Origin: Candidatus Nanohaloarchaea archaeon | Lineage (GTDB): Archaea; Nanohalarchaeota; Nanosalinia; Nanosalinales; Nanosalinaceae | NCBI GenBank assembly: GCA_041640035.1 | Contig: JBEQBC010000003.1 | Location: 32,001 to 96,000, forward strand | Direction of reading: 5' to 3' | Length of the DNA stretch: 64,000 nucleotides | Shown: positions 1 to 64,000 of the stretch, in pieces | Layout of the letters: each line of letters begins with the position of its first letter | How positions within the stretch are numbered: position 1 is the first letter of the stretch | Notes under the pieces: model-generated | The model's input: only the letters and a program-made list of their open reading frames with translations | The model's database searches: none | What the model was told of the DNA's origin: nothing | Made by a program: the position numbers and the translations under genes

Positions 1-16
1 CGATACTATGATTCGT

Positions 17-535
17 ATGAAAAACAGAAAGGGTATTACCCCTGTAATCGCGATTGTTTTGCTTCTGATGGTTACTGTTGGGGCTGTTGGAGTTGTTTAT
101 ACTCAGTTCCAGTCCTTAGTCGGTGACCCGGCAGAAGCCGTAGGTAGTCAACAGGAGGTAAGAAACACAGAGATGAGTTTCTCCTCCGTCTACAACAATA
201 ACAGTGGCGACCTGGTTGTTCAGGTAAGTAACACTGGAAGCGTAGCATGGAACACAAGCGAGTTCACCATGCAGTTCATTCCCGGCGGAGAAGGAACCGC
301 AGTAAACTGGAATGTAGCTGAACAGGAATTCTCAGGATCTTCTTCGGATTTCAACTGCTTCTCTGACTCAAGCAGTTATGAAGTTGTTCAGCCTGAGGGC
401 ACCTACGAATGTGACACAGGATTTGCATTCCCTGGTTCCACGGACACGATTGGAATTCAGGTAGAGATGAACGGAGCAGATAAGTCCTGGAGTTACACTT
501 GCTCACCTGCGACTGCAGACTCACTTGGATGTTAA
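17..535 (+). CDS. Type IV pilin (major pilin candidate 1)
   Basis: Class III signal peptide RKG|ITPVIAIVLLLMVTVGAVGVVY followed by a beta-rich domain with 4 Cys. Start at ATG 17 or ATG 8. Confidence 0.85.
   Translation: MKNRKGITPVIAIVLLLMVTVGAVGVVYTQFQSLVGDPAEAVGSQQEVRNTEMSFSSVYNNNSGDLVVQVSNTGSVAWNTSEFTMQFIPGGEGTAVNWNVAEQEFSGSSSDFNCFSDSSSYEVVQPEGTYECDTGFAFPGSTDTIGIQVEMNGADKSWSYTCSPATADSLGC
41..129 (+). repeat. 89-bp perfect repeat shared by the two pilin genes (copy 1)
   Basis: cctgtaatcg...cggtgaccc is identical to 717-805. Confidence 0.95.
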
Positions 536-568
536 AATCCAGAAAGGGTCCATCAGAACACAATCACA

Positions 569-592
569 ATTTTCTTCCCATTATTTTTTCTT
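569..592 (+). terminator. T-rich archaeal terminator after pilin 1
   Basis: ttttcttcccattattttttctt tract shortly after the stop codon. Confidence 0.5.
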
Positions 593-646
593 GAAAAACA
601 ATCAACTGAACACGGATTTTCGGATGCATATCCTTCTGTTCCAACC

Positions 647-654
647 TATATAAA
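647..654 (+). promoter_or_regulatory. TATA box for pilin 2
   Basis: TATATAAA about 33 nt upstream of ATG 687. Confidence 0.5.
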
Positions 655-686
655 GAGCTCTACATCATTTCTGTGTAGAACACTCT

Positions 687-1211
687 ATGTTAACTGAAAG
701 CCGGAAAGGAATTACTCCTGTAATCGCGATTGTTTTGCTTCTGATGGTTACTGTTGGGGCTGTTGGAGTTGTTTATACTCAGTTCCAGTCCTTAGTCGGT
801 GACCCAGCGCAGGCGGTCGGTGATCAGCAGGAAATCCGGAACACGGAACTCAGCTATTCCTCAGTTTACAGAGACAATTCGGATAACCTCAAAGTATATG
901 TGAAGAACACAGGCAGCGTGGCCTGGAATATCAGCGATTTCAAGATGCAATTTGTACCAAACGCGCAAGGAACCGCAGTCAACTGGATAGTAGCCAGTCA
1001 GGAACTAACCGGCACACAGTCTGACTTTAACTGCTTCACCGACGCAAACAGCTACCAGGTAATACAGCCAGGTCAGACATACGAATGTGATACCGGTTTC
1101 GAGTTCCCTCCATCAACTCAGTCGGTAGGAATTGAGATTGAGATGAGAGGAGCAGATAGATCCTGGAGTTACACTTGCTCGCCTACAACAGCTTCAGCGT
1201 ACGGTTGTTAG
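687..1211 (+). CDS. Type IV pilin (major pilin candidate 2), paralog of 17..535
   Basis: Same class III signal peptide and N-terminal helix, same 4 Cys, collinear globular domain. Confidence 0.85.
   Translation: MLTESRKGITPVIAIVLLLMVTVGAVGVVYTQFQSLVGDPAQAVGDQQEIRNTELSYSSVYRDNSDNLKVYVKNTGSVAWNISDFKMQFVPNAQGTAVNWIVASQELTGTQSDFNCFTDANSYQVIQPGQTYECDTGFEFPPSTQSVGIEIEMRGADRSWSYTCSPTTASAYGC
717..805 (+). repeat. 89-bp perfect repeat shared by the two pilin genes (copy 2)
   Basis: Identical to 41-129. Confidence 0.95.
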
Positions 1212-1272
1212 AAAGAACCGGTTTTTTCTCTCCCTTTATTTTATATTCAGGTTAGAACAAACTAGTCGATAT

Positions 1273-1935
1273 ATGGATAAAGGTCAGACCCAGGCAGTAA
1301 CTGCTGTAATAATTACAGGTATCACTTTGAGCGCGGTATCAGCGACCTATATCTGGGGTACACCGATACTTGAAAAGAGACAGAGCCAGCAGCAACTGGT
1401 TCAGACTGAGGAACAGGTCAGATCAATATATAACGGCCTTAACTCGATCAGAAACGGTGGAGAAGGAACTACAGAAAGAGTATCGCTTGACTTCTCTGAA
1501 GGAACAACTATAGACATAAATGAAACCGGAAACTACATTGAAATCACCACAACCGCGCAGAGCTCGCCTTACGCCCGTGGAACATGGTTCCTGCTGGAAG
1601 GACAAAGAGTACAAGGTCTTTCAGTTGGAGATGGAACATATGGTCAGAAAGGTCAGGACAGTCCTGGCGTAATCGCTTTGAGAGCGACAGGGTCGGAGAC
1701 AGTCACTATTCAGTACCGGGTCGAGTTCAGAAATCTGTATACTGAAACAGCTTCAGGACCGATACTGGAGATGACAGATGTACAGCCGCAGGGCGGAGAT
1801 TCAGCTACTGGAGAGACAGATTTGGTTCTTTCAAATGAAGGTGTTGAAATGGACACAGGGACAGATGCAGTAGAAACTGAAACAGGAGAACTTCTTAACC
1901 GTGAAAGGACTGTGGTTACAACTGAATTCCGGTGA
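1273..1935 (+). CDS. Minor pilin-like protein
   Basis: KG|QTQAVTAVIITG class III-like signal with hydrophobic helix, inside the pilus operon. Confidence 0.75.
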   Translation: MDKGQTQAVTAVIITGITLSAVSATYIWGTPILEKRQSQQQLVQTEEQVRSIYNGLNSIRNGGEGTTERVSLDFSEGTTIDINETGNYIEITTTAQSSPYARGTWFLLEGQRVQGLSVGDGTYGQKGQDSPGVIALRATGSETVTIQYRVEFRNLYTETASGPILEMTDVQPQGGDSATGETDLVLSNEGVEMDTGTDAVETETGELLNRERTVVTTEFR

Positions 1936-1975
1936 GAAAAATCGGATACAAGCTGAGTGCCGAGGAAGATAAATC

Positions 1976-2380
1976 TTGAAAGGACAGTACCTTGCCGTAG
2001 AGTACATTTTTGTAACAGGTCTCAGCCTTATACTCGTCTTAGGATCAGTAAGTATATTCGATCTCTACAGGGAAGAAGTCATGGAGACATCAGTCTCCGG
2101 TCAAACAGATATCGTAGCTTCCAAGATGACAGTACAGATGAACAACCTAGATCAGGTGGAGAGCGGAACTGTCGAGAAATCGGTTAGTTTGCCGGAAGAA
2201 ATGGGTAACCGCGAGTACGAATTATCGCTTGCACCTCCCAACAACCTACTGATAGATGTTCAAGGACAGGAATATACCTACGAATTGAGATCTCTGAATG
2301 AGTATGATTTTACCGGTACTGCTGAAGGCGGTCAAATAACTTTATACAAAAACAATGACCAATACAGTATAGCGGGGTGA
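1976..2380 (+). CDS. Minor pilin-like protein
   Basis: KG|QYLAVEYIFVTG class III-like signal, TTG start. Confidence 0.75.
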   Translation: MKGQYLAVEYIFVTGLSLILVLGSVSIFDLYREEVMETSVSGQTDIVASKMTVQMNNLDQVESGTVEKSVSLPEEMGNREYELSLAPPNNLLIDVQGQEYTYELRSLNEYDFTGTAEGGQITLYKNNDQYSIAG

Positions 2381-2392
2381 AAGTAAGTATAT

Positions 2393-4090
2393 ATGAGAAT
2401 GAACGGATTGGTAGAAAGGTTAAGAAGGGTTCAACATCCGGAATGGTATGAAGAAGAGGAAGAAGAGGACACACATCAAGAAGGTGTAAGACTTCCAACC
2501 CCAGGAGAATTCTCCCCAGACATGGTCGATGAAGGAGAAGAATCCGCTGACCTAACCGATGTAGATACGACTTACCCGCTAGTTCCTGAGGATCCGGACA
2601 AAGGCGAAATGGTGTACGCTTGGGCTCATATCAAATGGAATGAAGAAAGAGGGGAAGTAGTCTACAAGGTAATTGAACCTGAACTAACAGAAGAAACTGA
2701 GAAAATACTGGATAAGATCAGCGAGATAATGGAGAGAAGCTTCGATGTCACCTTCAACGACATGGAGAGCGAAGAAGCTGAGGACTACCTCGAAGAGAAA
2801 ATCGACATGATCGTTGACAAGTATGATATTTCTATAGACGACAGACAGCGCGAAATAATCCGTTACTACACAAAGAGAGATTTCGCCGGTCTGGGCAAGC
2901 TACAGCCACTGATGAATGATACAGAGGTAGAGGATATCTCATGCGACGGAAGCAGGATACCCGTATACGCATACCATAGAAATCCACGGTTCGGATCAGT
3001 AAAGACAAGTATTACCTGGGATGACAAAGACGAACTGGACGAGTTCGTCATGAAACTGGCACAGAGATGTGGAAAATCAGTTTCAGTATCCAGCCCGCTC
3101 CTAGACGGATCCCTTCCTGACGGATCTCGTGTACAGGCAACACTTGCTACAGATATTGCCCGTAAAGGTTCCAACTTCACGATCCGACGGTTCACAGAAG
3201 ATCCGTTGACACCGATTCATATGATGGATTATGAAACTGAGAATGCACAGATGCTTTCCTACCTTTGGACACTGGTCGAGCACGGTAAATCGATACTTGT
3301 ATGTGGAACAACTGGAGCTGGAAAAACTTCTCAGCTAAACTCCTTATCCCTATTCATCAAACCGGAGAAGAAGATTGTATCTATCGAGGATACGCCTGAG
3401 CTACGGCTTCCTCACGACCACTGGGTACCAGAAGTTGCCCGTTCAGGGTTCGGTTCCAGTGCAGAAGGTGGCGGAGAAGTAACAATGGACAATCTGTTAA
3501 AGGAATCTCTGCGTCAGAGACCGGAGTACATTATTGTCGGAGAAGTCCGAGGAGAAGAGGCTTACATCCTGTTCCAGCAGATGGCAACAGGACATACAGG
3601 GTTATCGACGATCCACGCAGATTCACTTGAGATGCTTATGGACCGTTTGACCACCGACCCGATCGATCTTTCACCTTCTCTGATTGAAACTCTTGACTTG
3701 GTTATGCTTATTAAGAGGATTAGAAGAGGCGGGAGCTATATTAGAAGGATTACCGGTCTTCATGAGATCAGAGGTTACGATGAGCGTACTGGTATCGATT
3801 CTAACAAAGTTTTCGGCTGGGATCCGCATGATGACGAGTATATAGTGGAGAATAACTCTCTTATCTTGAAGGATATTGCTGATCAGAGTGGTATGGAATA
3901 CTCTGATCTTCAGTCAGAGCTACGGAACCGTCAGCATGTCTTGAACTGGATGCAGGAGGAGCAGTACAAGCATTACAGGAAGGTTGGAGACCTGATTTCC
4001 CGTTATTATTCAGATCCTGAGTCAATTATGGAGAAAGTCGGGCAAACATTTAATTCAAATAATGAAGAAGTAGAAGTTAAGGATGCTTAG
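2393..4090 (+). CDS. Type IV pilus assembly ATPase (archaeal PilB/FlaI/TadA family)
   Basis: Walker A GTTGAGKT, Asp box SIEDTPEL, LRQRPEYIIVGEVRG, His box TGHTGLSTIHA. Confidence 0.95.
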   Translation: MRMNGLVERLRRVQHPEWYEEEEEEDTHQEGVRLPTPGEFSPDMVDEGEESADLTDVDTTYPLVPEDPDKGEMVYAWAHIKWNEERGEVVYKVIEPELTEETEKILDKISEIMERSFDVTFNDMESEEAEDYLEEKIDMIVDKYDISIDDRQREIIRYYTKRDFAGLGKLQPLMNDTEVEDISCDGSRIPVYAYHRNPRFGSVKTSITWDDKDELDEFVMKLAQRCGKSVSVSSPLLDGSLPDGSRVQATLATDIARKGSNFTIRRFTEDPLTPIHMMDYETENAQMLSYLWTLVEHGKSILVCGTTGAGKTSQLNSLSLFIKPEKKIVSIEDTPELRLPHDHWVPEVARSGFGSSAEGGGEVTMDNLLKESLRQRPEYIIVGEVRGEEAYILFQQMATGHTGLSTIHADSLEMLMDRLTTDPIDLSPSLIETLDLVMLIKRIRRGGSYIRRITGLHEIRGYDERTGIDSNKVFGWDPHDDEYIVENNSLILKDIADQSGMEYSDLQSELRNRQHVLNWMQEEQYKHYRKVGDLISRYYSDPESIMEKVGQTFNSNNEEVEVKDA

Positions 4091-4955
4091 AAAGTATGCC
4101 AATTTCTGCTACAATCTAGTGGGAAGTTTTGTCCTTCCGTATGTAGATGTTTTCGAAGGGCTTAGACCTCAGATTACAAAGGCAGATATCGAAGTATCCT
4201 TACCAGAATATGTCAGCATGATGTTCGCATCAGCTGGATTTGTCACCTTATTCATCGCACTGGTAGTAGGTACTCTACTTCTTCTTTCTCAGGGAATATC
4301 AGGTATGATAATCGCATTAACCTTCTCTCTCATCTCCGGAGCAGCTACAATCGTCGGTTTCTACATATATCCCTCGCTTATCAAAAGCAGCAGAGCCTCA
4401 AAAATACGGGACACACTACCTTTCGCCACGATGTATCTCTCAACTCTTGCAGGAACCGGAACAGCACTTCCAGAGATATTTGCCAACCTATCCAAAGTCG
4501 ACGAATACGGAGAAGTAGCGAGAGAAGCAGAAAAAATAGACAGAGATATCAAAACATTTGGAATGGATGCAAGCAAAGCAATACAGAGAGCAGCAGAAAG
4601 AACACCAAGCGAAGACTTCAGAGAACTGATGTGGGGAATGAACCATGTACTTACCACCGGAGGAACCATGCGAGACTTCCTTCAGCAGAGAGCAGCATCC
4701 CTGATGGACGATTACGAAAGAAGAGTAGAAGAGTTCGCAGATACACTATCTCTACTAGTTGAAATGTATATTACAGTTGTTATTGTCGGTTCAATCGTAT
4801 TCACTTCGATGTCCGCAGTCATGACAACATTCACACAGCTATCACCATCTGTAATCGTTACAATCCAGCTTCTACTGATATTCATGGGTCTTCCATTAAT
4901 CTCAGGCATGTTTATACTACTAGTACAGGGTCTATCACCGGGTGGTATCAATTGA
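4083..4955 (+). CDS. Type II secretion F-family membrane platform protein (TadB/C, PilC-like)
   Basis: LPFATMYLSTLAGTG...YGEVARE...A+ERTPS pattern, TM helices, directly after the ATPase. Confidence 0.9.
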   Translation: MLRKYANFCYNLVGSFVLPYVDVFEGLRPQITKADIEVSLPEYVSMMFASAGFVTLFIALVVGTLLLLSQGISGMIIALTFSLISGAATIVGFYIYPSLIKSSRASKIRDTLPFATMYLSTLAGTGTALPEIFANLSKVDEYGEVAREAEKIDRDIKTFGMDASKAIQRAAERTPSEDFRELMWGMNHVLTTGGTMRDFLQQRAASLMDDYERRVEEFADTLSLLVEMYITVVIVGSIVFTSMSAVMTTFTQLSPSVIVTIQLLLIFMGLPLISGMFILLVQGLSPGGIN

Positions 4956-5983
4956 TTGATTTCTTCAAAGATGAAGAACTGGAACCTGGATGGACCTTTG
5001 AAGATAAACTCATATTCGCCTCAGTAGCCATAGGTATAGTAACTATAGCCGTTGGAATCCTATTCTATACAAGCTTAGGTCCTCAGATCGGAGGATCAAT
5101 CCTGATATTCGGATTGATCATATCAATACTTCCATACGCAGGATACTCATTCCTCAAAAACCGTGCAGTTAGAGAAATCGAGAACCAGTTCCCCTCATTC
5201 CTAAACGACCTGGCAGAATCCAAAAGAGGAGGTATGACCCTGCTTAGAGCCCTTGAGTCAGCACGGGAATCAGACTACGGAAGACTGAACAATGAGATAG
5301 AAAAAGTACACAACCAGATGACATGGGGAGTACCGTTCCCACAAGTCATGCAAAGATTCTCACGCAGAATGAGCGACTCCTCAGTAGTTCAGGAATCACT
5401 CTCGATTATTATCCAGAGCTTCGAGAGTGGAGGAAACATAACAGATACAATCGATTCAGTAGCAGAGGACGCAGACCAATTAAGAGAGGTAATACAAGAG
5501 AAAGATGCACAGCTCAAACAGCAGCTCGTCATCATGTATGTCATCTTCTTCCTCTTCATAGGGATCACAGTAGGAATCTACTTCCTGCTAGCCCAGTTAC
5601 TCGGACTGGGGTCAACAGACCCTGGAGCACTTTCCGGAATCGGAGAAGTCATCGGCTCTGGAGGAGGAAACACAGATGTCAACTTCTGCGGAGGACAGAT
5701 CGCGACAGCACAGCCATTCTGTTCAACAGCACGAATATTCGGCTTCGTACCGGCGGATATGTCGCTTACCTCACAGGAAGCAGAAAAGAGAAGTTATGGG
5801 AATATGGCGTACTATAAGTCGTTGCTGTTCTTGATGCTTATGATTCAGGGGATGTGTACCGCTGCCGTAGCAGGACAAATAAAGGAAGGAAGTCCAAGCG
5901 GAGGTATAAAACATGCACTGATAATGCTTCCGCTTGCACTCGTTGTATACATACTGGTTGTAGCTCCTGCAGGTGTAAGCTAG
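4952..5983 (+). CDS. Second T2SS-F family membrane platform protein
   Basis: IENQFPSFLNDLAESKRGGMTL...YGRLNNEI...WGVPF pattern, TM helices. Confidence 0.9.
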   Translation: MIDFFKDEELEPGWTFEDKLIFASVAIGIVTIAVGILFYTSLGPQIGGSILIFGLIISILPYAGYSFLKNRAVREIENQFPSFLNDLAESKRGGMTLLRALESARESDYGRLNNEIEKVHNQMTWGVPFPQVMQRFSRRMSDSSVVQESLSIIIQSFESGGNITDTIDSVAEDADQLREVIQEKDAQLKQQLVIMYVIFFLFIGITVGIYFLLAQLLGLGSTDPGALSGIGEVIGSGGGNTDVNFCGGQIATAQPFCSTARIFGFVPADMSLTSQEAEKRSYGNMAYYKSLLFLMLMIQGMCTAAVAGQIKEGSPSGGIKHALIMLPLALVVYILVVAPAGVS

Positions 5984-5987
5984 GAAA

Positions 5988-6812
5988 ATGAGAAAAGGCC
6001 AGTCCACAATCGAATTCCTGGGAACATCACTGATGTTCATCGCACTTCTCGGCTCAATCCTGATGGTGGCATCTGATTCCATACCCCAGTTCGATGACGA
6101 AGTAGAGGAAGCACGGATGAACATGGAGATACACTCTCTGACAAGTCAGATGCTCACACAGCCAGGCTCAACACCTTCATCATCGAACTGGGAACAAAAC
6201 CCTGACGATATCCAAACCTTTGGACTGGCAGACAAAAACGGAGAAGTCGAACTTTCAAAGATCGGAGCACTGGATGATTCAGCAAACAACCCGTCTACAC
6301 TAAACTACACAGAGTTCAGAGAGGTAACAGAGATAAACAATCAATACCGGATGATATTCACTTGGTATCCGGTCGTGGAGACCTACAAAACCTTTACACG
6401 CTCAAATCCTCCCAGCCAGATACTGGAACCTACAGTAAGTGAATACCAGAACTCAGATAACACCGTTCACTACGGAACAGCCTTCATAAACGGACATGAG
6501 ATGAAGTTCGTCGTAACTGCTCATGACGGTGTTTATGACACAGTTTACATCTCGGAGAACTGGAACTTCGGTACATCTGAAAGAGCACAGCGCGGACAAG
6601 TAGTGAATATACAGGGAATGGATTTCACAGTCACACAGTTCCAGAACAGAGTTAACGACCCTGGTAACATGGTGATCTTCTCATCACAGATCAAAGATTT
6701 CGGAGCACCTCAGGAGCAGGCAGCAACCGTAGTAAAGCTTAACAGGTACGCAGTACTCAAAGATATAGAATCTGACGACTTCCCGGTCAAGATCGAGGTG
6801 TTAACATGGTAA
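5988..6812 (+). CDS. Minor pilin-like protein
   Basis: RKG|QSTIEFLG class III signal with Glu at +5. Confidence 0.75.
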   Translation: MRKGQSTIEFLGTSLMFIALLGSILMVASDSIPQFDDEVEEARMNMEIHSLTSQMLTQPGSTPSSSNWEQNPDDIQTFGLADKNGEVELSKIGALDDSANNPSTLNYTEFREVTEINNQYRMIFTWYPVVETYKTFTRSNPPSQILEPTVSEYQNSDNTVHYGTAFINGHEMKFVVTAHDGVYDTVYISENWNFGTSERAQRGQVVNIQGMDFTVTQFQNRVNDPGNMVIFSSQIKDFGAPQEQAATVVKLNRYAVLKDIESDDFPVKIEVLTW

Positions 6813-8551
6813 AAAACAGGAAAGGACTAAGCTACTCGCTTGAAGTCATCATATCAGCACTGATAATAATCAGCTTCACCTACGGAATATTCCAGGTACC
6901 TCAAGGAAATGACTGGGGACAGTACCGCTCAAAGATCGAAGCCCAGGACCTGACACAGACAATGCATAAATCAGGTATCGCCACCAGTGTGATCAGCAGA
7001 GGTGAAACAGGCTCACTTCAAACAGCAATAACCACCGTATCGGATAGCGGAAAGGAGGTATCCGGAAGCGTCACCAATATTCCGATCGGAGATGTGGAAG
7101 TAGGGTATAACACGGTGGATTCCAAACAGTTTACACCTGCACTGGAGGAAGTATCCGCTGTAGGCGGTACTTGTGACGGTGATCTCCAAGACGATATCGA
7201 TACAGAGCAACCTATCCTCCGGACCGAAAACCTGGGTGTAGGAGGAGATAACTATGATGTGAGGCTTTACATAGCTGATACAGAGTCCCAGTTCGATGAA
7301 TCGGTAGATTACAACACTATCTGGGTCGATAACGGCACACAGTGCCAGTTCGAGGCAGATGAAGGACCATACTACCTTGAAGACAACTTCAAATGGGGAG
7401 ATAGCAACAAAACGGGGTATCCACGAGATTACTTCCAGGTGAAAGATATTACAGCAGGTGAACTAACCCTTTACCAGTCAACTCTTCCGACACAGATCCA
7501 CAAACAGATGAGCGAACCTCTTAATTCTCTCAGACCGGAAGTAGAAATCGATGTAATAGATATCAGGGATGAGGAAATGAATCAGGATCTCTTTGTATTC
7601 AGGAACTCAGACGCCCTGAATATAATCGACGGAGGTGAGAGAGGAGATCTAGAGGAGTATATGCGCGACAATCCGGTTGTCATGATGATGGATATGTCAG
7701 AAAGCCAGTTCGATAGCTCAAACTTCATGGATGACACGGGGCTGCACTGGATAGATATAGGTTTCAACGGAGGTTACTCCGGTGGACCAACTGATATATC
7801 TTTCAGTAACTCCGACAGATCCCGGAACATAGAGACACTTCTCGAAGGAATGGAAGGTGACCGATCAAACATACAGCTACCGCCAGCAGGACCAATAACC
7901 TCAAACACCTCAGGCACAATCACCGATCAAAACCCTGCTGTGGAAGGTGCAGCACTTCTCAACACAGATCTCTGGAGCGATCAGGTAAACGGAATGTCCA
8001 GTGTAAGTGCTGCAGGTGATCCCCAGCCTAACTGCGGTAATAGATACGAAGGTAATGTTAATCTACCAAGCGGAAACTACGATATAATAAATACGGAAGT
8101 CGGAGCTGCTGGAAGCTGTCCAACTGATGCCTGGGCAGTCAACATCGACCTCCCGGATGTATCCTCTCCGGGGCTCGGACCTTACCTTCAGGGAGAGAGA
8201 ACAACAATCGATAGAAGACAGTACACTATCATTACAAACTCTGGGGATGCGAGCTGCGATCTTGGGGAATGTGTAGAGTTAAGGTTCTCCGGTAATTCAA
8301 ATGTGGAAGTCGTAAATTATCGTGAAAGCTTTGAGGGCTTTGATGGTGATAGACTGGCTTTAACAGGTAAGAAATCCAGTTACAATGAGGACGAGCTGGA
8401 ACTGCTTGGGTCTCTCATGTTCAGTATGTACGACTCAGAGGTCGTCTTCGAAGGAAGAGATGATCCAACATCGATCTCAACAAATGTGATCGCAAGCGTT
8501 GATAACACTACCTACATGCCTTACCAATTGAGACTGAGGTGGAGTCAGTGA
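6806..8551 (+). CDS. Large pilin-like protein
   Basis: RKG|LSYSLEVIIS class III-like signal, large acidic extracellular region with paired Cys. Confidence 0.7.
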   Translation: MVKNRKGLSYSLEVIISALIIISFTYGIFQVPQGNDWGQYRSKIEAQDLTQTMHKSGIATSVISRGETGSLQTAITTVSDSGKEVSGSVTNIPIGDVEVGYNTVDSKQFTPALEEVSAVGGTCDGDLQDDIDTEQPILRTENLGVGGDNYDVRLYIADTESQFDESVDYNTIWVDNGTQCQFEADEGPYYLEDNFKWGDSNKTGYPRDYFQVKDITAGELTLYQSTLPTQIHKQMSEPLNSLRPEVEIDVIDIRDEEMNQDLFVFRNSDALNIIDGGERGDLEEYMRDNPVVMMMDMSESQFDSSNFMDDTGLHWIDIGFNGGYSGGPTDISFSNSDRSRNIETLLEGMEGDRSNIQLPPAGPITSNTSGTITDQNPAVEGAALLNTDLWSDQVNGMSSVSAAGDPQPNCGNRYEGNVNLPSGNYDIINTEVGAAGSCPTDAWAVNIDLPDVSSPGLGPYLQGERTTIDRRQYTIITNSGDASCDLGECVELRFSGNSNVEVVNYRESFEGFDGDRLALTGKKSSYNEDELELLGSLMFSMYDSEVVFEGRDDPTSISTNVIASVDNTTYMPYQLRLRWSQ

Positions 8552-9423
8552 AGAGTAAAGGACAGTTTATGGCCTTAACATCAGTACTTGTATCTGTTAT
8601 AGTTCTTTCCATGACAGGAGCTATAACCCAGTTCCAGAACCAGAACTACCAGCTAGATGATACCGCACACATAATTGATACTGTGAAGGAGGAAGCCGGG
8701 AAAGTAGATGTCAACAAAGTAGATGAAAGGGAAAGCTTCAGAGAATTCATCGAATCGATACCGAACTACCGCTCAACCACTGAATACGATGCCACAAATG
8801 AATGCTTCGATGTAACCATGGAGAGAACCGGTGACCAGATCACGCTTGAATGCATAGGGGGTAACAGCGCCACTACAGAAGAAGTAAGACTGATTTCAAT
8901 AGGACTGAACGCACGACAGGGTGATGAGGGAGGTAGTGGTACAGGAACCGCTCCAATACCACCGGGAGAAACAGAAAACGACTACGGAGGGGTTTACGAT
9001 GCAGAAAACGGCAGGAAACTACACGATGGATCAAGATCCTACGCCGTATCTGTTTATGACCTAGATACTAACAGCTTCCAGTACCACAGAAACTACGATG
9101 TATATGGCGAAACAGATGAAGCAGATAGGATGGCCCAGGATATCGAGGACCTTGGAAACGACAGATCCAAGATAGTAATGATCACGACACAAGATGAACC
9201 ACAGAACAACAGGTTCCACGGAGATTTACCTGATGAAATGTATGATTTAGGAGCTTCAGAAGATGTATGGGGTGCTGGCACAGGTCAGTTCGTATACAGA
9301 AGTGCGTATGTACTGGTTGGAAGGCCGGGACTGGGAGAAGGAAACGCCTATCTAGAGGAGTACAAAGGTGAAGAAGACCGGCATGAAGATTCCTGGGTTG
9401 ATGTAACCTTTGAATTAAGCTGA
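8548..9423 (+). CDS. Pilin-like protein with C-terminal ILEI/PANDER (FAM3, GG-type) domain
   Basis: KSKG|QFMALTS signal. C-terminal pattern RSYAVSVYD...YDVY...IVMITTQDE...LGA...YRSAYVLVG resembles ILEI/GG domains. GTG 8548 follows GAGGTG. Confidence 0.65.
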   Translation: MKSKGQFMALTSVLVSVIVLSMTGAITQFQNQNYQLDDTAHIIDTVKEEAGKVDVNKVDERESFREFIESIPNYRSTTEYDATNECFDVTMERTGDQITLECIGGNSATTEEVRLISIGLNARQGDEGGSGTGTAPIPPGETENDYGGVYDAENGRKLHDGSRSYAVSVYDLDTNSFQYHRNYDVYGETDEADRMAQDIEDLGNDRSKIVMITTQDEPQNNRFHGDLPDEMYDLGASEDVWGAGTGQFVYRSAYVLVGRPGLGEGNAYLEEYKGEEDRHEDSWVDVTFELS

Positions 9424-10605
9424 AAACTTCTTGATGAAGTCAACTTCCTTGTCATCGAAATCAAAGTCTTCAGAAATTTCAGGATTATCTTCAAGCACTT
9501 CAGCAAGGAACGGAAGCGATCTTTTTGCTTCCCTCTTTGATATATGCATTTTTTCGGATAGTTTGCCTGCTATACTGTCCATCCTGTTTCTTGCCGCGTG
9601 TGTCTGACCCATTCTCTTGATCTTTCCAGGATACTGATACTTCGTCCATCCCTTGTACTTCTCATCCTTGGATAACGCTACACCTACACTTGAGAAAAAG
9701 TAGACATACTTCAACAGTTTCCAGTGCTGTCTAATTCTGATCCTTCCGTTGAACAGATCGGCGTTGGACAACTGATCATATGCCTCAGCTACATCCTCCG
9801 GTTTCTTGTACTCCCTTGGAATATTCTCTCTGATCCACTGAAGGAATGTGTCCGCATCTTCGTCTAGATTCTCAGTTGCCTGCTTTGCGTTCTGAGGGTT
9901 TGTGGTCTTGAAGATGACTTTCAGAGAATCAAAGATCTCCTGCCGGTTATCACGCTGACTGATCGCATCCAAATCCTCAACCTCGAGCTTGTCTTTACCT
10001 AGGGCTACTGCTTCCAGATCGTTAATCGCTGAACGCATCTGACCTCCGCTCCCACGGGCAATACGCTTGACAGCGCTTTTATCATACTCTATACCTTCAT
10101 TCTCAAGTATCCGCTTCAGATGAGCTGTGATAGAGTTTGTATGAACGGAGCCCAGTTCGATAAGTTTCGCTTTGTTTCTTATACTCTGTATGTTGCTGGA
10201 ATAGGCGTCGTTGGCGGTGAGAACTACGGGAAAACGGGATTCTTTGATTATGTTGAGTAGTTCGCTGGTTCCGCCTCTGTCGGCTCTTCCCATGCCGTCA
10301 ACTTCGTCGATAAGTATAATTTTCTGTTTACCGAGGAAACTTGCCTGTCTAGTGGCTTCTTTCAGTTCGGATTTCAGTTTTTTCTTTGTCCTTACATCTG
10401 AGGCGTTGGTTTCGACTAGTTCACGGTCGTAGTCTTTGGCTAGTGCTTCCGCCATCGATGTTTTTCCTGTTCCGGCCTGTCCGTGTAGAAGTACTGGTTT
10501 GCCGCCTTTTTCCCAGTTTTCCAGCCATTTCTGTATCTCTTCTTTTTCGCTTGATGCGCCTCTGTAGTCTTCCAGGCTTTCCGGACGGTATTGTTCTACC
10601 CACAT
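9415..10605 (-). CDS. rfcL: Replication factor C large subunit
   Basis: WVEQYRP, GQAGTGKT, ETNASDVR, LIDEVDG. Confidence 0.95.
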   Translation of the reverse strand: MWVEQYRPESLEDYRGASSEKEEIQKWLENWEKGGKPVLLHGQAGTGKTSMAEALAKDYDRELVETNASDVRTKKKLKSELKEATRQASFLGKQKIILIDEVDGMGRADRGGTSELLNIIKESRFPVVLTANDAYSSNIQSIRNKAKLIELGSVHTNSITAHLKRILENEGIEYDKSAVKRIARGSGGQMRSAINDLEAVALGKDKLEVEDLDAISQRDNRQEIFDSLKVIFKTTNPQNAKQATENLDEDADTFLQWIRENIPREYKKPEDVAEAYDQLSNADLFNGRIRIRQHWKLLKYVYFFSSVGVALSKDEKYKGWTKYQYPGKIKRMGQTHAARNRMDSIAGKLSEKMHISKREAKRSLPFLAEVLEDNPEISEDFDFDDKEVDFIKKFSA

Positions 10606-10611
10606 GGTACT

Positions 10612-11562
10612 TTATTTCTGACCTATTTCTGCTAGTTTTGCAAGCATTGCTTCGATCTGGATGTCGCTGCTTCCTCCTTCGCTTATCCGGAATTCGTATT
10701 CTCCGAGCTGTTCGACTACTTCGAGTTTTTGCTGGTCGTCCAGGTCGAGGTCAAGAATTTCTCTGTGGATGGAGTCTATTATGTCGGTTCCATCGAGCCC
10801 TCTGTCAACCATCAGGTCGGTGAGCATCTCTCTCGCGTCCATGAAGCTGCCTTCAAACGCAAGGTCGAGTACTTCACGGATTTCATCCGGTCGAAGGCTG
10901 GCTGCAACGCCGTAAACATCTTCTTCCTCGATTTCGCTGTTCTGGATTGCCGCGGTCTGAAGGATGTTCGTAACTCTTCTCATATCTCCGCTGGAAACAC
11001 GCATAACGGCTTCAACAGCTTCCTCGGAGATCTTGAAGTCTTCTTTCTCTCCCAGTTTCTGAATGTACTCTGTTACATCTTCCTCTTCCAATCGGTTGAA
11101 TCTGAATACTGCGCACCGTGACTGAATCGGGTCGATGATCTTCGATGAGTAGTTGCATGAGAGGATGAACCGGCAGTTATCTGAGAACTGCTCCATAGTC
11201 CTCCTCAAGGCCTGCTGTGCATCACTTGTTAAGGAGTCGGCCTCGTCCAGGAAGATTATCTTGTAGTCTGCGTTGACAGGTTTAGTCCGGGCGAAGTCCT
11301 TGATCTTTTCTCTTACTACATCGATCCCTCGCTCATCTGAGGCGTTGGTTTCCATGAAGTTCTGCTTCCACTCATCTCCGTACAAGTCTTTGGCTAGAGC
11401 TACTGCGGAAGTTGTCTTCCCTGTTCCTGCAGGACCAGCATACAGCATGTGAGGGATAGAATCCTCCTCCACGAACGCCTGCAGTCTTTCAATTATTTTG
11501 TCCTGTCCTATTACATCGTCAAGTGTTTCCGGCCGGTATTTTTCAGTCCATATATCAATCAT
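10612..11562 (-). CDS. rfcS: Replication factor C small subunit
   Basis: WTEKYRP, GPAGTGKT, NASDERGIDVVR, FLDEAD, SRC motif. Start trimmed to MIDIW. Confidence 0.97.
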   Translation of the reverse strand: MIDIWTEKYRPETLDDVIGQDKIIERLQAFVEEDSIPHMLYAGPAGTGKTTSAVALAKDLYGDEWKQNFMETNASDERGIDVVREKIKDFARTKPVNADYKIIFLDEADSLTSDAQQALRRTMEQFSDNCRFILSCNYSSKIIDPIQSRCAVFRFNRLEEEDVTEYIQKLGEKEDFKISEEAVEAVMRVSSGDMRRVTNILQTAAIQNSEIEEEDVYGVAASLRPDEIREVLDLAFEGSFMDAREMLTDLMVDRGLDGTDIIDSIHREILDLDLDDQQKLEVVEQLGEYEFRISEGGSSDIQIEAMLAKLAEIGQK

Positions 11563-11703
11563 AAATCTGGGTTCAATCCTCCTCAAAAAACAGAAAAACT
11601 TTCCTGTTCTTTGAGCCAAAAACCTTTCATATCAGGTTCCTGACTCTTTGAATACTGATACCTGTTCTATTCTTTTATGCCTTCACACCGCAACAGGATA
11701 ACC

Positions 11704-12213
11704 ATGAAGATAGCCATAACAGGTACGCCAGGAACCGGAAAAACCACGGTCACAGACCATCTAAATACAGATTACCAGATAGTGCATCTAACAGAGTACA
11801 TTAAAGAGAACAATCTGGGCGAGCCTGTTGAAGGCGTAACCGAAGTCGATACCGAAGAACTCAAAGCAAAAATAGCCGAGGAATTTGAATCAGATGATAT
11901 CATCTTCGAAGGCCATCTCGCACACCACCTCGATGTCGACTACTGTATAGTTCTAAGATGCAAGCCGGAGATTCTTGAGGAAAGACTTTCCGGAAGAGAT
12001 TACTCTGATGAGAAAGTTAGAGAGAACATGGAGGCTGAAGCCCTTGATGTCATCCTTTCTGAATCAGTTCAACTGCATGAAAATGTTCTGGAGATTGATA
12101 CAACCGGTAAAACAGTTGATGAAGTAGTTATAGAGTTTGAAGAAGGTATTGAGAATAAGAAAACAGGTTATGGTGAAGTGGATTGGTCTGAAAGTTTTCA
12201 GGCGTTGTTCTGA
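11704..12213 (+). CDS. Adenylate kinase/ATPase, AK6/Fap7 family
   Basis: IAITGTPGTGKTT, FEGH, RL..RDYS..KV.EN.EAE. Confidence 0.9.
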   Translation: MKIAITGTPGTGKTTVTDHLNTDYQIVHLTEYIKENNLGEPVEGVTEVDTEELKAKIAEEFESDDIIFEGHLAHHLDVDYCIVLRCKPEILEERLSGRDYSDEKVRENMEAEALDVILSESVQLHENVLEIDTTGKTVDEVVIEFEEGIENKKTGYGEVDWSESFQALF

Positions 12214-12509
12214 ATCCACTCTGTAAGCTTATCTTTCTTCATAGCGCCGGAAGCTCTTGCAACTTCTTCCCCGTTCTGGATCATGAGTAATGTCGGTAGA
12301 GCTCTTACTCCATATTTTCCACCGGCTTCATCATGTTCTTCCATGTCCAGTTTTGCGAAGTTGATATCGTCGAACTCCTCTGAGACCTCCTCAAATACAG
12401 GTGCTAGTACCTTGCATGGCTGGCACCAGTCTGCCCAGAAATCTACGATCCAGGTTTCATCTGACTCAAAAGCCTCGTCAAGTTCTTCCGCTGTAAGTTC
12501 TTGTACCAT
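12198..12509 (-). CDS. trxA: Thioredoxin
   Basis: VDFWADWCQPCK active site, cis-Pro in ALPT. Confidence 0.92.
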   Translation of the reverse strand: MVQELTAEELDEAFESDETWIVDFWADWCQPCKVLAPVFEEVSEEFDDINFAKLDMEEHDEAGGKYGVRALPTLLMIQNGEEVARASGAMKKDKLTEWIQNNA

Positions 12510-12612
12510 ACACCAAAGACGGAAAACTGAGACTTAATTAACTTGCCATAACCCGGAGGTTACCAGCAAAATTAGATGTAAATATGAAAGAAGGAAGAGA
12601 AGTTTGGAGGAT

Positions 12613-13422
12613 TTATTCCTCCATGTAGACTGTACGGATCGGATAAGGGATATCGATTCCTTCCTCGTCGTACCTGTCCTTGATCAGATGTGTTAGCTCG
12701 GATGAGGCCTTCACGATATTGGACTTATGTGTGTCTGTCCAGCCTCTCAGCTTCAGGTTCACGGATGAACCTCCAAGTTCGTTTACCAGTACCTGTGGCT
12801 CTGGATCAGCTTCAACATGATCTGCATCTTCAAGAGCATTCTCAGCTATTTCTTTCGCAGTCTTGATGTCGTCATCGTAACCTACACCGACGATAACCTC
12901 GAATCTTCTGCTGCCGTACGCCGTGTTGTTCACGATTACATCGTTGTACAGCTTGGAGTTAGGTATAATCACTTTTCTACCGTCGTAGGTTCTGATGTCA
13001 GTGGCTCTGATCCGGATGTCCTGAACTGTTCCTTCCTCGCCTCCAGCTTCGATCTGATCACCGATCTTGAAAGGCCGACTGATCAGGATCATCACTCCGG
13101 AGATGAAGTTCGCGATCATATCCTGCATCGCGAAGGACAGACCCAGGCCAAGCAGTCCGACAAGGGTGGCCAGCGAACCAAGCGGGACATTATATACGCC
13201 GAGCAAGGCTATCAGGGTCAGTCCGTATACCAGGAAGGATGAGAGCTTCGAGGCTGTCTTGTAGACATGTTCGTCTACCTCGGTTCCTACGCTTCTCTTT
13301 ATCACTCTTTTAACCAGTTTATTTCCTATGTAACCTGCTAGTATTATCGCTAAGGTAAGTGCAATAGTTTTTGGAGCTATATATTCTGTGATTAGAGAGG
13401 TTATCTGCGTAATACTTGTCAT
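12613..13422 (-). CDS. mscS: Small-conductance mechanosensitive channel
   Basis: GLSFAMQDMIANFISG, RPFKIGDQI, IPNSKL. Start trimmed. Confidence 0.93.
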   Translation of the reverse strand: MTSITQITSLITEYIAPKTIALTLAIILAGYIGNKLVKRVIKRSVGTEVDEHVYKTASKLSSFLVYGLTLIALLGVYNVPLGSLATLVGLLGLGLSFAMQDMIANFISGVMILISRPFKIGDQIEAGGEEGTVQDIRIRATDIRTYDGRKVIIPNSKLYNDVIVNNTAYGSRRFEVIVGVGYDDDIKTAKEIAENALEDADHVEADPEPQVLVNELGGSSVNLKLRGWTDTHKSNIVKASSELTHLIKDRYDEEGIDIPYPIRTVYMEE

Positions 13423-13529
13423 AATTCGGGTTCGCCCGTACCTCAATTCAACTCTTGGAGTGTTATAAACCTTCAACAGCCAAGAGGTCACTCGATTTAA
13501 AAATCAGGTCAACAAACTCTACTTATTCC

Positions 13530-14381
13530 ATGGATTCAGTCGAGAAATATGTAGAATATGCCGGAGTATTCGCCTTATCACTACTCGCAGTATCAGCAGC
13601 CTACATGGTAGAACCCACACAGCCAGCTACTTTCAGCCTACTACTAACATTCCCACTTCTATACGCGTTCGTGGCCAGCATCTCGACAGAAGAATTCAAC
13701 AAAGCATCACTCATATCACTACTTTCACTCGTCCTCGCACCAGTAGACCTGTTCATGGCAGCATCAGCAGCATTCATATCATTCACATCAATCACAGTAT
13801 CATTTTTCTCCGGAGGAAACAGATTCAGGGACTTCTACAGCTCCACAGCCCTACCACTACTACTCACAGGTCTCTTACTGAGCTCAGGAATATACGCAGT
13901 ATCCACAATAAACCAGGAGTTCGGATCAACCGTAACAAATACTACAGCATCCTTCCTAGGTGGCTCAACCCAGCAAGTGGTCGAGACCACAGGAATAATC
14001 AGCATGCAGCAGGAACAACAGGCAAGAATAGTCGAATCAACAAGCAGAAGCACAGTAACACTTACACAAACAAAAGTCTTGAACGAGACAAAGGGAGAGT
14101 TCTCACAGTCACAGCTCCAGACTCTGAACCAGGCATTCGTAAACGCTCAGCAGGATATACCGCAGCAGCTTTCATCCAATATCGAGGATCAAGACCTGAA
14201 CATCGATATAGAGAAACAGGTCGAACAAATAGTAAGTCAAACCTTCACAGGCAAACTTCTCATACTTCTGATCCCGTTAATCACTCTGGCAGCATTCTCG
14301 CTTCAGCCACTGATCGGGCTTGTAACAGCCTTTATGGCTGTGATAATCACTCGTTTGATGGACGCCTGGAAAGAGGGTTAA
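13530..14381 (+). CDS. Hypothetical multi-pass membrane protein
   Basis: Several hydrophobic helices flanking a Gln-rich helical segment. Confidence 0.7.
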   Translation: MDSVEKYVEYAGVFALSLLAVSAAYMVEPTQPATFSLLLTFPLLYAFVASISTEEFNKASLISLLSLVLAPVDLFMAASAAFISFTSITVSFFSGGNRFRDFYSSTALPLLLTGLLLSSGIYAVSTINQEFGSTVTNTTASFLGGSTQQVVETTGIISMQQEQQARIVESTSRSTVTLTQTKVLNETKGEFSQSQLQTLNQAFVNAQQDIPQQLSSNIEDQDLNIDIEKQVEQIVSQTFTGKLLILLIPLITLAAFSLQPLIGLVTAFMAVIITRLMDAWKEG

Positions 14382-14419
14382 CATAGCTTGTTAAATCTTG
14401 GCAACTAGGTGATAATCAA

Positions 14420-17110
14420 ATGCCAGAAATCGCGTTCCACAGTGAAGAACAGGCCTCTGATGAACTACCAGAAGACTTCCAACCATATGTAAAGGACTGG
14501 TTCAACTCCAAATTTGAGTCACTGAGCCCACCACAGAGACACTCTTTCCAACTCATACATAATGAGGAAAACTCTCTGATCTGTGCGCCAACAGGCTCAG
14601 GTAAAACACTGTCCGCATTTCTATCAGGACTAAACGAACTCTTCCGACTAGGAGAAGAAGACGAACTGGAAGACCAGATCTACATGGTCTATGTATCACC
14701 ACTAAGAGCACTAAACAACGATATCAAAAGAAACCTGGAAGAACCACTTACAGAGATCAAAGAGAAGGCGGAAGAACAGGGATACGATGTACCGGAGGTA
14801 AGAAGCGCGGTCCGAACCGGAGATACAACAGATAAAGAGAAATCAGAAATGCTTGAAAACCCGCCACACATACTAATAACAACTCCAGAAACACTGGGAA
14901 TTCTTCTCAACTCGCCAAAGTTCCAGAACCACCTCAAAAATGTAGAGTACACAATCGTGGACGAAATCCATAGCCTATCCGAGAACAAACGCGGGGTACA
15001 TCTATCATTATCACTTGAAAGATTGGAAGAGATGGCTAACACCTCGCCGACCCGTATAGGCCTTTCAGCTACACAGGCGCCAATCAAAGAGATAGCCAAA
15101 TACCTCGTGGGCTTCCAGCCAGAAAACAGAGAAAGCTACATGAAGGAAACAGAGTACGATGAAATCTCGGCTGATGAAAAGATGCTGGAGGCAGATGAAT
15201 TCGATACCAGAGGATGCCAGATTGTTGATGTAGCAGCGTCCAAAGAGATTGATCTAGAAACAGTCTCGCCGGTTAGAGATCTGATACATACTGACCCGGG
15301 TGAGATCAGAGAGGCCATGTATGACAAGATACATAACCTGGTTGAGGAACATGAATCCACGATTATATTCACTAATACTAGAAGCGCAACTGAAAGAGTG
15401 GTGAACAATCTGAAGGAGCGGTTCCCGGATTATTACGACGATAATATTGGAGCGCATCACTCATCGATGAGCCGTGAAAAAAGACTTACAGTAGAAGAAC
15501 GGCTCAAGAAAGGCGAACTAGAAGTAGGAGTCACATCAACCTCACTGGAACTAGGAGTCGACATCGGAACAGTCGACCTAGTGCTTCAGATTGGTTCTCC
15601 TAAAGGAGTGGCCAGAGGTATCCAGAGAATCGGTCGCTCAGGACATAAAATTGGGGAAAAAGCTAAAGGAAAAATGATAGTAACCGACAGAGACGAAGCA
15701 GTCGAATGCTCAGTTCTGACAAAATGTGCAAAGGAAGACGAACTCGACAAGATACAAATACCAAGAAACGCATTAGATGTACTAGCACAGCATGTAGTCG
15801 GAATGGCATGTAACCATCGCTGGGACTTCAAAAGAGCTTTCAACACGGTAAAGCAGAGCTATTGCTATCTGAACCTTAGTGAAGAGGACTGGGATAATGT
15901 CCTGAAATACCTGTCCGGAGAATACGAGCTTGAGGATCAGAATGTCTACAGCAAGATATGGATCAACAGAGAGAAAGAACTCTTCGGCCGCTCAGGAAAG
16001 ATGACCCGTGTAATCTACATGACCAACATAGGGACAATACCTGATGAATCCGGATACGAGGTGAAGACCCGTGGAGAAGGTGAGTATGTCGGAACACTGG
16101 ACGAGGAGTTCCTGGACCGGCTGACCAAAGGCGATATCTTCACTTTGGGCGGCTCCACATACCAGTTCTCATATGCCAAAGGAATGAAAGTGTTTGTTGA
16201 TCCGAAGCCTCAGAAGAAGCCGACAGTACCTTCCTGGTACTCGGAAAGACTACCTCTAAGCTACGACCTAGGTATGAGGATGAGTGATTTCCGGGAAAGC
16301 ATAGCTGAACAACTTGAGTACGGTGCTGGAGACGACGATATCATCCAGTGGATAATGCATAACTACTACCTGGATGAGAACACGGCTAACTCCATCTTCC
16401 AGTATGTGAAAGAGCAGTACAGATTCACGGACAAGGTTTCAAACAACGAGGATATAGTGGTCGAGAAGTATATCGATGATGATAACCGTCAGAACCTGAT
16501 CTTCCAGACAACCTACGGCAGAAGAACGCATGACGCTCTTGCCCGTATAATGGCCAATATCCTCCAGGATAAGCTGAATACTAATATCGGTATGGTTATC
16601 GATGACAACGGCTTCATACTATTGACTCCACGCAGACCTATCGACCTGGAATGGCTTATCGACAGTCTTGAGAACTGTAATCCTGAGGAAGAGCTGAGGG
16701 ATGCTGTTTCGAAGACTGAGTTGATGAAGAGGCGTTTCAGGCATGTAGCCGGTAGAAGCCTGATGATCCTACGGAACTATCAGGGGGAGTCCAAGACTGT
16801 GGGCCAGCAGCAGATGAAAGGTCATTTCCTGCTTTCAACCGTCCGCAACCGGTATGATGAAGATTTCCCGATGATAAAGGAGACTTACCGGGAGATCATG
16901 GAGGACGCGATGGATATCAAACATACACTGGAAGTGATTGAAGGATTAAGAGATGATGATATAACATATGAGATGCGGGATACTGATATACCGTCTCCTT
17001 TCAGCCACAACCTGCTTCTGCAGAACAGCACCGATGTGGTGAAGATGGAGGACCGGAAACAACGGTTGGAGGAACTGCATGAGAAAGTGATGGAGAGGAT
17101 AGAAGATTAA
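14420..17110 (+). CDS. lhr: Lhr-family ATP-dependent SF2 helicase (core type)
   Basis: APTGSGKT, YVSPLRALNNDI, DEIH, GLSAT, SLELGVDIG, QRIGRSGH, LDVLAQH. Confidence 0.93.
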   Translation: MPEIAFHSEEQASDELPEDFQPYVKDWFNSKFESLSPPQRHSFQLIHNEENSLICAPTGSGKTLSAFLSGLNELFRLGEEDELEDQIYMVYVSPLRALNNDIKRNLEEPLTEIKEKAEEQGYDVPEVRSAVRTGDTTDKEKSEMLENPPHILITTPETLGILLNSPKFQNHLKNVEYTIVDEIHSLSENKRGVHLSLSLERLEEMANTSPTRIGLSATQAPIKEIAKYLVGFQPENRESYMKETEYDEISADEKMLEADEFDTRGCQIVDVAASKEIDLETVSPVRDLIHTDPGEIREAMYDKIHNLVEEHESTIIFTNTRSATERVVNNLKERFPDYYDDNIGAHHSSMSREKRLTVEERLKKGELEVGVTSTSLELGVDIGTVDLVLQIGSPKGVARGIQRIGRSGHKIGEKAKGKMIVTDRDEAVECSVLTKCAKEDELDKIQIPRNALDVLAQHVVGMACNHRWDFKRAFNTVKQSYCYLNLSEEDWDNVLKYLSGEYELEDQNVYSKIWINREKELFGRSGKMTRVIYMTNIGTIPDESGYEVKTRGEGEYVGTLDEEFLDRLTKGDIFTLGGSTYQFSYAKGMKVFVDPKPQKKPTVPSWYSERLPLSYDLGMRMSDFRESIAEQLEYGAGDDDIIQWIMHNYYLDENTANSIFQYVKEQYRFTDKVSNNEDIVVEKYIDDDNRQNLIFQTTYGRRTHDALARIMANILQDKLNTNIGMVIDDNGFILLTPRRPIDLEWLIDSLENCNPEEELRDAVSKTELMKRRFRHVAGRSLMILRNYQGESKTVGQQQMKGHFLLSTVRNRYDEDFPMIKETYREIMEDAMDIKHTLEVIEGLRDDDITYEMRDTDIPSPFSHNLLLQNSTDVVKMEDRKQRLEELHEKVMERIED

Positions 17111-17147
17111 AGAAACTCCCTGACTCAAGTATTGTTAGAGGCAACTG

Positions 17148-18740
17148 ATGATACAGCAACTGCAACAGTACTTTCTCAATCCACAGAACCTTATCGCAGC
17201 TGCCTCAATCCTTGTACTACTGAGTCTCTACTTACTGAAACCGAAACCGGAGAAAAAGATGATGCCCTCCGTAATGTTCTTCAGAGAGGAAGAAAACCCG
17301 GGCAAACTCAAACAGGGAATAAGAAAACTACTTAACAACAAGTTCCTGTTCCTACACCTACTGGTATTCTCTCTACTTGCTGTAGCGCTGGCCGACCCAT
17401 TCGTTAACTCAAGCATGGAGTCGGAAGAAGCCACAATTCTACTGGACGCAACAGCAAACACGGCAGATAACTTCGAGGACTACAGAGAATACGCAGAGAG
17501 CAACCTAGCTCCTACCACAAACCTGGTGGTTGTAGGCGACCAGATTGAAACATACACGGATCTGGAGAGATCAACTGCCTCACAGATAATTCAGGAAACA
17601 AGTTCAACTGAAATAAAAAGAGACATACAGCCTGTGATATCAGCAGCAACCAGCTTGGACGGAAACCTGTACATGGCAACCAACATGGCCTCTATAGAGA
17701 GCAGCGAAGCAGAAAGAACGATCACTTCAGCATCAAGCCAGAAATACCTTGATCTCAAAGAAACAGAGTTCTCAAACAGTCACGGAATCACCGATTACGA
17801 AATAAATAATCAGACAGCGACGATCTATGTAAAGAACTACCTTGAAGAACAGTCAGAAATAACTATACAGACAAATTCAGATAATAGAAAAATCGAACTG
17901 GAAGCTTCGGGTCTTGAACCGGTTCAGGTCCAGCTTCAGAGAGGAAGAAACAATATTACACTTGGTGAAGATGAATACGAAGTCGATAACTCGTTGTACC
18001 TCTACAGACCGCAGTCAGACTCCATCCGGGTTAGAATCTCGGATAATTTACCGTACTTCAGGGAGGCGGTGAAATCCATTCCGGAAGCGAGGATAAGCGG
18101 CTCCGAACCCGATATTGAAGCAGTTTCTGGTTCGGATATTACTGATATATCCAGAGAGGAGATAGAGAATGGTCTTGATGTAATTTACTTTTCAGAAACA
18201 GGAGTGAACTATCCAGATTATCTTCCGGTAACCTCTCTCTCAGAGGAAAACGGTGATATCGATATAAACAGGTTTGCTGAGACTACAGTTTACCAGGAGA
18301 AATACCTTTCTGGAAACATTGCTCAGGATTCTGGAAACTATACAGAACCTGCTTCAGCCATAGTAGGCAGAGAGATAGGGCAGGGGACAGTTGTGCAGTA
18401 TAACCTTCAGGGAACCGGTTTTGAGGAACAACTTGTATACCCTTTATTCTGGAGAGATGTTTTCAACCAGGTGCAGAATATTAGAACGATCTCAAGTTCA
18501 AATCCGGATACAGGATCAGCCCAACTTCAGGAGACAAAGACAGTTCAGGGATACGAGAGTATCGATGGAGATGTTTACGGTTTTTCAACTGCTGGTGTTT
18601 TCGAACCAAAAAGTATAGATATTAAGGAGGGAGATAAAATCGGTCAGAAGAAACAGTCGGTTTCACAGATGGTAGCATCGCTCATATTTGTGCTTCTAAT
18701 CCTGGAAACCGTACTGCTTTACAGAGAGAGGTTGATCTGA
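17148..18740 (+). CDS. BatA-type N-terminal double-TM protein with degenerate vWA domain
   Basis: FLNP..L....ILVLLSLYLLKPK....MPSVMF BatA pattern, ILLDATAN (degenerate DxSxS), C-terminal TM. Confidence 0.75.
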   Translation: MIQQLQQYFLNPQNLIAAASILVLLSLYLLKPKPEKKMMPSVMFFREEENPGKLKQGIRKLLNNKFLFLHLLVFSLLAVALADPFVNSSMESEEATILLDATANTADNFEDYREYAESNLAPTTNLVVVGDQIETYTDLERSTASQIIQETSSTEIKRDIQPVISAATSLDGNLYMATNMASIESSEAERTITSASSQKYLDLKETEFSNSHGITDYEINNQTATIYVKNYLEEQSEITIQTNSDNRKIELEASGLEPVQVQLQRGRNNITLGEDEYEVDNSLYLYRPQSDSIRVRISDNLPYFREAVKSIPEARISGSEPDIEAVSGSDITDISREEIENGLDVIYFSETGVNYPDYLPVTSLSEENGDIDINRFAETTVYQEKYLSGNIAQDSGNYTEPASAIVGREIGQGTVVQYNLQGTGFEEQLVYPLFWRDVFNQVQNIRTISSSNPDTGSAQLQETKTVQGYESIDGDVYGFSTAGVFEPKSIDIKEGDKIGQKKQSVSQMVASLIFVLLILETVLLYRERLI

Positions 18741-20902
18741 TGATTGACGCACTGAGCTTCCAGAGACCGCTTGCATTACTGGTCCTAATTCCGCTCGTAT
18801 CCATGATGGTGTACAGGTTCAGAGAGGAAGCTGGAAGCAACTTCCTGCAGATAACCCGTCTGATGGTGATGGCAGTAGCTGTAATGGCGATAGCAAATCC
18901 CTCAGTTATAATTCCTGAGGTCTCAGGTCAAAAAACAGTTACATTACTACAAGATCAGTCGGACTCCTCCCAGATAATTCAGAGACAGCCATTAGATGTA
19001 CCTGGAGTCGAAATCAGAGAAAGAGAGTTCTCAGGTAGTACGCCTCAACAAACCACTAAAGCACTGATTTCTACCATGGAAGAGGATACAAATTATCTGA
19101 TATCATCGGATTTCCAGCTTGCTAAACAGAAGCTGAGCGATGAGCTAGAGGAGAAAAATGTAACTCTCTACGCACTTAAACAGGATACGAAAAAAGAGTA
19201 TGCGGTCAGCATTGAAGGACCAGATGAAACATACTTGGAAGCTGAGAACAGATATCAGGTAGAAATTGATACTTCTACAGCGGATAAGCCTTTACCAGAT
19301 GTAACAGTGGAAGGGAATCGAGTATCTCTAACGGAAAATGAGGAAGGATACAGCTTCAACTACACATTTGACTCAGAAGGTACCAAGAAGATTAAAGCAG
19401 AAATAAGCAATGATGATCAGTACAACAAGAACAACAGGTTTTACCATGTAGTTGATGTGAGGGATAAGCCGGACATCCTCTATGTAGGGGAAAGAGTTCA
19501 GGGATCTCACAATAGCTTACTGGATCAAAGCTTTTCTCAAGAGGCGCCAGATTCTCTGGAGAACTATGACACGGTAGTCACCAACTCTGAAGTTCCATCC
19601 CGGCTAAAATCGGAGATAATCTCAGGGCAGTCAGTTCTTCACACTGGACCGCTGAAAGAAAGAGAATACCTCCCACTCAAACCGGCTGAACAAGGACAGA
19701 GCGATGAATCTACCTTTGATATGGCCAGAGTAGTGATAGTGATAGATATCTCGGTAAGCAACACAGAGGATATAAGAAATAACAAAGCAATCGCCCTCAA
19801 CGCAGTTGACGGCCTATCAGCAAGTTCACAGGTGGCTGTAGTAGCTTATAACGATAATCCTTATCTTCTGTCTGAACTGAGATCTCTTCAGAACAATAGA
19901 GAAGAACTGAAGAACACTATCAAATCTATAGAGACAAAAGGACCGACCGATCATGCTGTAGGACTGAAAGCAGGAGATGACGCCTTAAACGGTCAAGGAA
20001 ACATGATAATGATTACTGATGGAGGTCTGAAAACCGACGCTCCCGGAGTTGAGAATGTGAAAGAAAGAACGCTGAGAAAAGCAGCTAACTCGTCTCTCAG
20101 GATTAATGTTGTGGATTCCAAGCCTTCCGTCAACCCTGAGTTCCTCCAAGAGGTAGCACAGCTGACAGACGGTATCTACTCCTCTACCGGTACTGAAGGA
20201 CCTCTCTCATTCGTATTTGATTCTCAGGAAGCATCCGGTAGAAACATGATTACAACAGTTGATAGAACTCATCCTGTAACCCGGCAGTATAGTTCAACTG
20301 TTTTCAGAGATATTCCGGGGGCTGAGGAAAAGGAGGGTGCTCAAACACTTATGAGATCTGAGCAGGGAACGCCTTACCTGTCCGTCTGGCGATACGGCAT
20401 CGGAAAAGTCGCAGCGATTAACGACCAGCAAATATCTCTGTCCTCTCTCACCTCACAGGACCCACAGATTGTTTTGAACACTCTCCAGTGGCTTTCTTCA
20501 GGAGGGGAAGACAATAAGACTGTTTTCGAGGGCACAAGGATGCCTGAGTCTACATATGTCAGTAGCAGCGGTTCCTTTGAAGGAGCTAATAGGCTTTCCC
20601 GCAACCGTTATGTGAAAACATTTGATTTCAACCAGACAGGATTCAAGAATGTAGCTGGGTCGGTAACACCATACAACTATCCTCTTGAAAAACAGAAGAT
20701 AGGTTACAGTGACGACATGAACGAAGTAGTCTCAGATACAGGTGGCGAGGTACTGGAAGAGGTAAGAAATGGACAAATTGATCAGATAGCAAACCAGGGT
20801 ACATCTAAAGACGCGTTATCACTGGAGAATCATCTGCTTGCGATACTTCTCGTCCTCCTCTTGATAGAGATTGGATTTAGGAAGAGAAAACGGATGATGT
20901 AA
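18740..20902 (+). CDS. Membrane-anchored von Willebrand factor A domain protein
   Basis: DQSDS and IDISVS (DxSxS), TDH, MITDG MIDAS elements, N- and C-terminal TM. Confidence 0.8.
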   Translation: MIDALSFQRPLALLVLIPLVSMMVYRFREEAGSNFLQITRLMVMAVAVMAIANPSVIIPEVSGQKTVTLLQDQSDSSQIIQRQPLDVPGVEIREREFSGSTPQQTTKALISTMEEDTNYLISSDFQLAKQKLSDELEEKNVTLYALKQDTKKEYAVSIEGPDETYLEAENRYQVEIDTSTADKPLPDVTVEGNRVSLTENEEGYSFNYTFDSEGTKKIKAEISNDDQYNKNNRFYHVVDVRDKPDILYVGERVQGSHNSLLDQSFSQEAPDSLENYDTVVTNSEVPSRLKSEIISGQSVLHTGPLKEREYLPLKPAEQGQSDESTFDMARVVIVIDISVSNTEDIRNNKAIALNAVDGLSASSQVAVVAYNDNPYLLSELRSLQNNREELKNTIKSIETKGPTDHAVGLKAGDDALNGQGNMIMITDGGLKTDAPGVENVKERTLRKAANSSLRINVVDSKPSVNPEFLQEVAQLTDGIYSSTGTEGPLSFVFDSQEASGRNMITTVDRTHPVTRQYSSTVFRDIPGAEEKEGAQTLMRSEQGTPYLSVWRYGIGKVAAINDQQISLSSLTSQDPQIVLNTLQWLSSGGEDNKTVFEGTRMPESTYVSSSGSFEGANRLSRNRYVKTFDFNQTGFKNVAGSVTPYNYPLEKQKIGYSDDMNEVVSDTGGEVLEEVRNGQIDQIANQGTSKDALSLENHLLAILLVLLLIEIGFRKRKRMM

Positions 20903-20959
20903 ACAGATTTTGACATATGTACTACTAGTTTTATACGACGCCCTGACTAACTCAGATAT

Positions 20960-21577
20960 ATGTCCAAAGTTCAGGAAAGCTTCTACGAACTAGCTCCCTA
21001 TCTACTAGATATCACGGTAGATAGTGACGGGAAAAGGATGTATGAAGGGAGAAGATTCGTTTATTTCCGTACAGGGCTCTTTTCTGAACTTTTCAAAAGT
21101 ATGAAGGATGTAATAGGACCTGTCGCTAACAGAAAGATAAAGGAGTTTGGAGTAAACGCCGGTGAAGATATCGCAACAGGTATGGATGAGGCTTTCAAGG
21201 ACACAGGTCCAATTGAAATAGCGCAGTTGATGCTAGCAACCGGTTTTGACTACAAAAACATCTTGAACATCAAGCCTACAGATGATCTCTCACAGCTCCA
21301 CAAGATCTTTGGATATGGCCGTTATGTCGGCTGGATTGGACCTGTAGAGATACTAGAGTACGAGGAAGAACAAAAGATTGTTGTCGAAGTTAAGAATACT
21401 TTCGAATCCTACAGCTACGATATAACAGAAGAAAAACAGTGCAAATTCATAACAGGAGTGTTTGAAGGTCTCGTCAAATATTACTGGGAAGCAGAAAACC
21501 TTGAATCAGGGGAAATACAGTGTAAATGCGAATCAGAGGACAACCAGACCTGTCAGATGAAGGTGACGGCGGAATGA
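20960..21577 (+). CDS. V4R-domain protein
   Basis: C.FITGVFEGL....E.QC......C V4R Cys pattern. Confidence 0.75.
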   Translation: MSKVQESFYELAPYLLDITVDSDGKRMYEGRRFVYFRTGLFSELFKSMKDVIGPVANRKIKEFGVNAGEDIATGMDEAFKDTGPIEIAQLMLATGFDYKNILNIKPTDDLSQLHKIFGYGRYVGWIGPVEILEYEEEQKIVVEVKNTFESYSYDITEEKQCKFITGVFEGLVKYYWEAENLESGEIQCKCESEDNQTCQMKVTAE

Positions 21578-22110
21578 AGTTTGACACAGATGAGATAAAC
21601 AACAGAATATCAGAAAGATTCAACATGCTGAATAAGAACCACGATGTGGCAGCCGATGAAAACGGCGATGCTATGATAGGTGCCCACAGGTTCAATATAA
21701 TGGGAGCTGACTACTTCATGGCAGATATGCTTCATGACCTGAAAGAAATCTATGGAGATGGAGCTGGAGCCATTATGAAGAGTACAGGACAGAGCTACGG
21801 CAAAAACATTCACGGCGTACTTGATGGCGCAGATGATGCATCAGAAGCACTAGGGTACGATCTTGGGCTTCTAAAATACCTTGGTTACTCGAACATCTCT
21901 ATAGAAGACGATAAAATAATTGTTGCATCCTCGCCAACAGCTGAATCATACAAAAGAAAGTATGATGAAGAGGTCAAGACTTGTTTCTTTCTCTCAGGTG
22001 TTTTTCAGTCTCTGATACAGGCGCATAACGAAGATGCATCAGTTCAAGAAGTGAAATGTCTTGCTGATGGAGCTGAAAAGTGCATATTCAGGGTAGAAAC
22101 CGGTCAGTAA
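21574..22110 (+). CDS. V4R-domain protein
   Basis: TCFFLSGVF...EVKCLADGAEKCIF, ATGA overlap with the previous gene. Confidence 0.8.
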   Translation: MKFDTDEINNRISERFNMLNKNHDVAADENGDAMIGAHRFNIMGADYFMADMLHDLKEIYGDGAGAIMKSTGQSYGKNIHGVLDGADDASEALGYDLGLLKYLGYSNISIEDDKIIVASSPTAESYKRKYDEEVKTCFFLSGVFQSLIQAHNEDASVQEVKCLADGAEKCIFRVETGQ

Positions 22111-22183
22111 TACCGTGGTTAAGCTATAAAAGCCGGTAAAGCCCAATACGAACTATAACCCAAAAAGGTGTAACAAATACTCA

Positions 22184-22858
22184 ATGAGTTTCTTTGACAA
22201 TATAAGAGGATCAGTGGAAAAAATAAAGCCAGGCTCCGACTCCAGCAGCGGTAGTAGTGGGGGAAGCGGTTCTGGAGGCTTCGAAGGTTCAGACTTCGAT
22301 TCATCATTCGACGGCGGAGACTCAGGTGGCGACGCAGGAAACTCGTTTGATTCTGACCTAGGAGGAAACTCAGGAGGTCAAGGACCTGATCCTATGGGAG
22401 GACAGGGACAGCAGCCTTCAGGTAACGGGCCAGGTCAGCAAGCCCCACAGGGCGGTCAAAACGACGCCATGGGTGGACAAAGTCCACAGCAGGGTCCTTC
22501 ACAGCCTGGAAATAACAATAATATGGGCGGTAGAGGAGGACAGCAACAAGGTAATCAGAATACGCCTTCTGGAATGAAATCAGGTAACCAAGGTCAGGGA
22601 TTAAATGCTGGCAATGATCAGCAGAACTCTCTGGGCCAGAACAACCAGTCCGGAAGTTCGATTGATGCACCTAATCCTCAGGCAGGCAGACCTCAGCAGG
22701 GAGGAGATTCACCGCAGGTCAGTCAGCAGACCGAGCAGAAGATGCAGAATGCGTTAGGCGGCGGTTCAGGCGGTGATTCCGGTGATATGGAGGAGTTGAA
22801 GCAGCAGAATCAGCAGATTATCCAGTTGCTTCAGCAGATTTCCAACCAGCTTCAATAA
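22184..22858 (+). CDS. Low-complexity Gly/Gln/Ser/Asn-rich protein
   Basis: Open 224-codon frame with own terminator, N-terminal amphipathic helix, C-terminal coiled-coil. Confidence 0.75.
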   Translation: MSFFDNIRGSVEKIKPGSDSSSGSSGGSGSGGFEGSDFDSSFDGGDSGGDAGNSFDSDLGGNSGGQGPDPMGGQGQQPSGNGPGQQAPQGGQNDAMGGQSPQQGPSQPGNNNNMGGRGGQQQGNQNTPSGMKSGNQGQGLNAGNDQQNSLGQNNQSGSSIDAPNPQAGRPQQGGDSPQVSQQTEQKMQNALGGGSGGDSGDMEELKQQNQQIIQLLQQISNQLQ

Positions 22859-22875
22859 ACTTCTTTTTTCCCTCA

Positions 22876-23199
22876 TTAATTCATTATTGTTGATACACTC
22901 CAGATGCCTTTTATGACAAGTATGTAGGCCAGGTATATCTTGAAGTCGGCCAGTATCGGCGGTGTTCCTATGTAAAGTATTCCTGCTGACATTATGTCTG
23001 CTCCGCCACCTAGATAGTAGACAGGGGCTGGCAGAGGAAACGGTTTCACCATGGTTCCGATTCCCTTGAATATAAGGAATGCAGCATGAACTTCTGATAT
23101 TACATCGGGTACTGCCGAGGCCGTGAATAATAGAAGTATTCCGGATATAAGGTCTGCGAGGCCTAGTGGGTCTAGAGGATTTACTGGTCCGGGAATCAT
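22876..23199 (-). CDS. Small hypothetical membrane protein
   Basis: Hydrophobic 107 aa with internal repeat (ADLISG..L...KGIG / ADIMSAG.L...KGIW). Confidence 0.65.
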   Translation of the reverse strand: MIPGPVNPLDPLGLADLISGILLLFTASAVPDVISEVHAAFLIFKGIGTMVKPFPLPAPVYYLGGGADIMSAGILYIGTPPILADFKIYLAYILVIKGIWSVSTIMN

Positions 23200-23227
23200 T
23201 CCAAGATTTGATTTGAACCTGAGTTAT

Positions 23228-23692
23228 TTATTCCAGTTCCACTACTTTGTCAGCTGCATTTCTCAGGGCTGTTGAGAATCCTGGCTCCATACCGATAATC
23301 ACAGTTTCCTTCCCATGCTCCTTCGCCTTCTGTATAACTGGAAGAAAGTCTGTGTCTCTGGTTACAAGTACAATTATATCGATATCGTCGTTGAAAACTG
23401 CTTCCATGGCGTTTACTGCCATGTATACATCTACATCGCTTTCCTTGTCTTTCTCTCCGCCCAGACCGAGATCTGCTTCGAATCCCTGTGAAATGATGGC
23501 TTCAATTAGCTTATCGGATGCGTACTGGTTGAGAAATACTTTTCCTATCTTTATCTCTCCAAATTCTGATATCTCTTCTCTCAGGTTATCTAGATCTAGG
23601 TCGAACTCTCTTCTAACGACATTAGGACCGTCTACGAATGCTGCTACATTCGGCTCATTTGAGATTCCTTCTTTTATCCTGTTGAAAACCAT
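23228..23692 (-). CDS. NYN domain (LabA/DUF88, PIN-like) protein
   Basis: FVDGPN, DVDVYM, TRDTDFLP, S.ALRNAAD. Confidence 0.9.
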   Translation of the reverse strand: MVFNRIKEGISNEPNVAAFVDGPNVVRREFDLDLDNLREEISEFGEIKIGKVFLNQYASDKLIEAIISQGFEADLGLGGEKDKESDVDVYMAVNAMEAVFNDDIDIIVLVTRDTDFLPVIQKAKEHGKETVIIGMEPGFSTALRNAADKVVELE

Positions 23693-23757
23693 AGATCTCT
23701 TCCACTTACTCCTATCTAAATAATTTGGACGATGCCTTGAAATAATGTAGGTCCCGG

Positions 23758-24510
23758 TCACCGCTCAAGGTCAAAAAGTTCACGGCAGTTCCTCGTCGTA
23801 ACCTCCTTAACCTTTGAAACCGGCACATTCTTGATCTCTGCTACTTCTTCCGCGACTTCATCCACGGTTATAGGAGTGTTTCGTTCTCCCTGCTTCAGAA
23901 ACGGTGAATCGGTCTCAAGAACAAGATTTTCCAGAGGAACAGTCTCAACAATACTTTGAACTCTGCTGGAGTAAACCACTTGATAGGTCACTCCGACAAC
24001 CATGTCATCCTCAACAGCTTCTTCAACCTGAGAAACACTTCCGTTGAAACAGTGCAGGTAGCAGTCAATATCTCTACCTTTCAGCACTTCCAGAACTTGC
24101 TTTTCGGCGTTTCTGCTGTGAACAACGACCGGAAGATTAAGCTCCTCAGCAGTTTCCACCATTTCGATGAAAACCTTTTCTTGCTTCTCACGCATCTCTT
24201 CTTCCTCTACATGGTGGTAGTCCATTCCTATTTCACCGACGGCCCAGAAATTGTGCTTCTCTAACTGTTTCTTGACTTCTTCGACCTGGTCAAAAGCATC
24301 GGTATGAGTTGGATGTATTCCTGCAGTAGCATAGATAAAATCAGAATGATTTCCCTGTAGTGAAAGCGATTCCTGGTTTGTTTCTGGATCTCTTCCGGAG
24401 TTAACAACGAGTTCAAGTTCTTCACTGCATTTTTCGATGACTTCTTCTCTGTCTTCGTCGAAACTGTCGTAGTCTAGGTGGCAGTGGGCGTCCGCAGCCT
24501 TTTCGTTCAT
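23758..24510 (-). CDS. tatD: TatD-family nuclease
   Basis: DAHCHLD, GIHP, VGEIGMD, VVHSR, LHCF, LETDSPF. Confidence 0.95.
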   Translation of the reverse strand: MNEKAADAHCHLDYDSFDEDREEVIEKCSEELELVVNSGRDPETNQESLSLQGNHSDFIYATAGIHPTHTDAFDQVEEVKKQLEKHNFWAVGEIGMDYHHVEEEEMREKQEKVFIEMVETAEELNLPVVVHSRNAEKQVLEVLKGRDIDCYLHCFNGSVSQVEEAVEDDMVVGVTYQVVYSSRVQSIVETVPLENLVLETDSPFLKQGERNTPITVDEVAEEVAEIKNVPVSKVKEVTTRNCRELFDLER

Positions 24511-25091
24511 CTTTTCTCCCTGTCCAGTCTTGCCTCGGTAGCTCCTTTCTGACCCATGTATTTGGAATCTTTTTTCTCTCCGTAAGGGTTCTCCGCTTCA
24601 CTTGTCATGGTTTCGATTGCCATTTGGCAGATACGGTCTTCAGGGTATATCGTGATAGGTACATTTCCAAGGTTCTGGATCTCCAGTGTTATCTGGCCTC
24701 TGAAACCGGCGTCGACGAATCCTCCGGCTGCGTGAGGGATTAATCCCATTCTTGCGTAGCTGCTTCGTCCTTCAATCCTTGCTACAAGGTCGTTCGGTAT
24801 GTTCACAGTTTCCAGGGTTGTTCCCAGAACAAATTCTCCTGGATGTACCACGATCCCTTCTTCTGGTGTTGCCTTCATATTTTCCTGCAGGTTGCTGTAC
24901 TGGTCCATGTCTTTAGTATCGAGTGCCTGCACTTTTCGGGTTCTCAGAAGCCCGAACTCGTATCCTAGTCTGAGATCTATGGAAGAAGGACCAATCTGTA
25001 GGTCCTGATCTATTTCTGGTCCCTCGTCTACATATACCGCGTTTTCCTCCTCTATCACTTTTTTCAGATCCTTGTCTGAAAGTATAGCCAT
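24507..25091 (-). CDS. dcd: dCTP deaminase
   Basis: ILSD, PSSIDLRLG, GRSSYARMG, VDAGFRGQITLE. Confidence 0.93.
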   Translation of the reverse strand: MAILSDKDLKKVIEEENAVYVDEGPEIDQDLQIGPSSIDLRLGYEFGLLRTRKVQALDTKDMDQYSNLQENMKATPEEGIVVHPGEFVLGTTLETVNIPNDLVARIEGRSSYARMGLIPHAAGGFVDAGFRGQITLEIQNLGNVPITIYPEDRICQMAIETMTSEAENPYGEKKDSKYMGQKGATEARLDREKR

Positions 25092-25153
25092 ATACAGAAT
25101 ACCTGTTCGTCGAAGTTTTTAATCTTCACAACCCATTTATTCAGTAAAGTTTC

Positions 25154-26650
25154 ATGAAAACCAAAATCTTACTTCTACTCAGTATACTGATGTTGCCTGC
25201 TGTGGCAGCACAGGTAAGCTATGATATAGAAACAGAGCCTGATAACGCAAATATATCGGTAGAGGTGGTGTTGGACTGTGCTAGATTTAGATGTCCGGAA
25301 CTTCAATGGGCAAAATCCTCTCACCACCAACTAGTTAATGTAACTGACGCAGAAGGTATTATTGAAGATTATGAAGTAACTGATGAATATGTAGTAGTTG
25401 ATGCTGGTTCTCCGATAAGAGGCCAAGAAAAGGTACTCAAATTGAACTTTCGGACGGATAAAGATGCTGAAGAAATATATAATGGTCTACATAGAAGAAT
25501 AATATCTCTCTCAGGTTTTTCGAATGAGTCTATGCAAGGTAAAGTATACAGCGAAAATCTGGTATCTGGAGATATAGGCTATGGTTTTGAATCATCCTAT
25601 GAGGACAGCAATTTTAATTTCACTGGCAAGGGACAAGTTAATATCTATCTAAACTTCGGTTCGGGCCAGGAAACCGATCACTATATTTTCTTCGGTGAAG
25701 ATCCCGGATTTGATACTGAAGAGGTATACGAAATCTCGGTCGGAACTACAGGGCTTGTGCAGAGATATGAGAAGATACCTGTAGCTATCATGCCTTCAGA
25801 AAGGTATAACCGGACACAAACCAAGTGGAGTGCGGGGGAATACAGTTCTGGCTCAATCAGGCTCCGTGACACTGATGAAAGTTCTCTGAAGGCAACACTT
25901 GGCCGTGAAACCGTTCATGCCTTGAATGATGACTTACTTGACTGGGATGCAACTTCCTCCTCCTACATGGACGAAGGAACTTCCGAATTTGTGGGTTACC
26001 TTTTTGAGAGAAGGCAGGTTCCGGTTGATGAGAGAGATGGGAGCGTGAGGCAGCTTTTTGGCGAACCAGTGACTTTTGATGAGGATCCTACTGATAGGCA
26101 TTATACCAAGATTTCTTCTAGAGGCAATATAGAGGAATTATGGAACTACTATCAGAATGATTTAGATTATATGAAAACTTGGTCTCCGACTGATCAAGAA
26201 CACAGAAGTTTTGGCTACGCCTACTCACAGCTTATAGTCAGGCATAACTTGATTGAAAAGAATATTACTTTGCAGCAACTGTATGATTATCTTGAAGTGG
26301 ATAGGGAGATCGAAAGCTCCGAGAAAAAATGGCAGGCTCTCTCAGAAAATCTGGATTTGACGCCGTGCAATTCTGAGAGCCGTGAAGAGTTCGATCAGTG
26401 TCTTGAGGAAGCGAACGACCATTCTAACTTTGAATCATTCAGAGCCGAACCTAACAGAGACCGTGGTAACCTGATAATCAATGAAACTGAGACGCCAGAG
26501 TACGACGAGAACAAGTTAAATTATGGCTCAGACAACAGGACGGTTACCGATGGTGTATCCGGCAGAGAATCCTTCGGCTCTTTCGTTAAAAGCATTCTGG
26601 ACTTCACTACAGATCTGATAAATTCGCTGCTTCTCAATATCGGTAAGTGA
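25154..26650 (+). CDS. Secreted protein with degenerate gluzincin-like motif
   Basis: Signal peptide, RETVH (in place of HExxH) then YMDEGTSEF. Confidence 0.6.
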   Translation: MKTKILLLLSILMLPAVAAQVSYDIETEPDNANISVEVVLDCARFRCPELQWAKSSHHQLVNVTDAEGIIEDYEVTDEYVVVDAGSPIRGQEKVLKLNFRTDKDAEEIYNGLHRRIISLSGFSNESMQGKVYSENLVSGDIGYGFESSYEDSNFNFTGKGQVNIYLNFGSGQETDHYIFFGEDPGFDTEEVYEISVGTTGLVQRYEKIPVAIMPSERYNRTQTKWSAGEYSSGSIRLRDTDESSLKATLGRETVHALNDDLLDWDATSSSYMDEGTSEFVGYLFERRQVPVDERDGSVRQLFGEPVTFDEDPTDRHYTKISSRGNIEELWNYYQNDLDYMKTWSPTDQEHRSFGYAYSQLIVRHNLIEKNITLQQLYDYLEVDREIESSEKKWQALSENLDLTPCNSESREEFDQCLEEANDHSNFESFRAEPNRDRGNLIINETETPEYDENKLNYGSDNRTVTDGVSGRESFGSFVKSILDFTTDLINSLLLNIGK

Positions 26651-26700
26651 AAGGCTATGTTTTGGAATCCTGTTAAATACCTGGAGTATCCAAGATTTGA

Positions 26701-27651
26701 ATGATGGATAGTAAGTACCGTGAATATCTTTCAGTATATCTGAAAGGTCTAGGAATGGGTACAGCCGACGCAATACCCGGTGTTTCTGGAGGAACGATTG
26801 CACTCATCACAGGCATCTATCAGCGACTGATACATGCGATATCAGCGATTGATGTTTACACAGGCCTGGACATGCTGAAAGCTCTAGGAAGCGGAGATAA
26901 AGATAATCTCAAACAGGAAATAGACGATATAGACGGCTACTTCCTCGTATCACTCGCCGCCGGTATCATGACGGCGCTCTTCTTCGTACTGAACCTGATG
27001 CATTACCTACTGGCAAACCACACAGTTATCACCTATGGATTCTTCTTCGGACTGATAGCAGCCTCAGCCATATTATTATTCAGCCAAGCACAGCTTCAAA
27101 CACATAGAAGCCGTATAGCAGCTTTAACCGGTTTTTTGACAGCTTTCCTGCTCTCAGGTTATGGAGCTGCCACGCTTGGAAACAGCTTACCAGTCTTGTT
27201 TATTTCGGGCGCGGTTGCTGTCAGCGCGATGCTGCTTCCCGGTATCTCCGGATCTCTTATCCTGGTTATTATGGGGCAGTATGATTTCATGACTTCTGCT
27301 CTCTCAGACTTCACTGATGCTGTGATAAGTATCGGAGACACAGGTCTTGATGGAGTTGCTGAATCAGCTCCTCCTATAGTAGTTTTTGTTTTTGGAGCAG
27401 TTGTAGGTGTGTTTTCAGTTGCTAATCTGGTTCAGAAAGCGCTTGATAATTATAGGCAGGCTACGATGGCGTTCCTTGTAAGTATGATTGTTGGAGCGCT
27501 TCGTGCACCGGTCGCAGAAGTAAATATCTTCCTTGCAGAACAATCAACTACATGGATAACGGTACTTCCGTCCTTCGTGGGCTCAGCGATTTTCGGCGGC
27601 TTACTTGTCGGAGCGGTAAGTTTCTTTACTTCAGCGGATCCTATATCTTAG
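26701..27651 (+). CDS. DUF368 family membrane protein
   Basis: KGLGMGTADAIPGVSGGTIA, AMLLPGISGS. Confidence 0.92.
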   Translation: MMDSKYREYLSVYLKGLGMGTADAIPGVSGGTIALITGIYQRLIHAISAIDVYTGLDMLKALGSGDKDNLKQEIDDIDGYFLVSLAAGIMTALFFVLNLMHYLLANHTVITYGFFFGLIAASAILLFSQAQLQTHRSRIAALTGFLTAFLLSGYGAATLGNSLPVLFISGAVAVSAMLLPGISGSLILVIMGQYDFMTSALSDFTDAVISIGDTGLDGVAESAPPIVVFVFGAVVGVFSVANLVQKALDNYRQATMAFLVSMIVGALRAPVAEVNIFLAEQSTTWITVLPSFVGSAIFGGLLVGAVSFFTSADPIS

Positions 27652-28869
27652 GATGGCCGCGATTCCTCCCATGTTCATCAATCTCTGTCCTTCCTCATGA
27701 TCTGTAGAAATTATCTCTAGCTCTGAGCTCATTTCCTCAGCTTTCTTACCCAGTACATCGACGATATCTCCCAGTTCTTCTAGAGACATGGATTCTCCGC
27801 ATTCTGGGCATTCTATCTCGTCAGCTATGTCAGCTTCTTCCTCGTAAATTCGTTCCTCGTGGCCGTTTTCACATTCGTAGATTGCTTCGTACATGTTGAC
27901 ATCTTCGGATATCAGTACTGTGTCTACAGCTCCGATCTTCATTGCTTCATGGACCTGGTCTATACCGTACTCTGATTTGCCATTATCTGTTTTCAGGTTC
28001 TCATAGAACTTGTTAACGAGGTTGCGCTCCTTGACAACTTGGCTGTCTTCGATAGATTCTTCTGCTTTGTCGACTAGTCTTGAAAGTCCTGCTTCTCCGG
28101 ATACATCCAGGGATTTCACATCGATAATTTCGTCCTGCAGTGCCTGGTGAAGGTGGTCGTCGTCAACAAGTTTGTCCTTCACGAATCCTGGTCCTCCTAT
28201 TATCAGGCCTAGAAGGTTGCCTTCTCGTGCTTTCTTCATGAATGCGTTCTTTGCTTTCTCTGCTATTTCGTCAAGGAATGTCTTCAGCATCTCCTCTCTG
28301 AGACGGGAGAAACGCTGTGCTGACTGCCCTCCGGCCTTGGTCTTACCAGGGACATTAGATTCAAGTGTGTAGACTGTCTTGATACTTGAACCCTGAAGAT
28401 AACCAATCGCAGCCTCGTTCTTATCAGCAACAATCAGGCCGTACACACGGTCATCAACGACCATCTCTTTCAAGGGTTCGAGTACGAACTCTTTGTCGCA
28501 CCTGTAGTGCCGGGATTCGATTGGCTGAGGTGGCTGTACCTCCCATATCTGGATATCTGGTCGTCCTTCAGTATCTGAAACATTTCCTGCGAAGAAAGCT
28601 ACTCCGTTCTCAGGTGTGGTCTGCTCTTCCTTCACTTTACGGCCGATTTTGCCCAGTGCGTCCTGAACATTGGTCCGTGTATGTTTGGACTTGATGTTCT
28701 CTGCCTCGGACTGTTCGCTTGTGATGAAGTCCGAGATCTTGGACATATCGTAACCGGCCGGGATGTAGAGTGAGACCAGTTCGGTGTTACGGCCTCTGAT
28801 ATCCTCGAGGTCGCTGATCAGTTTCTTCAATTGGTACTTGTTCATTCCGTGGTTTTCGTCTTTGCTCAT
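27631..28869 (-). CDS. prf1: Peptide chain release factor aRF1
   Basis: NIKS, YRCD, GGQS motifs, C-terminal Zn-ribbon minidomain. Confidence 0.97.
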   Translation of the reverse strand: MSKDENHGMNKYQLKKLISDLEDIRGRNTELVSLYIPAGYDMSKISDFITSEQSEAENIKSKHTRTNVQDALGKIGRKVKEEQTTPENGVAFFAGNVSDTEGRPDIQIWEVQPPQPIESRHYRCDKEFVLEPLKEMVVDDRVYGLIVADKNEAAIGYLQGSSIKTVYTLESNVPGKTKAGGQSAQRFSRLREEMLKTFLDEIAEKAKNAFMKKAREGNLLGLIIGGPGFVKDKLVDDDHLHQALQDEIIDVKSLDVSGEAGLSRLVDKAEESIEDSQVVKERNLVNKFYENLKTDNGKSEYGIDQVHEAMKIGAVDTVLISEDVNMYEAIYECENGHEERIYEEEADIADEIECPECGESMSLEELGDIVDVLGKKAEEMSSELEIISTDHEEGQRLMNMGGIAAILRYRIR

Positions 28870-28895
28870 ATCTTTAGATGGCGAAGTGAATTCTT

Positions 28896-29639
28896 TTAAC
28901 TCAAATCAATCCGTTGACGGGATACCTCAAGGTACTCTTCGTCGCTGCAGAATATCTCCATACACTTCGTACCCTCGAAATCCGACAGGAATTCCTCGAG
29001 CTGGTCAAAGTCTATTTCTCCAACTCCTATCGGAAGGTGAAGATCCTCTCCTTCACGAGTATCCTGTAAATGAAGATGTGAGACCTGTTCTCCGTATTCT
29101 GCGATGAACATCTCTAGTTCTTCCTGTCCGACTTCAGCGAATCCGTGTCCGGTGTCCAGACACATTGAGAACTCTTCTTCTCGGCAGATCTCTCCCAGTT
29201 CCTGCAGTGTGATTCCGTGTATTGAGCCTACATTAACATTCTCGAAGCATATCTCAACTCCGTGTTTCTCGCCCAGGCTGTTTATCACCGTCATCTGGTT
29301 GACCAGTCCGTCGATCGATTCCTGTATATCTACAGTGTATCGGCAGTCGACATGGACAACTGCTTTATCAGCTTCAAGCTGTGAAGAGAACTCCAGCAGT
29401 CTGTCGAAGTAGTCAACAAGTGCTTCGTCCAGTTCTTCTACGCCGCTGTAAAGTGGCTGTCGGAAAGGAAGATGTACAATCAGGTCAAGACCTTTATCCT
29501 CCAGGTCCTGCCTGATCTGCTGTGCATCCAGTTCCTCTAAAGGTACTTCGCCTTCTCCTAGCGACAGCTCCACGAAGTCGTATTTCTCGTCTATTTCCGG
29601 GATTCTGTCGGTGTTTGGTCCTATGGAGAGACCGATCAC
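28896..29639 (-). CDS. Sugar phosphate isomerase/epimerase (AP endonuclease 2 TIM barrel) family
   Basis: CFEN, CLDTGH, HLHLQD, DLHLPIG.GEIDF. Confidence 0.85.
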   Translation of the reverse strand: MIGLSIGPNTDRIPEIDEKYDFVELSLGEGEVPLEELDAQQIRQDLEDKGLDLIVHLPFRQPLYSGVEELDEALVDYFDRLLEFSSQLEADKAVVHVDCRYTVDIQESIDGLVNQMTVINSLGEKHGVEICFENVNVGSIHGITLQELGEICREEEFSMCLDTGHGFAEVGQEELEMFIAEYGEQVSHLHLQDTREGEDLHLPIGVGEIDFDQLEEFLSDFEGTKCMEIFCSDEEYLEVSRQRIDLS

Positions 29640-32230
29640 TTGATTACCACCAGTATATTCTCTGCTTCGATCATCTCTCCATGTCCGGTGTAAGTTCTTT
29701 CCTCTTCAACTTCGTACATCTCCGGCGCCAGGTGTTCGTCTGCTACGACGAGTTTACCGGCGTCGATGCTGTACTCATTGTTCTCAAGTGCGTCTTCGAT
29801 TTCTCCGACTTTGTCTCCGTACTTTGGACCGGCTTTGGAGTAGTCGAGGCTGATCTCGATAATCTTCTTCTCTGTTTCAGGTTCTCCTTCATGTGTCTCA
29901 AGGTTTTTGATATGCATGACTTCCTTGATTGCGTCCTCGAAACCTGCAATATCTCCATAGATGTGAACTTCTTCCAGTGTCTCGTTCAGACTCATCTGGT
30001 TACCAGTCTTGTATTTACGGAGTGCTGAAATTGCTTCCATAGCGTTCTCTCCTTTGACCGGATCCATCTCGACTTCAAGTGTTTCTGGCCATTCTTCTCT
30101 GTGAATGGTCTGGTTCTCGTACATTTCCTGCCAGATCTCCTCTGTTATGTGTGGCATGATTGGTGCGAACATCTTCAGGAAACTTTTGTGAGCTGCTCTC
30201 AGTGTATGTTCTGTCGAACGGTTCTCTTCATCGCTGAGTTTCTGTTTTGCGATTTCGAGGTAGTCGTCGCAGAAGGTGTTCCAGAACATGTCTCTTAGTT
30301 TGTCTCTGGCCTTTGAGAACTCGTATTCCTGGAAGTGTTCTGTGACTTCTTCGACTGTTTCATCGAGTTCTGCCAGTATCCACTTGTCGACTGCATCTAG
30401 ATCCTCTGTTTCGAGGTCGGCATGGTCCATAGCTGTCAGTTCATCAACCAGCTTGGAGGCGTTCCACATCTTTCTCAAGAGTTTTTCTCCGGAGATGAGG
30501 TCTTTCTCGCTGAAGGCGAGGTCGTCTCCTACGCTGGTTCCTGCGCTCCAGTATCTTGCGGCGTCGACAGGGTAGTCTTTGATGACATTCTGTGGTAGGA
30601 CGACATTTCCTCGGCTTTTGCTCATTTTCTCTCGGTTCTCGTCTAGAACCATTCCGTTGATGGCGACTTCGTCGAAAGGTACTTCTCCGGTGTGTTCAAG
30701 GCATTTGACGACTGTGTGGAAAAGCCAGAAGCTGATGATGTCGTGGCCCTGAGGTCTGAGGTTCATAGGGTAGAGCTCATCTTTCTCCATCTGGTACTCC
30801 TCTTCTTCCTCGTCCCAGTGCCATCCAGCGTTGATCAAAGGTGTCAGTGAGGAAGTTGCCCATGTATCGAATACATCCTCTTCTGCCTCGAAACCGGTTG
30901 ATCCACATTCTGGGCATTCGTTGACCGGTGGTTCGTCTTCGATTGGGTCGACAGGTAGTTCTGTCTTGTCTGCGATGATTTCTTCCCCGCAGTCCTCGCA
31001 GTACCAGACTGGGAACGGTATTCCGCTGTCTCTCTGCCGGCTGATGCACCAGTCCCATTCAAGGCCTTCGATCCAGTGCTCGTACCGTGTAAACATTTTC
31101 TCCGGATACCAGTCCAGGTCTTCTCCTGCTTCAAGATATTTATCCTTCTTGTCGAGCAGTTCGACATACCATTGTTCTTTGACTAGGAACTCGATGCCTG
31201 TGTCGCATCTTTCGTGGACTTTGACTGTGTGGTTGATTGCTCTGCGGTCGATGAGCTTGCCTTCTTCGTCGAGGTCGTCGACTATTTCTTCCCGTGCTTC
31301 TTCGGTTGATAGTCCTGAGTATTTGTCTGCTTTGTCTGTCATCTGTCCGGATTCGTCGATTGCGATCCTCAGGTCTAGGTCGTGTGCTTTGTACCATTCG
31401 ATATCGGTTTCGTCTCCGAATGTGCAGCACATGACGACTCCTGTACCTGTTTCTAGGTCTACTCGGTCGTCTTCGATTATCGGGACCTCGTAGTTGAATA
31501 ATGGTACTTCTGCTTTCTCTCCAGCTAGGTGGTTGTTTGCTTCATCGTCTGGGTGTACGAAGATTGCGACGCATGCTGGAAGTAGTTCTGGTCGTGTTGT
31601 TGAGATTATTATTGAGCCGTGTCCGGTGGCGAGGTCGAACTCGATGTCGTTGAAGTGTGAGTCTTCGTCCATTCCTTCCATTTCTACTTGGCTGATAGCT
31701 GTTTCACATTCTGGGCACCAGATTGCCGGTGCTTTCTCCCGGTACTCCAGGTCTTTCTCGTACAGGTCGATGAATGAGAGCTGTGAGACTTTTTGGACTC
31801 GTGGTTCTATGGTTTTGTATGTGTTGTTCCAGTCCATGGAGAACGCGAACTTCCGCATAATTTCTTGGAAGTCATCTTCGTACTCTTGGCAGACTTCTCT
31901 GACTTTTTCTTGGAATTCTCTGCGGCTGAAGTCTTGGTGTCTGATGTCAAGTTCTTTTTCTGTTAGTCTTTCGCTTGCGATGCCGTTGTTGTCGTATCCG
32001 AACGGGAAGAAGACATCTTTGCCCTGCATTCTCTGGAACCGTGCCTGGAAATCGGTCAATGTGTTTCCGTAGGTGTGTCCGAAATGCAGACTACCTGATA
32101 CTGTTGGTGGAGGTGTATCTATGCTGAATACTTCTTTATCTTCGTCCTCCTGGTATGCGTGTGTCTGATTTTCCTGCCATTTGTGGCGCCATTTGTCTTC
32201 GATCTTGTCCGGTGTGTAGTCTCCTTCCAT
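29636..32230 (-). CDS. valS: Valine--tRNA ligase
   Basis: IDTPPPTVSGSLHFGH (HIGH), STTRPEL, DWCISRQR, KMSKS. Confidence 0.97.
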   Translation of the reverse strand: MEGDYTPDKIEDKWRHKWQENQTHAYQEDEDKEVFSIDTPPPTVSGSLHFGHTYGNTLTDFQARFQRMQGKDVFFPFGYDNNGIASERLTEKELDIRHQDFSRREFQEKVREVCQEYEDDFQEIMRKFAFSMDWNNTYKTIEPRVQKVSQLSFIDLYEKDLEYREKAPAIWCPECETAISQVEMEGMDEDSHFNDIEFDLATGHGSIIISTTRPELLPACVAIFVHPDDEANNHLAGEKAEVPLFNYEVPIIEDDRVDLETGTGVVMCCTFGDETDIEWYKAHDLDLRIAIDESGQMTDKADKYSGLSTEEAREEIVDDLDEEGKLIDRRAINHTVKVHERCDTGIEFLVKEQWYVELLDKKDKYLEAGEDLDWYPEKMFTRYEHWIEGLEWDWCISRQRDSGIPFPVWYCEDCGEEIIADKTELPVDPIEDEPPVNECPECGSTGFEAEEDVFDTWATSSLTPLINAGWHWDEEEEEYQMEKDELYPMNLRPQGHDIISFWLFHTVVKCLEHTGEVPFDEVAINGMVLDENREKMSKSRGNVVLPQNVIKDYPVDAARYWSAGTSVGDDLAFSEKDLISGEKLLRKMWNASKLVDELTAMDHADLETEDLDAVDKWILAELDETVEEVTEHFQEYEFSKARDKLRDMFWNTFCDDYLEIAKQKLSDEENRSTEHTLRAAHKSFLKMFAPIMPHITEEIWQEMYENQTIHREEWPETLEVEMDPVKGENAMEAISALRKYKTGNQMSLNETLEEVHIYGDIAGFEDAIKEVMHIKNLETHEGEPETEKKIIEISLDYSKAGPKYGDKVGEIEDALENNEYSIDAGKLVVADEHLAPEMYEVEEERTYTGHGEMIEAENILVVIK

Positions 32231-32464
32231 AGTGGTTTAACGGCCTCGTTTGAATGAATTGAGTTGCGGGTTAAACGGTTTTAACGCTTTAGAAAAACAG
32301 TTGCTGACTGTAGTTAGACAGTTCATAGTATAGATTAGAGAAGAAAACATAGAAATTCTAGATAGCAGCTGCTGGCAGTACAAAACATCCACCTTTCGCC
32401 TCAATGCCAGCAATCTTTCCCATAGGTGAGTTAGAGGGTTGAACTGTTTAAAATATTGTGGCTA

Positions 32465-33244
32465 TCAGAAATCGGTCAGGCTTCGGTCCCCAGGGTACTT
32501 CATGCCGTCAGTTGCGAACACTACTTTCTGGTTGATCTCCTCTTCCAGCCACTCCTTCTGTTCATCTAGATCGGAGTCAAGGAACTTGTAGCCGAAATGC
32601 GTAATCACGACAGTTGATACCTCGGTATCCTCTACTATATCGGGTACATCCCCTAGATGGGTGTGTCCTTTCCATCCTTCGCCTTTCGGACGGGAGCAGT
32701 AGATGACCAGTGTATCACAATCATTGTAGAAATCTGTGAGTTCGTCCGAGTACTCTGTGTCTGTCCAGAAACCGATTTTCTGTTCGTCATCCTCAAGTGT
32801 GAAGCCGATGGTCTTGGGATCGGTGTGGAACATCTCCTGTGTCTCTATCTCCAGGTCTTTAAACTCGTAGCTGTCTCCTTCTTCCATCACTTTCACATCT
32901 CTGCAGAGATCGGTGTGGTACTTGGAGACGGCTTTATCCATATCGCTGTAGCCTTCCAAAGCGGTTTTGTTGCCGATAAGTGTTCCTGGGAAGTCGTTTA
33001 TCTCGGTCATCTGTTCGATTACTGCGTTTACATCGTTGCTGTGGTCGATGTGCTTGTGTGAGACCAGTACCGCTTCTGTATCTTCCGGCTTTTCCAGTTC
33101 CTGGTTGCTGTAGACCAGTGCTCCGGGTCCTGGGTCTACATGTAGCTGTGTTTCTTCTGTTTTGACTACTATGCCGGCTGTTCTCCGTCTTTGTTCGCCG
33201 GTTACATATCTTCCTCCGCCGGTTCCCAGGAATTTCAGCTTCAT
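32465..33244 (-). CDS. Metallo-beta-lactamase fold hydrolase
   Basis: FLGTGGGR, VDPGPG, SHKHIDH, THFG. Confidence 0.9.
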   Translation of the reverse strand: MKLKFLGTGGGRYVTGEQRRRTAGIVVKTEETQLHVDPGPGALVYSNQELEKPEDTEAVLVSHKHIDHSNDVNAVIEQMTEINDFPGTLIGNKTALEGYSDMDKAVSKYHTDLCRDVKVMEEGDSYEFKDLEIETQEMFHTDPKTIGFTLEDDEQKIGFWTDTEYSDELTDFYNDCDTLVIYCSRPKGEGWKGHTHLGDVPDIVEDTEVSTVVITHFGYKFLDSDLDEQKEWLEEEINQKVVFATDGMKYPGDRSLTDF

Positions 33245-33284
33245 ACTTACCTAGTTCTGAAGATAATTTCAAAAAACTGTAGAA

Positions 33285-34199
33285 TCAGAATCTCTCCTCG
33301 AACTTTTCCTTCCGCTCTTCCGCCAGTTGAATGTACTCTTCCTCCTCTTCCCGATCCTTCAGTTTGGCAGCTTTCCTCAAGGCCCAGATAACATCGTTTA
33401 CTCGGGTAAGTCTTTCTGACTGTCTCAAACCTTCCTCGAGATCTTCGATACCTGTCTTCTCTCTGTAGATGTCTTTGATCAGTTTGTATCGTTTCTGACT
33501 CAGTTTTTCGTGTATGAATAGGTAGGAGAGCATGTTTTCCGGGTTTCTTGAGAATCTTCCTAGCTCCCAGTCGATGAAGTAGATCTCTCCACCTGCTCTC
33601 GTGTTGTTGGCTATATCTCCGTGTGTAAGACCTATATGAGGGTCTTCGTCCTCTTTAATATTGTCGTTTATTTCCTCTAGTTTGTCTCGGCACCAGTCAA
33701 GCAGTTCGTGCTCTATGTTTTCTTCCGCGAACTCCAGTCTGTCGAAGCCGTATTTCTGGATTGTCTGTTTTAGTGTTTCCGGTTCGCTGTACGAGTAGCC
33801 GTTTTCTTCGCAGAATTGTCTGAATTTCTGGAAGTCTAGTCTGTGTATCTGTACGAGTTTTTCGACCCATTCTTCGAGCAGGTTTTGATCCATTTCTTCC
33901 AGTCCGATGTCCTGCTCGCCTACATAGCTGGTTATGTGTGTTTTTTCGTTTTCATCGTATCTGATTGAGCGAGGAACGAAGCTGATTCCCTGGTTTTCTA
34001 GGAATTTAAGTATTTTTCTTTCTTGGTCCAGTCGGTAGGTGCTTCTTTTCTCTTCAAGGTTTGATCGCAGGACATATTTCTCTCCACTTGATTTGAAGAT
34101 GAAGTTGTGGTTGCTTTCGCCGGTGAAGTGGTCAAGAATTCTGGCGTTGTTGAAGCCGTTGTTTTTCAGGTAGTTCCTGGCTTCTTCTTGGTTCTTCAT
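33285..34199 (-). CDS. Aminoglycoside phosphotransferase/choline kinase-like protein
   Basis: GESNHNF, THGDIANN, FIDWE. Start trimmed to MKNQEE. Confidence 0.85.
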   Translation of the reverse strand: MKNQEEARNYLKNNGFNNARILDHFTGESNHNFIFKSSGEKYVLRSNLEEKRSTYRLDQERKILKFLENQGISFVPRSIRYDENEKTHITSYVGEQDIGLEEMDQNLLEEWVEKLVQIHRLDFQKFRQFCEENGYSYSEPETLKQTIQKYGFDRLEFAEENIEHELLDWCRDKLEEINDNIKEDEDPHIGLTHGDIANNTRAGGEIYFIDWELGRFSRNPENMLSYLFIHEKLSQKRYKLIKDIYREKTGIEDLEEGLRQSERLTRVNDVIWALRKAAKLKDREEEEEYIQLAEERKEKFEERF

Positions 34200-34283
34200 G
34201 GTTGGTGGGTTTCCTCCTATAGCATTTTTTGGTTTCTCTGTTTTTAGTAGGCTTTTTACTCTTTGAGTTTGAATTTTTGGTTT

Positions 34284-34592
34284 ATGGAGTGTAGTCCGGA
34301 GCTTGAGGAACTTCTGAGGGTTGTCTTCGATTTGAATGGTAGGGAGATAGATGTTTTGATGGTTCTGTGTGATGGTGAGAAGACAGTAAGTGATATCTGT
34401 GACCATATTGAATTGGAACGAAGTACTGTTCAGCGGTATCTTTCTTCTCTCAAGAAGACGGGTTTAGTTAAAACAAGTCGGGATGGCCGGAAACATGTTT
34501 ATTCTGTGAATCGTGGTGAGCTCAGAGATCAGTTGGATGAGAGTCTTGATTCGTGGTATGAGGAGAAGAAGGATTCGATCCAACAAATCTAA
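34284..34592 (+). CDS. Winged-helix transcriptional regulator (TrmB/ArsR-like)
   Basis: TVSDICDHIELERSTVQRYLSSLKKTGLV helix-turn-helix. Confidence 0.85.
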   Translation: MECSPELEELLRVVFDLNGREIDVLMVLCDGEKTVSDICDHIELERSTVQRYLSSLKKTGLVKTSRDGRKHVYSVNRGELRDQLDESLDSWYEEKKDSIQQI

Positions 34593-34625
34593 ATGTTTAA
34601 AAGTGTTCAACATTATTACACACTT

Positions 34626-34871
34626 ATGAGTGAGATAGAAGTATTCACGACACCTACCTGTCCGTACTGCACAAAAATCAAGCAGTGGCTGGACGAAAAT
34701 GACTACGACTACACAGAGCATAATGTAGCCTCGGACCAGCAAAAGGCCAAGAAAATGATCGAGAAGACCGGTCAGAGAGGAGTTCCACAGACATTTGTAG
34801 GAGATGAAGCAATAGTTGGCTTCCAGCCTCAGAAAATAGAGGAAGCGATCTCAGAAGGGATAGAAGGCTGA
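34626..34871 (+). CDS. Glutaredoxin-like (NrdH/YruB) protein
   Basis: TCPYC, GQRGVP, IVGF. Confidence 0.92.
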   Translation: MSEIEVFTTPTCPYCTKIKQWLDENDYDYTEHNVASDQQKAKKMIEKTGQRGVPQTFVGDEAIVGFQPQKIEEAISEGIEG

Positions 34872-34939
34872 ACAAATTTCCCCTAAAGTTCAGTTTTTAA
34901 ATTTCTCTTTAATTGTTCTTTTACAGTGAGAATTTAGCC

Positions 34940-35728
34940 ATGAAGGTATTTACTAGAGGAGAAGGTACGCCTGAACTGGTCGTAGTAGGCTCTGTTCACG
35001 GCGATGAACCCGCAGGCAGAAAAGCAATCAAAAAACTGCTAGACCAAGACCTAGAGTTCAGGAAACCAGTCAAATTCATAATCGCAAATGAAGAAGCACT
35101 GGACGAAAACGAGAGATATCTGGAAGCGGACCTTAACTCAAGCTTCCCGGGAGACAGCGGAAGCGAAAAACATGAGGAAAAACTGGCAGCTGAAATAGCA
35201 GAACAAGTAAACGGGAAGAGAGTGCTTGATCTTCACACCACTCACTCATCCAGAGAACCATTCGCAACACTCAAAGACATAACAAAAGAAGAACTTGAGA
35301 TGCTTGAATCTACAGCGGTCGAAAACGCAGTATACTTTCCCGGAACCTCAGGAGTGCTGATCGAATCAGCAGAACACGGAATCCTAATAGAAACTGGCAT
35401 CCAGGGAACACAAAAAGCCGCAGAAGACTCTTTTAATATACTCAAAAACTTTCTGGCATGTGAAGGCGTCATAAGAGGAGAATGCAATCTCACTGACCCT
35501 GATATCTATAAGTATACGGAAACAGTCGAAGGAGACTGGGAATTCAAAGCCAAGAATTTTGAAAAAGTCGAGAAAGGAGAAATGTACGCTGAAAGGGATG
35601 GAGAAAAGCTTGTGGCTGATGAAGATTTCTATCCGGCTTTGATGTCTACGGACGGCTACAACGGTAAACTGGGTTACAAGACCGTGTACATGGCCAAGTC
35701 CTCGGAAATAAAGAATAAAGAGAATTAA
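34940..35728 (+). CDS. Succinylglutamate desuccinylase/aspartoacylase family (M14-like)
   Basis: VHGDE, DLNSSFPG, LDLHTT. Confidence 0.88.
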   Translation: MKVFTRGEGTPELVVVGSVHGDEPAGRKAIKKLLDQDLEFRKPVKFIIANEEALDENERYLEADLNSSFPGDSGSEKHEEKLAAEIAEQVNGKRVLDLHTTHSSREPFATLKDITKEELEMLESTAVENAVYFPGTSGVLIESAEHGILIETGIQGTQKAAEDSFNILKNFLACEGVIRGECNLTDPDIYKYTETVEGDWEFKAKNFEKVEKGEMYAERDGEKLVADEDFYPALMSTDGYNGKLGYKTVYMAKSSEIKNKEN

Positions 35729-35737
35729 AGTACTTTT

Positions 35738-35974
35738 TTACTCTTCAGCTGTGTTCATTCCCAATGCAGAGTAAATTGCACATTTCCTGAAGTACCCAGT
35801 CGCCAGTAGAATCAGAGCGACTACTCCTAGAACGGGTGAAACAATTTCAGGTACGGGAACTACAGCTGAAACAAGGTTCAATGACTGAGCAAGTACTACA
35901 AGGGAGAGAAGCCCCAGTACTGCGCCCAGGCCGATACGGACCTTCCGATCCATCACGCCTACATTCGTTTCCAT
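35738..35974 (-). CDS. DUF2892 (YgaP-like) membrane protein
   Basis: NVG..DR.VRI..G...C.IYSALGMNT. Confidence 0.88.
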   Translation of the reverse strand: METNVGVMDRKVRIGLGAVLGLLSLVVLAQSLNLVSAVVPVPEIVSPVLGVVALILLATGYFRKCAIYSALGMNTAEE

Positions 35975-36070
35975 GGACTATATTGTAGGTTTTTATTGTA
36001 TAACTCTCTTGGTACAGTAATCCAAAAAACCAAAACAAATTTAAAGTGTTGTTACTAATTAGTAAACATA

Positions 36071-36187
36071 ATGATGGCTGTTGAAAACGAATACGAACAA
36101 CTAGTTTCAAAGTCGGGTTCAGAGCTTGCAGATGATCTGACTCAACCAAAACCTGAATTTGAACAGATAAAGATAAACACTAAGTGA
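36071..36187 (+). CDS. Small acidic ORF (38 aa), not in the ORF track
   Basis: MMAVENEYEQLVSKSGSELADDLTQPKPEFEQIKINTK, TTTAAA about 25 nt upstream. Confidence 0.45.
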   Translation: MMAVENEYEQLVSKSGSELADDLTQPKPEFEQIKINTK

Positions 36188-36193
36188 AGTATT

Positions 36194-36757
36194 ATGCCAA
36201 AGATACCAGTGGAAGAAAGAGAAGAAGAGAACCTGTCAGAAGTAGTAGAAAGTCTCAGAGATAATGAACTAGATTTCGGGGATACCAGAGAAGAGTTCCT
36301 GGCAGCAGGTCAGAGAGCACACGAAAAGATGAATCCCAACTGGAATAATAGCTCGGATCAGATTAAAGGACTACAGATAGGAGAACCGGAAGAAAGCCAC
36401 GTTGAAGAACTTTATCCTGATGCAGCAGACGACAGTATCGAAGTATACCAGTGGGGAGAAGGAGAAGAAGCAGAAACATTTGTACTTGAAGACACCCACG
36501 GAATGGAAGGAGAAGACAAGGCATACCGAAGCAGAAAAATCGTCTCAGAGAACGCAGAATACCACCTAGTTCAAGAAAAAGTAGATGGCGACACATACAT
36601 CGAACTTGAAGTAGAAGGAGAACCTATGTTCGGCGTCAATAGCCAAGGCGACTTTGAAGACAAATGGCAGGAACTCAGGGGTAACGATTCAGAAATCGCA
36701 AGCTTATCTGCATTTGATGAAGAATACGCAGCTAGTGGTGACGAATACCGAGAATAA
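36194..36757 (+). CDS. Hypothetical acidic protein
   Basis: Typical composition and codon usage, followed by a T-tract. Confidence 0.75.
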   Translation: MPKIPVEEREEENLSEVVESLRDNELDFGDTREEFLAAGQRAHEKMNPNWNNSSDQIKGLQIGEPEESHVEELYPDAADDSIEVYQWGEGEEAETFVLEDTHGMEGEDKAYRSRKIVSENAEYHLVQEKVDGDTYIELEVEGEPMFGVNSQGDFEDKWQELRGNDSEIASLSAFDEEYAASGDEYRE

Positions 36758-36839
36758 AAATATTTTTCTTCTTAATATTTCTTCTCTTTGGGCAGGAAGA
36801 AACCCAACCTTTTTATGTTGTTATGAGTAAGTAACAATT

Positions 36840-37583
36840 ATGAGATTTGAAGCTTCACAAAACAACTCTTACGAAAATGTAGAATCCAGGAGACAGGATG
36901 GCGTTTGGACCGACCATACCACACAGGTGAATCGGTATGATGATCTTCTGGAGGCAATAGGCGAAAGATCAAACTACGATGGAGATTTAGAGTTAGATAT
37001 ACTAGATGTAGGCTGTTCTACAGGAGAAGCAGCAAATTACTTCGCAGAGGAGCTTGAAGACCGATACGGAGTAACAGTAAATGTTGTAGGAGTAGATATA
37101 GGTGATGAAGTAGTAGATGAAGCAGGCCAGGTGCTGGATGAAGCATATCAGGGTAAGGCACAGAACCTAGACTTTGAGACAGATAGATTTGATATCGTAA
37201 CCTCTAAGACACTTCTCTCAAGGATCGGACCTGAAGATCAAACAGACGCAATGAATGAAATAAACAGAGTTGTAGATGACGATGGTTATGCAGCCGTAGA
37301 AGTCGATCCGGAAGGAGAAGATCGGGTATTCAAAGGCACAAGCTATGTAATGACCGGAGAAGAGATGACAGAAGTCTCTCAGGAGACCGAAGGATTCTCA
37401 GACTACTCGATCGCAGAGGAACTAGAACCTTACAAAGCAGTGGACTTCCACCAAGAGAAAGAAAAACCAGATGATGTAGAGAAACATAACGAAGGAGAAT
37501 TCCTAGGAACCACTAGACATGTAGCAGAACAAGCAGGTCAGGAACAAGAAGGAAGCGGTGACGACGATATCATCGTCGCCTAA
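36840..37583 (+). CDS. Class I SAM-dependent methyltransferase
   Basis: ILDVGCSTGE, VGVDI, FDIV. Confidence 0.88.
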   Translation: MRFEASQNNSYENVESRRQDGVWTDHTTQVNRYDDLLEAIGERSNYDGDLELDILDVGCSTGEAANYFAEELEDRYGVTVNVVGVDIGDEVVDEAGQVLDEAYQGKAQNLDFETDRFDIVTSKTLLSRIGPEDQTDAMNEINRVVDDDGYAAVEVDPEGEDRVFKGTSYVMTGEEMTEVSQETEGFSDYSIAEELEPYKAVDFHQEKEKPDDVEKHNEGEFLGTTRHVAEQAGQEQEGSGDDDIIVA

Positions 37584-37591
37584 AAAATTTT

Positions 37592-39655
37592 TTACTTAAT
37601 CAAACTTCCTACATCCATCTCCTGATCTGTATCCAGAAGTGATACATTTCCTTCTTCGTCTTCAGCTGCCAGCATCATACATTCACTGACTTCTCCACGC
37701 AGCTCTGCAGGCTCAAGGTTAGCCAGTACAACTACTTTCCGTCCCTCGAGTTCCTCTTTATTGTAGTGGTTCTTCAGTCCTGCACAGGTCTGCAAGGTGG
37801 TTCCGCCCACATCTACCTGTACTTTATACAGTTTATCTGCGTTCGGATGCTCTTCTACTTCAAGAACCTGACCTACACGGATATCCATGTCTCCGAACTC
37901 CTCAAAGCTGACGGTATCTGTGTTCAGCTCTGTTTCTTCCTCAATCTCTTCTTCCTCCTGTTCTACATCGATCTTCTCGAACAGGATCTCTCTTTCACCT
38001 AGTTCTGAGCCACCTGCGATTCCGCCGATGAGCGCATCCGTGAACTCGCTGTCACCTTCCTCTGTATGGATTTCGGTTTGAAGCATCTCCTGGATCTTCT
38101 CGGATGTATCCGGCGTGAAAGGATACATCGTGACGGCCAGTCCTCTGATTATCTGGATCGAGACCTGTATTACCGGTTCTCTTCTCTCCTCATTGTTCCA
38201 TGGTTCTTCCTCGCTCAAGTAACGGTCTCCGAGCCGTGCGAGTTCAAGTGCTTTGTCCAGTGCTTCACGCAGTTCATGTCTCTCGAAAGCGTCCTGATAA
38301 TCGTCGATTATGTCTTCTGCTTCGCTGATTATCTCTCTGTCCTCATATTCGAGTTCTGCGGCCGGTACCTTATTGTCGAACCATTTCTCTGACAGGCTGA
38401 GAGTCCGGTTGACGAAGTTTCCGACTGTGTCGTTGAGTACATTATTGATTGTGGATTCAAAGTCGTCCCATGAGAACTTGGTATCGTGATCCTCCGGAAT
38501 GTTCTTCGCCAGATAGAAACGCCAGTAATCCGGTGGATGCATGTCCAGTGCATCCTCTGTACGCAGTCCTTTTCCACGGGATTTAGAGAACTTGGTATCC
38601 TCGGCCAAGAGGTACTGCTGAATGAACTCGTAATGCGGCAGTGCGTAGTCCTTCTCCTCTGTGGAGCTCCCAATCAGCATAGAAGGCCAGATAACTGTAT
38701 GGAACACTGTGTTGTCCTTCCCGATGGAGTAGTACACATCCGCGTCACCGGTCCAGTAATCCGTCCACTCATCGTCATCCTCGAAAAGTTCACGGGTAAA
38801 GCCGATGTAACCAATCGGAGCATCAAACCAGACATACAAGACTTTATCGCTATAACGCTCCTGGTCCAATTTCTGGACCTCTACGCCTTCTTCTTCGATC
38901 CGTTCGTTTACTCTTTCTACTGGTATATCGAATCCCCAGTCTATATCACGGGTGATACAGCGGTCCTCAAGCTCATCTATAGTATTCATAACCTCTTTCT
39001 TGCTTGAGTCAGGGATCGGTTGTGGATCGGCGTCTTCCAGCCAGTCACGTAGTTCATCCTCGAACTGAGGTAAATCCAGGAAGAGATGTGTGGTTTCCTT
39101 GAACTCTACATCGTTTCCGCCACATATCTGGCATTCGATTTCGTCCAGTTCTTCCGGTTCAACCAGTTTTCCGCAGTCGTCGCACTGGTCTCCTCGGGCT
39201 AGTCCGCCGCAGTGCGGGCAGGTTCCTTCTATGTACCGGTCTGGTAGGAATCTTTCGTCGTTGTTGCAGTATGCTAGTGTTTGTTCTTTTTCTTTGATGT
39301 ACCCGTTCAGGTACAGTTCTGTGAACATGTCGTGTGTCTGTTTCTTGTTGTATTCGCTGTGTGTCTCGGAGTAGATGTCGAAATCCATGTTGAAGTCGTT
39401 GAGTACTTTTTTGACTTTCTCATGGTTCTTCTCTTTCAGTTCTTCGACATCCATTCCCTGTTCAAGTGCTTCTAGCTCTAGAGGTGTACCGTGGACATCG
39501 CTTCCACATACGAACCGGTGGTCTGTGCCTTTCAGATCGTTGTATCTGTTGAATATATCAGCTGGAAGCAGGCTTCCTACAATATTTCCTAGATGTGGTA
39601 CTCCGTGGATATACGGTAGTGCAGAAGTAATCGTAACTTTTTGGTCGTCAGTAAT
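37592..39655 (-). CDS. metG: Methionine--tRNA ligase with C-terminal tRNA-binding domain, non-canonical start (ATT 39655 or ATA 39658)
   Basis: The frame extends upstream of ATG 39454 to ITSALPYIHGVPHLGN (HIGH) and GSDVHG. Also Zn knuckles, YVWFDAPIGY, KFSKS and a Trbp/OB tail. Confidence 0.93.
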   Translation of the reverse strand: MTDDQKVTITSALPYIHGVPHLGNIVGSLLPADIFNRYNDLKGTDHRFVCGSDVHGTPLELEALEQGMDVEELKEKNHEKVKKVLNDFNMDFDIYSETHSEYNKKQTHDMFTELYLNGYIKEKEQTLAYCNNDERFLPDRYIEGTCPHCGGLARGDQCDDCGKLVEPEELDEIECQICGGNDVEFKETTHLFLDLPQFEDELRDWLEDADPQPIPDSSKKEVMNTIDELEDRCITRDIDWGFDIPVERVNERIEEEGVEVQKLDQERYSDKVLYVWFDAPIGYIGFTRELFEDDDEWTDYWTGDADVYYSIGKDNTVFHTVIWPSMLIGSSTEEKDYALPHYEFIQQYLLAEDTKFSKSRGKGLRTEDALDMHPPDYWRFYLAKNIPEDHDTKFSWDDFESTINNVLNDTVGNFVNRTLSLSEKWFDNKVPAAELEYEDREIISEAEDIIDDYQDAFERHELREALDKALELARLGDRYLSEEEPWNNEERREPVIQVSIQIIRGLAVTMYPFTPDTSEKIQEMLQTEIHTEEGDSEFTDALIGGIAGGSELGEREILFEKIDVEQEEEEIEEETELNTDTVSFEEFGDMDIRVGQVLEVEEHPNADKLYKVQVDVGGTTLQTCAGLKNHYNKEELEGRKVVVLANLEPAELRGEVSECMMLAAEDEEGNVSLLDTDQEMDVGSLIK

Positions 39656-39663
39656 TATTGGTA

Positions 39664-39669
39664 CACCTC
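39664..39669 (-). promoter_or_regulatory. Shine-Dalgarno GAGGTG for metG
   Basis: GAGGTG lies 5 nt before ATA and 8 nt before ATT. TTTAAA box at about 39695-39700. Confidence 0.6.
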
Positions 39670-39717
39670 TACCACAGATTTCAAGTTCTGAAGCTTTAAA
39701 GTCTAATCCGCCGACCT

Positions 39718-40488
39718 TTAGACGATCCTGCGCTTCAAACGGTTCAGGTTTGACAACCCGAAATCAGGCTCCTCCATGCCCTCAAGGTCGGAAAGCTCAT
39801 CGCGACTTAACTCTCCTGTCATGATGGCAGCGGTCTTCAGACCAAGCCGGTTACCTAGTTCGACATCAACCTTTCTGTCTCCTACAAGTAGTGTTTTCTC
39901 GTTGAAGTAGCTGAAGTACCTTTTGAAGTACCGTCTGAAAACAGGTGAAGGCTTACCGATATTCTGAGGCTCTGCGTACTCCGATAAAGCGTTGTTCACT
40001 GCTTTCTGGTGAGGCATAGCTTTTTTCGAAGTATGGAAAGTTCTTTCTGTACTGCAGACATACAGGTCGCCGCCTTCATCAAGTATATTGAAAGCTCTAC
40101 GCAGTTTATCATAGTTGAACTGACGGTCAAAACCTACTACAACTGTATCAGCCTCATCACTTACACGGATATCCTCGTCCTCCAGTTCATCGATCAAACC
40201 GGATTCGCCGATCACATAAGCTTCGTTAACATCTTCTTCTGCTAGTTTCTGAGCTGCAACATAACCAGAGGTAATGACATCTTCTTTATCGGTATCTAGT
40301 CCCATAGAGGTCAGTTTCTCTGCGTATCCTTGTCTGGAAAGTCTTGTATTATCTGTAAAGTATTTTACATCGATATCGCTGCTTTTTAGGCTTTGAATCA
40401 CTTCATCTGCTGGGAACACAAAGTCGTCCCAGTTCCAGACTGTCCTGTCCAGATCCAGAAAAACTGTTCTCAGTTCGTTGAAATCCAT
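39718..40488 (-). CDS. HAD-IIA (NagD-like) hydrolase
   Basis: FLDLDRT, FTDNT, IGKPS, VGDR..D. Confidence 0.88.
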   Translation of the reverse strand: MDFNELRTVFLDLDRTVWNWDDFVFPADEVIQSLKSSDIDVKYFTDNTRLSRQGYAEKLTSMGLDTDKEDVITSGYVAAQKLAEEDVNEAYVIGESGLIDELEDEDIRVSDEADTVVVGFDRQFNYDKLRRAFNILDEGGDLYVCSTERTFHTSKKAMPHQKAVNNALSEYAEPQNIGKPSPVFRRYFKRYFSYFNEKTLLVGDRKVDVELGNRLGLKTAAIMTGELSRDELSDLEGMEEPDFGLSNLNRLKRRIV

Positions 40489-40603
40489 GCATACAAATTG
40501 GAGGTGAAATCTAATAATGGTTGAGTTAGTCCGAATACATGGTACAGCAGTCTAAAACCTTCAGCCTCTCTTTTATTTGAAGAAGAAGAATACTAAACCT
40601 GAG

Positions 40604-43126
40604 ATGAACTGCAAAAAAATCTTTGTTCTCATCTTACTAATCCTGATGTCCTCTCAAGTTATGGGTTACACTAACTGGGACGGCGGAGAGCCAAATGATG
40701 CAGGAGATGGAGAGGACTGCGCTGAGGCGAACTGGAACGGTGACAGATGGAATGATATCGGCTGTAATGATGATCATCCAGGCATATGTGAGTATCAAGA
40801 TGGTACATATGATACTACTTCTTCGATGGACTTCTCTGCGGCACGTAATGAGTGCCAGTCTCGAGGAGGACATCTCGTAGTCATGAATAGTGCGAGCGAA
40901 AACGACTACATATACAATAATTTCGGTAACGGTTGGCTGGGCTATTATCAGCCACCAGGTTCTTCAGAACCGGCCGGAGGCTGGACCTGGGTAGAAACTA
41001 ACGAACCTCCTGTCATCAATCCGGATGGTAACACAGATAATGATCCAAATCCGGCAGAGGTCACGGGAACCAGTCCCAGTAATGGTCCTAATCCTACTCT
41101 TTCAGTTGATGTTTCTGATCCTAACGATGAACCCTTAAATGTAGAGTTTTACCGTGACTCATCAAGCTGGAACACTGTTCTGTCTGAATCTTTCTCTGGT
41201 GGAACTTCCGGATGGTCCTCAGAGACAGGTAATCTAGAAACAAGAACCTCTTCAAATGGTGATCAGTGGCTAGCACCGCAATGCACCACCGCTGTACAGA
41301 CTAACAGAATATCCGAAACAATAAATGATGGTGGAATGACTTATGACCGTGTGAGATATGATGTTGAGGTAGGGGCTCTTGACAGTTGGGATAATGAGTA
41401 TCTAAGATTGCAGTTGAAGACTGATGGCTCGTGGACCACGGTAGAGTCAAGAACGCCTCACTACGGTGGAAGCGAAGCCTTCCCCGATATGCAGTGTTAT
41501 AATGATTTTGACAGTCCTGGAAGATACAGTTTCACTGGTGAGATATCTACAGACGATATATCGGGAGTTAGAGTGTTGACAGGCTTGAATCAGGATGACG
41601 ATGATGAATCTGTCGCAATAAATAATGTGGATATCGAAGTCAGAAGAACTCAGACGCTTATAGGTACTGATGGATCTGTTGATGGAGCAGGAGATGTAGC
41701 AACTCAAGAATGGAACGGTTTAACATGTGGTGCATCATATGACTGGTTCGTTAAAGCTATAGAAGAAGATGGTGAAGCCTCCACCACCAGTAATGTCTGG
41801 AGCTTCGATGTAGACTGTAACGAGCCTCCTCAAATCTCAATTGTAGAGCCTGCCGAATCCACAGATACAGGCCTAGTAACTTCTACATCCCCTCAATTAA
41901 GGTTATCAGTCTCTGATCCAGACGACTCAAGTCTCGATGTAACATTCTATGATAACGACGGAAATGTGATTGAAACGAAAAATGATGTATACTCTGATGT
42001 CAATGCAGAATGGACTGGTCTCACGAAGGGAAATCAATACTCGTGGTCTGCTGAAGTCTGTGATGACGGAGGCGAATGTGATACATCCTCCACAGCAACT
42101 TTCACAGTAAACACCCCTCCAGAGGAACCTGAGTCACCAAATCCGAGTGACGGTGTTGAGGGAATCGATCACAACTCAGTCACCCTCTCCTCATATGTTG
42201 AAGATCGGGACGGCGACAACATGCAAGTTACCTTCTCAGGAGATTCTGGAACAGATTCTTTCTCGAAGTCTACTGATGTTTCAGGCTCTGGAACTGCTTC
42301 GGTTTCTGTCACCGGGCTTCAGCCAGGTACGCAGTATGACTGGGATGTAACCGTGGAGGACGAACATGGAGCCTCCACAACAGGTGAAACTTGGAGCTTC
42401 ACCACTAACTATTTGCCCGCTATAAGAAATCCTCAACCGCAGAACGGAGGATTCATCAGTTCTGATTCTGTTGACCTCAGTGTTGATGTTTCGGACGATG
42501 ATGGAGATATGACTAATGTCCGGATCTATGATGATTCCGGCGCTCAGATCGGAAGTGGTTCAACTTCTGACGGATCTGAGGTCACTGTTGATGCGGATTA
42601 TACAGGGTTGACATATGGAGAGACCTATGATTGGACTGTTGAAGCAGAGGATGCTTACGGTACCAACTCGAAGACATTCAGTTTCAATGTGATAGGCGGT
42701 GGAAGCTTCCGGACTGAATCGGGTATAGACTACGAGTACAGTTCTGTGGTGAAGTCAGGCAGTCAGACACGATTCATCGAATACGAGGTCACGAACAGGA
42801 ATGTGAATGATAAGGAACTGGAGACAGGTATTTCAGGTCCTGAAGCCTCTTTCTCTCAGTACTCTGGCGATACACATGCCTATACTTTGGGAGGTGGCGA
42901 GACGAAGACTTTCAGAATCCAGATTACGGAAAGCCAGCCAGGCGACTATGATTTACAGGTTGTAACCGAGAACCAGGAGCTCGGTATTCAAAATGCAGAT
43001 ACTATACCGGTACTGGTTCGAGAATACCCGGCTTCCGGTGTTGAACGGGTCCCGGGTATAGGGATGCTTCATGTCGTGATACTGATTGCCAGCGGCTTAG
43101 TGATAACTGTTTTCGGATCTGTGTAA
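40604..43126 (+). CDS. Cell-surface protein: permuted C-type lectin, inserted beta-sandwich, Ig/FN3-like repeats, C-terminal VPG+TM anchor
   Basis: Signal peptide, EPN/WND lectin motifs, repeated VSDPD...L.V.F...W.GL..G..Y.W units, ERVPG + TM. Confidence 0.85.
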   Translation: MNCKKIFVLILLILMSSQVMGYTNWDGGEPNDAGDGEDCAEANWNGDRWNDIGCNDDHPGICEYQDGTYDTTSSMDFSAARNECQSRGGHLVVMNSASENDYIYNNFGNGWLGYYQPPGSSEPAGGWTWVETNEPPVINPDGNTDNDPNPAEVTGTSPSNGPNPTLSVDVSDPNDEPLNVEFYRDSSSWNTVLSESFSGGTSGWSSETGNLETRTSSNGDQWLAPQCTTAVQTNRISETINDGGMTYDRVRYDVEVGALDSWDNEYLRLQLKTDGSWTTVESRTPHYGGSEAFPDMQCYNDFDSPGRYSFTGEISTDDISGVRVLTGLNQDDDDESVAINNVDIEVRRTQTLIGTDGSVDGAGDVATQEWNGLTCGASYDWFVKAIEEDGEASTTSNVWSFDVDCNEPPQISIVEPAESTDTGLVTSTSPQLRLSVSDPDDSSLDVTFYDNDGNVIETKNDVYSDVNAEWTGLTKGNQYSWSAEVCDDGGECDTSSTATFTVNTPPEEPESPNPSDGVEGIDHNSVTLSSYVEDRDGDNMQVTFSGDSGTDSFSKSTDVSGSGTASVSVTGLQPGTQYDWDVTVEDEHGASTTGETWSFTTNYLPAIRNPQPQNGGFISSDSVDLSVDVSDDDGDMTNVRIYDDSGAQIGSGSTSDGSEVTVDADYTGLTYGETYDWTVEAEDAYGTNSKTFSFNVIGGGSFRTESGIDYEYSSVVKSGSQTRFIEYEVTNRNVNDKELETGISGPEASFSQYSGDTHAYTLGGGETKTFRIQITESQPGDYDLQVVTENQELGIQNADTIPVLVREYPASGVERVPGIGMLHVVILIASGLVITVFGSV

Positions 43127-43163
43127 ACGATTTAAGTTAGAGACCTCTAAATTCATTAATAGA

Positions 43164-43592
43164 ATGACGGAGAATGAGGAAGTGGAGAAATCTTTCGCAG
43201 AAAAATTTAATTTCTTGACTCGCTTTGACAAACGAGACTATGCGATAGGTTTTCTAACTGCTTTACTTATCGCCAGTCTTGGCCTGAATGTTTTTCAGAT
43301 GCATGGTGATTCGGATAAATATGTAGAACCGGAAGAAGCAGGTAATCTAACTGTGAATGCTGTAAATGATAATATACTGTATCCTTCACCGAACAATGTT
43401 ACTGCGACTCTTGTGAATGTGACTGAAGATGATCAGTACGGTTTAGATAACTTCTACCGTGTCAGGATGAATGTAACCAATCCTGCCGGCAGCCAGATAA
43501 CAAGTGTATATACCAAGAAAGATGGTTCAGTTGCGTTCCTGCAGTTCCCACGGAGATTAAGCGGAAGCTTTGAAGAAGGGAGGTATCACTGA
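43164..43592 (+). CDS. Membrane-anchored hypothetical protein (DsbC N-terminal-like end)
   Basis: Single TM, FYRV......SVYTKKDG..F pattern. Confidence 0.55.
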   Translation: MTENEEVEKSFAEKFNFLTRFDKRDYAIGFLTALLIASLGLNVFQMHGDSDKYVEPEEAGNLTVNAVNDNILYPSPNNVTATLVNVTEDDQYGLDNFYRVRMNVTNPAGSQITSVYTKKDGSVAFLQFPRRLSGSFEEGRYH

Positions 43593-44128
43593 TGAACTGG
43601 AAGATACCGATATTAACCTTGATTCTGGTTATCGGGGGGACAGCAGGTTACTACGAATTCTTCGGAGACAGCGAAACCTATGAAGGGGTAACGGAGATGG
43701 TGCCAATCGTAGGAGACCAGGAACCAGAGAACAAGATGTATGTTTCTTATACTGGTTCTGAAGAGTACGGAGATATTCAGGTGACTCCAGAGTACCTTAA
43801 ACTAGCTAACTCGACTACGGGAGATGTGCAGAGAACTTATGATGGTGTAAACGAGACATTTTCTCTCAGTGAACTGGATAGAACACCTGTTTTCAGCTTT
43901 CCAGCTTTTGAAGAGTACGATATACTGGTCAGCTTTGATGTAAATGATCCTCAGAACAGATCACTGCTTTACAACGAACTGAATCAGATGAGGTACAGGA
44001 ATTCGATTGACTTTGGTTCTCGTGACAGTTTCAACATCACAGTTGATGTGAAAGGAGCTGAAACCGGTGATCAGCTTGTCTACTCCCCTGAACTTGATTA
44101 TCAAAGTCCTTCAAGAGACTTCAACTGA
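43592..44128 (+). CDS. Hypothetical exported protein
   Basis: N-terminal hydrophobic segment, acidic beta-rich body. Confidence 0.65.
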   Translation: MNWKIPILTLILVIGGTAGYYEFFGDSETYEGVTEMVPIVGDQEPENKMYVSYTGSEEYGDIQVTPEYLKLANSTTGDVQRTYDGVNETFSLSELDRTPVFSFPAFEEYDILVSFDVNDPQNRSLLYNELNQMRYRNSIDFGSRDSFNITVDVKGAETGDQLVYSPELDYQSPSRDFN

Positions 44129-45070
44129 ATGAATTCCTTCTATAACCGCTGTTTTATCGAGAGCGAATTCAGAATTCTTAATCAGGTACAAGCGAGATTT
44201 CTCGATATCTCCAGCTACCAGATATTCGCTGTTCTTATCCAATAGACTGGTGAAGTAAGGTTCGCTTCTTGGCTCTAGAGCAATTTCTTCGACCCTTTCT
44301 CCTCGTTCAAGATCGACTAGGGCTACTTTCCCATCTACCATGTTAGTTACTGCGACTTTATCTTCACTTGTTCTCTGTATACCATGTGGTACAAATGTGG
44401 TTGGGAGCAGAACTGTACTGTTCTCTTTATCTTTGATTTCTGACACAAATCCTTTCGTCACAGTATGTATATGTCCTGAAGTATTGACCTGTAATCTTTT
44501 TCTTCCCGCTACATAGATATTTTTGTTGTTTACAGAGAAAGAGCCCATCCAGCTTCCGGTTTTGATATCTCTTTCAGCCTTTAGATTTTCGTTAAATACT
44601 TGAATGCTGCCGTTTATGTTACCGGCGTAAAGACTGTTCTCTTTATAGATTAGTTGATGAGGGCTTCTTCCGGTCTTTATCTCATCTAGCGTCTCTCCGT
44701 CTCTCGTTATCTTGACTATTTTACCTGAGTTCTCATAAGCAAGGAAAATCGCTTCTTCTGAGACAGCGAAGCCATGAAAACTCTGATTTGAGGAATAAAT
44801 CCTATCCGTATTCTCTTCTACCCTGTAAATCGATGAATTATTACCTGACTGGGTAGAAGCAAATACTGTTTCCTCTGATCTCTTTATTTCATGAACAACG
44901 CCTTCAAGATCTGCTATCTGACTGGTCTCACCTCCTTCAAAAGATACTATCCTTCCATCATCTGTCCCAGCCAGTATATCTTCTTCACTACTTGGAGCAA
45001 CTGAAAGTAAACCCAGTACCACAGTCAGAGCTGTTAAGGATGAGATCAGAATCTTACTGCGTCTTTCCAT
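44111..45070 (-). CDS. Exported beta-propeller protein (YncE/YVTN-like)
   Basis: Signal/TM, repeated blades (TGRSPHQL, VPHGI, GKVALVD). Confidence 0.65.
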   Translation of the reverse strand: MERRSKILISSLTALTVVLGLLSVAPSSEEDILAGTDDGRIVSFEGGETSQIADLEGVVHEIKRSEETVFASTQSGNNSSIYRVEENTDRIYSSNQSFHGFAVSEEAIFLAYENSGKIVKITRDGETLDEIKTGRSPHQLIYKENSLYAGNINGSIQVFNENLKAERDIKTGSWMGSFSVNNKNIYVAGRKRLQVNTSGHIHTVTKGFVSEIKDKENSTVLLPTTFVPHGIQRTSEDKVAVTNMVDGKVALVDLERGERVEEIALEPRSEPYFTSLLDKNSEYLVAGDIEKSRLYLIKNSEFALDKTAVIEGIHSVEVS

Positions 45071-45128
45071 CTATCTACTGTATAGGACAGGGTCACCAAT
45101 AAAAGCTAGATTTAAGAAGTATTTACCA

Positions 45129-48100
45129 ATGCGGTTGAAACTATCCGTTTACACCTTGATTTTTCTAGCACTTTTATCTGCCGCAGTATCTCATCCCAGC
45201 GGTGACACTGGTTCAAACGGTTACACTGTTTCAGACGATGCTATTGAAAGCTCTGTAGATTTTACTGATCTTGAACAGGAATGGAAGTACACTCAGGAAA
45301 TCAACATGCAGCAGAACTGGGACGGCAACCTGGCGTGGGAGGGAACACACAAGGTCTTCTCAGTGCAGGTCAACACGAAGAAACTTATTGAGGAAGGTAA
45401 GATGAGGGAGGACTGCGCGGACCTCAGAATGTCCTGGAACGAGAAAATAGTGCCTTCCAGAGTCCAGGCAGGTGACTGCGGTTCAGAGGATACATGGGTA
45501 TACTTTTCAAACGCCAGAGAAGACAGAGAAATGCTTTTCGACCCACAGAAAGAAGTAGAATCGATTAAATTATACTACGGTAACTCCGATCCCGGCAGAA
45601 GACATGAATCCGTATCTCCCTCAAATGATAACCAAGCGACCTATGTGCATCCTGAAGGTCCTATCGAGATGTACTACGGAACACATCAGACCACAACATA
45701 TGTCAATGACGATACTGACATGACCAACGAAGGGGTTTCAGGAGGAGAAGGTTACCAGACCTGGGAAGTTGATTTCCAGAGCAGTAGCTATGGAGATCAA
45801 CCACCAGACTTCATCAGCATATCAGACAACGACGGGAACCGTGCAACCGTGGATAGTCCTGGTGATTCGTACACTATAAACGGAAATGATTACAACTGGA
45901 TAGATGAAGGAGAGCCAATATCTGTCTATTTCGAAGTGTGGGATGTTGAATCCTCAACTGTTACGAATGACTGGCCTGTCACTAATAGGGCACCTAATCA
46001 GCCTAGTAATCCTGATCCTGCGGAGACCACAGGTACCTCTCCTGTCTACAGTACTTCTCCAATGCTCAATATAGATGTATCCGATCCTGACAGCTCGGAT
46101 GATCTGAATGTTGATTTCTTCAGCGGGATTTCAGAGACATGGAACTTCGGTACATGCGGCTCAACAGGAAGCAGCGGTCCTTCCCAGAGCCAGTGTGACT
46201 CATCTTATTCGGGAACTACTTTGGATGGACAGGTAAATATAGTGAATCCGGGTATTCAGGAATGGACAGTTCCTCGTGATGGAGTTTACAGGATAAGAGC
46301 AGCGGGTGCAGAAGGAGGCCTGGGAGATGGCGCAGTTATGCAAGGAAAATTCAACCTGAATCAAGGACAGACAATACAGATACTAGTAGGTCAGCAGGGA
46401 TCAAATGACGGAGGATCTGGAGGCTCTTTCGTAGCAACCGGAGGCTCCCATACATCAGCTAATCCACTGGTTGTCGCTGGTGGAGGAGCTGGAGGAGATC
46501 AGAGCTACCAAAGCTACACAGATGGTTCAGACAGTACACCTGGCGAGGACTCCCAGAACTCAGGCGGAGGAAACAATGGATATGGTGGAGGTGCTGGTGA
46601 CGGAGGAGGTGGAGGAGGCTTCTACGGTGACGGTGCTGACGGTACAGCCGGTCCAGGAGGATTCGCCTTCAGAAACGGTGGCTCGGGAGCCACTAATGGA
46701 AATACCGCTGGTGGTTTCGGTGGTGGAGGAGCTACCGAAGACGGCGGTGACGAAGCCGGTGGAGCAGGTGGATACTCTGGTGGAGCCGGAGCAGACGATG
46801 GATCAAATAATGGAGAAAATGAGATAGCTGCTGGAGGAGGAAGCTTTATAGACTCCTCAGCTAATTCAGCAGCCACTCATACCGGCAGCTTTGGCGATAG
46901 CTCTACTAATGATAACGGTTACTCTGGAACAGTAGATGATCTCGGCGGTATGAATACTGGACAGGGATATGTAACTATTGAGGCAGAAGGCCGGCAGCTA
47001 GGAGAGGATAACAATGTTGGAAACGGTAACACAGCACAGTTCGAATGGAGTGGTTTGACTGAAGGTCAGACATATGAGTGGTCAGCTAGAGCTTGTGACC
47101 CAAGTGGGCTGTGCACTACATCTCCTTCCTACAGTTTTGATGTGAGTGAGGGTCCTCGTCAACCTGATAATCCTGATCCTGCGGATGGAGATACTGTGTA
47201 TGCTCCTTCCGGTGATGTGAGTCTTTCAGCCAGGTACAGACATACAGGCGGTACTTCAGGAGAGCCTGGAACATTAACTTTCTACAATCAAGATGGTTCT
47301 CAGATCGGTAGCTGCCAGGCAGATCACAACGAAAGATGTTCCGTTAATAAGAATGTGAATAATGGCCAGAGGTATGACTGGTATGTGGTAGCGGAGTATA
47401 ATGGTCAGACAGCAACTAGCTCCGACTGGTACTTTAGAACAAATACCCCTCCAGATCAGCCTAATAATCCATCACCTACGGATGGGGCTTCCTCTGTTGA
47501 TTACAACAGTGTAACTCTGACAGCTGATGTAAATGATGCTGACGGGGATGATATGGATGTTACATTCAGTGGTAGTTCGCCATCCGATTCTTTCAGTGAG
47601 ACGACAACTGTGTCCGGAAGCGGTGAAGCACAGGTAACTGTAAACAATCTAGCTGAAGGAGAATCCTATGACTGGACTGCTGAAGCGGAGGATGTGTACG
47701 GTGCGACTACGACCAGTGACACATGGATTTTCACTACTAATTATCTTCCTACGATCGATAATCCGGAACCTCAGGATGGTGCGTACTTGAGTTCGGATGA
47801 GACTGAACTGAATATTGATGTCTCGGACTTTGACGGCGATATGACCAATGTCCGTATTTACGATGAATCAGGTGCTCAGATCGGAAGCGGATCAACATCT
47901 GACGGATCAGAAGTTACAGTGGATGCAGATTATACAGGACTAAGTTACGGTAATACCTATGATTGGACGGTTGAGGCCGAGGATGCATACGGTACTAATT
48001 CTCGTACCTTCAGTTTCAGCGTGATAGGAGGAGCAAGTTTCAGAACTACATCTGGAATTGATTACGAGTACAGTTCTGTGGTGAAGTCAGGTGGCCAGAC

Positions 48101-48455
48101 ACGGTTCATTGAGTACGAGGTTTCAAACAATAATGTTGGGGATAAACAGTTGGAGACCCGGCTTTCCGGTGTCGACGCAACATTTTCCCAGTATTCCGGT
48201 GATACACATACTTACACGTTGAACGGTGGTACCACCGAGACATTTAGAATCGGTATTGAAGAAGATCAGATCGGTGAGCATGAACTTAGTGTTACTACTG
48301 AGGATTTAGAATTAGGTGTTGAGAACACTGATACTATTCCTGTGCTTGTTAGAGAGTATCCTGCGTCCGGTGTAGAAAGGGTTCCTGGATTGATGTGGGT
48401 CCAGGTACTGTTCCTTGTAGCCGGAGCTACAGTTCTTTATTCTGCTTTACTCTGA
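45129..48455 (+). CDS. Cell-surface protein: DUF2341-like domain, ALK/LTK-type glycine-rich domain, Ig/FN3-like repeats, VPG+TM anchor
   Basis: GKMREDCADLR...LYYGN (DUF2341-like), FGTCGSTG.SGPSQSQC...GIQEWTVP..GVYRI.AAGAEGG, C-terminus paralogous to 40604..43126. Confidence 0.85.
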   Translation: MRLKLSVYTLIFLALLSAAVSHPSGDTGSNGYTVSDDAIESSVDFTDLEQEWKYTQEINMQQNWDGNLAWEGTHKVFSVQVNTKKLIEEGKMREDCADLRMSWNEKIVPSRVQAGDCGSEDTWVYFSNAREDREMLFDPQKEVESIKLYYGNSDPGRRHESVSPSNDNQATYVHPEGPIEMYYGTHQTTTYVNDDTDMTNEGVSGGEGYQTWEVDFQSSSYGDQPPDFISISDNDGNRATVDSPGDSYTINGNDYNWIDEGEPISVYFEVWDVESSTVTNDWPVTNRAPNQPSNPDPAETTGTSPVYSTSPMLNIDVSDPDSSDDLNVDFFSGISETWNFGTCGSTGSSGPSQSQCDSSYSGTTLDGQVNIVNPGIQEWTVPRDGVYRIRAAGAEGGLGDGAVMQGKFNLNQGQTIQILVGQQGSNDGGSGGSFVATGGSHTSANPLVVAGGGAGGDQSYQSYTDGSDSTPGEDSQNSGGGNNGYGGGAGDGGGGGGFYGDGADGTAGPGGFAFRNGGSGATNGNTAGGFGGGGATEDGGDEAGGAGGYSGGAGADDGSNNGENEIAAGGGSFIDSSANSAATHTGSFGDSSTNDNGYSGTVDDLGGMNTGQGYVTIEAEGRQLGEDNNVGNGNTAQFEWSGLTEGQTYEWSARACDPSGLCTTSPSYSFDVSEGPRQPDNPDPADGDTVYAPSGDVSLSARYRHTGGTSGEPGTLTFYNQDGSQIGSCQADHNERCSVNKNVNNGQRYDWYVVAEYNGQTATSSDWYFRTNTPPDQPNNPSPTDGASSVDYNSVTLTADVNDADGDDMDVTFSGSSPSDSFSETTTVSGSGEAQVTVNNLAEGESYDWTAEAEDVYGATTTSDTWIFTTNYLPTIDNPEPQDGAYLSSDETELNIDVSDFDGDMTNVRIYDESGAQIGSGSTSDGSEVTVDADYTGLSYGNTYDWTVEAEDAYGTNSRTFSFSVIGGASFRTTSGIDYEYSSVVKSGGQTRFIEYEVSNNNVGDKQLETRLSGVDATFSQYSGDTHTYTLNGGTTETFRIGIEEDQIGEHELSVTTEDLELGVENTDTIPVLVREYPASGVERVPGLMWVQVLFLVAGATVLYSALL

Positions 48456-48618
48456 CAATATATCCAGCGACTCGGTTACGCAGTCTCTTGGAATTGAACT
48501 CTTCTGTCTCCTTGAGTTCCTCTTTGTTCTCGTCGAAGTCCTCGGAGAACTTTTCTTCATCTGCGTTTACAAGGTCGCGTGCAAGTCTTTTGACATAGGT
48601 CTGTCTTACTCTTCCCAT
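48427..48618 (-). CDS. rps17e: 30S ribosomal protein S17e
   Basis: MGRVRQTYVKR...F..DF..NK...SKRLRNRVAGY. Confidence 0.96.
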   Translation of the reverse strand: MGRVRQTYVKRLARDLVNADEEKFSEDFDENKEELKETEEFNSKRLRNRVAGYIVRVKQNKEL

Positions 48619-48699
48619 GGTATCTGTTAAAATCGGTATAAAGTTTATTAAACCCTGCCGCTTCACAACGCTGAAACCGCCCAGTTTACATCTCTCAGT

Positions 48700-49656
48700 T
48701 CACTGAAGATAGCCCAGATCTCTGAGTATCTGCTCTTGATCAGAATTAGTCTCCTCAACACTTCTATCAGGGTCATAGGTTTCAAGGTCTTCTGCACTGG
48801 TTTCAATCCAGGGTACTTCTCGGAGTGCATCGACCGCTATCTTTCTTTCATGGCCGTGAACACCCATCTCTTCCCTGTTGAGTCTTCCGAGCGCGTTTCC
48901 GTGGTCGGCTGTGATAACGGTTTTCTCCGCGTCTATATTGTCCAGTAGAATTTCGACCTCATCCATCACGGTTCTCAAGTTATCTCTGTAGAGCGGCCAG
49001 ACCTCATCTCTCGTAGTTTCGCCCAGCAGTATCTCATCCCATGGGTCTCTTCCCGGGTTCTCACCCCATGTTTCAGGATTGACATCTGTACCTAGCTCAG
49101 GTTTATCCAGAAAAGGATAATGTGGCTGCATATAATGCACTACCAGTCTGTCCTCATTCATCTGCCGTGAGAGGTCTATGGCCGCATCGGTGATCGGCCG
49201 TGGCATGATAGCTCCTTTCTCGCTGTCGTGAGCGTATCTCCAGGCTTCCTCCATGTGAAGAAAATCTTCGCCTTCAAGGTAGTCCTCCGAAAACCCGTTT
49301 CCGGTAACCATCAAAGTGTCTTGTTTTTCATCGCTGAATTCGTCGGAGAAATTTCTTCTCATCCATTCATCTGAAGCACCAGCCCAGGAATAGAAGGTAT
49401 CGAAGTCCTCATCCACAAAATCATATTCCTCTACAACCTCTTGCATGAGGTCAGGTCGACATGCATCAAGAACAATCATCGCATCCCAGTCCTGATCGTA
49501 TACAGGTTCTCCCTGATGGGTTTTACCTGTCAACTGGTGGAGCCCCTTCAGTGCGGAAGAGTAGCCGAAGTAGGATGCGCGGATTGCTGTATCTCTCAGT
49601 CCGTCTTCCTGAAGGCTTTCTATACCTGCCTCTAGAACTTTTCCAGTATAACTCAC
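48700..49656 (-). CDS. Alkaline phosphatase/sulfatase superfamily protein
   Basis: IVLDACRPD, HYMQPHYPF, ITADHG, HGH. Likely GTG start. Confidence 0.8.
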   Translation of the reverse strand: MSYTGKVLEAGIESLQEDGLRDTAIRASYFGYSSALKGLHQLTGKTHQGEPVYDQDWDAMIVLDACRPDLMQEVVEEYDFVDEDFDTFYSWAGASDEWMRRNFSDEFSDEKQDTLMVTGNGFSEDYLEGEDFLHMEEAWRYAHDSEKGAIMPRPITDAAIDLSRQMNEDRLVVHYMQPHYPFLDKPELGTDVNPETWGENPGRDPWDEILLGETTRDEVWPLYRDNLRTVMDEVEILLDNIDAEKTVITADHGNALGRLNREEMGVHGHERKIAVDALREVPWIETSAEDLETYDPDRSVEETNSDQEQILRDLGYLQ

Positions 49657-49741
49657 AGTGTTGTTACCCCTGTAAAATAATTTAACGGTTTGCTGTAGAG
49701 CCATCATGACTCATATAACCTTCGTACACCAGTCAGTTATT

Positions 49742-50461
49742 ATGACTGACCTACTTTACTATCCGGGAAACGAGTACGAGAAAGAGTTCAAAGCTGAAGT
49801 AACGAAGACGAAAGAGGCTGACGGATATGTATGCCTGGATCAAACCTTGTTCTACAAGGAAGGTGGTGGACAGCCCGCGGATCACGGAAGAATTTCCTGG
49901 GATGGCGGAAAAGCACAGGTAACAGATGTACAGAAAGAACACGGCGAAATAAGACATTATATCGAAGGAGATATCCCAGAACCTGATACTGAAGTACACG
50001 GCAGAATCGATTGGGATCGCAGATACAAACACATGAGAATGCATACCGCCCAGCACATCCTGTCATGGGTCGTACTCAACATGTACGATGCATCCACAGC
50101 AGGAAACCAAATACACGAAGATTACAGTCGTATCGATTTCGAACCAGCTGACTTCACAGATGAAGAGGTCGAGAAGATTGAGAAAGCAGCTAACGCACTT
50201 ATCGAGAAAGAGCTAGAAGTTGAGAAGAAGGAGATGGATCGGGAACTTGTAGAGGAAAGAGTTCAGGAAGGAAGAACCAATCTGGATATCATCCCTGACA
50301 ACATAGACCCTCTGAGAGTGGTCATCATCGGCTCAGAAGACCTGTGTCCTTGCGGCGGTACACATGTTGATAACTTGAAGGAGATAGGAAAGATCAGGAT
50401 CAAGAACAGAAAGAGTAAAGGCTCAGATGTAGAAAGATTAGAGTTCGAACTTGAAGATTAA
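49742..50461 (+). CDS. alaX: AlaX alanyl-tRNA editing protein (AlaX-M type)
   Basis: FYKEGGGQPAD, MRMHTAQH, CPCGGTHV. Confidence 0.93.
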   Translation: MTDLLYYPGNEYEKEFKAEVTKTKEADGYVCLDQTLFYKEGGGQPADHGRISWDGGKAQVTDVQKEHGEIRHYIEGDIPEPDTEVHGRIDWDRRYKHMRMHTAQHILSWVVLNMYDASTAGNQIHEDYSRIDFEPADFTDEEVEKIEKAANALIEKELEVEKKEMDRELVEERVQEGRTNLDIIPDNIDPLRVVIIGSEDLCPCGGTHVDNLKEIGKIRIKNRKSKGSDVERLEFELED

Positions 50462-50469
50462 AGATTTTT

Positions 50470-51195
50470 TTAATCTATTTTTTCTTCTATAAAACTGTTT
50501 CTATACCATTCTTCGACAAGAGCTGAAGTATTGGGCTTTTCTCCGTATGCTTCAGGCCAGTCCCAGTAACGAAAACCGTTACTATTGAATTCTACCTGTT
50601 CAAAGACCTGATCTACAGGTAGTACCAGTTCTCCTACCAAAGCTGATTCAACAGGCTCCATTTCTGTTCCTTCGTTCACATTTTCTACTGGTACGGGCAG
50701 TTTCTGTCTTTCATCGTCCGTGAACGAGCTTCTCGGGTAATGTACAACTGTGTGAAGCAGTGCGTCCTGTTCTGCCAGTTTTTTCATCGATTCCTCTCTC
50801 ATGTAGATTCCTCCCGGCCTTGAATACCATCTTCCTTTTCCATCTTCGCCTTGACTGGCGAGAATTGCTGCTCCTTTGGCCTGGACGGGTACATCCTCGA
50901 ATACTCCGTCTGTTACTACAAGGTCTACTTCTCCGTCGTTCACTCTTTCCATGTGGTAGGTGTCTTCAAGGTAGTCTTCCACCATGTTTCCTATATCGTC
51001 GGTATATCTTCCGAGATGTGGTCTTCCCCAGCTTTCTCTCTTGTCCTCAGGTCTCTGATCCAGAGGATCTACCGCTTCTTCAGCACGACTGTTCATGGAG
51101 AAATGTGGGTGGTAAGGTCTTTTCTCGCCTCCAAGCGCTTCATAAACGGACCAAATAGTTTCTATATCCGAAGAAGTTTCTTCTAATTGCTCCAT
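50470..51195 (-). CDS. Putative PD-(D/E)xK-fold nuclease-like protein
   Basis: GNMVE...VD(x11)QAK pattern, paralog of the adjacent gene. Confidence 0.5.
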   Translation of the reverse strand: MEQLEETSSDIETIWSVYEALGGEKRPYHPHFSMNSRAEEAVDPLDQRPEDKRESWGRPHLGRYTDDIGNMVEDYLEDTYHMERVNDGEVDLVVTDGVFEDVPVQAKGAAILASQGEDGKGRWYSRPGGIYMREESMKKLAEQDALLHTVVHYPRSSFTDDERQKLPVPVENVNEGTEMEPVESALVGELVLPVDQVFEQVEFNSNGFRYWDWPEAYGEKPNTSALVEEWYRNSFIEEKID

Positions 51196-51199
51196 ATGT

Positions 51200-51958
51200 C
51201 TAGTACCTCGTTAGGTCATGGCTTGGATCGTATCCTTGTTCTTCCATGCTCCGTCTTCTCAGCAGCTGGTATACAGGGCTTTCCCATGGCTGGTCGCCAA
51301 ATACTTCGTCCCAGCCAAGTTCGTATAAATCGTTTTTGTACCATGCTGAGTCCGGATCTTCCGGAGGTGAAGAAAGATCTGCGTCTATACTTTCCTCCAG
51401 AACCTGTTTAGGTACCAACATCTTGCCATGAAGCTCCAAGAACATCTCGTTGACCCGTCCATCTTCATCTTCCTCCAGATGCAGAGTATCGAAACCATTC
51501 TCCTGAGGCTGGTGAGCGGGATTGTATATGTTGAAGTCGATTAATGATCTTTCCGGTAAGTCATCGTAGTTGTCATGTCTTAATTTGAATGCGCCTTTCC
51601 TGTAGTCCGGGTTTCCATCCTTGTCTGTTCCTCTCTTAGTATAAAGTGCTGCAGATTTGACCTGTACAGGCCAGCCTTCCGCACGGTCGCTGAACCCTAT
51701 CCTGATATCTACAGCGCCGTTGTCTTCCAGTTGAGCTCCGTAGTCGTTTGCTGCGTATCTTTCAAATATGTTTCCGATCTTTTTCACGCCGTCTCGGTTG
51801 ATGTGCGCTCGGTCCGTTGATTCCTCTCCGGATACCTGTGCAGCTTGGACGGGATGCCAGTGTAGTATGTCGCTTCCGGCTAGTTCTGCGAAGTCGGATG
51901 GTTCCTCAACTTTGTCGCCGTTCAAGAATTTAGTTACTGCGTCTCCCCATTCCCCCAT
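51200..51958 (-). CDS. Putative PD-(D/E)xK-fold nuclease-like protein
   Basis: GNIFE...VD(x14)QVK pattern. Confidence 0.5.
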   Translation of the reverse strand: MGEWGDAVTKFLNGDKVEEPSDFAELAGSDILHWHPVQAAQVSGEESTDRAHINRDGVKKIGNIFERYAANDYGAQLEDNGAVDIRIGFSDRAEGWPVQVKSAALYTKRGTDKDGNPDYRKGAFKLRHDNYDDLPERSLIDFNIYNPAHQPQENGFDTLHLEEDEDGRVNEMFLELHGKMLVPKQVLEESIDADLSSPPEDPDSAWYKNDLYELGWDEVFGDQPWESPVYQLLRRRSMEEQGYDPSHDLTRY

Positions 51959-51996
51959 ACAGGTGTAGTAGAATGTAAAGTTAAATTTGGTTCGAC

Positions 51997-52437
51997 TCAG
52001 CGAATTTCGCTTAGGTCTCTATTTTCCAGGTACTTTTCAAGCCGTTGAACTGAGGGTATACTGTAAGCTGAGTGGTAATGGAATTCCTGTTCGCCATATT
52101 CCTTTGGCTTCACCCATTTGATCCTGTCGTGTTCATGTGATGCTGGTTTGGCATCCGAATCTTCTGTCTCGGTGTAAACTATGTACGCGTTGGCACATCC
52201 GTTCTCATCTTCAATCTCTACTCTTGCCAGATCCACAAATTTGTCTGCATCAAGACTTGTTTCTTCTCTCAGTTCTCTTGAGGCAGCTTCAAAGCGGTCT
52301 TCGTCTTCTTCTATTTTTCCTCCTGGAAGCTCCCATTTCTGCATCTCTTCTTTCCTGCATAGCAGTACTTTTCCACCGTTTCTTCTTGCTACTACACGGA
52401 CTACCGGTGTTCTGTCATCGCTGTAATCCAGTTTCAT
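51997..52437 (-). CDS. Nudix hydrolase
   Basis: WELPGGKIEEDEDRFEAASRELREETSL Nudix box. Confidence 0.92.
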   Translation of the reverse strand: MKLDYSDDRTPVVRVVARRNGGKVLLCRKEEMQKWELPGGKIEEDEDRFEAASRELREETSLDADKFVDLARVEIEDENGCANAYIVYTETEDSDAKPASHEHDRIKWVKPKEYGEQEFHYHSAYSIPSVQRLEKYLENRDLSEIR

Positions 52438-52449
52438 ATCTGTATCATC

Positions 52450-52899
52450 TCAGTATATTTTGTCTTTGTCAAGGTATTCCTCTAGATACATCATAGGTAC
52501 GATATCGTAGCCTGCATCGCTGTGCCAGTCCATCTCTAAGAATTCTTCCGGACTAACCCATTTGAACTCGCTGTGATGACCTTTCTCGCCTATCTCCGGT
52601 TCTCCTTCAAAGTCCTTGAAATGTACTATATAGCACGATACCAGGTGGTCGGATTCGACCTCTATCCGGACTACATCCTCGGAATTGGAGGGTTCGATTT
52701 TTATTTCTTCTTTAACCTCTCTTCTGGCTGCTTCGAACCGGTCTTCGTCTACTTTTACTCTTCCTCCGGGTAGTTCCCATTTTCCGGCTGTTTCCTTTTC
52801 TCTGTCTTCTGCTTCTCTGACTACTAGGAACTCTCCTTTCTGGTTCTGTACCAGTGCTTTGCTTACTACTATTTTTTGTCCGGAGATGTCCTCGGTCAT
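52450..52899 (-). CDS. Nudix hydrolase
   Basis: WELPGGRVKVDEDRFEAARREVKEEIKI Nudix box. Confidence 0.92.
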   Translation of the reverse strand: MTEDISGQKIVVSKALVQNQKGEFLVVREAEDREKETAGKWELPGGRVKVDEDRFEAARREVKEEIKIEPSNSEDVVRIEVESDHLVSCYIVHFKDFEGEPEIGEKGHHSEFKWVSPEEFLEMDWHSDAGYDIVPMMYLEEYLDKDKIY

Positions 52900-52957
52900 C
52901 TGTAAGCTGTGGTTGGGGTAACTACACTTTTAGATTTTGACTTCGCTGGTCATTATT

Positions 52958-53314
52958 ATGTCTGAAGCTATCGAAAGAGACGAGGATCTTGATGACTGGG
53001 AGAGTGTCCGTGATTCACTCAATGAAGTTGATACAGATTATGTGATGGATCAGCTCGATGTAATGGGCAAAGCTGAACTTACCTATTCGGATGGTAAAAC
53101 CTCTGAATGGAATGAAGATATCGCTGAAAAATATCAACAGCTGGTGAAAGGCTTTGGGGGAGAGGAACAGGTCTCACAGTACCTTGAGATAGGAGGAAAA
53201 GGAGTAGCTGTTGCCGTGGAGTACGATGATGAACCGATTTTCACGGTTAAGGCTCTTGAACCTCATTATATGAACTTGGAGGGGCCTGATACGGATTTGG
53301 ATACCGCTCTCTGA
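52958..53314 (+). CDS. Hypothetical acidic protein
   Basis: Acidic composition, T-tract after the stop. Confidence 0.65.
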   Translation: MSEAIERDEDLDDWESVRDSLNEVDTDYVMDQLDVMGKAELTYSDGKTSEWNEDIAEKYQQLVKGFGGEEQVSQYLEIGGKGVAVAVEYDDEPIFTVKALEPHYMNLEGPDTDLDTAL

Positions 53315-53318
53315 TTTT

Positions 53319-54251
53319 TTAATTTAGCTCAAATTCGATACCAGTTAACTCTTCGCTTACAGCCCAGAGCTTCTCAGCAGTTTCCTCATCGTAGGATCTT
53401 TCGGAGCTTTCCTGCTTTACAGGGTAGCCACGCATGTTCTTGAAACCGCCGGGACCTATATAATCTCCGCTTTTAGCTTTCTGACTTGTAGCTGCGTAGA
53501 TCATAGGTAGTGCTCCTTTTTCCGCGCTTTGGGCCAGTGCCTTGTTCATCGCTTTCATGAAGTATTTCTTAACGGTGGAACCTTCTTTCTCCGGTCCGCG
53601 TGTCTGGAGGTTGGTTGCGGCATATCCGGGGTGAACAGAAATTGATTTCATCTCCAGACCTTCTTCCTTGATCTTTCTGTCCAGTTCGTAGGTGAAAAGT
53701 ATGTTTGCCAGTTTGGAGTCAGCGTAGACCTGCATAGGTTCGTAGCTTTCCTCATGCATCAGGTCATCGAAGTCTATTTCTCCCCTGGTATGAACTCCTG
53801 AGCTCTGATTCACAATCCGCGGTTCATCAGAGTCTTTCAGTACAGGTATCAATAGAGATGTGAGTGCGAAGTGGCCGAGATGGTTTACGCCTAACTGTTT
53901 CTCGAATCCATCTTCTGTCTCCTCCCGTGGAATAGCCATAACTCCTGCGTTGTTGCACAGGATATCTAGCTTCTGATTATTGGCTTTGAATTCCTCGGCG
54001 AAATCTCTGACTGATTCAAGACTGGCAAGATCCAGCTTCTTGACCTCCAGATCTGGGTCTTCTAACTCTTTCTCTATATCTTCTTTGGCCTCTTTTCCGC
54101 GTTCAATGCTTCTGCAAGCCATCACAACCTCTGCATTTTTCTCAGCAAGTAGTTTGGTGCCTTCGAATCCTATCCCGGAGTTGGCTCCGGTGACTATAGT
54201 GGTTTTTCCTTCTAGATCTGGTATATCTTCAGCTGTCCATTTAGAACTCAT
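53319..54251 (-). CDS. Short-chain dehydrogenase/reductase (retinol-DH/WWOX-like)
   Basis: TGANSGIG, NNAG, VNHLGHF, YADSK. Confidence 0.93.
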   Translation of the reverse strand: MSSKWTAEDIPDLEGKTTIVTGANSGIGFEGTKLLAEKNAEVVMACRSIERGKEAKEDIEKELEDPDLEVKKLDLASLESVRDFAEEFKANNQKLDILCNNAGVMAIPREETEDGFEKQLGVNHLGHFALTSLLIPVLKDSDEPRIVNQSSGVHTRGEIDFDDLMHEESYEPMQVYADSKLANILFTYELDRKIKEEGLEMKSISVHPGYAATNLQTRGPEKEGSTVKKYFMKAMNKALAQSAEKGALPMIYAATSQKAKSGDYIGPGGFKNMRGYPVKQESSERSYDEETAEKLWAVSEELTGIEFELN

Positions 54252-54269
54252 AGATAGAAAATGTAGGTT

Positions 54270-54527
54270 TTATTCTTGTAGATGTTTCGGTTCCAGTGCC
54301 TCGCCATTAAGGATGATTTCTGCATCTTCTTGCATCATAAGTGAGAACTCGTTCTGGAAAAGGCCTAGTAGCTGGCAGTTCTTCCACTCCAAGTCTTCTC
54401 TTTTCATCTCTTTCTCCAGCCTCTCTTCCGGATCTTCTGCCTCGGATACTTCTTCCATATCCAAGTCTGGCTTTATGAAAACTATGTCGTCGTCCCCACG
54501 GCTGAAATCTATCTGTTCTCTTTCCAT
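54270..54527 (-). CDS. Small hypothetical protein
   Basis: Acidic 85 aa, 7 nt downstream of ABCE1. Confidence 0.6.
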   Translation of the reverse strand: MEREQIDFSRGDDDIVFIKPDLDMEEVSEAEDPEERLEKEMKREDLEWKNCQLLGLFQNEFSLMMQEDAEIILNGEALEPKHLQE

Positions 54528-54534
54528 AGATCTA

Positions 54535-56325
54535 TCATTTCTCGTAGTATTCGCCTTTCTGGCGTTGTTCCCGGTCTTTCTGGCTGTCAGGTTTGTTGGC
54601 TCTTGGACGGCCTGTATCCGGGTCTTTCCTGAATGTGATATCCACTTCTTCCAGGAAGCTGTTCATGGCGTCGCCGATCTTTACCGGTTCTGCTGCTACG
54701 CCTTCTTCTCCTGGTTCTCCTTTGAAAACCATTCCCCGGTCTGCTATGTAGTCAAGAAGCAGCAGGTCGTGGTCGATTACCATCAATGGTTTTTCGGATT
54801 TACGGGCGAACCGTTTCAGCATTCTTCCAAGCTCTACTCGGGCCTCTACATCCAGGTATGCGGATGGTTCGTCCAGGAGGTAGACATCTGCGTCGCGTGA
54901 GAGACATATAGCGATTCCGACTCGCTGAAGTTCTCCTCCTGAAAGCTCTTTCAGATCCTGTTCATATAGTTCTTCCAGGTTTAACGGGTTCCCGATCCGG
55001 TTCTCGAATCTCTTGCTTTCCGGGTTCGCGTGTTCTGAGATAGCTTCTTTTACCGTTGCTTTGCTGGCTTCTAGGTACTGTGGTTTGTATGAGATTGAGA
55101 GGTCGCTGGATTCTCCTTCATCCGGTTCTATTCCGCCGGCTAGCATCTTGGCGAACACGGTTTTTCCAAGCCCGTTCTCTCCGAAGATTGCAAGTATCTC
55201 TTCCTCGTGAAGTTTTCCGGGCTTGGTTTCTAGGCTGAATTCGTCTTCTCCAAAGTCTTTCTTGAACCCTGGGAAGCTAAGTACTACCGGTTTGTTCTCT
55301 ACCTGGCTTCTCTTGGTGCGGTCGAACTTGATCTTGTTGCTTCTGAATCTTACATTGTCTGATGGCAGGTAGCCGTCCAGGTAGTTGTTGATTCCTTCTT
55401 TGGTGGACTGTGCGTCGGATACCATTCCGTAACTTCCTGGTTCTCCGTAGAAGATATGGATTCCATCCGCTATCAGATCAAGTGTTGCCAGATCGTGCTC
55501 TACAGCCATAGCTTTCTCTTCTTCACCCAGGCTTCTGATCTCTCCTCCAGCTTTCAAACGCTGTTTTACATCTAGAAAGGAGCTTGATTCGTCGAATACA
55601 TAGAAGTCCGCGTCCTTGAGTAGTGTTGCTGCGATAGATACGCGCTGGAGTTCTCCTCCGGAGAGATGTTCTATTTCTCTATCCAACAAGTGTTTGATGT
55701 CGAGTTTTTCTGCGGTTTCCTCCAGATTGTCTTTCTGGTCGGCCTGTTCCAGTAGTTCTTGTACTTTTCCTTCGTATTTTTCTGGTATTCTTTCGACCTG
55801 CTGCGGTTTGTATGCTTGATCGATTCCTTCGCTTTCAAGTTTCTGGAAATGGTTCTGGAGCCCGGTTCCTCGGTACTTCTTCAGTATTTCGTCCCATTCC
55901 GGCGGGTTCTGCCAGTCTCCTAGGTTGGGTTTGATGTCTCCTGCCAGTATTTTGAGTGATACTGATTTTCCGATTCCATTCTCTCCAATCAGTCCAACTA
56001 CGCGACCTTCTTCCGGTGCTGGTAGATCGTAAAGTCGGAAGCTGTTCTCACTGAACTGGTGTACTTTTTCTCCTTCTTCTGCAGGTAGCTGGATCATCTT
56101 GATGGCATCTTCGTACGGGTATTTGTTGATTGCCATCTTGTGCGCTTCCATTACATCTTCGTCATTGATGTGGAGTTCTTCCTCTTCGTTGATGTAGAAG
56201 CCTCCTTCTTTTCCTGCCCGGTTCAGGGGGTCGTAGTTGATCACTGTTTCCCTTGCCAGGTCTGGTTCGATCTTGTCCTGGTCGATCACCACGATGTACT
56301 TGTCGGAGTTTTTACCTGTTGCCAT
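54535..56325 (-). CDS. rli1: Ribosome recycling ATPase ABCE1/Rli1 lacking Fe-S cysteines
   Basis: Twin ABC domains (GENGIGKS, LSGGELQR x2, GENGLGKT), C-terminal ITFRKDP.TGRPRANK..SQKD. The N-terminal domain has no Cys. Confidence 0.95.
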   Translation of the reverse strand: MATGKNSDKYIVVIDQDKIEPDLARETVINYDPLNRAGKEGGFYINEEEELHINDEDVMEAHKMAINKYPYEDAIKMIQLPAEEGEKVHQFSENSFRLYDLPAPEEGRVVGLIGENGIGKSVSLKILAGDIKPNLGDWQNPPEWDEILKKYRGTGLQNHFQKLESEGIDQAYKPQQVERIPEKYEGKVQELLEQADQKDNLEETAEKLDIKHLLDREIEHLSGGELQRVSIAATLLKDADFYVFDESSSFLDVKQRLKAGGEIRSLGEEEKAMAVEHDLATLDLIADGIHIFYGEPGSYGMVSDAQSTKEGINNYLDGYLPSDNVRFRSNKIKFDRTKRSQVENKPVVLSFPGFKKDFGEDEFSLETKPGKLHEEEILAIFGENGLGKTVFAKMLAGGIEPDEGESSDLSISYKPQYLEASKATVKEAISEHANPESKRFENRIGNPLNLEELYEQDLKELSGGELQRVGIAICLSRDADVYLLDEPSAYLDVEARVELGRMLKRFARKSEKPLMVIDHDLLLLDYIADRGMVFKGEPGEEGVAAEPVKIGDAMNSFLEEVDITFRKDPDTGRPRANKPDSQKDREQRQKGEYYEK

Positions 56326-56409
56326 AATATCGTTACTGAGTGGGTTATCTACTTAATTCCTAGTTTGGAGTTGGTAGAAAAGTAGAATAAGAAAGAGGGA
56401 TAGAGAAAT

Positions 56410-56913
56410 TTATTCGAAGGATAGTTCGTATTCTTCGCCTGTTACTTCTTCGACGACATGTTCGAACTCTTCGTTGCTCATGTTGATCTTTCCTTCGTAT
56501 TCCTCGCTTACAACGATCTTTTTGCTCTGTCCGTCAGGCTTGAAGACTGTATTGATTGACTGGATCTCTGCCGGGCTTAGAAGTCCTTGGATTACTTCTC
56601 TGTTGTCTTCTGATTTCTCGACTATCCGGATTGATTTGTCTACCTGGCTTGCGATTTCTTTTACGATTTCTCCGCCTTTTCCTACGACCTTGGCTCCGTC
56701 TCCTTCTGCTGTTACTATTACGATGACATTTTCTGTGTCGATTGCTTTGATTATTTCGCTGTCGCGGAGTGATCCGTATTCGTTGCTGAGGTCGTGGAGT
56801 ATCCTTGAGATTTTTATGTCGAGTTCTGTTATCTCGCCCTCGTCGAGCTTTTCCTGGCATCCGCTGCACAGGACATCGCTCTTTAGACATACATTACATA
56901 TTGGTGCCTTCAT
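56410..56913 (-). CDS. NusA-like KH-domain protein with N-terminal Cys4 motif
   Basis: PICNVCLKSDVLCSGC, KH loop VVGKGG. Confidence 0.8.
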   Translation of the reverse strand: MKAPICNVCLKSDVLCSGCQEKLDEGEITELDIKISRILHDLSNEYGSLRDSEIIKAIDTENVIVIVTAEGDGAKVVGKGGEIVKEIASQVDKSIRIVEKSEDNREVIQGLLSPAEIQSINTVFKPDGQSKKIVVSEEYEGKINMSNEEFEHVVEEVTGEEYELSFE

Positions 56914-56975
56914 GTATAGAAAGAAGTTAGTGAAAAATTAAATACCTGAGCCATCTACATGTTTTAATCTCCGTT

Positions 56976-57488
56976 TCAGATTCTCGACCTTAACTCCAGT
57001 GGTTCAGCAATTAAAGCAATTTCCTGGTACACTGCAAGCATCAGTAGAAGAGCTGAGCCGTAGAAACCGAAGTAACTATTGATTCCGGATAGTAGAACAG
57101 TCAGAGATGCGGCTAGACCGAACTCTACCGGTCCAAATGTCAGTTCGTATGTGTGGTTCAGTTTTTCTTTCAAACTTAACTCGGTTAGAAGCAGTAAGGC
57201 AAAAATCGATAGAGCTGAGATACTGAGATATTTAGGCACTGATTGAATATTGACTGCGAGGGCGGCCAGTGTTAGGAAAACCGTGTTTTTCAGCAAAGGT
57301 ACCGTGACTTTTCTCTTGCGGTTCATTCCTTCCCGATTTGCTTTTCTTGAGGTTCTCAGGTAGCTGAACACTGACAGTAGACCGAGTAGGCCGGATGCTA
57401 TTAGAAGGCCTCTTACTGATGTTATTGCTGTTACTAGAAGTAGTGCAAATGTTGATAGATAGAGTGTTTTGAAACCTGGTTCTCTCAT
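56976..57488 (-). CDS. Hypothetical membrane protein
   Basis: Several hydrophobic helices. Confidence 0.6.
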   Translation of the reverse strand: MREPGFKTLYLSTFALLLVTAITSVRGLLIASGLLGLLSVFSYLRTSRKANREGMNRKRKVTVPLLKNTVFLTLAALAVNIQSVPKYLSISALSIFALLLLTELSLKEKLNHTYELTFGPVEFGLAASLTVLLSGINSYFGFYGSALLLMLAVYQEIALIAEPLELRSRI

Positions 57489-57548
57489 CTAGTTATTACT
57501 TGTGAGTTAAACCTAATAACAGTTGTGCTGAGAACTTGGTAGTTGTAG

Positions 57549-57568
57549 TAAAAAAGAAATGTGAAAAA
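57549..57568 (-). terminator. Oligo(T) terminator of the ftsZ transcript
   Basis: Minus strand tttttcacatttctttttt directly after the long hairpin. Confidence 0.55.
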
Positions 57569-57571
57569 CCT

Positions 57572-57670
57572 CCAGGTGGAGGAGAACAGGACTCTTGCTC
57601 TAGTCGAAAGGGGGGGGAGGGGAGTTTTCGATTTAGCAAGAGTTTGAGAGTCCCACTCTCTTCCACCTGG
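57572..57670. other. Long imperfect hairpin with G-run (+) / C-run (-) loop in the ftsZ 3' region
   Basis: Nested pairs CCAGGTGGA/TCCACCTGG, ACTCTTGCT/AGCAAGAGT and TCGAAA/TTTCGA around GGGGGGGGAGGGGAG. Confidence 0.8.
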
Positions 57671-57691
57671 TAGCATTAATTACTAGGCGCT

Positions 57692-58762
57692 TTACTCAAG
57701 CACCTCTAAGCCTAGGTCGTTTACATCGCCGGTGACTTCTGTTTCTTCATCTTCCTCGATATCACCGAGTACATATGGGCTTTCTACACCAGTGACGATG
57801 GATATAACTTGTAGCTTTCCTTCTAGTTCGTCCTTGATTCTTGCACCCCAGATTACCTGTGCTGAGGTGTCAAGTTTCTGCTTGACTCTCTGTCCTACAT
57901 CGTTGATCTCGTTGAGTGTAAGGTCTTGTCCTCCGGCTACATGAAGGAGTGCTCCATTCGCTCCGTCGAATTCTACATCGAGGAGTGGGTTGCTTAGTGC
58001 TTCGTGGATTGCTTCTTCTCCTTTGTTGTTGGTGTCGCTTTCTCCGTATCCTACTACTGCGACTCCTCCTTCGTTCATGATTGCCTGGACATCTGCGTAA
58101 TCAAGGTTGACTAGTGAAGGTTTGCTGATTGTTTCTGTAATTCCCTGGATCATTGTTGTGATCAGTTCGTCTGCTACTCCGAATGCCTGATCCAGTGGCA
58201 TGTCTCCTGCAATATCGAGTAGTTTGTCGTTTTCGATTACGATTGCGGTGTCGACATGCTGTCTTAGTTTGTAAAGTCCTTCTTCTGCTTTGCTCATTCG
58301 TGCGCCTTCAATCTCGAAAGGCATCGTTACTGTTCCGATTACTATACATCCTTCTTTCTTTGCGATCTCTGCTAGGACTGGTGATACTCCTGTTCCGGTT
58401 CCTCCTCCAAGTCCTGCTGTGAGGAATACCATGTCTGCGTCTTTAAACAGGTTTCTTAGCTCTGCACGGTTTTCTTCTGCTGCCCGTGCTCCTTTTTCTG
58501 GGTGTCCTCCTGCTCCGAGTCCCTTTGTCAGGTCTCGGCCGACCAGTATTTTACGGTCTGCGGAAGACATTTTCAGGTGCTGCTTGTCAGTGTTGATAGC
58601 GACAGTTTCAGCTCCCTCTACTTCCTTATTCTGGATCCGGGTGATCTGATTGTTACCAGCTCCCCCAGCTCCTACTACTAGGATTTTAGCATCTTTTACA
58701 TCTTCGAGACTTTGTTTGTCAGCCTCTTCTTCTTGACCAGCGTTATCGATTATGGATTCCAT
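57692..58762 (-). CDS. ftsZ: Cell division protein FtsZ (FtsZ2-like clade)
   Basis: GGGTGTG tubulin signature. PSLVNLDYAD, AR..KAEEGL and VIWGARI resemble archaeal FtsZ2. Not followed by secE/nusG. Confidence 0.95.
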   Translation of the reverse strand: MESIIDNAGQEEEADKQSLEDVKDAKILVVGAGGAGNNQITRIQNKEVEGAETVAINTDKQHLKMSSADRKILVGRDLTKGLGAGGHPEKGARAAEENRAELRNLFKDADMVFLTAGLGGGTGTGVSPVLAEIAKKEGCIVIGTVTMPFEIEGARMSKAEEGLYKLRQHVDTAIVIENDKLLDIAGDMPLDQAFGVADELITTMIQGITETISKPSLVNLDYADVQAIMNEGGVAVVGYGESDTNNKGEEAIHEALSNPLLDVEFDGANGALLHVAGGQDLTLNEINDVGQRVKQKLDTSAQVIWGARIKDELEGKLQVISIVTGVESPYVLGDIEEDEETEVTGDVNDLGLEVLE

Positions 58763-58842
58763 TGTAAGTATCAGCCTGCGGTGTAGTTGCACCTAACCTT
58801 TTTAAGTCGGCATAGGTAATTCTAACCTAGAACAAATCGAAC

Positions 58843-58991
58843 TCGTCTTGCCCAAGACGAAAACTTACATGATTCACTTCGAGTTTGCCCAAACTCGAAC
58901 TTGCCCGACTTTGATTCGACCTGTTTCAACTCGTGCCCGCGAGTCGAAAGGTCAACGAACCTCAGATCATGTGCCCGCATGATCGAAGTTC
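58843..58991. ncRNA. Candidate structured ncRNA or 5' leader: four stem-loops with the same GCCC/GGGC loop
   Basis: TCGTCTT-GCCC-AAGACGA, TTCGAGTTT-GCCC-AAACTCGAA, ACTCG-TGCCCG-CGAGT, GATCATG-TGCCCG-CATGATC. A fifth TGCCC lies at 58902-58906. Confidence 0.6.
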
Positions 58992-59031
58992 AATCGAGCT
59001 ATCTTCTATACTAACTTATACTTGAAGCCTG

Positions 59032-59039
59032 TTTATAAA
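59032..59039 (-). promoter_or_regulatory. TATA box upstream of the hairpin array
   Basis: TTTATAAA about 40 nt before the first minus-strand hairpin. Confidence 0.5.
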
Positions 59040-59057
59040 TGTTTCCTTGAAGTAGTT

Positions 59058-59076
59058 ACTGTTCACGACTGTTCAC
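59058..59076. repeat. Tandem 9-bp direct repeat ACTGTTCAC with 10-bp period
   Basis: Copies at 59058-59066 and 59068-59076. Confidence 0.7.
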
Positions 59077-59161
59077 TGCACTCGAAAACAACATTCTCAC
59101 GGATTCAACCCCTGGTATTCAGTAAGTTGTTTAAAGAAAACCCTCCTCAAACTTATCTGCC

Positions 59162-59440
59162 ATGGTAGACACTGAAGAAGTCGAGGAAGTAGCAGAGAAC
59201 GCCAGAATAGAACTTGAAGAAGGAGAAGCAGAAGAGTTCGCAGAAGAATTCGAAGATATACTAGAGATGTTCGAGACCCTCGACGATGTAGGCACCGAAG
59301 ATGTAGAACCCTCCTTCCACCCTGTAGAAGTATCACCAACAACCAGGGAAGACGAAGTAGAGGAAACACTCGACGAGAACCAAGTTTTCAAGAACACCGA
59401 TAACGAGGAAGATGGTTTCTTCAAAGGACCGTCAGCTTAA
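59162..59440 (+). CDS. gatC: Asp/Glu-tRNA amidotransferase subunit C
   Basis: EVEEVAENARIEL...REDEV...DGFFKGP. Confidence 0.9.
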   Translation: MVDTEEVEEVAENARIELEEGEAEEFAEEFEDILEMFETLDDVGTEDVEPSFHPVEVSPTTREDEVEETLDENQVFKNTDNEEDGFFKGPSA

Positions 59441-59473
59441 ACTTTCTAATTAACTATTCACTAAATACTTATC

Positions 59474-59980
59474 ATGAAGATAGGTCTAGTTTCCGATACG
59501 CACGATAACCTCGAAAGAGCCAAACTCGCAGCAGACTTCTTCGAACAAAGATCCGTGGAAGAGGTAATCCACTGTGGTGACCTGGTTGCACCTTTCACCG
59601 CCGAGATATTCGACCGCAGCTTCAACTTCTACTATGTAAGAGGGAACAACGACGGCGAATGGAACCTCAAACAGAAAATAAACGAATTCGGACACTTTCA
59701 TAATAACATCGCAGAACTAGAATTCGACACTGAAACATTCGCAGTATACCACGGTACCGAGGAAGAGATAGTCGAATCACTTGTCGAATCAGAGAACTAC
59801 GACTATGTGATCAGGGGCCACACCCACAAAAGAAAGAAAAGAGACTACGGAAAGACCAGAGAGATCAATCCCGGCGGTATCAAAATTGGTGAAGATGGGG
59901 AAGAGTTCTCAGTAGCAGTGCTGGAAACTGAAACGGGTGAAGTACATTTCTACGAGGAGGAGAAACTGAGAGAACTATGA
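59474..59980 (+). CDS. YfcE/MJ0936-family metallophosphoesterase
   Basis: SDTHDN, HCGD, GNND, YHG, GHTH, NPG. Confidence 0.92.
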   Translation: MKIGLVSDTHDNLERAKLAADFFEQRSVEEVIHCGDLVAPFTAEIFDRSFNFYYVRGNNDGEWNLKQKINEFGHFHNNIAELEFDTETFAVYHGTEEEIVESLVESENYDYVIRGHTHKRKKRDYGKTREINPGGIKIGEDGEEFSVAVLETETGEVHFYEEEKLREL

Positions 59981-60105
59981 AACTGGAATGCCCGGAATGC
60001 GGCGGCGAAATGTCCTTCGACGGATACCGACCATTATTCCCTACATGCACGGAATGCAGTGAAACCTTTCATGTCGATGACTGCATCCAGAAAAACTCCG
60101 ACTGA
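59977..60105 (+). CDS. CPxCG zinc-finger microprotein (42 aa), not in the ORF track
   Basis: MKLECPECGGEMSFDGYRPLFPTCTECSETFHVDDCIQKNSD, ATGA overlap with the upstream gene. Confidence 0.75.
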   Translation: MKLECPECGGEMSFDGYRPLFPTCTECSETFHVDDCIQKNSD

Positions 60106-60136
60106 TTTTTAAGATTCCTCAAACGAAAACAGTTCT

Positions 60137-61510
60137 ATGACTGTGGAAAAAGTCGTTAAGAGCGAAAAAGACATAGATAAGGAAAAAATTCAGGAACAAC
60201 TGAAACAGGCAGAACAGGAATTCAACCTTCTCAGAGAATACAAAAAAGGAGAACCACAGAACGGCGAACTCAACAACATACCTTTCGTAGCCAAAGACGC
60301 CATCTGCACAAAAAATGTAACCACAAGCGCAGGAAGCAAAATACTAGAAGACTACAAACCAGTATTCGACGCCACAGTCATACAAAAACTGAAAAACGCA
60401 GGCGCACAGTTCTACGGAAAAACAGAACAGGACGAATTCGGATTCGGAACCTTCTCCACCAACAACGCATTTACAACACCGAAAAACCCTCACGACCCTG
60501 AAAGAGTAGTCGGAGGAAGCAGCGGTGGAGCAGGAGCAATAGTAGCAGCAGTAGACCAACCAATAATTTCTCTGGGAGAAAGCACAGGAGGATCAATTAC
60601 AAACCCGGCAGCATATAACGGAGTCGTAGGAATAACACCTACATACGGACGAGTATCACGGTACGGACTTGTAGACTACGCAAACAGCCTGGACAAGATA
60701 GGAGTACTAACACAGAATGTCTACGGAGCAGCCAAAGGACTAGAAATCATCGCAGGACACGATGAAAACGATCAAACAACAGCAGACCGTGAAGTACCTG
60801 AATACGCAGAGAACCTGGAAGGAACCCAAGGTAAACTGGCTGTACCTGAACAGTACCTTGAGCTAGACGGTGTAGAGGAAGGAGTGATGGAGAACTTTCT
60901 TGAATCGATTGAAGAACTGAAAGAGATGGGATACGAGGTTGAGGAAGTTGATATGCCTCTGCTATCGGCTGATGTAGCAGTACCAGCATACTATGTACTG
61001 GCGGTAAGCGAAGCATCGACCAACCTAGCCAAGATGAGCGGGATGCGTTACGGACTGGAGTTCGACCCGGAAAACTATGAAGACTTCAACGATTACTTCT
61101 CAGCAGTTAGAAGCGAAGGATTCGGAGAAGAAGCCAAAAGAAGAATACTACTAGGAACATACACAAGACAGGCAGGATACCGAGACCAGTACTACATCAA
61201 AGCAGCCAAAGTAAGAACCAAAATAATCAATCAGTATAAAGAAGTGTTCGAGGAGTATGATGCAGTGATTTCGCCATCCATGCCGAACATAGCTCCAAAA
61301 ATCGAAGAAGCCGAAGAGATGAAACCTTCAGAAATCTACGCCATGGACACACTGACCGTCGGTCCAAACCTGGCAGGAATGCCAATGATCTCAGTGCCGA
61401 ATGGAACCAGTCAGGAGATGCCGACCGGACTGCATATTGTAGGAAACCATTTCGAGGAGCAGAAAATACTTGATATCGCATACAGCTATGAAAGAGGTGA
61501 GGAAGAATGA
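60137..61510 (+). CDS. gatA: Asp/Glu-tRNA amidotransferase subunit A
   Basis: Amidase signature GGSSGG, STGGSI, YGRVSRYGL, R.EGFGEE.KRRILLGT. Confidence 0.96.
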   Translation: MTVEKVVKSEKDIDKEKIQEQLKQAEQEFNLLREYKKGEPQNGELNNIPFVAKDAICTKNVTTSAGSKILEDYKPVFDATVIQKLKNAGAQFYGKTEQDEFGFGTFSTNNAFTTPKNPHDPERVVGGSSGGAGAIVAAVDQPIISLGESTGGSITNPAAYNGVVGITPTYGRVSRYGLVDYANSLDKIGVLTQNVYGAAKGLEIIAGHDENDQTTADREVPEYAENLEGTQGKLAVPEQYLELDGVEEGVMENFLESIEELKEMGYEVEEVDMPLLSADVAVPAYYVLAVSEASTNLAKMSGMRYGLEFDPENYEDFNDYFSAVRSEGFGEEAKRRILLGTYTRQAGYRDQYYIKAAKVRTKIINQYKEVFEEYDAVISPSMPNIAPKIEEAEEMKPSEIYAMDTLTVGPNLAGMPMISVPNGTSQEMPTGLHIVGNHFEEQKILDIAYSYERGEEE

Positions 61511-62925
61511 GTGAAGAAACAGAAGTCATGATCGGACTGGAAACACATGTACAACTCGATACAAATACAAAGCTTTTCTGCGGCTGCCCAAACCAGCCGG
61601 ATGCAGAATCCAACACAAATGTATGTGAAACCTGCCTCGGCCATCCTGGCAGCAAACCACAGATGAACGAAAAAGTAGTTAAACAAGCTGTCAAGGTTTC
61701 AGAAGCCCTGCAGTGCGATGTAAACAGAGATATATTCTTCTCACGGAAGACCTACTTCTACCCGGACATGAGCAAGAACTACCAGATCACACAGTACGAG
61801 ATACCGGTAGGAGAACACGGCGATATGGAAGTCAAGATCGGAGACAGGAAGAAAGACATCGGAATCACCAGGCTGCATATCGAAGAGGATCCAGCGAAGA
61901 CAGAGCACTCCGGTGGCTCAATACAGGACTCCGCATACACCAAGGTAGACTACAACCGTGCAGGAACACCACTTCTCGAGATCGTAACCGATCCAGACTT
62001 TGAATCACCGAAGGAAGCTAGAGAATACCTTAAGCAACTGGTTCAGACACTGGAATACCTGGGTGTCTACAGCTCGGAATCAGAGTACGCGATTAAGTCC
62101 GATGCAAACATCTCGATTGAAGGCGGAGAAAAGGTAGAGGTAAAGAATATCACAGGTACAGCAGGGATTGAGAAAGCACTCAGCTACGAGATCACAAGGC
62201 AGAAACAGTTGAAGAAGAGAGGCCGTGAAGTCGAACAACAGACCCGGAACTACGATGCCAATCAGGAGATTACTACTAAACTTCGAGAGAAGGAAACTGA
62301 AGAAGACTACGGGTACATCTTTGACCCTGACCTGACACGGCAGGAGATCGATCAGGAGTACCGGAAACGGTTGAAGAAAGAAGTACCAGAGCTTCCGCAC
62401 GAGAAGTTTGAACGGTTCCAAGAGGAATACGGGCTTTCCGAGAAAGCTGTCGAAGCACTGATCGTTGAACCACAGCTCGCAGATGACTTCGAGGAACTGG
62501 CAGAAAACCATGAAACACAGCTAGTATCCTCAATCCTGACCGGCGAGATGAGAAAAGTACTCAACTACAACAACCTAACCTACACAGCATTTGACGCACC
62601 GATCAAATGGATCGAATATGTAGTCGAACTGGTAGAAGAGGACAAGATTTCAGATAGAAACATGGAGATGGTCCTCCGTGAAATGGTCGGAGAAGACCGA
62701 GACCCAAGAGATATAGTCGAAGAAGAGGATTTACTGAAGGCTGAGGACGATGAAATTGATCAATTCGTTGAACGGGTTATAGATGAGAATCCTGACGCTG
62801 TAGAAGACTATAACTCCGGTGAGGAAGAAGCAGTCAACTTCCTCGTTGGACAGGTCATGCAGCAAAGCCAGGGTAAGGCAGATCCCAGGACCGCTAGAGA
62901 GAAAATCCTTGAAGAACTGGACTGA
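61507..62925 (+). CDS. gatB: Asp/Glu-tRNA amidotransferase subunit B
   Basis: IGLETHVQL, RKTYFYPD, HIEED, DYNRAGTPLLEIVT, EVKN, Yqey-like tail. Confidence 0.97.
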   Translation: MSEETEVMIGLETHVQLDTNTKLFCGCPNQPDAESNTNVCETCLGHPGSKPQMNEKVVKQAVKVSEALQCDVNRDIFFSRKTYFYPDMSKNYQITQYEIPVGEHGDMEVKIGDRKKDIGITRLHIEEDPAKTEHSGGSIQDSAYTKVDYNRAGTPLLEIVTDPDFESPKEAREYLKQLVQTLEYLGVYSSESEYAIKSDANISIEGGEKVEVKNITGTAGIEKALSYEITRQKQLKKRGREVEQQTRNYDANQEITTKLREKETEEDYGYIFDPDLTRQEIDQEYRKRLKKEVPELPHEKFERFQEEYGLSEKAVEALIVEPQLADDFEELAENHETQLVSSILTGEMRKVLNYNNLTYTAFDAPIKWIEYVVELVEEDKISDRNMEMVLREMVGEDRDPRDIVEEEDLLKAEDDEIDQFVERVIDENPDAVEDYNSGEEEAVNFLVGQVMQQSQGKADPRTAREKILEELD

Positions 62926-62941
62926 GTACATTTAAACAAAG

Positions 62942-63844
62942 ATGAAAGCAGACAAAGTGCTCGACAACCTCGGAATAGAGTATGAAGAAGTTGTTCAAGA
63001 TCAGCCGACCAAAAGTTGTGATGATGCAGCCAGGGAAAGAGGACTGGAAACACGGCAGATCGTTAAATCTCTTATAATCGAGTCAGAAGGCCAGAAGTAC
63101 CACATCCTTTTGCCGGGCGACCGAACGCTTTCTGAAAGCAAGTTCGGAGCCGAATACCGAATGGTACCGCCCGCAGAATCTAAAGAACTCACAGGTTTCG
63201 AATCAGGTACGGTGCACCCGTTCTCAACCCAGCTCAAACATGTAGTTGACGAGAGAATATTTGAAAACGACAGGGTATCGCACACAGTAGGTGAGAAGAA
63301 ACGAGGTATAATAACATCTGCTGATAATCTCCGTGAAGCATTAGGGAGTTCGGATTTCGATTTTGAAGTCCGTGATATAGCTGTTTCCGAGGATGAAGAT
63401 TATGAACAGGTTCAGAGCGACGGGATAGATGAGGAAGATGCAAAGTTCATAGTTGACAACGGTTTCCGCAGAGACTTCCTGGCGTTGAAAGATGATTTCA
63501 CAGGTTCTTCCGTTCTGAATCTTCTCAAGGAGTTCAACCGTGAAGACCTGACTGTTGACAGAGAGGTCTCCAGAGAGATACTTGAAAGATCTGAAAGCCT
63601 GACCCATACACAGAGACTGGTTGAACACTACGCCGGAAACGGTGAGCTTCCGGAGGAACAGGAGTTTGACCTCGAGCAGGAGGTAAAAACTGTGTTGGAT
63701 GAAAATCCGGATGCCGTAGAGGATTTCCGGTCTGGCAGAGACTCCGCTCTGAACTATTTGATCGGTCAGCTTATGCAGAGGACAAGTGGCAAGGCTGAGG
63801 CCAGAGAAGCCCGGAAAATTATGAAGGAGGATCTCTCCGAATGA
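62942..63844 (+). CDS. YbaK/ProXp-family aminoacyl-tRNA deacylase fused to a GatB/Yqey tail domain
   Basis: N-terminal QIVKSL and TGFESGTVHPF (GxxxP loop). C-terminal VLDENPDAVEDFRSGRDSALNYLIGQLMQRTSGKA closely matches the tail of the adjacent GatB. Confidence 0.85.
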   Translation: MKADKVLDNLGIEYEEVVQDQPTKSCDDAARERGLETRQIVKSLIIESEGQKYHILLPGDRTLSESKFGAEYRMVPPAESKELTGFESGTVHPFSTQLKHVVDERIFENDRVSHTVGEKKRGIITSADNLREALGSSDFDFEVRDIAVSEDEDYEQVQSDGIDEEDAKFIVDNGFRRDFLALKDDFTGSSVLNLLKEFNREDLTVDREVSREILERSESLTHTQRLVEHYAGNGELPEEQEFDLEQEVKTVLDENPDAVEDFRSGRDSALNYLIGQLMQRTSGKAEAREARKIMKEDLSE

Positions 63845-64000
63845 CCAGTATCTCCGAGGAGTTCGTACAGGAACAGGTTCAGGAGATCAAAGAGAGGGAA
63901 GATGTTAAAGGGGTCGCGGTTTTCGGCAGTTACGCTCGTGAACCAGAGGCCGACCACAACGATCTTGATATCTATATCATAGTTGAAGATGACTACCGTA
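63841..64000 (+). CDS. Pol-beta superfamily nucleotidyltransferase (partial, runs off the window)
   Basis: MTSISEEF...VAVFGSYAR...DLDIYIIV (GS...DxD), ATGA overlap. Confidence 0.75.
   Translation, partial: MTSISEEFVQEQVQEIKEREDVKGVAVFGSYAREPEADHNDLDIYIIVEDDYR

Follow-up and report, generated by a model that had tools for sequence, protein, structure and literature searches.

The methionyl-tRNA synthetase gene of most of a nanohaloarchaeal family most likely starts at a conserved ATT or ATC codon behind a strong ribosome-binding site

Introduction

Methionyl-tRNA synthetase (MetRS), a class I enzyme defined by its HIGH and KMSKS motifs, supplies the Met-tRNAi needed for every initiation event. 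Three described systems lie close to the arrangement considered here. Bacterial infC, which encodes IF3, uses a near-cognate AUU start that is conserved and preceded by a Shine-Dalgarno (SD) sequence, and the weakness of this start is the point of the arrangement. The yeast synthetase genes ALA1 and GRS1 initiate at ACG and UUG, respectively, thereby adding a mitochondrial isoform upstream of the normal AUG. In Escherichia coli, the synthetase gene thrS is controlled at translation initiation, which needs a tRNA-like structure in the mRNA.

For archaea, excerpts of a ribosome profiling study of Haloferax volcanii place about 30% of the putative alternative initiation sites at near-cognates of AUG, which its authors set aside (PMC7261190). 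A full-text literature search found no description of a non-AUG metG start in Nanohaloarchaeota or archaea, and such a start is not addressed in the excerpts available from PMC8211752, PMC11001535, PMC7531240 and PMC7261190. Here we analyse metG in a stretch of 64,000 nucleotides (the window) from a Candidatus Nanohaloarchaea archaeon assembly, G000, and compare it with the metG genes of relatives.

Results

Layout of the metG locus

All features of the locus lie on the minus strand:

37592..39655, minus strand: proposed coding sequence of metG, 687 codons long, running from the ATT at 39655 to the stop at 37592-37594
39452..39454, minus strand: first in-frame ATG; a start there loses the HIGH motif
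39584..39631, minus strand: HIGH-region motif ITSALPYIHGVPHLGN, codons 9-24 from the ATT
39653..39655, minus strand: ATT, proposed start codon, in frame, 7 nt past GGTGT
39656..39658, minus strand: ATA, alternative near-cognate start, in frame, 4 nt past GGTGT
39664..39669, minus strand: Shine-Dalgarno sequence GAGGTG
39695..39700, minus strand: TTTAAA, TATA-box-like promoter element within the conserved motif AAGnAGTTTAAAnAATT
39718..40488, minus strand: upstream gene for a HAD-type hydrolase (PF13344, PF13242), ending with TAA at 39720-39718
39764..39766, minus strand: in-frame TGA, upstream bound of the open frame

Between the TGA at 39766-39764 and the stop at 37592-37594 the metG frame is uninterrupted, and Pfam matches identify its product as a class I MetRS with a C-terminal tRNA-binding domain. 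The catalytic domain PF09334 covers residues 8-419 counted from the ATT (E=1.5e-131, profile positions 2-391 of 391), and the anticodon-binding domain PF19303 (8e-12) and the C-terminal tRNA-binding domain PF01588 (7.5e-31) are also matched. Both MetRS signatures are present, HGVPHLGN (with HLGN as the HIGH variant) and KFSKS within AEDTKFSKSRGKG, and the HIGH-region columns are invariant in our MetRS alignment A2. Residues 8 and 5 of the product align with residue 5 of the methionyl-tRNA synthetase structures 1rqg_A and 1qqt_A, respectively, and the ATT falls within 3-7 residues of the starts of both the catalytic domain and the solved structures.

An earlier note, made from the letters of the window alone, had claimed that no ATG, GTG or TTG lies between the upstream TGA and the HIGH motif, and that the HIGH region lies upstream of the first in-frame ATG, at 39454. 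Codon-by-codon reading agrees on both counts: the sequence TSALPY is preceded by 45 open codons, none of which is a canonical start, and the ATG at 39454, the first canonical in-frame start, lies 103 codons past the TGA. Because this ATG cuts off the HIGH motif, no functional product is possible from any canonical start. In the 693 frames of the genome that run for 200 codons or more from stop to stop, the first canonical start comes a median of 7 codons in, and at least 80 codons in for only 11 of them. The missing canonical start in metG is more than chance.

The end of the hydrolase gene and the metG ATT are 62 nt apart, and the GAGGTG (39669-39664), ATA (39658), ATT (39655) and TTTAAA (39700-39695) listed in the note were all found as described. 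Since the TTTAAA box lies 24-27 nt upstream of the SD, archaeal promoter geometry would give metG a 5' UTR of about 12-15 nt.

Start codons across the family

We then compared the start position in 37 non-redundant metG genes that form one nanohaloarchaeal family clade (SH-aLRT 100, subtree length 9.13 changes per column). The aligned start column reads ATC in 16, ATT in 14, ATG in four and GTG, TTC and GTC in one gene each, so that ATT or ATC (ATY) is found in 30 of 37, a count that overstates replication because related sequences are not independent. The four ATG genes are two sister pairs. Parsimony requires at least 14 codon-state changes at this column and therefore repeated exchange of T and C, whereas G arose on only two occasions and A on none. 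The 21 family loci L001-L021 comprise 17 with ATT or ATC, two with ATG and one each with TTC and GTC; an additional set of 34 non-redundant genes from metagenomes holds 21 ATY, 11 ATG, one GTG and one GTC. ATA occurs at the start column in 0 of 31 genes and ATT in 14 of 31, as against 35% ATA and 16% ATT among the internal Ile codons of G000; judged by codon choice, the start-column codon is unlike an internal Ile codon in its behaviour. In 80 metG loci outside Nanohaloarchaea, used as a control, a canonical start was found within 40 codons of the motif in 77.

The note had named, as one case against a non-AUG start, the finding that all close relatives have ATG at this position; they carry ATT or ATC instead. 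Its proposed alignment of metG 5' ends across relatives shows the ATT/ATC and the SD to be conserved and the ATA column to be variable, so of the two codons that the note had offered as the start, ATT is favoured: it occupies the conserved column, and its 7-nt spacing is modal for canonical genes. The more general proposal of a non-AUG start behind an SD stands, and the ATA part of it is disfavoured.

Many loci have an in-frame stop just upstream of the start column, provided by the TGA within AGGTGA in L003, L006, L007, L012 and L016 and by a TAG immediately before the ATC in L077, and earlier starts are thereby excluded. The base calls at the start rest on agreement between assemblies; L002, from a second assembly of the same genus with a protein 98% identical, has the identical GAGGTGTACCAATAATT.

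Four f1-type genes have TTC, GTC or TTT at the start position and no near-cognate of ATG nearby: L008, L018, L191 (from a metagenome and not part of the 37-row tree) and L030 (genus g23). Decoding of these codons by a CAU initiator tRNA is expected to be very poor.

In NCBI, several database proteins begin with M exactly at the ATT or ATC of their locus (P0012 for L004, P0022 for L014, P0014 for L066, P0027 for L012 and P0096 for L077); in the records P0068 and P0085 the start is set at an upstream ATA instead. Because gene callers allow only ATG, GTG and TTG, the calls for 57 of the best 120 database homologues are truncated and begin only past the TSALPY/HIGH region, and MetRS therefore seems defective or short in many nanohaloarchaeal annotations.

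Ribosome-binding site and initiation machinery

In the family clade, the ATT/ATC column follows an almost invariant AGGTGA at a distance of 6-8 nt, and a conserved TTTAAA box stands further upstream; AGGTG is at least 90% conserved over 36 aligned metG 5' regions. The ATY class was defined with GGTG at 5-8 nt, and for this reason its association with the SD is not a separate result. AGGTGA is complementary to the 16S 3' end GGATCACCTCC, which was read from three relatives because no SSU rRNA was found in the G000 assembly. Upstream GGTG accompanies 37 of 240 unambiguous canonical starts of G000, the modal distance being 6-7 nt, which metG shares. No genome-wide enrichment of SD-proximal ATT/ATC before long ORFs was found (0.125-0.13 behind AGGTG[AG] against a background of 0.12), and AUY starts are therefore rare even here.

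An unusual initiator tRNA was ruled out, since that of G000 is normal, with A1:U72, three G-C pairs in the anticodon stem and a CAU anticodon. Loss of the fidelity factor aIF1 was likewise ruled out: PF01253 occurs in 36 of 41 relatives, and none of the 21 high-quality ones lacks it. AUA is read in G000 by a separate intron-bearing tRNA-Ile(UAU), and G34 tRNAs with anticodons GAC and GAA are present. A search for conserved RNA structure or an operator around the metG start gave 0 pairs with RNAalifold on 36 sequences, and the fold of the G000 start region is not notable (z = -0.78).

Near-cognate starts in other genes

A non-canonical-start feature is present in 6 of 843 coding-like ORFs of G000, and the non-canonical starts (CTG, ATA) of three other G000 genes do not extend beyond G000 or its genus. 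The NMNAT gene has CTG in L031 and L032, ATT in L039 and, following a stop codon, ATT/ATC/ATA in L057 (4 of the 29 loci that could be anchored); a DUF460-like gene has stop-bounded CTG or ATA in 5 of 29 loci; an OsmC-like gene has ATA in G000 versus ATG in the two relatives with an anchorable locus. Since near-cognate starts also arise in other genes of the order, tolerance of them is a trait of the lineage. The sporadic CTG, ATA and ATT codons behind AGGTGA suggest that the start-codon rules of the lineage are looser than gene finders assume. On the alignments compared here, metG keeps a near-cognate start family-wide; in other genes such starts occur only sporadically or vary within a genus. 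Separately, a 571-codon ORF on contig C4 of G000 has a putative ATA start.

Discussion

We conclude that metG of the window is probably translated from the AUU codon at 39655-39653 (a probability of about 0.8), and that metG of most of the family most likely starts at a conserved ATT or ATC behind a strong ribosome-binding site. The pattern suggests that weak or regulated MetRS synthesis is intended, and the family-wide retention of ATY argues that a weak start has been selected.

In the mechanism that we propose, a short-leader mRNA would be made from the conserved TTTAAA promoter, and the strong SD at its 5' end (GAGGUG here, AGGUGA in relatives) would pair with the 16S 3' tail and set AUU or AUC into the P site, 6-8 nt downstream. 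The codon would presumably be decoded by the ordinary initiator Met-tRNA (CAU) with a third-position mismatch, and full-length MetRS would be made slowly, by design and in dependence on the SD. The ATY would be kept because weak or tunable initiation is selected for, by an infC-like logic in which aIF1 presumably acts as the fidelity factor, and MetRS output might then be coupled to initiation stringency or to the supply of Met-tRNAi. A true feedback role of the AUY start, which the note had raised as autoregulation and whose sign and sensor we can only presume, is a tentative proposal, with the odds somewhat against it.

The retention of ATY in metG could reflect a low expression optimum instead of feedback. 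More broadly, the AUY start may carry no regulatory information at all, being tolerated behind a strong SD either as a frozen accident or for constant low expression. We regard this as a serious contender, though short of an even chance. It fits the sporadic near-cognate starts of the NMNAT, DUF460-like and OsmC-like genes of the order, as well as the lack of conserved RNA structure at the metG start. The persistence of ATY in 30 of 37 genes over a subtree length of 9.13, with T and C repeatedly exchanged, two gains of G and none of A, is nevertheless hard to square with neutrality because ATG is one substitution away, and in the other genes the near-cognate start is lost again or differs between members of a genus.

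The remaining alternatives concern the codon, its decoding or the reading of the locus. Initiation at the ATA (39658-39656) would also be in frame, near-cognate and behind the SD, and NCBI records pick an ATA in two relatives; however, only one of the 37 SD-led canonical starts of G000 is spaced 4 nt past its GGTG, as this ATA is, and most relatives have AAA, GAA, TTT or CCC in the column, which makes the ATA an improbable start. A start at AUY by the elongator Ile-tRNA(GAU), a G34 tRNA, on an SD-anchored small subunit would give MetRS an N-terminal Ile and make its synthesis partly independent of its own product, Met-tRNAi. This would account for a start column with AUU and AUC but never AUA, for which G000 has a separate tRNA, and for the odd variants GUC (L018, L191) and UUC/UUU (L008, L030, and the position in L024, L026 and L086), which are all NUY codons readable by G34 tRNAs, whereas CAU pairs with them at only one or two positions. 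Yet a normal initiator tRNA and aIF1 are both in the genome, each odd variant is either limited to a single assembly or accompanied by a GTG alternative in frame (L024, L026, L086), and the restriction to pyrimidines would arise equally from better tolerance of a pyrimidine mismatch opposite C34. We know of no archaeal precedent for initiation by an elongator Ile-tRNA, and consider it very improbable here. With a source assembly of 24 contigs that is an estimated 89% complete, one might suspect a pseudogene, a mutation private to this genome or a fault of sequencing or assembly. These readings are scarcely credible, given that the gene is intact with all its domains and that dozens of independent assemblies, among them both complete genomes and metagenome contigs, have the same architecture. 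We give equally little credence to a canonical start used through frameshifting, read-through or reinitiation after a mini-ORF. TTG 39684, GTG 39675 and GTG 39666 do share one alternative frame that ends with the TAA at 39659-39657, over the ATA-ATT; however, a slippery sequence is lacking, conservation does not extend to the mini-ORF (the same frame runs on in L004), and in the relatives L077 and L172 between one and three stops lie in frame just upstream.

A bolder extension of the AUU/AUC start would make it a purpose-built sensor that ties MetRS synthesis to the state of initiation, reached independently in small-genome lineages of two domains, the Nanohaloarchaeota among them and possibly other archaeal lineages (L209, L214/L217). 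The coupling might run through fidelity-factor-dependent use of the mismatched codon or, more radically, through an initiator-independent start by Ile-tRNA(GAU), which would explain both the pyrimidine-only rule and the GUC/UUC variants. We consider such a sensor unlikely.

A selected, family-wide non-AUG start of metG would be an archaeal counterpart of the infC paradigm at a different node of initiation. The proposal is directly testable, as several nanohaloarchaea grow in co-culture and reporter genetics is available in Haloferax. As in infC, the metG AUU is conserved across relatives, preceded by an SD and placed in a gene of the translation-initiation apparatus. The setting differs from infC in being archaeal, with aIF1 in place of IF3 and metG as the gene, and in that AUU and AUC are both used, a few members have GUC or UUC, and any feedback is hypothetical. 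Like yeast ALA1 and GRS1, metG would be an aminoacyl-tRNA synthetase gene read from a near-cognate codon, but with AUY as the sole start that gives active enzyme. Unlike thrS, it has no conserved mRNA structure at its start among the sequences aligned here. Finally, the near-cognate sites of Haloferax volcanii are, in the excerpts of that study, alternative or internal, whereas the AUY of metG would be the sole and conserved start of an essential gene (PMC7261190).

The metG frame opens without a canonical start codon

The metG frame of the window encodes a complete class I methionyl-tRNA synthetase (MetRS): a domain search placed PF09334 at residues 8-419 (profile positions 2-391 of 391, E = 1.5e-131), together with the MetRS anticodon-binding domain and, at the C-terminus, a tRNA-binding domain. 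The features of the locus are as follows; GAGGTG, ATA, ATT and TTTAAA lie exactly where an earlier note had put them.

39766-39764 to 37592-37594, minus strand, metG open frame, in-frame TGA to stop
End at 39718, HAD-type hydrolase gene, upstream neighbour of metG
39700-39695, minus strand, TTTAAA, upstream of metG
39669-39664, minus strand, GAGGTG, upstream of metG
39658-39656, minus strand, ATA, near-cognate candidate
39655-39653, minus strand, ATT, near-cognate candidate
39631-39584, minus strand, HIGH region ITSALPYIHGVPHLGN
39454, minus strand, ATG, first in-frame canonical codon

Read codon by codon, the frame contains no ATG, GTG or TTG ahead of the HIGH region, as the earlier note had observed, and 45 open codons without a canonical start precede TSALPY, a motif of that region. 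A start at ATG 39454 would remove the HIGH motif from the protein. In 693 frames of >= 200 codons, the first canonical start comes at a median of 7 codons past the upstream stop, and a start-free stretch as long as that of metG is unusual. Aligned with two methionyl-tRNA synthetase structures and numbered from ATT, the protein has its residue 8 opposite residue 5 of chain 1rqg_A and its own residue 5 opposite residue 5 of chain 1qqt_A, which places the N-terminus at, or a few residues from, ATA/ATT.

The non-AUG start is conserved in the family

A metG search of 41 related genomes yielded 30 loci. Among the 21 from the window's own family, the aligned start position holds ATT or ATC in 17, ATG in 2, TTC in 1 and GTC in 1, which speaks against the private mutation or error that the earlier note had entertained. 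We then added named genome records and removed 11 near-duplicates, the short row L084 and L093, which has no anchor motif, leaving 47 nanohaloarchaeal metG genes and 4 Aenigmarchaeota outgroups for a maximum-likelihood tree (IQ-TREE quick search, LG+G4). The family formed a clade of 37 rows (SH-aLRT 100), with ATY (ATT or ATC) in 30.

Table. Start codons in the 37-row family clade
ATC: 16 rows
ATT: 14 rows
ATG: 4 rows, two sister pairs
GTG: 1 row, very long branch
TTC: 1 row
GTC: 1 row

The subtree length of 9.13 changes per column and a parsimony minimum of at least 14 start-codon changes indicate repeated T/C exchange, with only two gains of G and none of A. A metagenome contig scan added 34 non-redundant genes, with ATY in 21, ATG in 11 (one of them, L173, ambiguous), GTG in 1 and GTC in 1.

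In many loci the short open stretch is directly preceded by an in-frame stop: the TGA within AGGTGA itself in L003, L006, L007, L012 and L016, a TAG adjoining the ATC on its 5' side in L077, and a TAA just upstream in L166 and L172. An earlier start is therefore impossible in these loci. Four metG genes carry, at SD (Shine-Dalgarno) + 6 nt, a codon that differs from ATG at two positions (TTC in L008, GTC in L018 and L191, TTT in L030), and the short open stretch of these four contains no near-cognate alternative. GTC arose at this position at least twice, L191 being an independent lineage whose nearest relative, L088, is at 82%. A family-wide conserved non-AUG start, as opposed to an error, is well supported.

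Two related genomes, G001 (96% complete, from the window's genus) and G035 (92% complete), gave no true match to the metG query, returning only weak matches to other class I synthetases (best E = 3.5e-6 and 2.1e-6 respectively); their metG is either unassembled or missing.

The motif could be recognised in 80 of 83 metG loci from other lineages; in 77 of the 80 a canonical start lies no more than 40 codons from it, mostly ATG 6-13 codons upstream. Three metagenome contigs from other archaeal lineages also have a metG without ATG, GTG or TTG ahead of the HIGH region: L214 and L217 show GGTG then ATA ATA, and L209 shows GGTG then ...AGG ATA ATT. L215, a relative, has an upstream ATG.

Start annotation among database homologues is inconsistent. 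Of the best 120 MetRS homologues, 57 begin past TSALPY (e.g. MLPADIF..., MAGSVLPAEL..., MPHLGN...), 3 at most three residues before it and 60 further upstream; the 57 gene calls are truncated because the canonical start is missing. NCBI-sourced P0012, P0022, P0014, P0027 and P0096 place the initial M exactly at the ATT/ATC of the matching loci, P0068 and P0085 begin at an upstream ATA, and P0099, an older record of one organism, is truncated. A search of full-text literature found no description of the non-AUG metG start.

AUU is favoured over AUA by the 5' region

Comparison of metG 5' ends, suggested by the earlier note, covered 36 upstream regions of the family. These share a conserved box, AAGnAGTTTAAAnAATT, a variable spacer, a nearly invariant AGGTG(A) and AT[TC] 6-8 nt after it. 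In three relatives the 16S 3' end, GGATCACCTCC, is complementary to AGGTGA; no SSU rRNA is assembled in G000, the window's own genome. In G000, GGTG precedes 37 of 240 unambiguous canonical starts, with a modal spacing after GGTGN of 6-7 nt. The corresponding spacing in metG is 7 nt for ATT 39655 and 4 nt for ATA 39658. From this spacing and the conserved column we prefer ATT over ATA within the AUA/AUU start proposed earlier. On this evidence the SD-positioned AUU/AUC is the only metG start available.

AGGTGA starts 24-27 nt past TTTAAA and, from the usual archaeal promoter geometry, we infer a leader of ~12-15 nt that would carry the SD at its extreme 5' end. The family alignment gave no conserved secondary structure around the start (0 pairs), and the G000 5' fold is unremarkable (z = -0.78). 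Internal isoleucine codons of long G000 ORFs are ATC 49%, ATA 35% and ATT 16%; the start column of 31 non-redundant ATY metG genes contains 17 ATC, 14 ATT and no ATA. These counts, from related and non-independent sequences, are suggestive of a codon unlike an internal isoleucine codon.

Near-cognate starts elsewhere in the genome

Scanning G000 for coding potential picked out 6 of 843 coding-like ORFs whose first canonical start has strongly coding sequence ahead of it.

metG, apparent start ATT
C4:8797-9351, minus strand, outside the window, NMNAT-like gene (L031), AGGTGA + 6 nt + CTG
C1:165495-166466, plus strand, DUF460-like gene (L236), CTG 9 nt past GGGTGA
C1:98321-98764, minus strand, OsmC-like gene (L232), apparent start ATA
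C24:5075-5698, plus strand, HD-domain gene (PF01966), frame right after an in-frame TAA
C4, beginning near plus coordinate 30396, minus strand, 571-codon ORF, AGGAGG...ATA

A canonical start is lacking in the NMNAT-like gene (GRFQPFHRGH motif), whose AGGTGA directly follows an in-frame TGA. Its CTG is limited to G000 and a single congener; AGGTGA + 6 nt + ATT occurs in one other genus and ATT/ATC/ATA past a stop in one more, and 25 of 29 anchored loci are canonical. The CTG of the DUF460-like gene (GIDPG motif) is common to the three genomes of the genus, and ATA or CTG stands behind AGGTGA in two stop-bounded loci of other lineages; 22 of 29 loci are canonical, most relatives having ATG or GTG. 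The OsmC-like gene, with 38 codons lacking a canonical start, likely begins at an ATA behind AGGAGG; ATG is the codon in both relatives where the locus could be compared. In the HD-domain gene the first canonical start comes after 110 codons, within the domain, and the upstream ORF's in-frame TAA is followed by ACA CTG..., suggestive of reinitiation at the CTG, or of read-through. The 571-codon ORF has 65 coding-like codons ahead of its first ATG, with AGGAGGGGAAGGAAA then ATA and an AT-rich box upstream. ATT/ATC behind AGGTG[AG] showed no genome-wide enrichment ahead of long ORFs in G000. The lineage tolerates near-cognate starts, sporadically in other genes; among the genes compared in relatives, metG alone keeps its own.

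Decoding and possible function

The G000 assembly (89% complete) contains two CAU tRNAs, an ordinary archaeal initiator and an intron-carrying elongator tRNA-Met. tRNA-Ile(GAU) is present, as is a tRNA-Ile with anticodon UAU (C1:231893-232022, 54-nt intron), and it is apparently the latter, not a modified CAU tRNA, that reads AUA. The ordinary CAU initiator rules out a special initiator tRNA as the cause of the metG pattern. Start-codon stringency in archaea is set by aIF1, according to the review PMC7531240. Loss of aIF1 is ruled out as the cause, since its domain PF01253 turned up in 36 of 41 relatives and in all 21 genomes of high quality.

We propose that the AUU/AUC of metG would be read by Met-tRNAi with a third-position mismatch, that initiation would be weak and dependent on the strong SD, and that selection would maintain the weak codon. 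The main rival for function is that ATY is neutral, or simply a low set-point of expression. Bolder is the rival idea that Ile-tRNA(GAU) initiates, which would account for the restriction of the near-cognate AUN start to Y at its third position and for the GUC (L018, L191) and UUC/UUU (L008, L030) variants, codons that a CAU anticodon should scarcely read.

In bacterial infC, output rises when start-codon stringency falls. By analogy, under initiation by Met-tRNAi, lower stringency would give higher MetRS output, and this might form a feedback loop through Met-tRNAi; the autoregulation of metG raised in the earlier note is plausible but unproven.

Follow-up and report, generated by a model that had tools for sequence, protein, structure and literature searches.

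Absence of all iron-sulfur ligand cysteines from the N-terminal domain of the ribosome-recycling factor ABCE1 in a nanohaloarchaeon and nearly all of its halophilic relatives

Introduction

Truncations of the ribosome-splitting ATPase ABCE1 (Rli1) without its Fe-S domain are not known to split ribosomes and, to our knowledge, the clusters of this protein have been treated as universally conserved until now. A precedent for a dispensable structural, non-redox [4Fe-4S] cluster, in a different protein and a different process, is provided by subunit D of the archaeal RNA polymerase, whose structural Fe-S domain certain lineages have retained and others have lost. Twin-NBD ribosome ATPases that are soluble and cluster-free are also known from the ABCF proteins (EttA, ARE-ABCF), but these differ from ABCE1 in their inter-domain linker and binding site and have no N-terminal wedge domain. 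The available excerpts of two publications call the two [4Fe-4S] clusters of ABCE1 conserved and essential, attribute to them the dependence of translation, and in eukaryotes also of Fe-S biogenesis, on iron-sulfur assembly, and report them as structural and O2-labile in yeast (PMC8153317, PMC4523923).

Here, we have analysed a stretch of 64,000 nucleotides from a Candidatus Nanohaloarchaea assembly, referred to as the window, which encodes an ABCE1 of the same architecture as those of P. abyssi (3bk7, 3j15) and S. solfataricus (6tmf_d), with an N-domain, an NBD1 with helix-loop-helix, hinge 1, NBD2 and hinge 2. While ATPase motifs and the uS12-touching Pro and Arg are shared with the canonical archaeal proteins, all eight cluster ligands are replaced, some rRNA contacts are changed, and the proteome is acidic. 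Judging from the comparisons described below, the protein is likely to be the organism's single, active ABCE1, with an N-domain that descends from the 2x[4Fe-4S] domain but carries no cofactor.

Results

The ABCE1/Rli1 gene occupies positions 54535..56325 on the minus strand and is an open reading frame of 596 amino acids plus stop. It scored 727.5 bits with the NCBIfam RLI equivalog NF009945, whose cut-off is 469 (its residues 10-595 covering positions 3-589 of the 592 of the profile), the second-best NCBIfam match being ABCF with 155 bits; phmmer aligned residues 11-594 with P. abyssi ABCE1 (3bk7_A) at 45% identity (E 5.7e-165), and Pfam matched ABC_tran in two stretches, representing two head-to-tail NBDs. 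A second ABCE1 in the genome, which, if Cys-containing, would have been one of two objections to its reading according to the initial annotation, was not found, as only this protein exceeded the NF009945 cut-off in the 978-kb assembly (completeness 89%), the other seven matches being single-NBD ABC proteins with at most 76 bits; eight single-contig relatives likewise have one ABCE1 match each. The protein is acidic (D+E 121 vs K+R 78) and contains a single Cys, C474, located in NBD2. aRF1, the A-site partner of ABCE1, is encoded in the same window (27640..28842, minus strand, or 59640-60842 of contig C3; open frame 424 aa; TIGR03676, 449.3 bits), its gene showing no intein.

Both NBDs reveal intact ATPase motifs, the residues of Walker A, Walker B, signature and H-loop being invariant in 45 aligned sequences. 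All of these motifs lie on the minus strand: in NBD1, Walker A (GENGIGKS, residues 114-121, 55963..55986, with G114, N116, G117, G119 and K120 invariant), the signature motif (LSGGELQRV, residues 221-229, 55639..55665) and Walker B (FDESSS, residues 244-249, 55579..55596, with D245 and E246 invariant); in NBD2, Walker A (GENGLGKT, residues 382-389, 55159..55182) and Walker B (LDEPSA, residues 484-489, 54859..54876). Hinge 2 carries, in alignment with 3bk7, the motif RPRANK (residues 573-578, 54592..54609, minus strand; R573 and N577 invariant), an ABCE1-specific ribosome anchor region. In NBD1, the catalytic Glu is followed by Ser where Pro is usual (DESSS, residues 245-249), as had already been pointed out in the initial annotation; this is real but a trait of a sub-lineage, since a regular-expression search of the query and its close homologues found DESSS in 16 of 121 sequences and DEPSS in 101, four being unmatched.

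The range 56080..56325, in which an Fe-S domain scaffold without cysteines had been recognised beforehand, corresponds to residues 1-82 of the minus-strand frame. The core of the N-terminal domain, as seen in alignments, the AF2 model and the superposition on 3bk7, comprises residues 10-82 (56080..56298, minus strand) and is a Cys-free homologue of the 2x[4Fe-4S] domain, the profile of the Cys-less N-domains matching S. solfataricus ABCE1 (6tmf_d) at E 4.3e-5. Its first motif, I19-EPDL-A24-RET-V28-INY-D32-P33-L-N-R36 (56218..56271, minus strand), stands for CX4CX3CX3CPxxR and aligns without gaps with 6tmf_d, so that C11, C16, C20 and C24 are replaced by I19, A24, V28 and D32. The second motif, V58-M59-E-A-H62-KM-A65-INK-Y69-P70 (56116..56154, minus strand), stands for CX2CX2CX3CP and in the ungapped register places M59, H62, A65 and Y69 at the fifth to eighth cysteine (Cys5 to Cys8); a gapped alternative from HMMER puts V58 at the fifth, which was also the earlier choice, V58 and M59 both being invariant. 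The proposal of an ABCE1 that keeps its Fe-S domain and has lost all eight cysteines is thereby confirmed, with none of the eight ligand cysteines left, and the description of the replacements as mostly hydrophobic holds for six of the eight, but not for D32 and H62, which are polar.

Conservation across the 45 aligned sequences is complete for D32, P33, L34 and R36 in the first motif and for V58, M59 and H62 in the second, while the position of A65 is occupied by Ala in 38, Ile in six and Cys in one, that of Y69 by Tyr in 39 and Ile in six, and E60 and H52 are conserved in at least 90%. With all eight cluster ligands replaced, the domain is no longer seen by Pfam, neither Fer4 nor Fer4_RLI matching the ABCE1 even at E<=1; the control proteins of genomes G001 and G036 match Fer4 and/or Fer4_RLI. 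We therefore file the protein as an ABCE1 orthologue by descent and not as an iron-sulfur ABCE1. In S. solfataricus ABCE1, P33 and R36 have P25 and R28 as counterparts, which touch uS12 according to an available excerpt (PMC7196836), and K68, conserved in at least 90%, is by our own count probably K59 of that protein; its rRNA-contact residues K15, N17 and E19 are changed to L23, R25 and T27.

The absence of cysteines is not restricted to this genome. The query and its 120 closest clusters (65-90% identical) are Cys-free in the first 100 residues, 121 out of 121, and hence neither chance nor artefact can account for it. At the genome level, the ligand cysteines are missing in 43 of 44 members of the own GTDB family (f1) and in all seven of a second family (f5), and 52 genomes of the order with an assembled ABCE1 N-terminus comprised 50 Cys-less proteins, one one-cluster form (G036) and one canonical form (G001, family f2), not counting three more genomes with an ABCE1 match whose assemblies lack the N-terminus. 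For the representatives, the N-domain was taken as a stretch of 85 residues whose end lies 30 residues upstream of the first Walker A, a rule by which 42 of 150 were not assessable and fragment P0185 was wrongly listed as Cys-free. L015, for which the same rule gave a wrong count in the tree labels, displayed nine Cys by eye. In the literature searched, we found no report of a Cys-less ABCE1.

The exception within the own family, G036, keeps Cys1, 2, 3 and 8 and has Asp at Cys4 and His at Cys6. Among 25 database matches to its N-domain, 23 show C-x4-C-x3-C-x3-D-P and 24 show H-x2-[C/S]-x3-C-P; Cys7 is kept in 14 of these one-cluster relatives and is Ser in ten, and the Cys5 position is T, M, L or S. 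The one-cluster DPANN proteins (G036/L014, P0290-P0313, P0212) thus share with the Cys-less ones the Asp at Cys4 in DP(I/L)NR, the stretch GGEGF(H/Y) and V(T/M)E(A/M)H with the His at Cys6, but differ from them in that the ligands of the ABCE1-type cluster are retained, Fer4_RLI is matched and most are not acidic. As Asp and His were already in place in one-cluster forms, this suggests that the cluster ligands were lost stepwise.

Discussion

The near-clade-wide loss of eight cysteines from a domain that was itself kept indicates that the two ABCE1 clusters, contrary to the long-held view that they are essential, probably serve as scaffolding that can be replaced. The mechanism would be that of canonical ABCE1. 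When ATP closes the two NBDs of the factor on a 70S ribosome with bound aRF1 or aPelota, the N-domain would be pushed, swing into the cleft that uS12 forms with rRNA h44 and, as a wedge, force the subunits apart, with side chains now supplying the rigidity that once came from the clusters. At the ABCE1-type cluster (Cys1, 2, 3 and 8), the space would be taken by I19, A24, V28 and Y69, and at the ferredoxin-type one (Cys4-7) by D32, M59, H62 and A65, where an Asp-His bond may be formed.

The same residues would also allow a different source of rigidity, namely a mononuclear site for Zn, Fe or Cu, newly formed at the place of the ferredoxin-type cluster by D32, H62 and M59 together with E60 and H52. 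All five are potential metal ligands and are invariant or nearly so, in contrast to those at the other cluster, whose four positions vary among aliphatic residues, and Asp and His occur at Cys4 and Cys6 in 23 and 24 of the 25 one-cluster relatives, 14 of them with Cys7. However, a hydrogen bond between Asp and His plus packing of the Met would explain this conservation equally well, and with a variable Cys5 position and Ser at Cys7 in ten of the one-cluster forms there is no constant ligand set, so that we regard a metal site as rather unlikely compared with side-chain packing.

Since synonymous sites are saturated, we relied on three close pairs, in which dN of the N-domain was below that of the rest (L001-L020, 0.006 vs 0.015; L001-L028, 0.029 vs 0.075; L016-L017, 0.099 vs 0.231); dN/dS medians were 0.245 for the N-domain and 0.301 for the rest, from the 25 of 378 pairs past the filters, with saturated pairs mixed in, and the mean pairwise identity was 0.70 for the N-domain and 0.66 for the rest. 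By these measures, the N-domain is not decaying and is under purifying selection at least as strong as that on the NBDs.

The fold, too, is predicted to be retained. Calculated from Cys-less rows plus the row P0124, in which Cys7 is the one ligand position occupied by a Cys, the full-length AF2 model has a mean pLDDT of 89.2, with values of 75-92 per 10-residue block in the N-domain core (90, 92, 75, 89, 86, 89 and 86 for residues 11-80), and VIA-align superposed its residues 5..596 on the complete ABCE1 3bk7 with Z 41.8 and an rmsd of 2.9 Å over 582 residues. Crystallised ABCE1 without the Fe-S domain (1yqt, 3ozx, 5yv5; Z 42.3-42.9) has a likewise cluster-free twin-NBD body and aligns with the model only from residue 81-84; those proteins are laboratory truncations, whereas the natural nanohaloarchaeal protein keeps the domain. 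Confidence in the full-length model may partly come from AlphaFold's knowledge of solved ABCE1 structures. Modelled in isolation, the N-domain reached a moderate pLDDT of 64.9 with the topology beta-alpha-beta-beta-alpha-beta, and its Foldseek matches to ferredoxin and ABCE1 were weak (E 9e-3 to 3e-2, TM 0.40-0.45), none reaching E<=1e-3. A ferredoxin-like fold docked on NBD1 is thus the prediction of the full-length model, where the initial annotation had seen a missing fold as speaking against its own proposal.

These data also bear on a reduced or changed role of the protein (e.g., in anti-association or biogenesis only), in which the N-domain would no longer be the splitting wedge and recycling would proceed via something else. 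Such a change would fit the altered rRNA-contact residues and a sister family of the same order, f4, in which ABCE1 is apparently absent (0 of 10 genomes) and most genomes still encode aRF1. Nevertheless, the selection on the N-domain, the invariant Pro and Arg for uS12 contact, the intact ATPase motifs and hinge, the predicted docking as in pre-splitting ABCE1 and the presence of aRF1 all stand against it, and we consider it very unlikely.

The initial annotation saw ribosome recycling freed from Fe-S biogenesis in a reduced symbiont, which we read as a loss of the cysteines because the symbiont had given up making clusters altogether. The Fe-S inventory of the genome is indeed very small: no ORF of at least 50 aa contains a CX2CX2CX3C motif, Fer4_7 had no match at E<=0.1, there is one radical-SAM gene, and PriL was not detected, its best match of 15.4 bits being below the cut-off and located within a 461-aa PriS-like protein. 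Of the genes whose possible absence had been raised at the time, PriL is in agreement, but SUF and XPD are present. The genome encodes SufB and SufD, SufS adjoining SufD, a second class-V aminotransferase, Elp3 with a CX3CX2C motif, a Rad3/XPD helicase whose Fe-S-domain region contains four Cys and Dph2 with cysteines; within the family, SufB/D is present in 47 of the 49 other genomes, and radical SAM proteins are likewise present in 47 of 49. These genes contradict the proposal and make it highly improbable; with SUF and Fe-S enzymes kept, cluster formation continues in the cell, ABCE1 alone having been uncoupled from the supply. Asp- and His-ligated [4Fe-4S] clusters do exist in other proteins, but it is scarcely credible either that ABCE1 still binds a cluster, be it through ligands other than Cys or with the help of another protein acting in trans: known clusters keep at least some Cys ligands while residues 1-100 have none, and no Fer4-type protein is encoded.

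Replacement of the clusters by side chains would free an abundant, essential translation factor from oxygen-labile clusters and from the supply of iron, while low-abundance Fe-S enzymes (Elp3, Dph2, XPD) would still be served by SUF; that oxygen or iron was the selective reason is something we infer. The Cys-free clade represents a natural experiment, arguing that the clusters are structural and can be replaced by side chains, and provides biochemists and structural biologists with a ready-made ABCE1 that is insensitive to oxygen. The clade is relevant, too, to the question, left open in an available part of a review, of whether the function of ABCE1 can be replaced under cofactor or iron limitation.

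Taken across the order and its DPANN relatives, the proteins might be arranged, tentatively and with considerable doubt, as a dismantling series with two clusters (G001), one (G036 and at least 23 database clusters), none (two halophilic families, possibly by independent final losses) and no ABCE1 at all (f4). If true, archaeal ribosomes can be recycled without Fe-S clusters, and one lineage without ABCE1 would have to use an unknown alternative splitting route; the absence from f4, if real, challenges ABCE1 as a universal archaeal factor. The grades of two, one and no clusters would allow the contribution of each cluster to be tested. The ferredoxin-type cluster may have been the first to disappear, at the level of a broader DPANN group in which the other one is still present, followed by that second one in the halophilic Nanosalinales. 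In the all-column tree, G036 is placed among the Cys-less f1 rows with a support of 90; in the AU test, for which the group was named after that tree had been seen, monophyly of the Cys-less proteins without G036 was not rejected (p 0.672), the constrained tree being 11.3 lnL units better. The LG+G4 tree shows G036 as sister to the Cys-less f1 rows (99*), and in a tree without the N-domain it falls inside f1 with no starred branch, the one-cluster forms not being monophyletic with the halophiles.

Identity of the gene and loss of the ligand cysteines

Judged from its sequence, the product of the open reading frame at 54535..56325 on the minus strand is full-length ABCE1/Rli1 of 596 aa, residues 1-82 of which are encoded at its 5' end (56080..56325, minus strand). 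With the NCBIfam equivalog NF009945, residues 10-595 scored 727.5 bits (cut-off 469), and a phmmer search of solved structures matched residues 11-594 to P. abyssi ABCE1 at E 5.7e-165. Pfam revealed two ABC_tran domains, while Fer4 and Fer4_RLI were not detected, even at E<=1. Named close homologues belong to Candidatus Nanohalobium, Nanosalina and other Nanohaloarchaea; the source assembly comprises 978,572 bases in 24 contigs and is 89% complete. Upstream of ABCE1 on the same strand lie a 167-aa protein that combines a CxxC...CxxC motif near its N-terminus with a NusA-like KH domain (56410..56913, minus strand) and FtsZ (57692..58792, minus strand).

A profile built solely from 28 Cys-less N-domains (residues 10-82 here) matched S. 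solfataricus ABCE1 (6tmf_d) at E 4.3e-5. In a gap-free alignment of the first motif to 6tmf_d, C11, C16, C20 and C24 are replaced by I19, A24, V28 and D32; for the second motif, an ungapped CX2CX2CX3CP register gives M59, H62, A65 and Y69, and in an alternative gapped HMMER alignment the fifth Cys is matched by V58, the choice also made in the initial annotation. Its observation that all eight ligand cysteines are gone is confirmed by the alignments to 6tmf_d and P. abyssi ABCE1 and by C474 being the sole Cys of the protein. The DESSS it had read in the Walker B of the first nucleotide-binding domain (NBD1) is present too, but is limited to 16 of 121 close homologues, 101 of which carry DEPSS and 4 of which leave the pattern unmatched; the catalytic residues D245 and E246 do not vary.

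Extent of the loss

Neither the query nor any of its 120 best database clusters (65-90% identical) has a Cys in the first 100 residues. ABCE1 was matched at E<=1e-50 in 55 of the 70 species genomes that make up the GTDB phylum and belong to a single order; the N-terminus is assembled in 52 of these 55 and missing from the assembly in G060, G047 and G020. Where it is assembled, ligand cysteines are absent in 43 of 44 genomes of the source genome's family (f1) and in 7/7 of family f5. The ABCE1 of G036 (f1) keeps five Cys in its N-domain, and the canonical, non-acidic ABCE1 of G001 (family f2; L015:1498-3222), the sole canonical one in the order, has nine. SufB/D were not found in G001, which is 93% complete.

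A wider survey took the best 150 representatives out of 1.84 billion proteins, 107 of them assessable by the N-domain Cys-count rule. At least eight Cys were counted in 95, seven in one, two to six in seven, one in a single protein (P0124) and zero in three (P0076, P0122, P0134). Every Cys-free and one-Cys form groups with halophiles in one clade of the gene tree (100*). Among the listed exceptions to the eight-Cys rule (P0147, P0125, P0186, P0193, P0199, P0200, P0206), P0125 has seven Cys, P0147 has the ligand positions Cys4-7 and is missing Cys1, 2, 3 and 8, and a further group shows 5-6 Cys in an odd pattern.

No description of a Cys-free ABCE1, or of ABCE1 in Nanohaloarchaea, was found in the main texts of non-subscription papers; the one paper containing both ABCE1 and Nanohaloarchaea, PMC6514570, does so in separate mentions. 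The Cys-free form thus appears to be unreported in the literature searched, and is of high interest to researchers of ABCE1 and Fe-S biogenesis.

Retention of the N-domain

Despite the loss of its ligands, the N-domain is retained. In three close pairs, on which the comparison rests since synonymous sites are saturated in most pairs, dN for residues 10-82 versus 95-589 is 0.006 versus 0.015, 0.029 versus 0.075 and 0.099 versus 0.231; mean pairwise identity is 0.70 versus 0.66. Modelled in isolation, the N-domain reached a pLDDT of only 64.9 with a beta-alpha-beta-beta-alpha-beta topology, and Foldseek ranked P. furiosus ferredoxin and two entries for ABCE1 at the top, none of them reaching E 1e-3. 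In the full-length model, computed from 45 Cys-less sequences including P0124, which has one Cys, at the Cys7 position, the N-domain is confident (blocks 11-80 score 75-92). When this model is superposed on the complete P. abyssi protein, 582 residues align within model residues 5..596, with Z 41.8 and rmsd 2.9 A, and with constructs without the Fe-S domain the alignment begins only at residue 81-84, though AlphaFold may have drawn on known structures of ABCE1.

For the post-splitting complex of S. solfataricus, PMC7196836 lists the contacts made by the N-domain of ABCE1, among them those of P25 and R28 with uS12; these two align with the invariant P33 and R36 of our query. By our own count, K68, conserved in 90% or more, probably corresponds to K59, and the contact residues K15, N17 and E19 from the same paper are not retained.

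One-cluster forms and likely order of loss

With the G036 N-domain (L014:1477-3255) as query, 25 clusters were matched. C-x4-C-x3-C-x3-D-P occurs in 23 of them and H-x2-[C/S]-x3-C-P in 24 (the Cys7 position holds C in 14 cases, S in 10), so that these one-cluster forms keep Cys1, 2, 3 and 8 and carry Asp in place of Cys4 and His in place of Cys6. Such proteins (P0290-P0313, P0212) are mostly of non-halophilic DPANN type, one being labelled Acidobacteriota in its source record. Following ferredoxin logic, we take Cys1, 2, 3 and 8 to hold the ABCE1-type cluster and Cys4-7 the ferredoxin-type cluster, an assignment reportedly going back to Barthelme in 2007. In agreement with it, two papers describe yeast C25 and C61 as ligating different clusters (PMC4523923) and one cluster as ferredoxin-like, the other as unique to ABCE1 (PMC8153317). 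Because Asp32, His62 and the motifs around them are common to the Cys-free proteins and the one-cluster forms, the ferredoxin-type cluster was likely lost first and the ABCE1-type cluster second. The placement of G036 differs between trees, and a single origin of the second loss was not rejected by the AU test.

Fe-S chemistry of the source genome

The interpretation first given to the loss is partly supported. The proposed effect on ABCE1 itself is supported, but the proposed motive, freedom from Fe-S biogenesis, is unsupported because the genome still encodes SUF and Fe-S enzymes, whose absence had been suggested as a check: SufB, SufD with SufS adjoining it, a second class-V aminotransferase, Elp3 (CX3CX2C at residue 86), Dph2, and a Rad3/XPD helicase with four Cys (101, 115, 153, 157) between Walker A and DEAH. 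Across the family, SufB/D and radical SAM proteins each occur in 47/49 genomes. Motif and domain searches found no ferredoxin-type motif or domain in the source genome, and PriL was not detected there (best match 15.4 bits). A 461-aa PriS-like primase with a C-terminal CPYC...C motif lies outside the window (G000:C3:5535-6920, minus strand; L057:1150-2532). SufB matches fall in open frames of 829-890 aa on G039:C71, G067:C15, G047:C58 and G048:C54; in G039 and G067 the match breaks into two parts, suggesting that SufB contains an insertion or intein.

ABCE1 is abundant and essential and would carry eight Fe atoms per protein, so cluster cost may be a reason for the loss. In yeast, according to PMC8153317 and PMC4523923, single Cys mutants of Rli1 live only without oxygen, its clusters are oxygen-labile, and ROS target their supply. 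Removing the clusters could render ribosome recycling robust in oxic, iron-poor brines, which we infer to be the benefit.

Candidate absence of ABCE1 in family f4, and side observations

ABCE1 was found in 0/10 genomes of family f4 at E<=1e-50 (G003-G012; example loci L043, L045). The best matches to the ABCE1 HMM were single-NBD frames of 102 bits or less in 5/5 genomes searched, and two ABCE1 queries gave only weak ABC matches in the 9 f4 genomes tested and likewise in G002 (family f3). Two candidates inspected were ordinary transporter ATPases. These sequence searches make f4, with genomes 80-93% complete, a candidate for lacking ABCE1, an absence that only closed genomes could make credible. 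SufB/D occur in 1/10 f4 genomes, yet those of genus g28 have 14-19 radical-SAM genes each.

aRF1 was found in 8 of the 10 f4 genomes without an ABCE1 match. The aRF1 matches of 12 or more genomes of the order break at profile position 174, within open frames of ~920-970 aa, and look intein-like (for example G007:C10:8060-10834, G006:C3:5232-8003, G038:C5:13687-16380); aRF1 of the window (27640..28842, minus strand) is uninterrupted. A Ser-rich 306-aa frame at 53980..54900 on the plus strand overlaps the 3' end of ABCE1 and the following gene in antisense; most likely it is spurious, a product of the acidic-codon strand.

Follow-up and report, generated by a model that had tools for sequence, protein, structure and literature searches.

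A hairpin array with variable stems and a constant loop motif precedes an FtsZ2-like gene across Nanohaloarchaeota and is a candidate new RNA family

Directly upstream of an FtsZ2-like gene, the genome of a Candidatus Nanohaloarchaea archaeon carries a run of four hairpins that have unrelated stems and share one loop motif. The run lies in the intergenic region 58763-59161 of the window (the whole stretch of 64,000 nucleotides that was analysed), between the FtsZ gene on the minus strand (57692-58762) and gatC on the plus strand (59162-59440). Positions 58835-59010 are a non-coding structured element that is specific to the phylum Nanohaloarchaeota and universal in it, and we regard the array as a strong candidate for a new RNA family. 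The features of the region, numbered from the first letter of the window, are as follows.

57692-58762, minus strand: ftsZ, FtsZ2-like paralogue (Pfam Tubulin 9.2e-46, FtsZ_C 5.5e-32; TIGR00065 398 bits)
58790-58833, minus strand: conserved 44-nt block, presumed ftsZ promoter and transcription-factor site
58843-58860: hairpin H1, TCGTCTT-GCCC-AAGACGA, 7-bp stem, loop GCCC on plus and GGGC on minus
58878-58899: hairpin H2, TTCGAGTTT-GCCC-AAACTCGAA, 9-bp stem, loop GCCC on plus
58902-58907: unstemmed motif copy, TGCCCG
58929-58944: core of hairpin H3, ACTCG-TGCCCG-CGAGT, with an outer helix to 58918-58953 that holds one A.C and a 2-nt bulge
58965-58984: core of hairpin H4, GATCATG-TGCCCG-CATGATC, with an outer helix to 58957-58991
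59032-59039, minus strand: distal TTTATAAA box, presumed TATA box, conserved across loci
59058-59075, plus strand: ACTGTTCA-CG-ACTGTTCA direct repeat (TRF), unique in the genome
59162-59440, plus strand: gatC (Pfam GatC 1.9e-16), the usual divergent neighbour

The sequence confirms the positions that the original prediction had given for all four hairpins, for the fifth, unstemmed copy and for the TTTATAAA box. The ftsZ (minus) strand folds at -67.5 kcal/mol (z -4.97) and the plus strand at -53.6 kcal/mol (z -5.13), and on either strand none of 200 dinucleotide shuffles folded as well. On the minus strand H1 is followed by TTCGATTTGT and was picked up in a terminator-like scan, a resemblance that is confined to the genus of the window. 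A TAGAA/TTCTA helix closing the whole array was considered and dropped, as its right arm occurs (judged by eye) in only about half of the loci of family f1, and its left arm is invariant.

The element is found at a single place in the genome. Among 2,828 perfect hairpins (stem of at least 5, loop of 4-6) in its 978,572 bp, 10 have a GCCC/GGGC loop, and 4 of these stand within 142 nt of one another here; under uniform placement, arithmetic from these genome counts gives such clustering a likelihood of ~1e-9. The remaining 6 all lie within long ORFs. A 20-position hairpin model, R1, built from 15 hexaloop hairpins, has a single match in this genome, which is H2. In three complete genomes its best matches all fall in the array upstream of ftsZ, and those elsewhere are singletons with E of at least 0.4. 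A dispersed palindrome of the MITE or REP type was rejected on the same ground of one locus per genome, and the match to a MITE that had been named as a way to overturn the prediction did not appear.

The phylum is represented by 70 genomes of one order, with five families (f1-f5). Each of 41 related genomes (41/41) has an orthologue of this FtsZ. At the DNA level 17 of the 41 gave a match, and what matches across genera is the 44-nt block at 58790-58833 beside the FtsZ gene, not the hairpins. Upstream regions were collected from 35 genomes of f1, f3, f4 and f5 and later from one of f2 (G025). The array stands upstream of the orthologous FtsZ in all 35 loci that include the ftsZ N-terminus and in G025, and thus in all five families. 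Every locus has the same layout: the FtsZ start, a TTTTTAA-type box in the conserved block, a run of [G/T]CCC(AA) motifs, and the TTTATAAA box. The motif copies have one orientation throughout and lie mostly in hairpin loops; there are 2-7 per array, mostly 4-5, at a median spacing of 31 nt, and one genome (G028) uses the version CGCCAA. Of the 35 loci that include the ftsZ N-terminus (L001-L035), 31 have the box letter for letter. A scan of named records, which include Nanohaloarchaea archaeon SG9, Candidatus Nanosalina sp. VS9-1 and Candidatus Nanohalobium MAGs, found the array in 36/36 Nanohaloarchaeal loci (3-8 motifs) versus 0/14 FtsZ loci of other phyla, and none of those 14 has a CCC-loop hairpin. 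Exact TTTATAAA occurs in 34 of the 36 named loci, 217-281 nt from the FtsZ start. In some genera there are also adjacent unstemmed copies, such as TAGCCCAATAGCCCAA.

Stems vary both between hairpins and between genera, and the loops stay constant. Hairpins of 6 bp or more number 85 across the arrays, whereas shuffles average 6.6 and never exceed 17. In the relatives, 88 of 151 motif copies sit in loops of perfect hairpins with stems of 5 bp or more; for control positions in the same regions the count is 88 of 4,605. The other 63 motif copies lie outside such hairpins. Model R1 found 61 hairpins in 34 loci, and in the resulting alignment, which was fitted by the hairpin model itself, all seven stem pairs have changed on both sides (7/7), and 89.9% of cells are paired versus 47.3% after shuffling (reached in 0/500) and 21-41% with a slid partner. 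H3 is the most sequence-conserved hairpin of the array within f1. The orthologues of H4, which are positionally defined as the last hairpin before the TATA box, have at least 8 different stems in f1 alone. Loops read on the plus strand (n=112) fall into GCCCAA (26), GCCC closed by TT/AA (23), CGCCCAAA (17), TGCCCG (13), TCCCAC (5), TGCCCAG (4), CGCCAA (3) and rarer classes.

Covarying pairs conserved across species, the generic mark of a structured leader or non-coding RNA, are therefore present, and the conservation and covariation in relatives that had been proposed as a test were both found (7/7 pairs; all five families). Because the stems covary, the array is conserved phylum-wide and each genome has a single locus, variable stems around a fixed loop point to selection on a single-stranded fold rather than to a DNA repeat or MITE, as the original prediction had argued. 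The explanation that the hairpins clustered by chance, came with a mobile element (MITE or REP) or were produced by faulty assembly is already refuted, and we give it next to no weight: the small size of each hairpin is the one point in its favour, but synteny is kept in all loci examined, there is one locus per genome, the stems covary, and TRF found no tandem repeat inside the array.

Known elements do not account for the array. Rfam 15 gave no match in the 64-kb window at gathering score and none in 58700-59200 at E<=10, as had been expected. The SRP RNA lies elsewhere (contig C1), as does a candidate RNase P RNA (C4). A protein-coding region or leader peptide was rejected, the longest ATG-initiated ORFs being 1-56 aa and unconserved on both strands. 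So was a cdc6-linked replication origin: cdc6 is 0.38-0.41 genome lengths away in 4 complete genomes, the arms of the array's repeats are unconserved where archaeal oriC is recognized by ORB dyads of conserved sequence on either side of an AT-rich unwinding element, and the 1.1-kb spacer before cdc6 (C8) has classical ORB-like repeats with a GGGGGT string, judged by the ORB consensus. Literature searches found no description of the array. A halite metatranscriptome study (PMC7002113) describes a conserved 266-nt intergenic Nanohaloarchaeon sRNA (STRG.4577.1, in its Fig. S6A and Data Set S1), which may or may not correspond to the array.

Against M. jannaschii FtsZ homolog 1, the protein encoded next to the array reaches 351 bits and the second paralogue (taken from G001) 412 bits. 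The former is therefore the more divergent, FtsZ2-like paralogue, in agreement with the label ftsZ2 that it had been given. The second paralogue has no array upstream. Synteny with secE-nusG was tried as an FtsZ1 marker and set aside, the downstream ORFs of 63 and 170 aa lacking such families. The 44-nt block keeps 86-93% identity over ~14 genera while its flanks have diverged, and it is unique in the genome. It contains a proximal TATA-like box (TTTTTAAG on the plus strand at 58799-58806, CTTAAAAA on the ftsZ strand) and, upstream of this, a dyad of the AGGTA..TACCT type. The box stands 36 nt from the ftsZ ATG, and the genome-wide TATA signal at -31 to -25 from start codons; we infer that the block is the ftsZ promoter. 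Translation in this genome is largely leaderless. On the other side, gatC adjoins in 30 of 35 loci. In the window it is followed by genes for a metallophosphoesterase, gatA and gatB, and has its own TATA-like TTTAAAG at 59130-59136, 32 nt before the ATG, a typical distance for the genome's leaderless genes. The ACTGTTCA (TGTTCA) repeat is a feature of the gatC side and not of the array, since it is absent in two genomes (G003 and G030) where gatC is not the neighbour.

These same two genomes bear on the direction of transcription. In both, the far-side gene is co-directional with the FtsZ gene and ends ~170 nt beyond TTTATAAA (for G003 the product is a LamG protein of 472 aa, Pfam 9.5e-51, and for G030 the gene is an ORF of 398 aa), and the box is kept right at the array. 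Since there is no divergent gene for it to serve and nothing but the array to transcribe, the box, which the prediction had placed upstream on the ftsZ strand, belongs to one module with the array and the FtsZ gene, and its retention after rearrangement favours transcription towards the FtsZ gene. We presume that TTTATAAA drives transcription through the array towards ftsZ, with a predicted start near 59009, beyond which all of the hairpins lie. In 34 of 34 loci there is no T-run longer than 4 between the array and the ftsZ ATG, so a sense transcript would continue into ftsZ2.

Other measures of strand diverge. It had been claimed that A.C mismatches on plus become G.U pairs on minus and so favour the ftsZ strand; this holds for the two long stems here, but as a strand signal it fails across relatives, where 856 pairs include 21 G.T and 24 A.C on plus. 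Wobbles flanked by at least three Watson-Crick pairs on each side number 9 G.T versus 7 A.C (122 distinct hairpins, 944 Watson-Crick pairs). Raw minimum free energy is better on the ftsZ strand in 23/23 f1 loci and on plus in 7/9 loci of other families, a comparison confounded by the excess of C over G on plus. Against mononucleotide shuffles, plus has the better z-score in 30/32 loci (mean -3.43 versus -1.78), an advantage that comes largely from the C-rich motif, since base composition in the linkers shows almost no skew (A 0.30, C 0.20, G 0.17, T 0.32). When 97 leaderless-type promoters from the window's genome were used to build a position weight matrix, the two orientations of TTTATAAA differed by ~1 bit, with plus better in 13/31 loci, which is uninformative; the matrix also behaved oddly on the proximal box, and we do not rely on it.

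We propose, at somewhat less than even odds (roughly 0.45), that the array encodes a long structured leader or small RNA that displays UUGGGC loops to a multivalent RNA-binding protein. Hypothetically, transcription would begin at the distal TTTATAAA on the ftsZ (minus) strand and give the FtsZ2-type mRNA a long structured leader, produce a distinct RNA of ~170-250 nt, or do both. This RNA would be a string of independent 5-9-bp hairpins with (U)UGGGC in their apical loops (variants CGGGCA, UUGGGA and UUGGCG) and with extra motif copies unpaired in the linkers, giving 2-7 copies in total and mostly 4-5. Such a repeated short motif could serve as a multivalent platform, on which an oligomeric or multi-domain RNA-binding protein would occupy several loops at once. 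The bound protein may set the translation or stability of ftsZ2, or may itself be titrated by the RNA. Some observations run against this sense-strand proposal: wobbles are symmetric where a sense RNA would predict a dominance of A.C on plus (G.U in the RNA), the plus strand has the folding advantages given above, and the proximal box could in principle fire towards the array too.

As to the partner, the original prediction had named the nearby NusA-like KH protein (56410-56913). Among the 23 f1 relatives with a KH match, 21 have its gene on the same contig as ftsZ at a distance of 0.1-1.3 kb, but it is unlinked in f2-f5 whereas the array is phylum-wide, which makes it a weak candidate. The suggested coupling to host attachment found no support.

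A transcript of the opposite strand is the reading to be set against this one. A small RNA antisense to ftsZ might start from the proximal box and end in the T-rich stretch before or at TTTATAAA, and its C-rich GCCCAA/UCCCAA loops would then pair with G-rich target sites, in the way that staphylococcal sRNAs use UCCC loops to base-pair with Shine-Dalgarno sequences. Alternatively, a poly(C)-binding protein of the KH type would recognize the loops, for example the NusA-like one, whose gene lies so close in f1. The composition-controlled z-scores and the raw energies outside f1 suit it, its predicted start, 23 nt after TTTTTAAG, coincides with the end of the conserved block, and in 17/34 loci the plus strand has T-runs of at least 4 somewhere from the last hairpin to slightly beyond the TATA box. 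We nevertheless consider it unlikely: T-runs of at least 5 occur in just 4/34 loci, G.T pairs are not enriched on plus, the KH linkage is missing in f2-f5, the proximal box, taken in the ftsZ direction, is TTAAAAA and so has the T-then-A order of the genome's TATA signal, and the invariant TTTATAAA would be left roleless in G003 and G030. The near-perfect stems (944 Watson-Crick pairs against 16 well-flanked transition mismatches) and their lack of strand bias would also fit a structure needed on both strands, that is, an element acting as DNA. Cruciforms or transient single-stranded hairpins between the promoters could have their GCCCAA/TTGGGC loops read by a protein, or the GCCCAA copies could be iteron-like sites for a transcription factor that tunes ftsZ2, and the co-orientation of the copies directly upstream of the ftsZ promoter block, like the adjacent unstemmed copies of some genera, agrees with this. 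Short cruciform extrusion is unfavourable, however, and more so at high internal salt. Stems here are only 5-9 bp, so their extrusion is physically unlikely and we rank a DNA role below RNA, as quite improbable; nor would a factor that reads the duplex explain covarying palindromic flanks, and the array is not a cdc6-linked origin.

Within the sense-RNA proposal, the loops may imitate the tRNA-Pro anticodon loop and be recognized by a protein that binds tRNA-Pro, for instance ProRS or an enzyme that modifies anticodon loops, which would couple division to translation status. The anticodon loop of the genome's tRNA-Pro(UGG) is UUUGGGA, and its UUUGGG core is common to sense loops: they include UUUGGGCG (17) and UUGGGC (26), G003 has exact UUUGGGA in a 7-nt loop, and the variants keep NGG preceded by U or C, as in proline anticodons. 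A mimic of an anticodon arm is expected to have, on a stem of ~5 bp, a 7-nt loop with U33, an anticodon triplet and a purine at 37. Yet loops of 4, 6 or 8 nt predominate over those of 7, U33 is missing from the CGGGCA class (13 of 112 loops are without the U), the loops of the window's genome have C where the tRNA has A38, proS has no link to the locus, and we estimate that a 5-nt likeness to one of 36 tRNAs would arise by chance at the several-percent level. We therefore think such mimicry very unlikely.

Returning to the sense-strand leader or small RNA, its position recalls a known regulator. Darnell et al. (2020, PMC7439475) state that cdrS is found together with ftsZ2 in every archaeal clade but DPANN. 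No cdrS-like ORF lies upstream of ftsZ here on either strand, which bears out the absence of cdrS that had been predicted and accords with their statement on DPANN; RHH_1 matches in this genome occur only on contigs C14 and C15. Like cdrS in the cdrS-ftsZ2 operon of Euryarchaeota (PMC7439475), the array fills a slot of ~180 nt with its own (presumed) promoter, directly upstream of and co-directional with an FtsZ2-type gene. The slot differs in having no ORF, and hairpins instead of a gene for an RHH protein; without a small RHH ORF directly upstream of ftsZ2, membership in that operon type was rejected. We can imagine, as an improbable but specific extension, an RNA device that replaces CdrS, in which the 2-7 UUGGGC loops would cooperatively bind a division regulator, perhaps one that reads tRNA-Pro, and set FtsZ2 output post-transcriptionally. 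If true, this would give archaea their first CsrB-like multivalent RNA platform and would be the first case in which archaeal cell division is controlled at the RNA level.

The control of FtsZ-based division in archaea is largely unknown, and CdrS, the only regulator established for ftsZ2, is reported to be absent from DPANN (PMC7439475). Here a whole DPANN phylum has, in the cdrS slot, a non-coding structure whose stems covary, whose loop motif is invariant and which has a presumed TATA box of its own. The array thus offers a concrete handle on division control in obligate symbiotic nano-archaea.

Several known systems resemble the array in part. The guanidine-II (mini-ykkC) riboswitch has two hairpins whose ACGR tetraloops kiss each other. 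It shares with the array tandem small hairpins of variable stem and invariant apical loop motif in a 5' leader, but the array has 2-7 copies, its GGGC loops are not self-complementary in that way, and it has no Rfam match. The E. coli thrS operator mimics the anticodon arm of tRNA-Thr in an mRNA leader, and is similar in that leader hairpin loops resemble an anticodon loop (for the array, UUUGGGA of tRNA-Pro); the array's loops are mostly not 7 nt, its gene is ftsZ2 and not an aminoacyl-tRNA synthetase, and the resemblance may be due to chance. Among the C-rich-loop sRNAs of Firmicutes, RNAIII and RsaE/RoxS have UCCC/CCCC loops. If the plus strand were the RNA, the array too would have several CCC loops able to pair with G-rich sites, although it belongs to another domain of life and to a genome where translation starts mostly without leaders.

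The closest likeness in layout is to CsrB, RsmZ and RsmY, bacterial sRNAs that act as protein sponges and consist of many short hairpins with unrelated stems and the same short G-rich loop motif. The parallel to CsrB/RsmZ in the original prediction stands for this layout but for neither the protein nor the motif. CsrA (PF02599) was found in 0/41 genomes, although the search did detect it in E. coli, B. subtilis and T. maritima, which served as controls, and the likeness is for this reason one of layout only. The motif is YGGGC and not A(N)GGA, with GGA present in the minority variant UUGGGA only. Lacking both the repeated (A)GGA motif and CsrA, the array was rejected as a member of the Csr/Rsm sponges; it also differs in its archaeal host, in being fixed in cis before one gene, and in having no evident terminator. 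What the two have in common are unrelated stems, one G-rich loop motif, further copies in the linkers and a spacing of tens of nucleotides. If the loops of the array bind protein cooperatively, the principle of the multivalent sponge or leader would extend from bacteria to archaea.

The hairpin array upstream of ftsZ (FtsZ2-like) lies among several other elements, given here by their positions in the window:

56410-56913, NusA-like protein with two KH domains (NF005013 match, 159.7 bits)
56976-57488, 170-aa open reading frame between ftsZ and the KH gene
57485-57676, 63-aa open reading frame between ftsZ and the KH gene
58790-58833, conserved 44-nt block separating the array from ftsZ
59058-59075, direct repeat ACTGTTCA-CG-ACTGTTCA on the gatC side of the array

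The 44-nt block is 86-93% identical across approximately 14 genera, a level of conservation that far exceeds that of its flanks, and it is present as a single copy in the genome. Within it are a TTTTTAAG box and a dyad of the TAGGTA..TACCT type, and the block probably serves ftsZ2 as a binding site for a transcription factor.

The direct repeat on the other side of the array likewise has no other copy in the genome; relatives carry two to four copies of TGTTCA/TGAACA. These repeats accompany gatC and are lost where the array has another neighbour, which suggests that they are an operator of gatCAB. At two loci, L040 (genome G025) and L035 (genome G028), from families f2 and f5, an apparent Asp/Asn-tRNA-synthetase-like gene, judged solely by the look of its N-terminal translation, replaces gatC as the divergent neighbour. 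If this reading is right, the gene next to the array belongs in both arrangements to the indirect Asn/Gln-tRNA pathway. The array is also present on contig JBLGBK010000009.1 (L043), which encodes an FtsZ with 95% identity to that of the window. Its title names a Colwellia polaris MAG, apparently through an error of labelling or binning.

Downstream of ftsZ, the score of the KH protein falls slightly below the NF005013 cut-off of 175. Among relatives in family f1 with a KH hit, 21 of 23 have the KH gene on the same contig as ftsZ, at a distance of 0.1-1.3 kb; this linkage was not found in the other families. The product of the 170-aa frame resembles a membrane protein with multiple passes and weakly matches DUF2070 (E 0.0065). 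The 63-aa frame has no family match and an odd composition, and may therefore not be a gene.

Three further features lie outside the window, on contigs C4 and C8 of the same genome (G000):

C4:36782-36854, tRNA-Pro(GGG), called by ARAGORN
C4:48829-49139, RNase P RNA candidate, the only one in the genome
C8:1434-1915, repeats upstream of orc1/cdc6

The anticodon loop of the tRNA, GTGGGGC, is unusual: position 32 is occupied by G instead of a pyrimidine. The RNase P RNA candidate reaches 41 bits, short of the gathering score (84), and may be a divergent or reduced form of this RNA. Finally, the 1.1-kb spacer 5' of the sole orc1/cdc6 gene contains inverted GTTCCACTCGAAA and direct TCCACATGAAATCAGGGGGT repeats; it is the likely replication origin, since these repeats resemble classical ORB elements.
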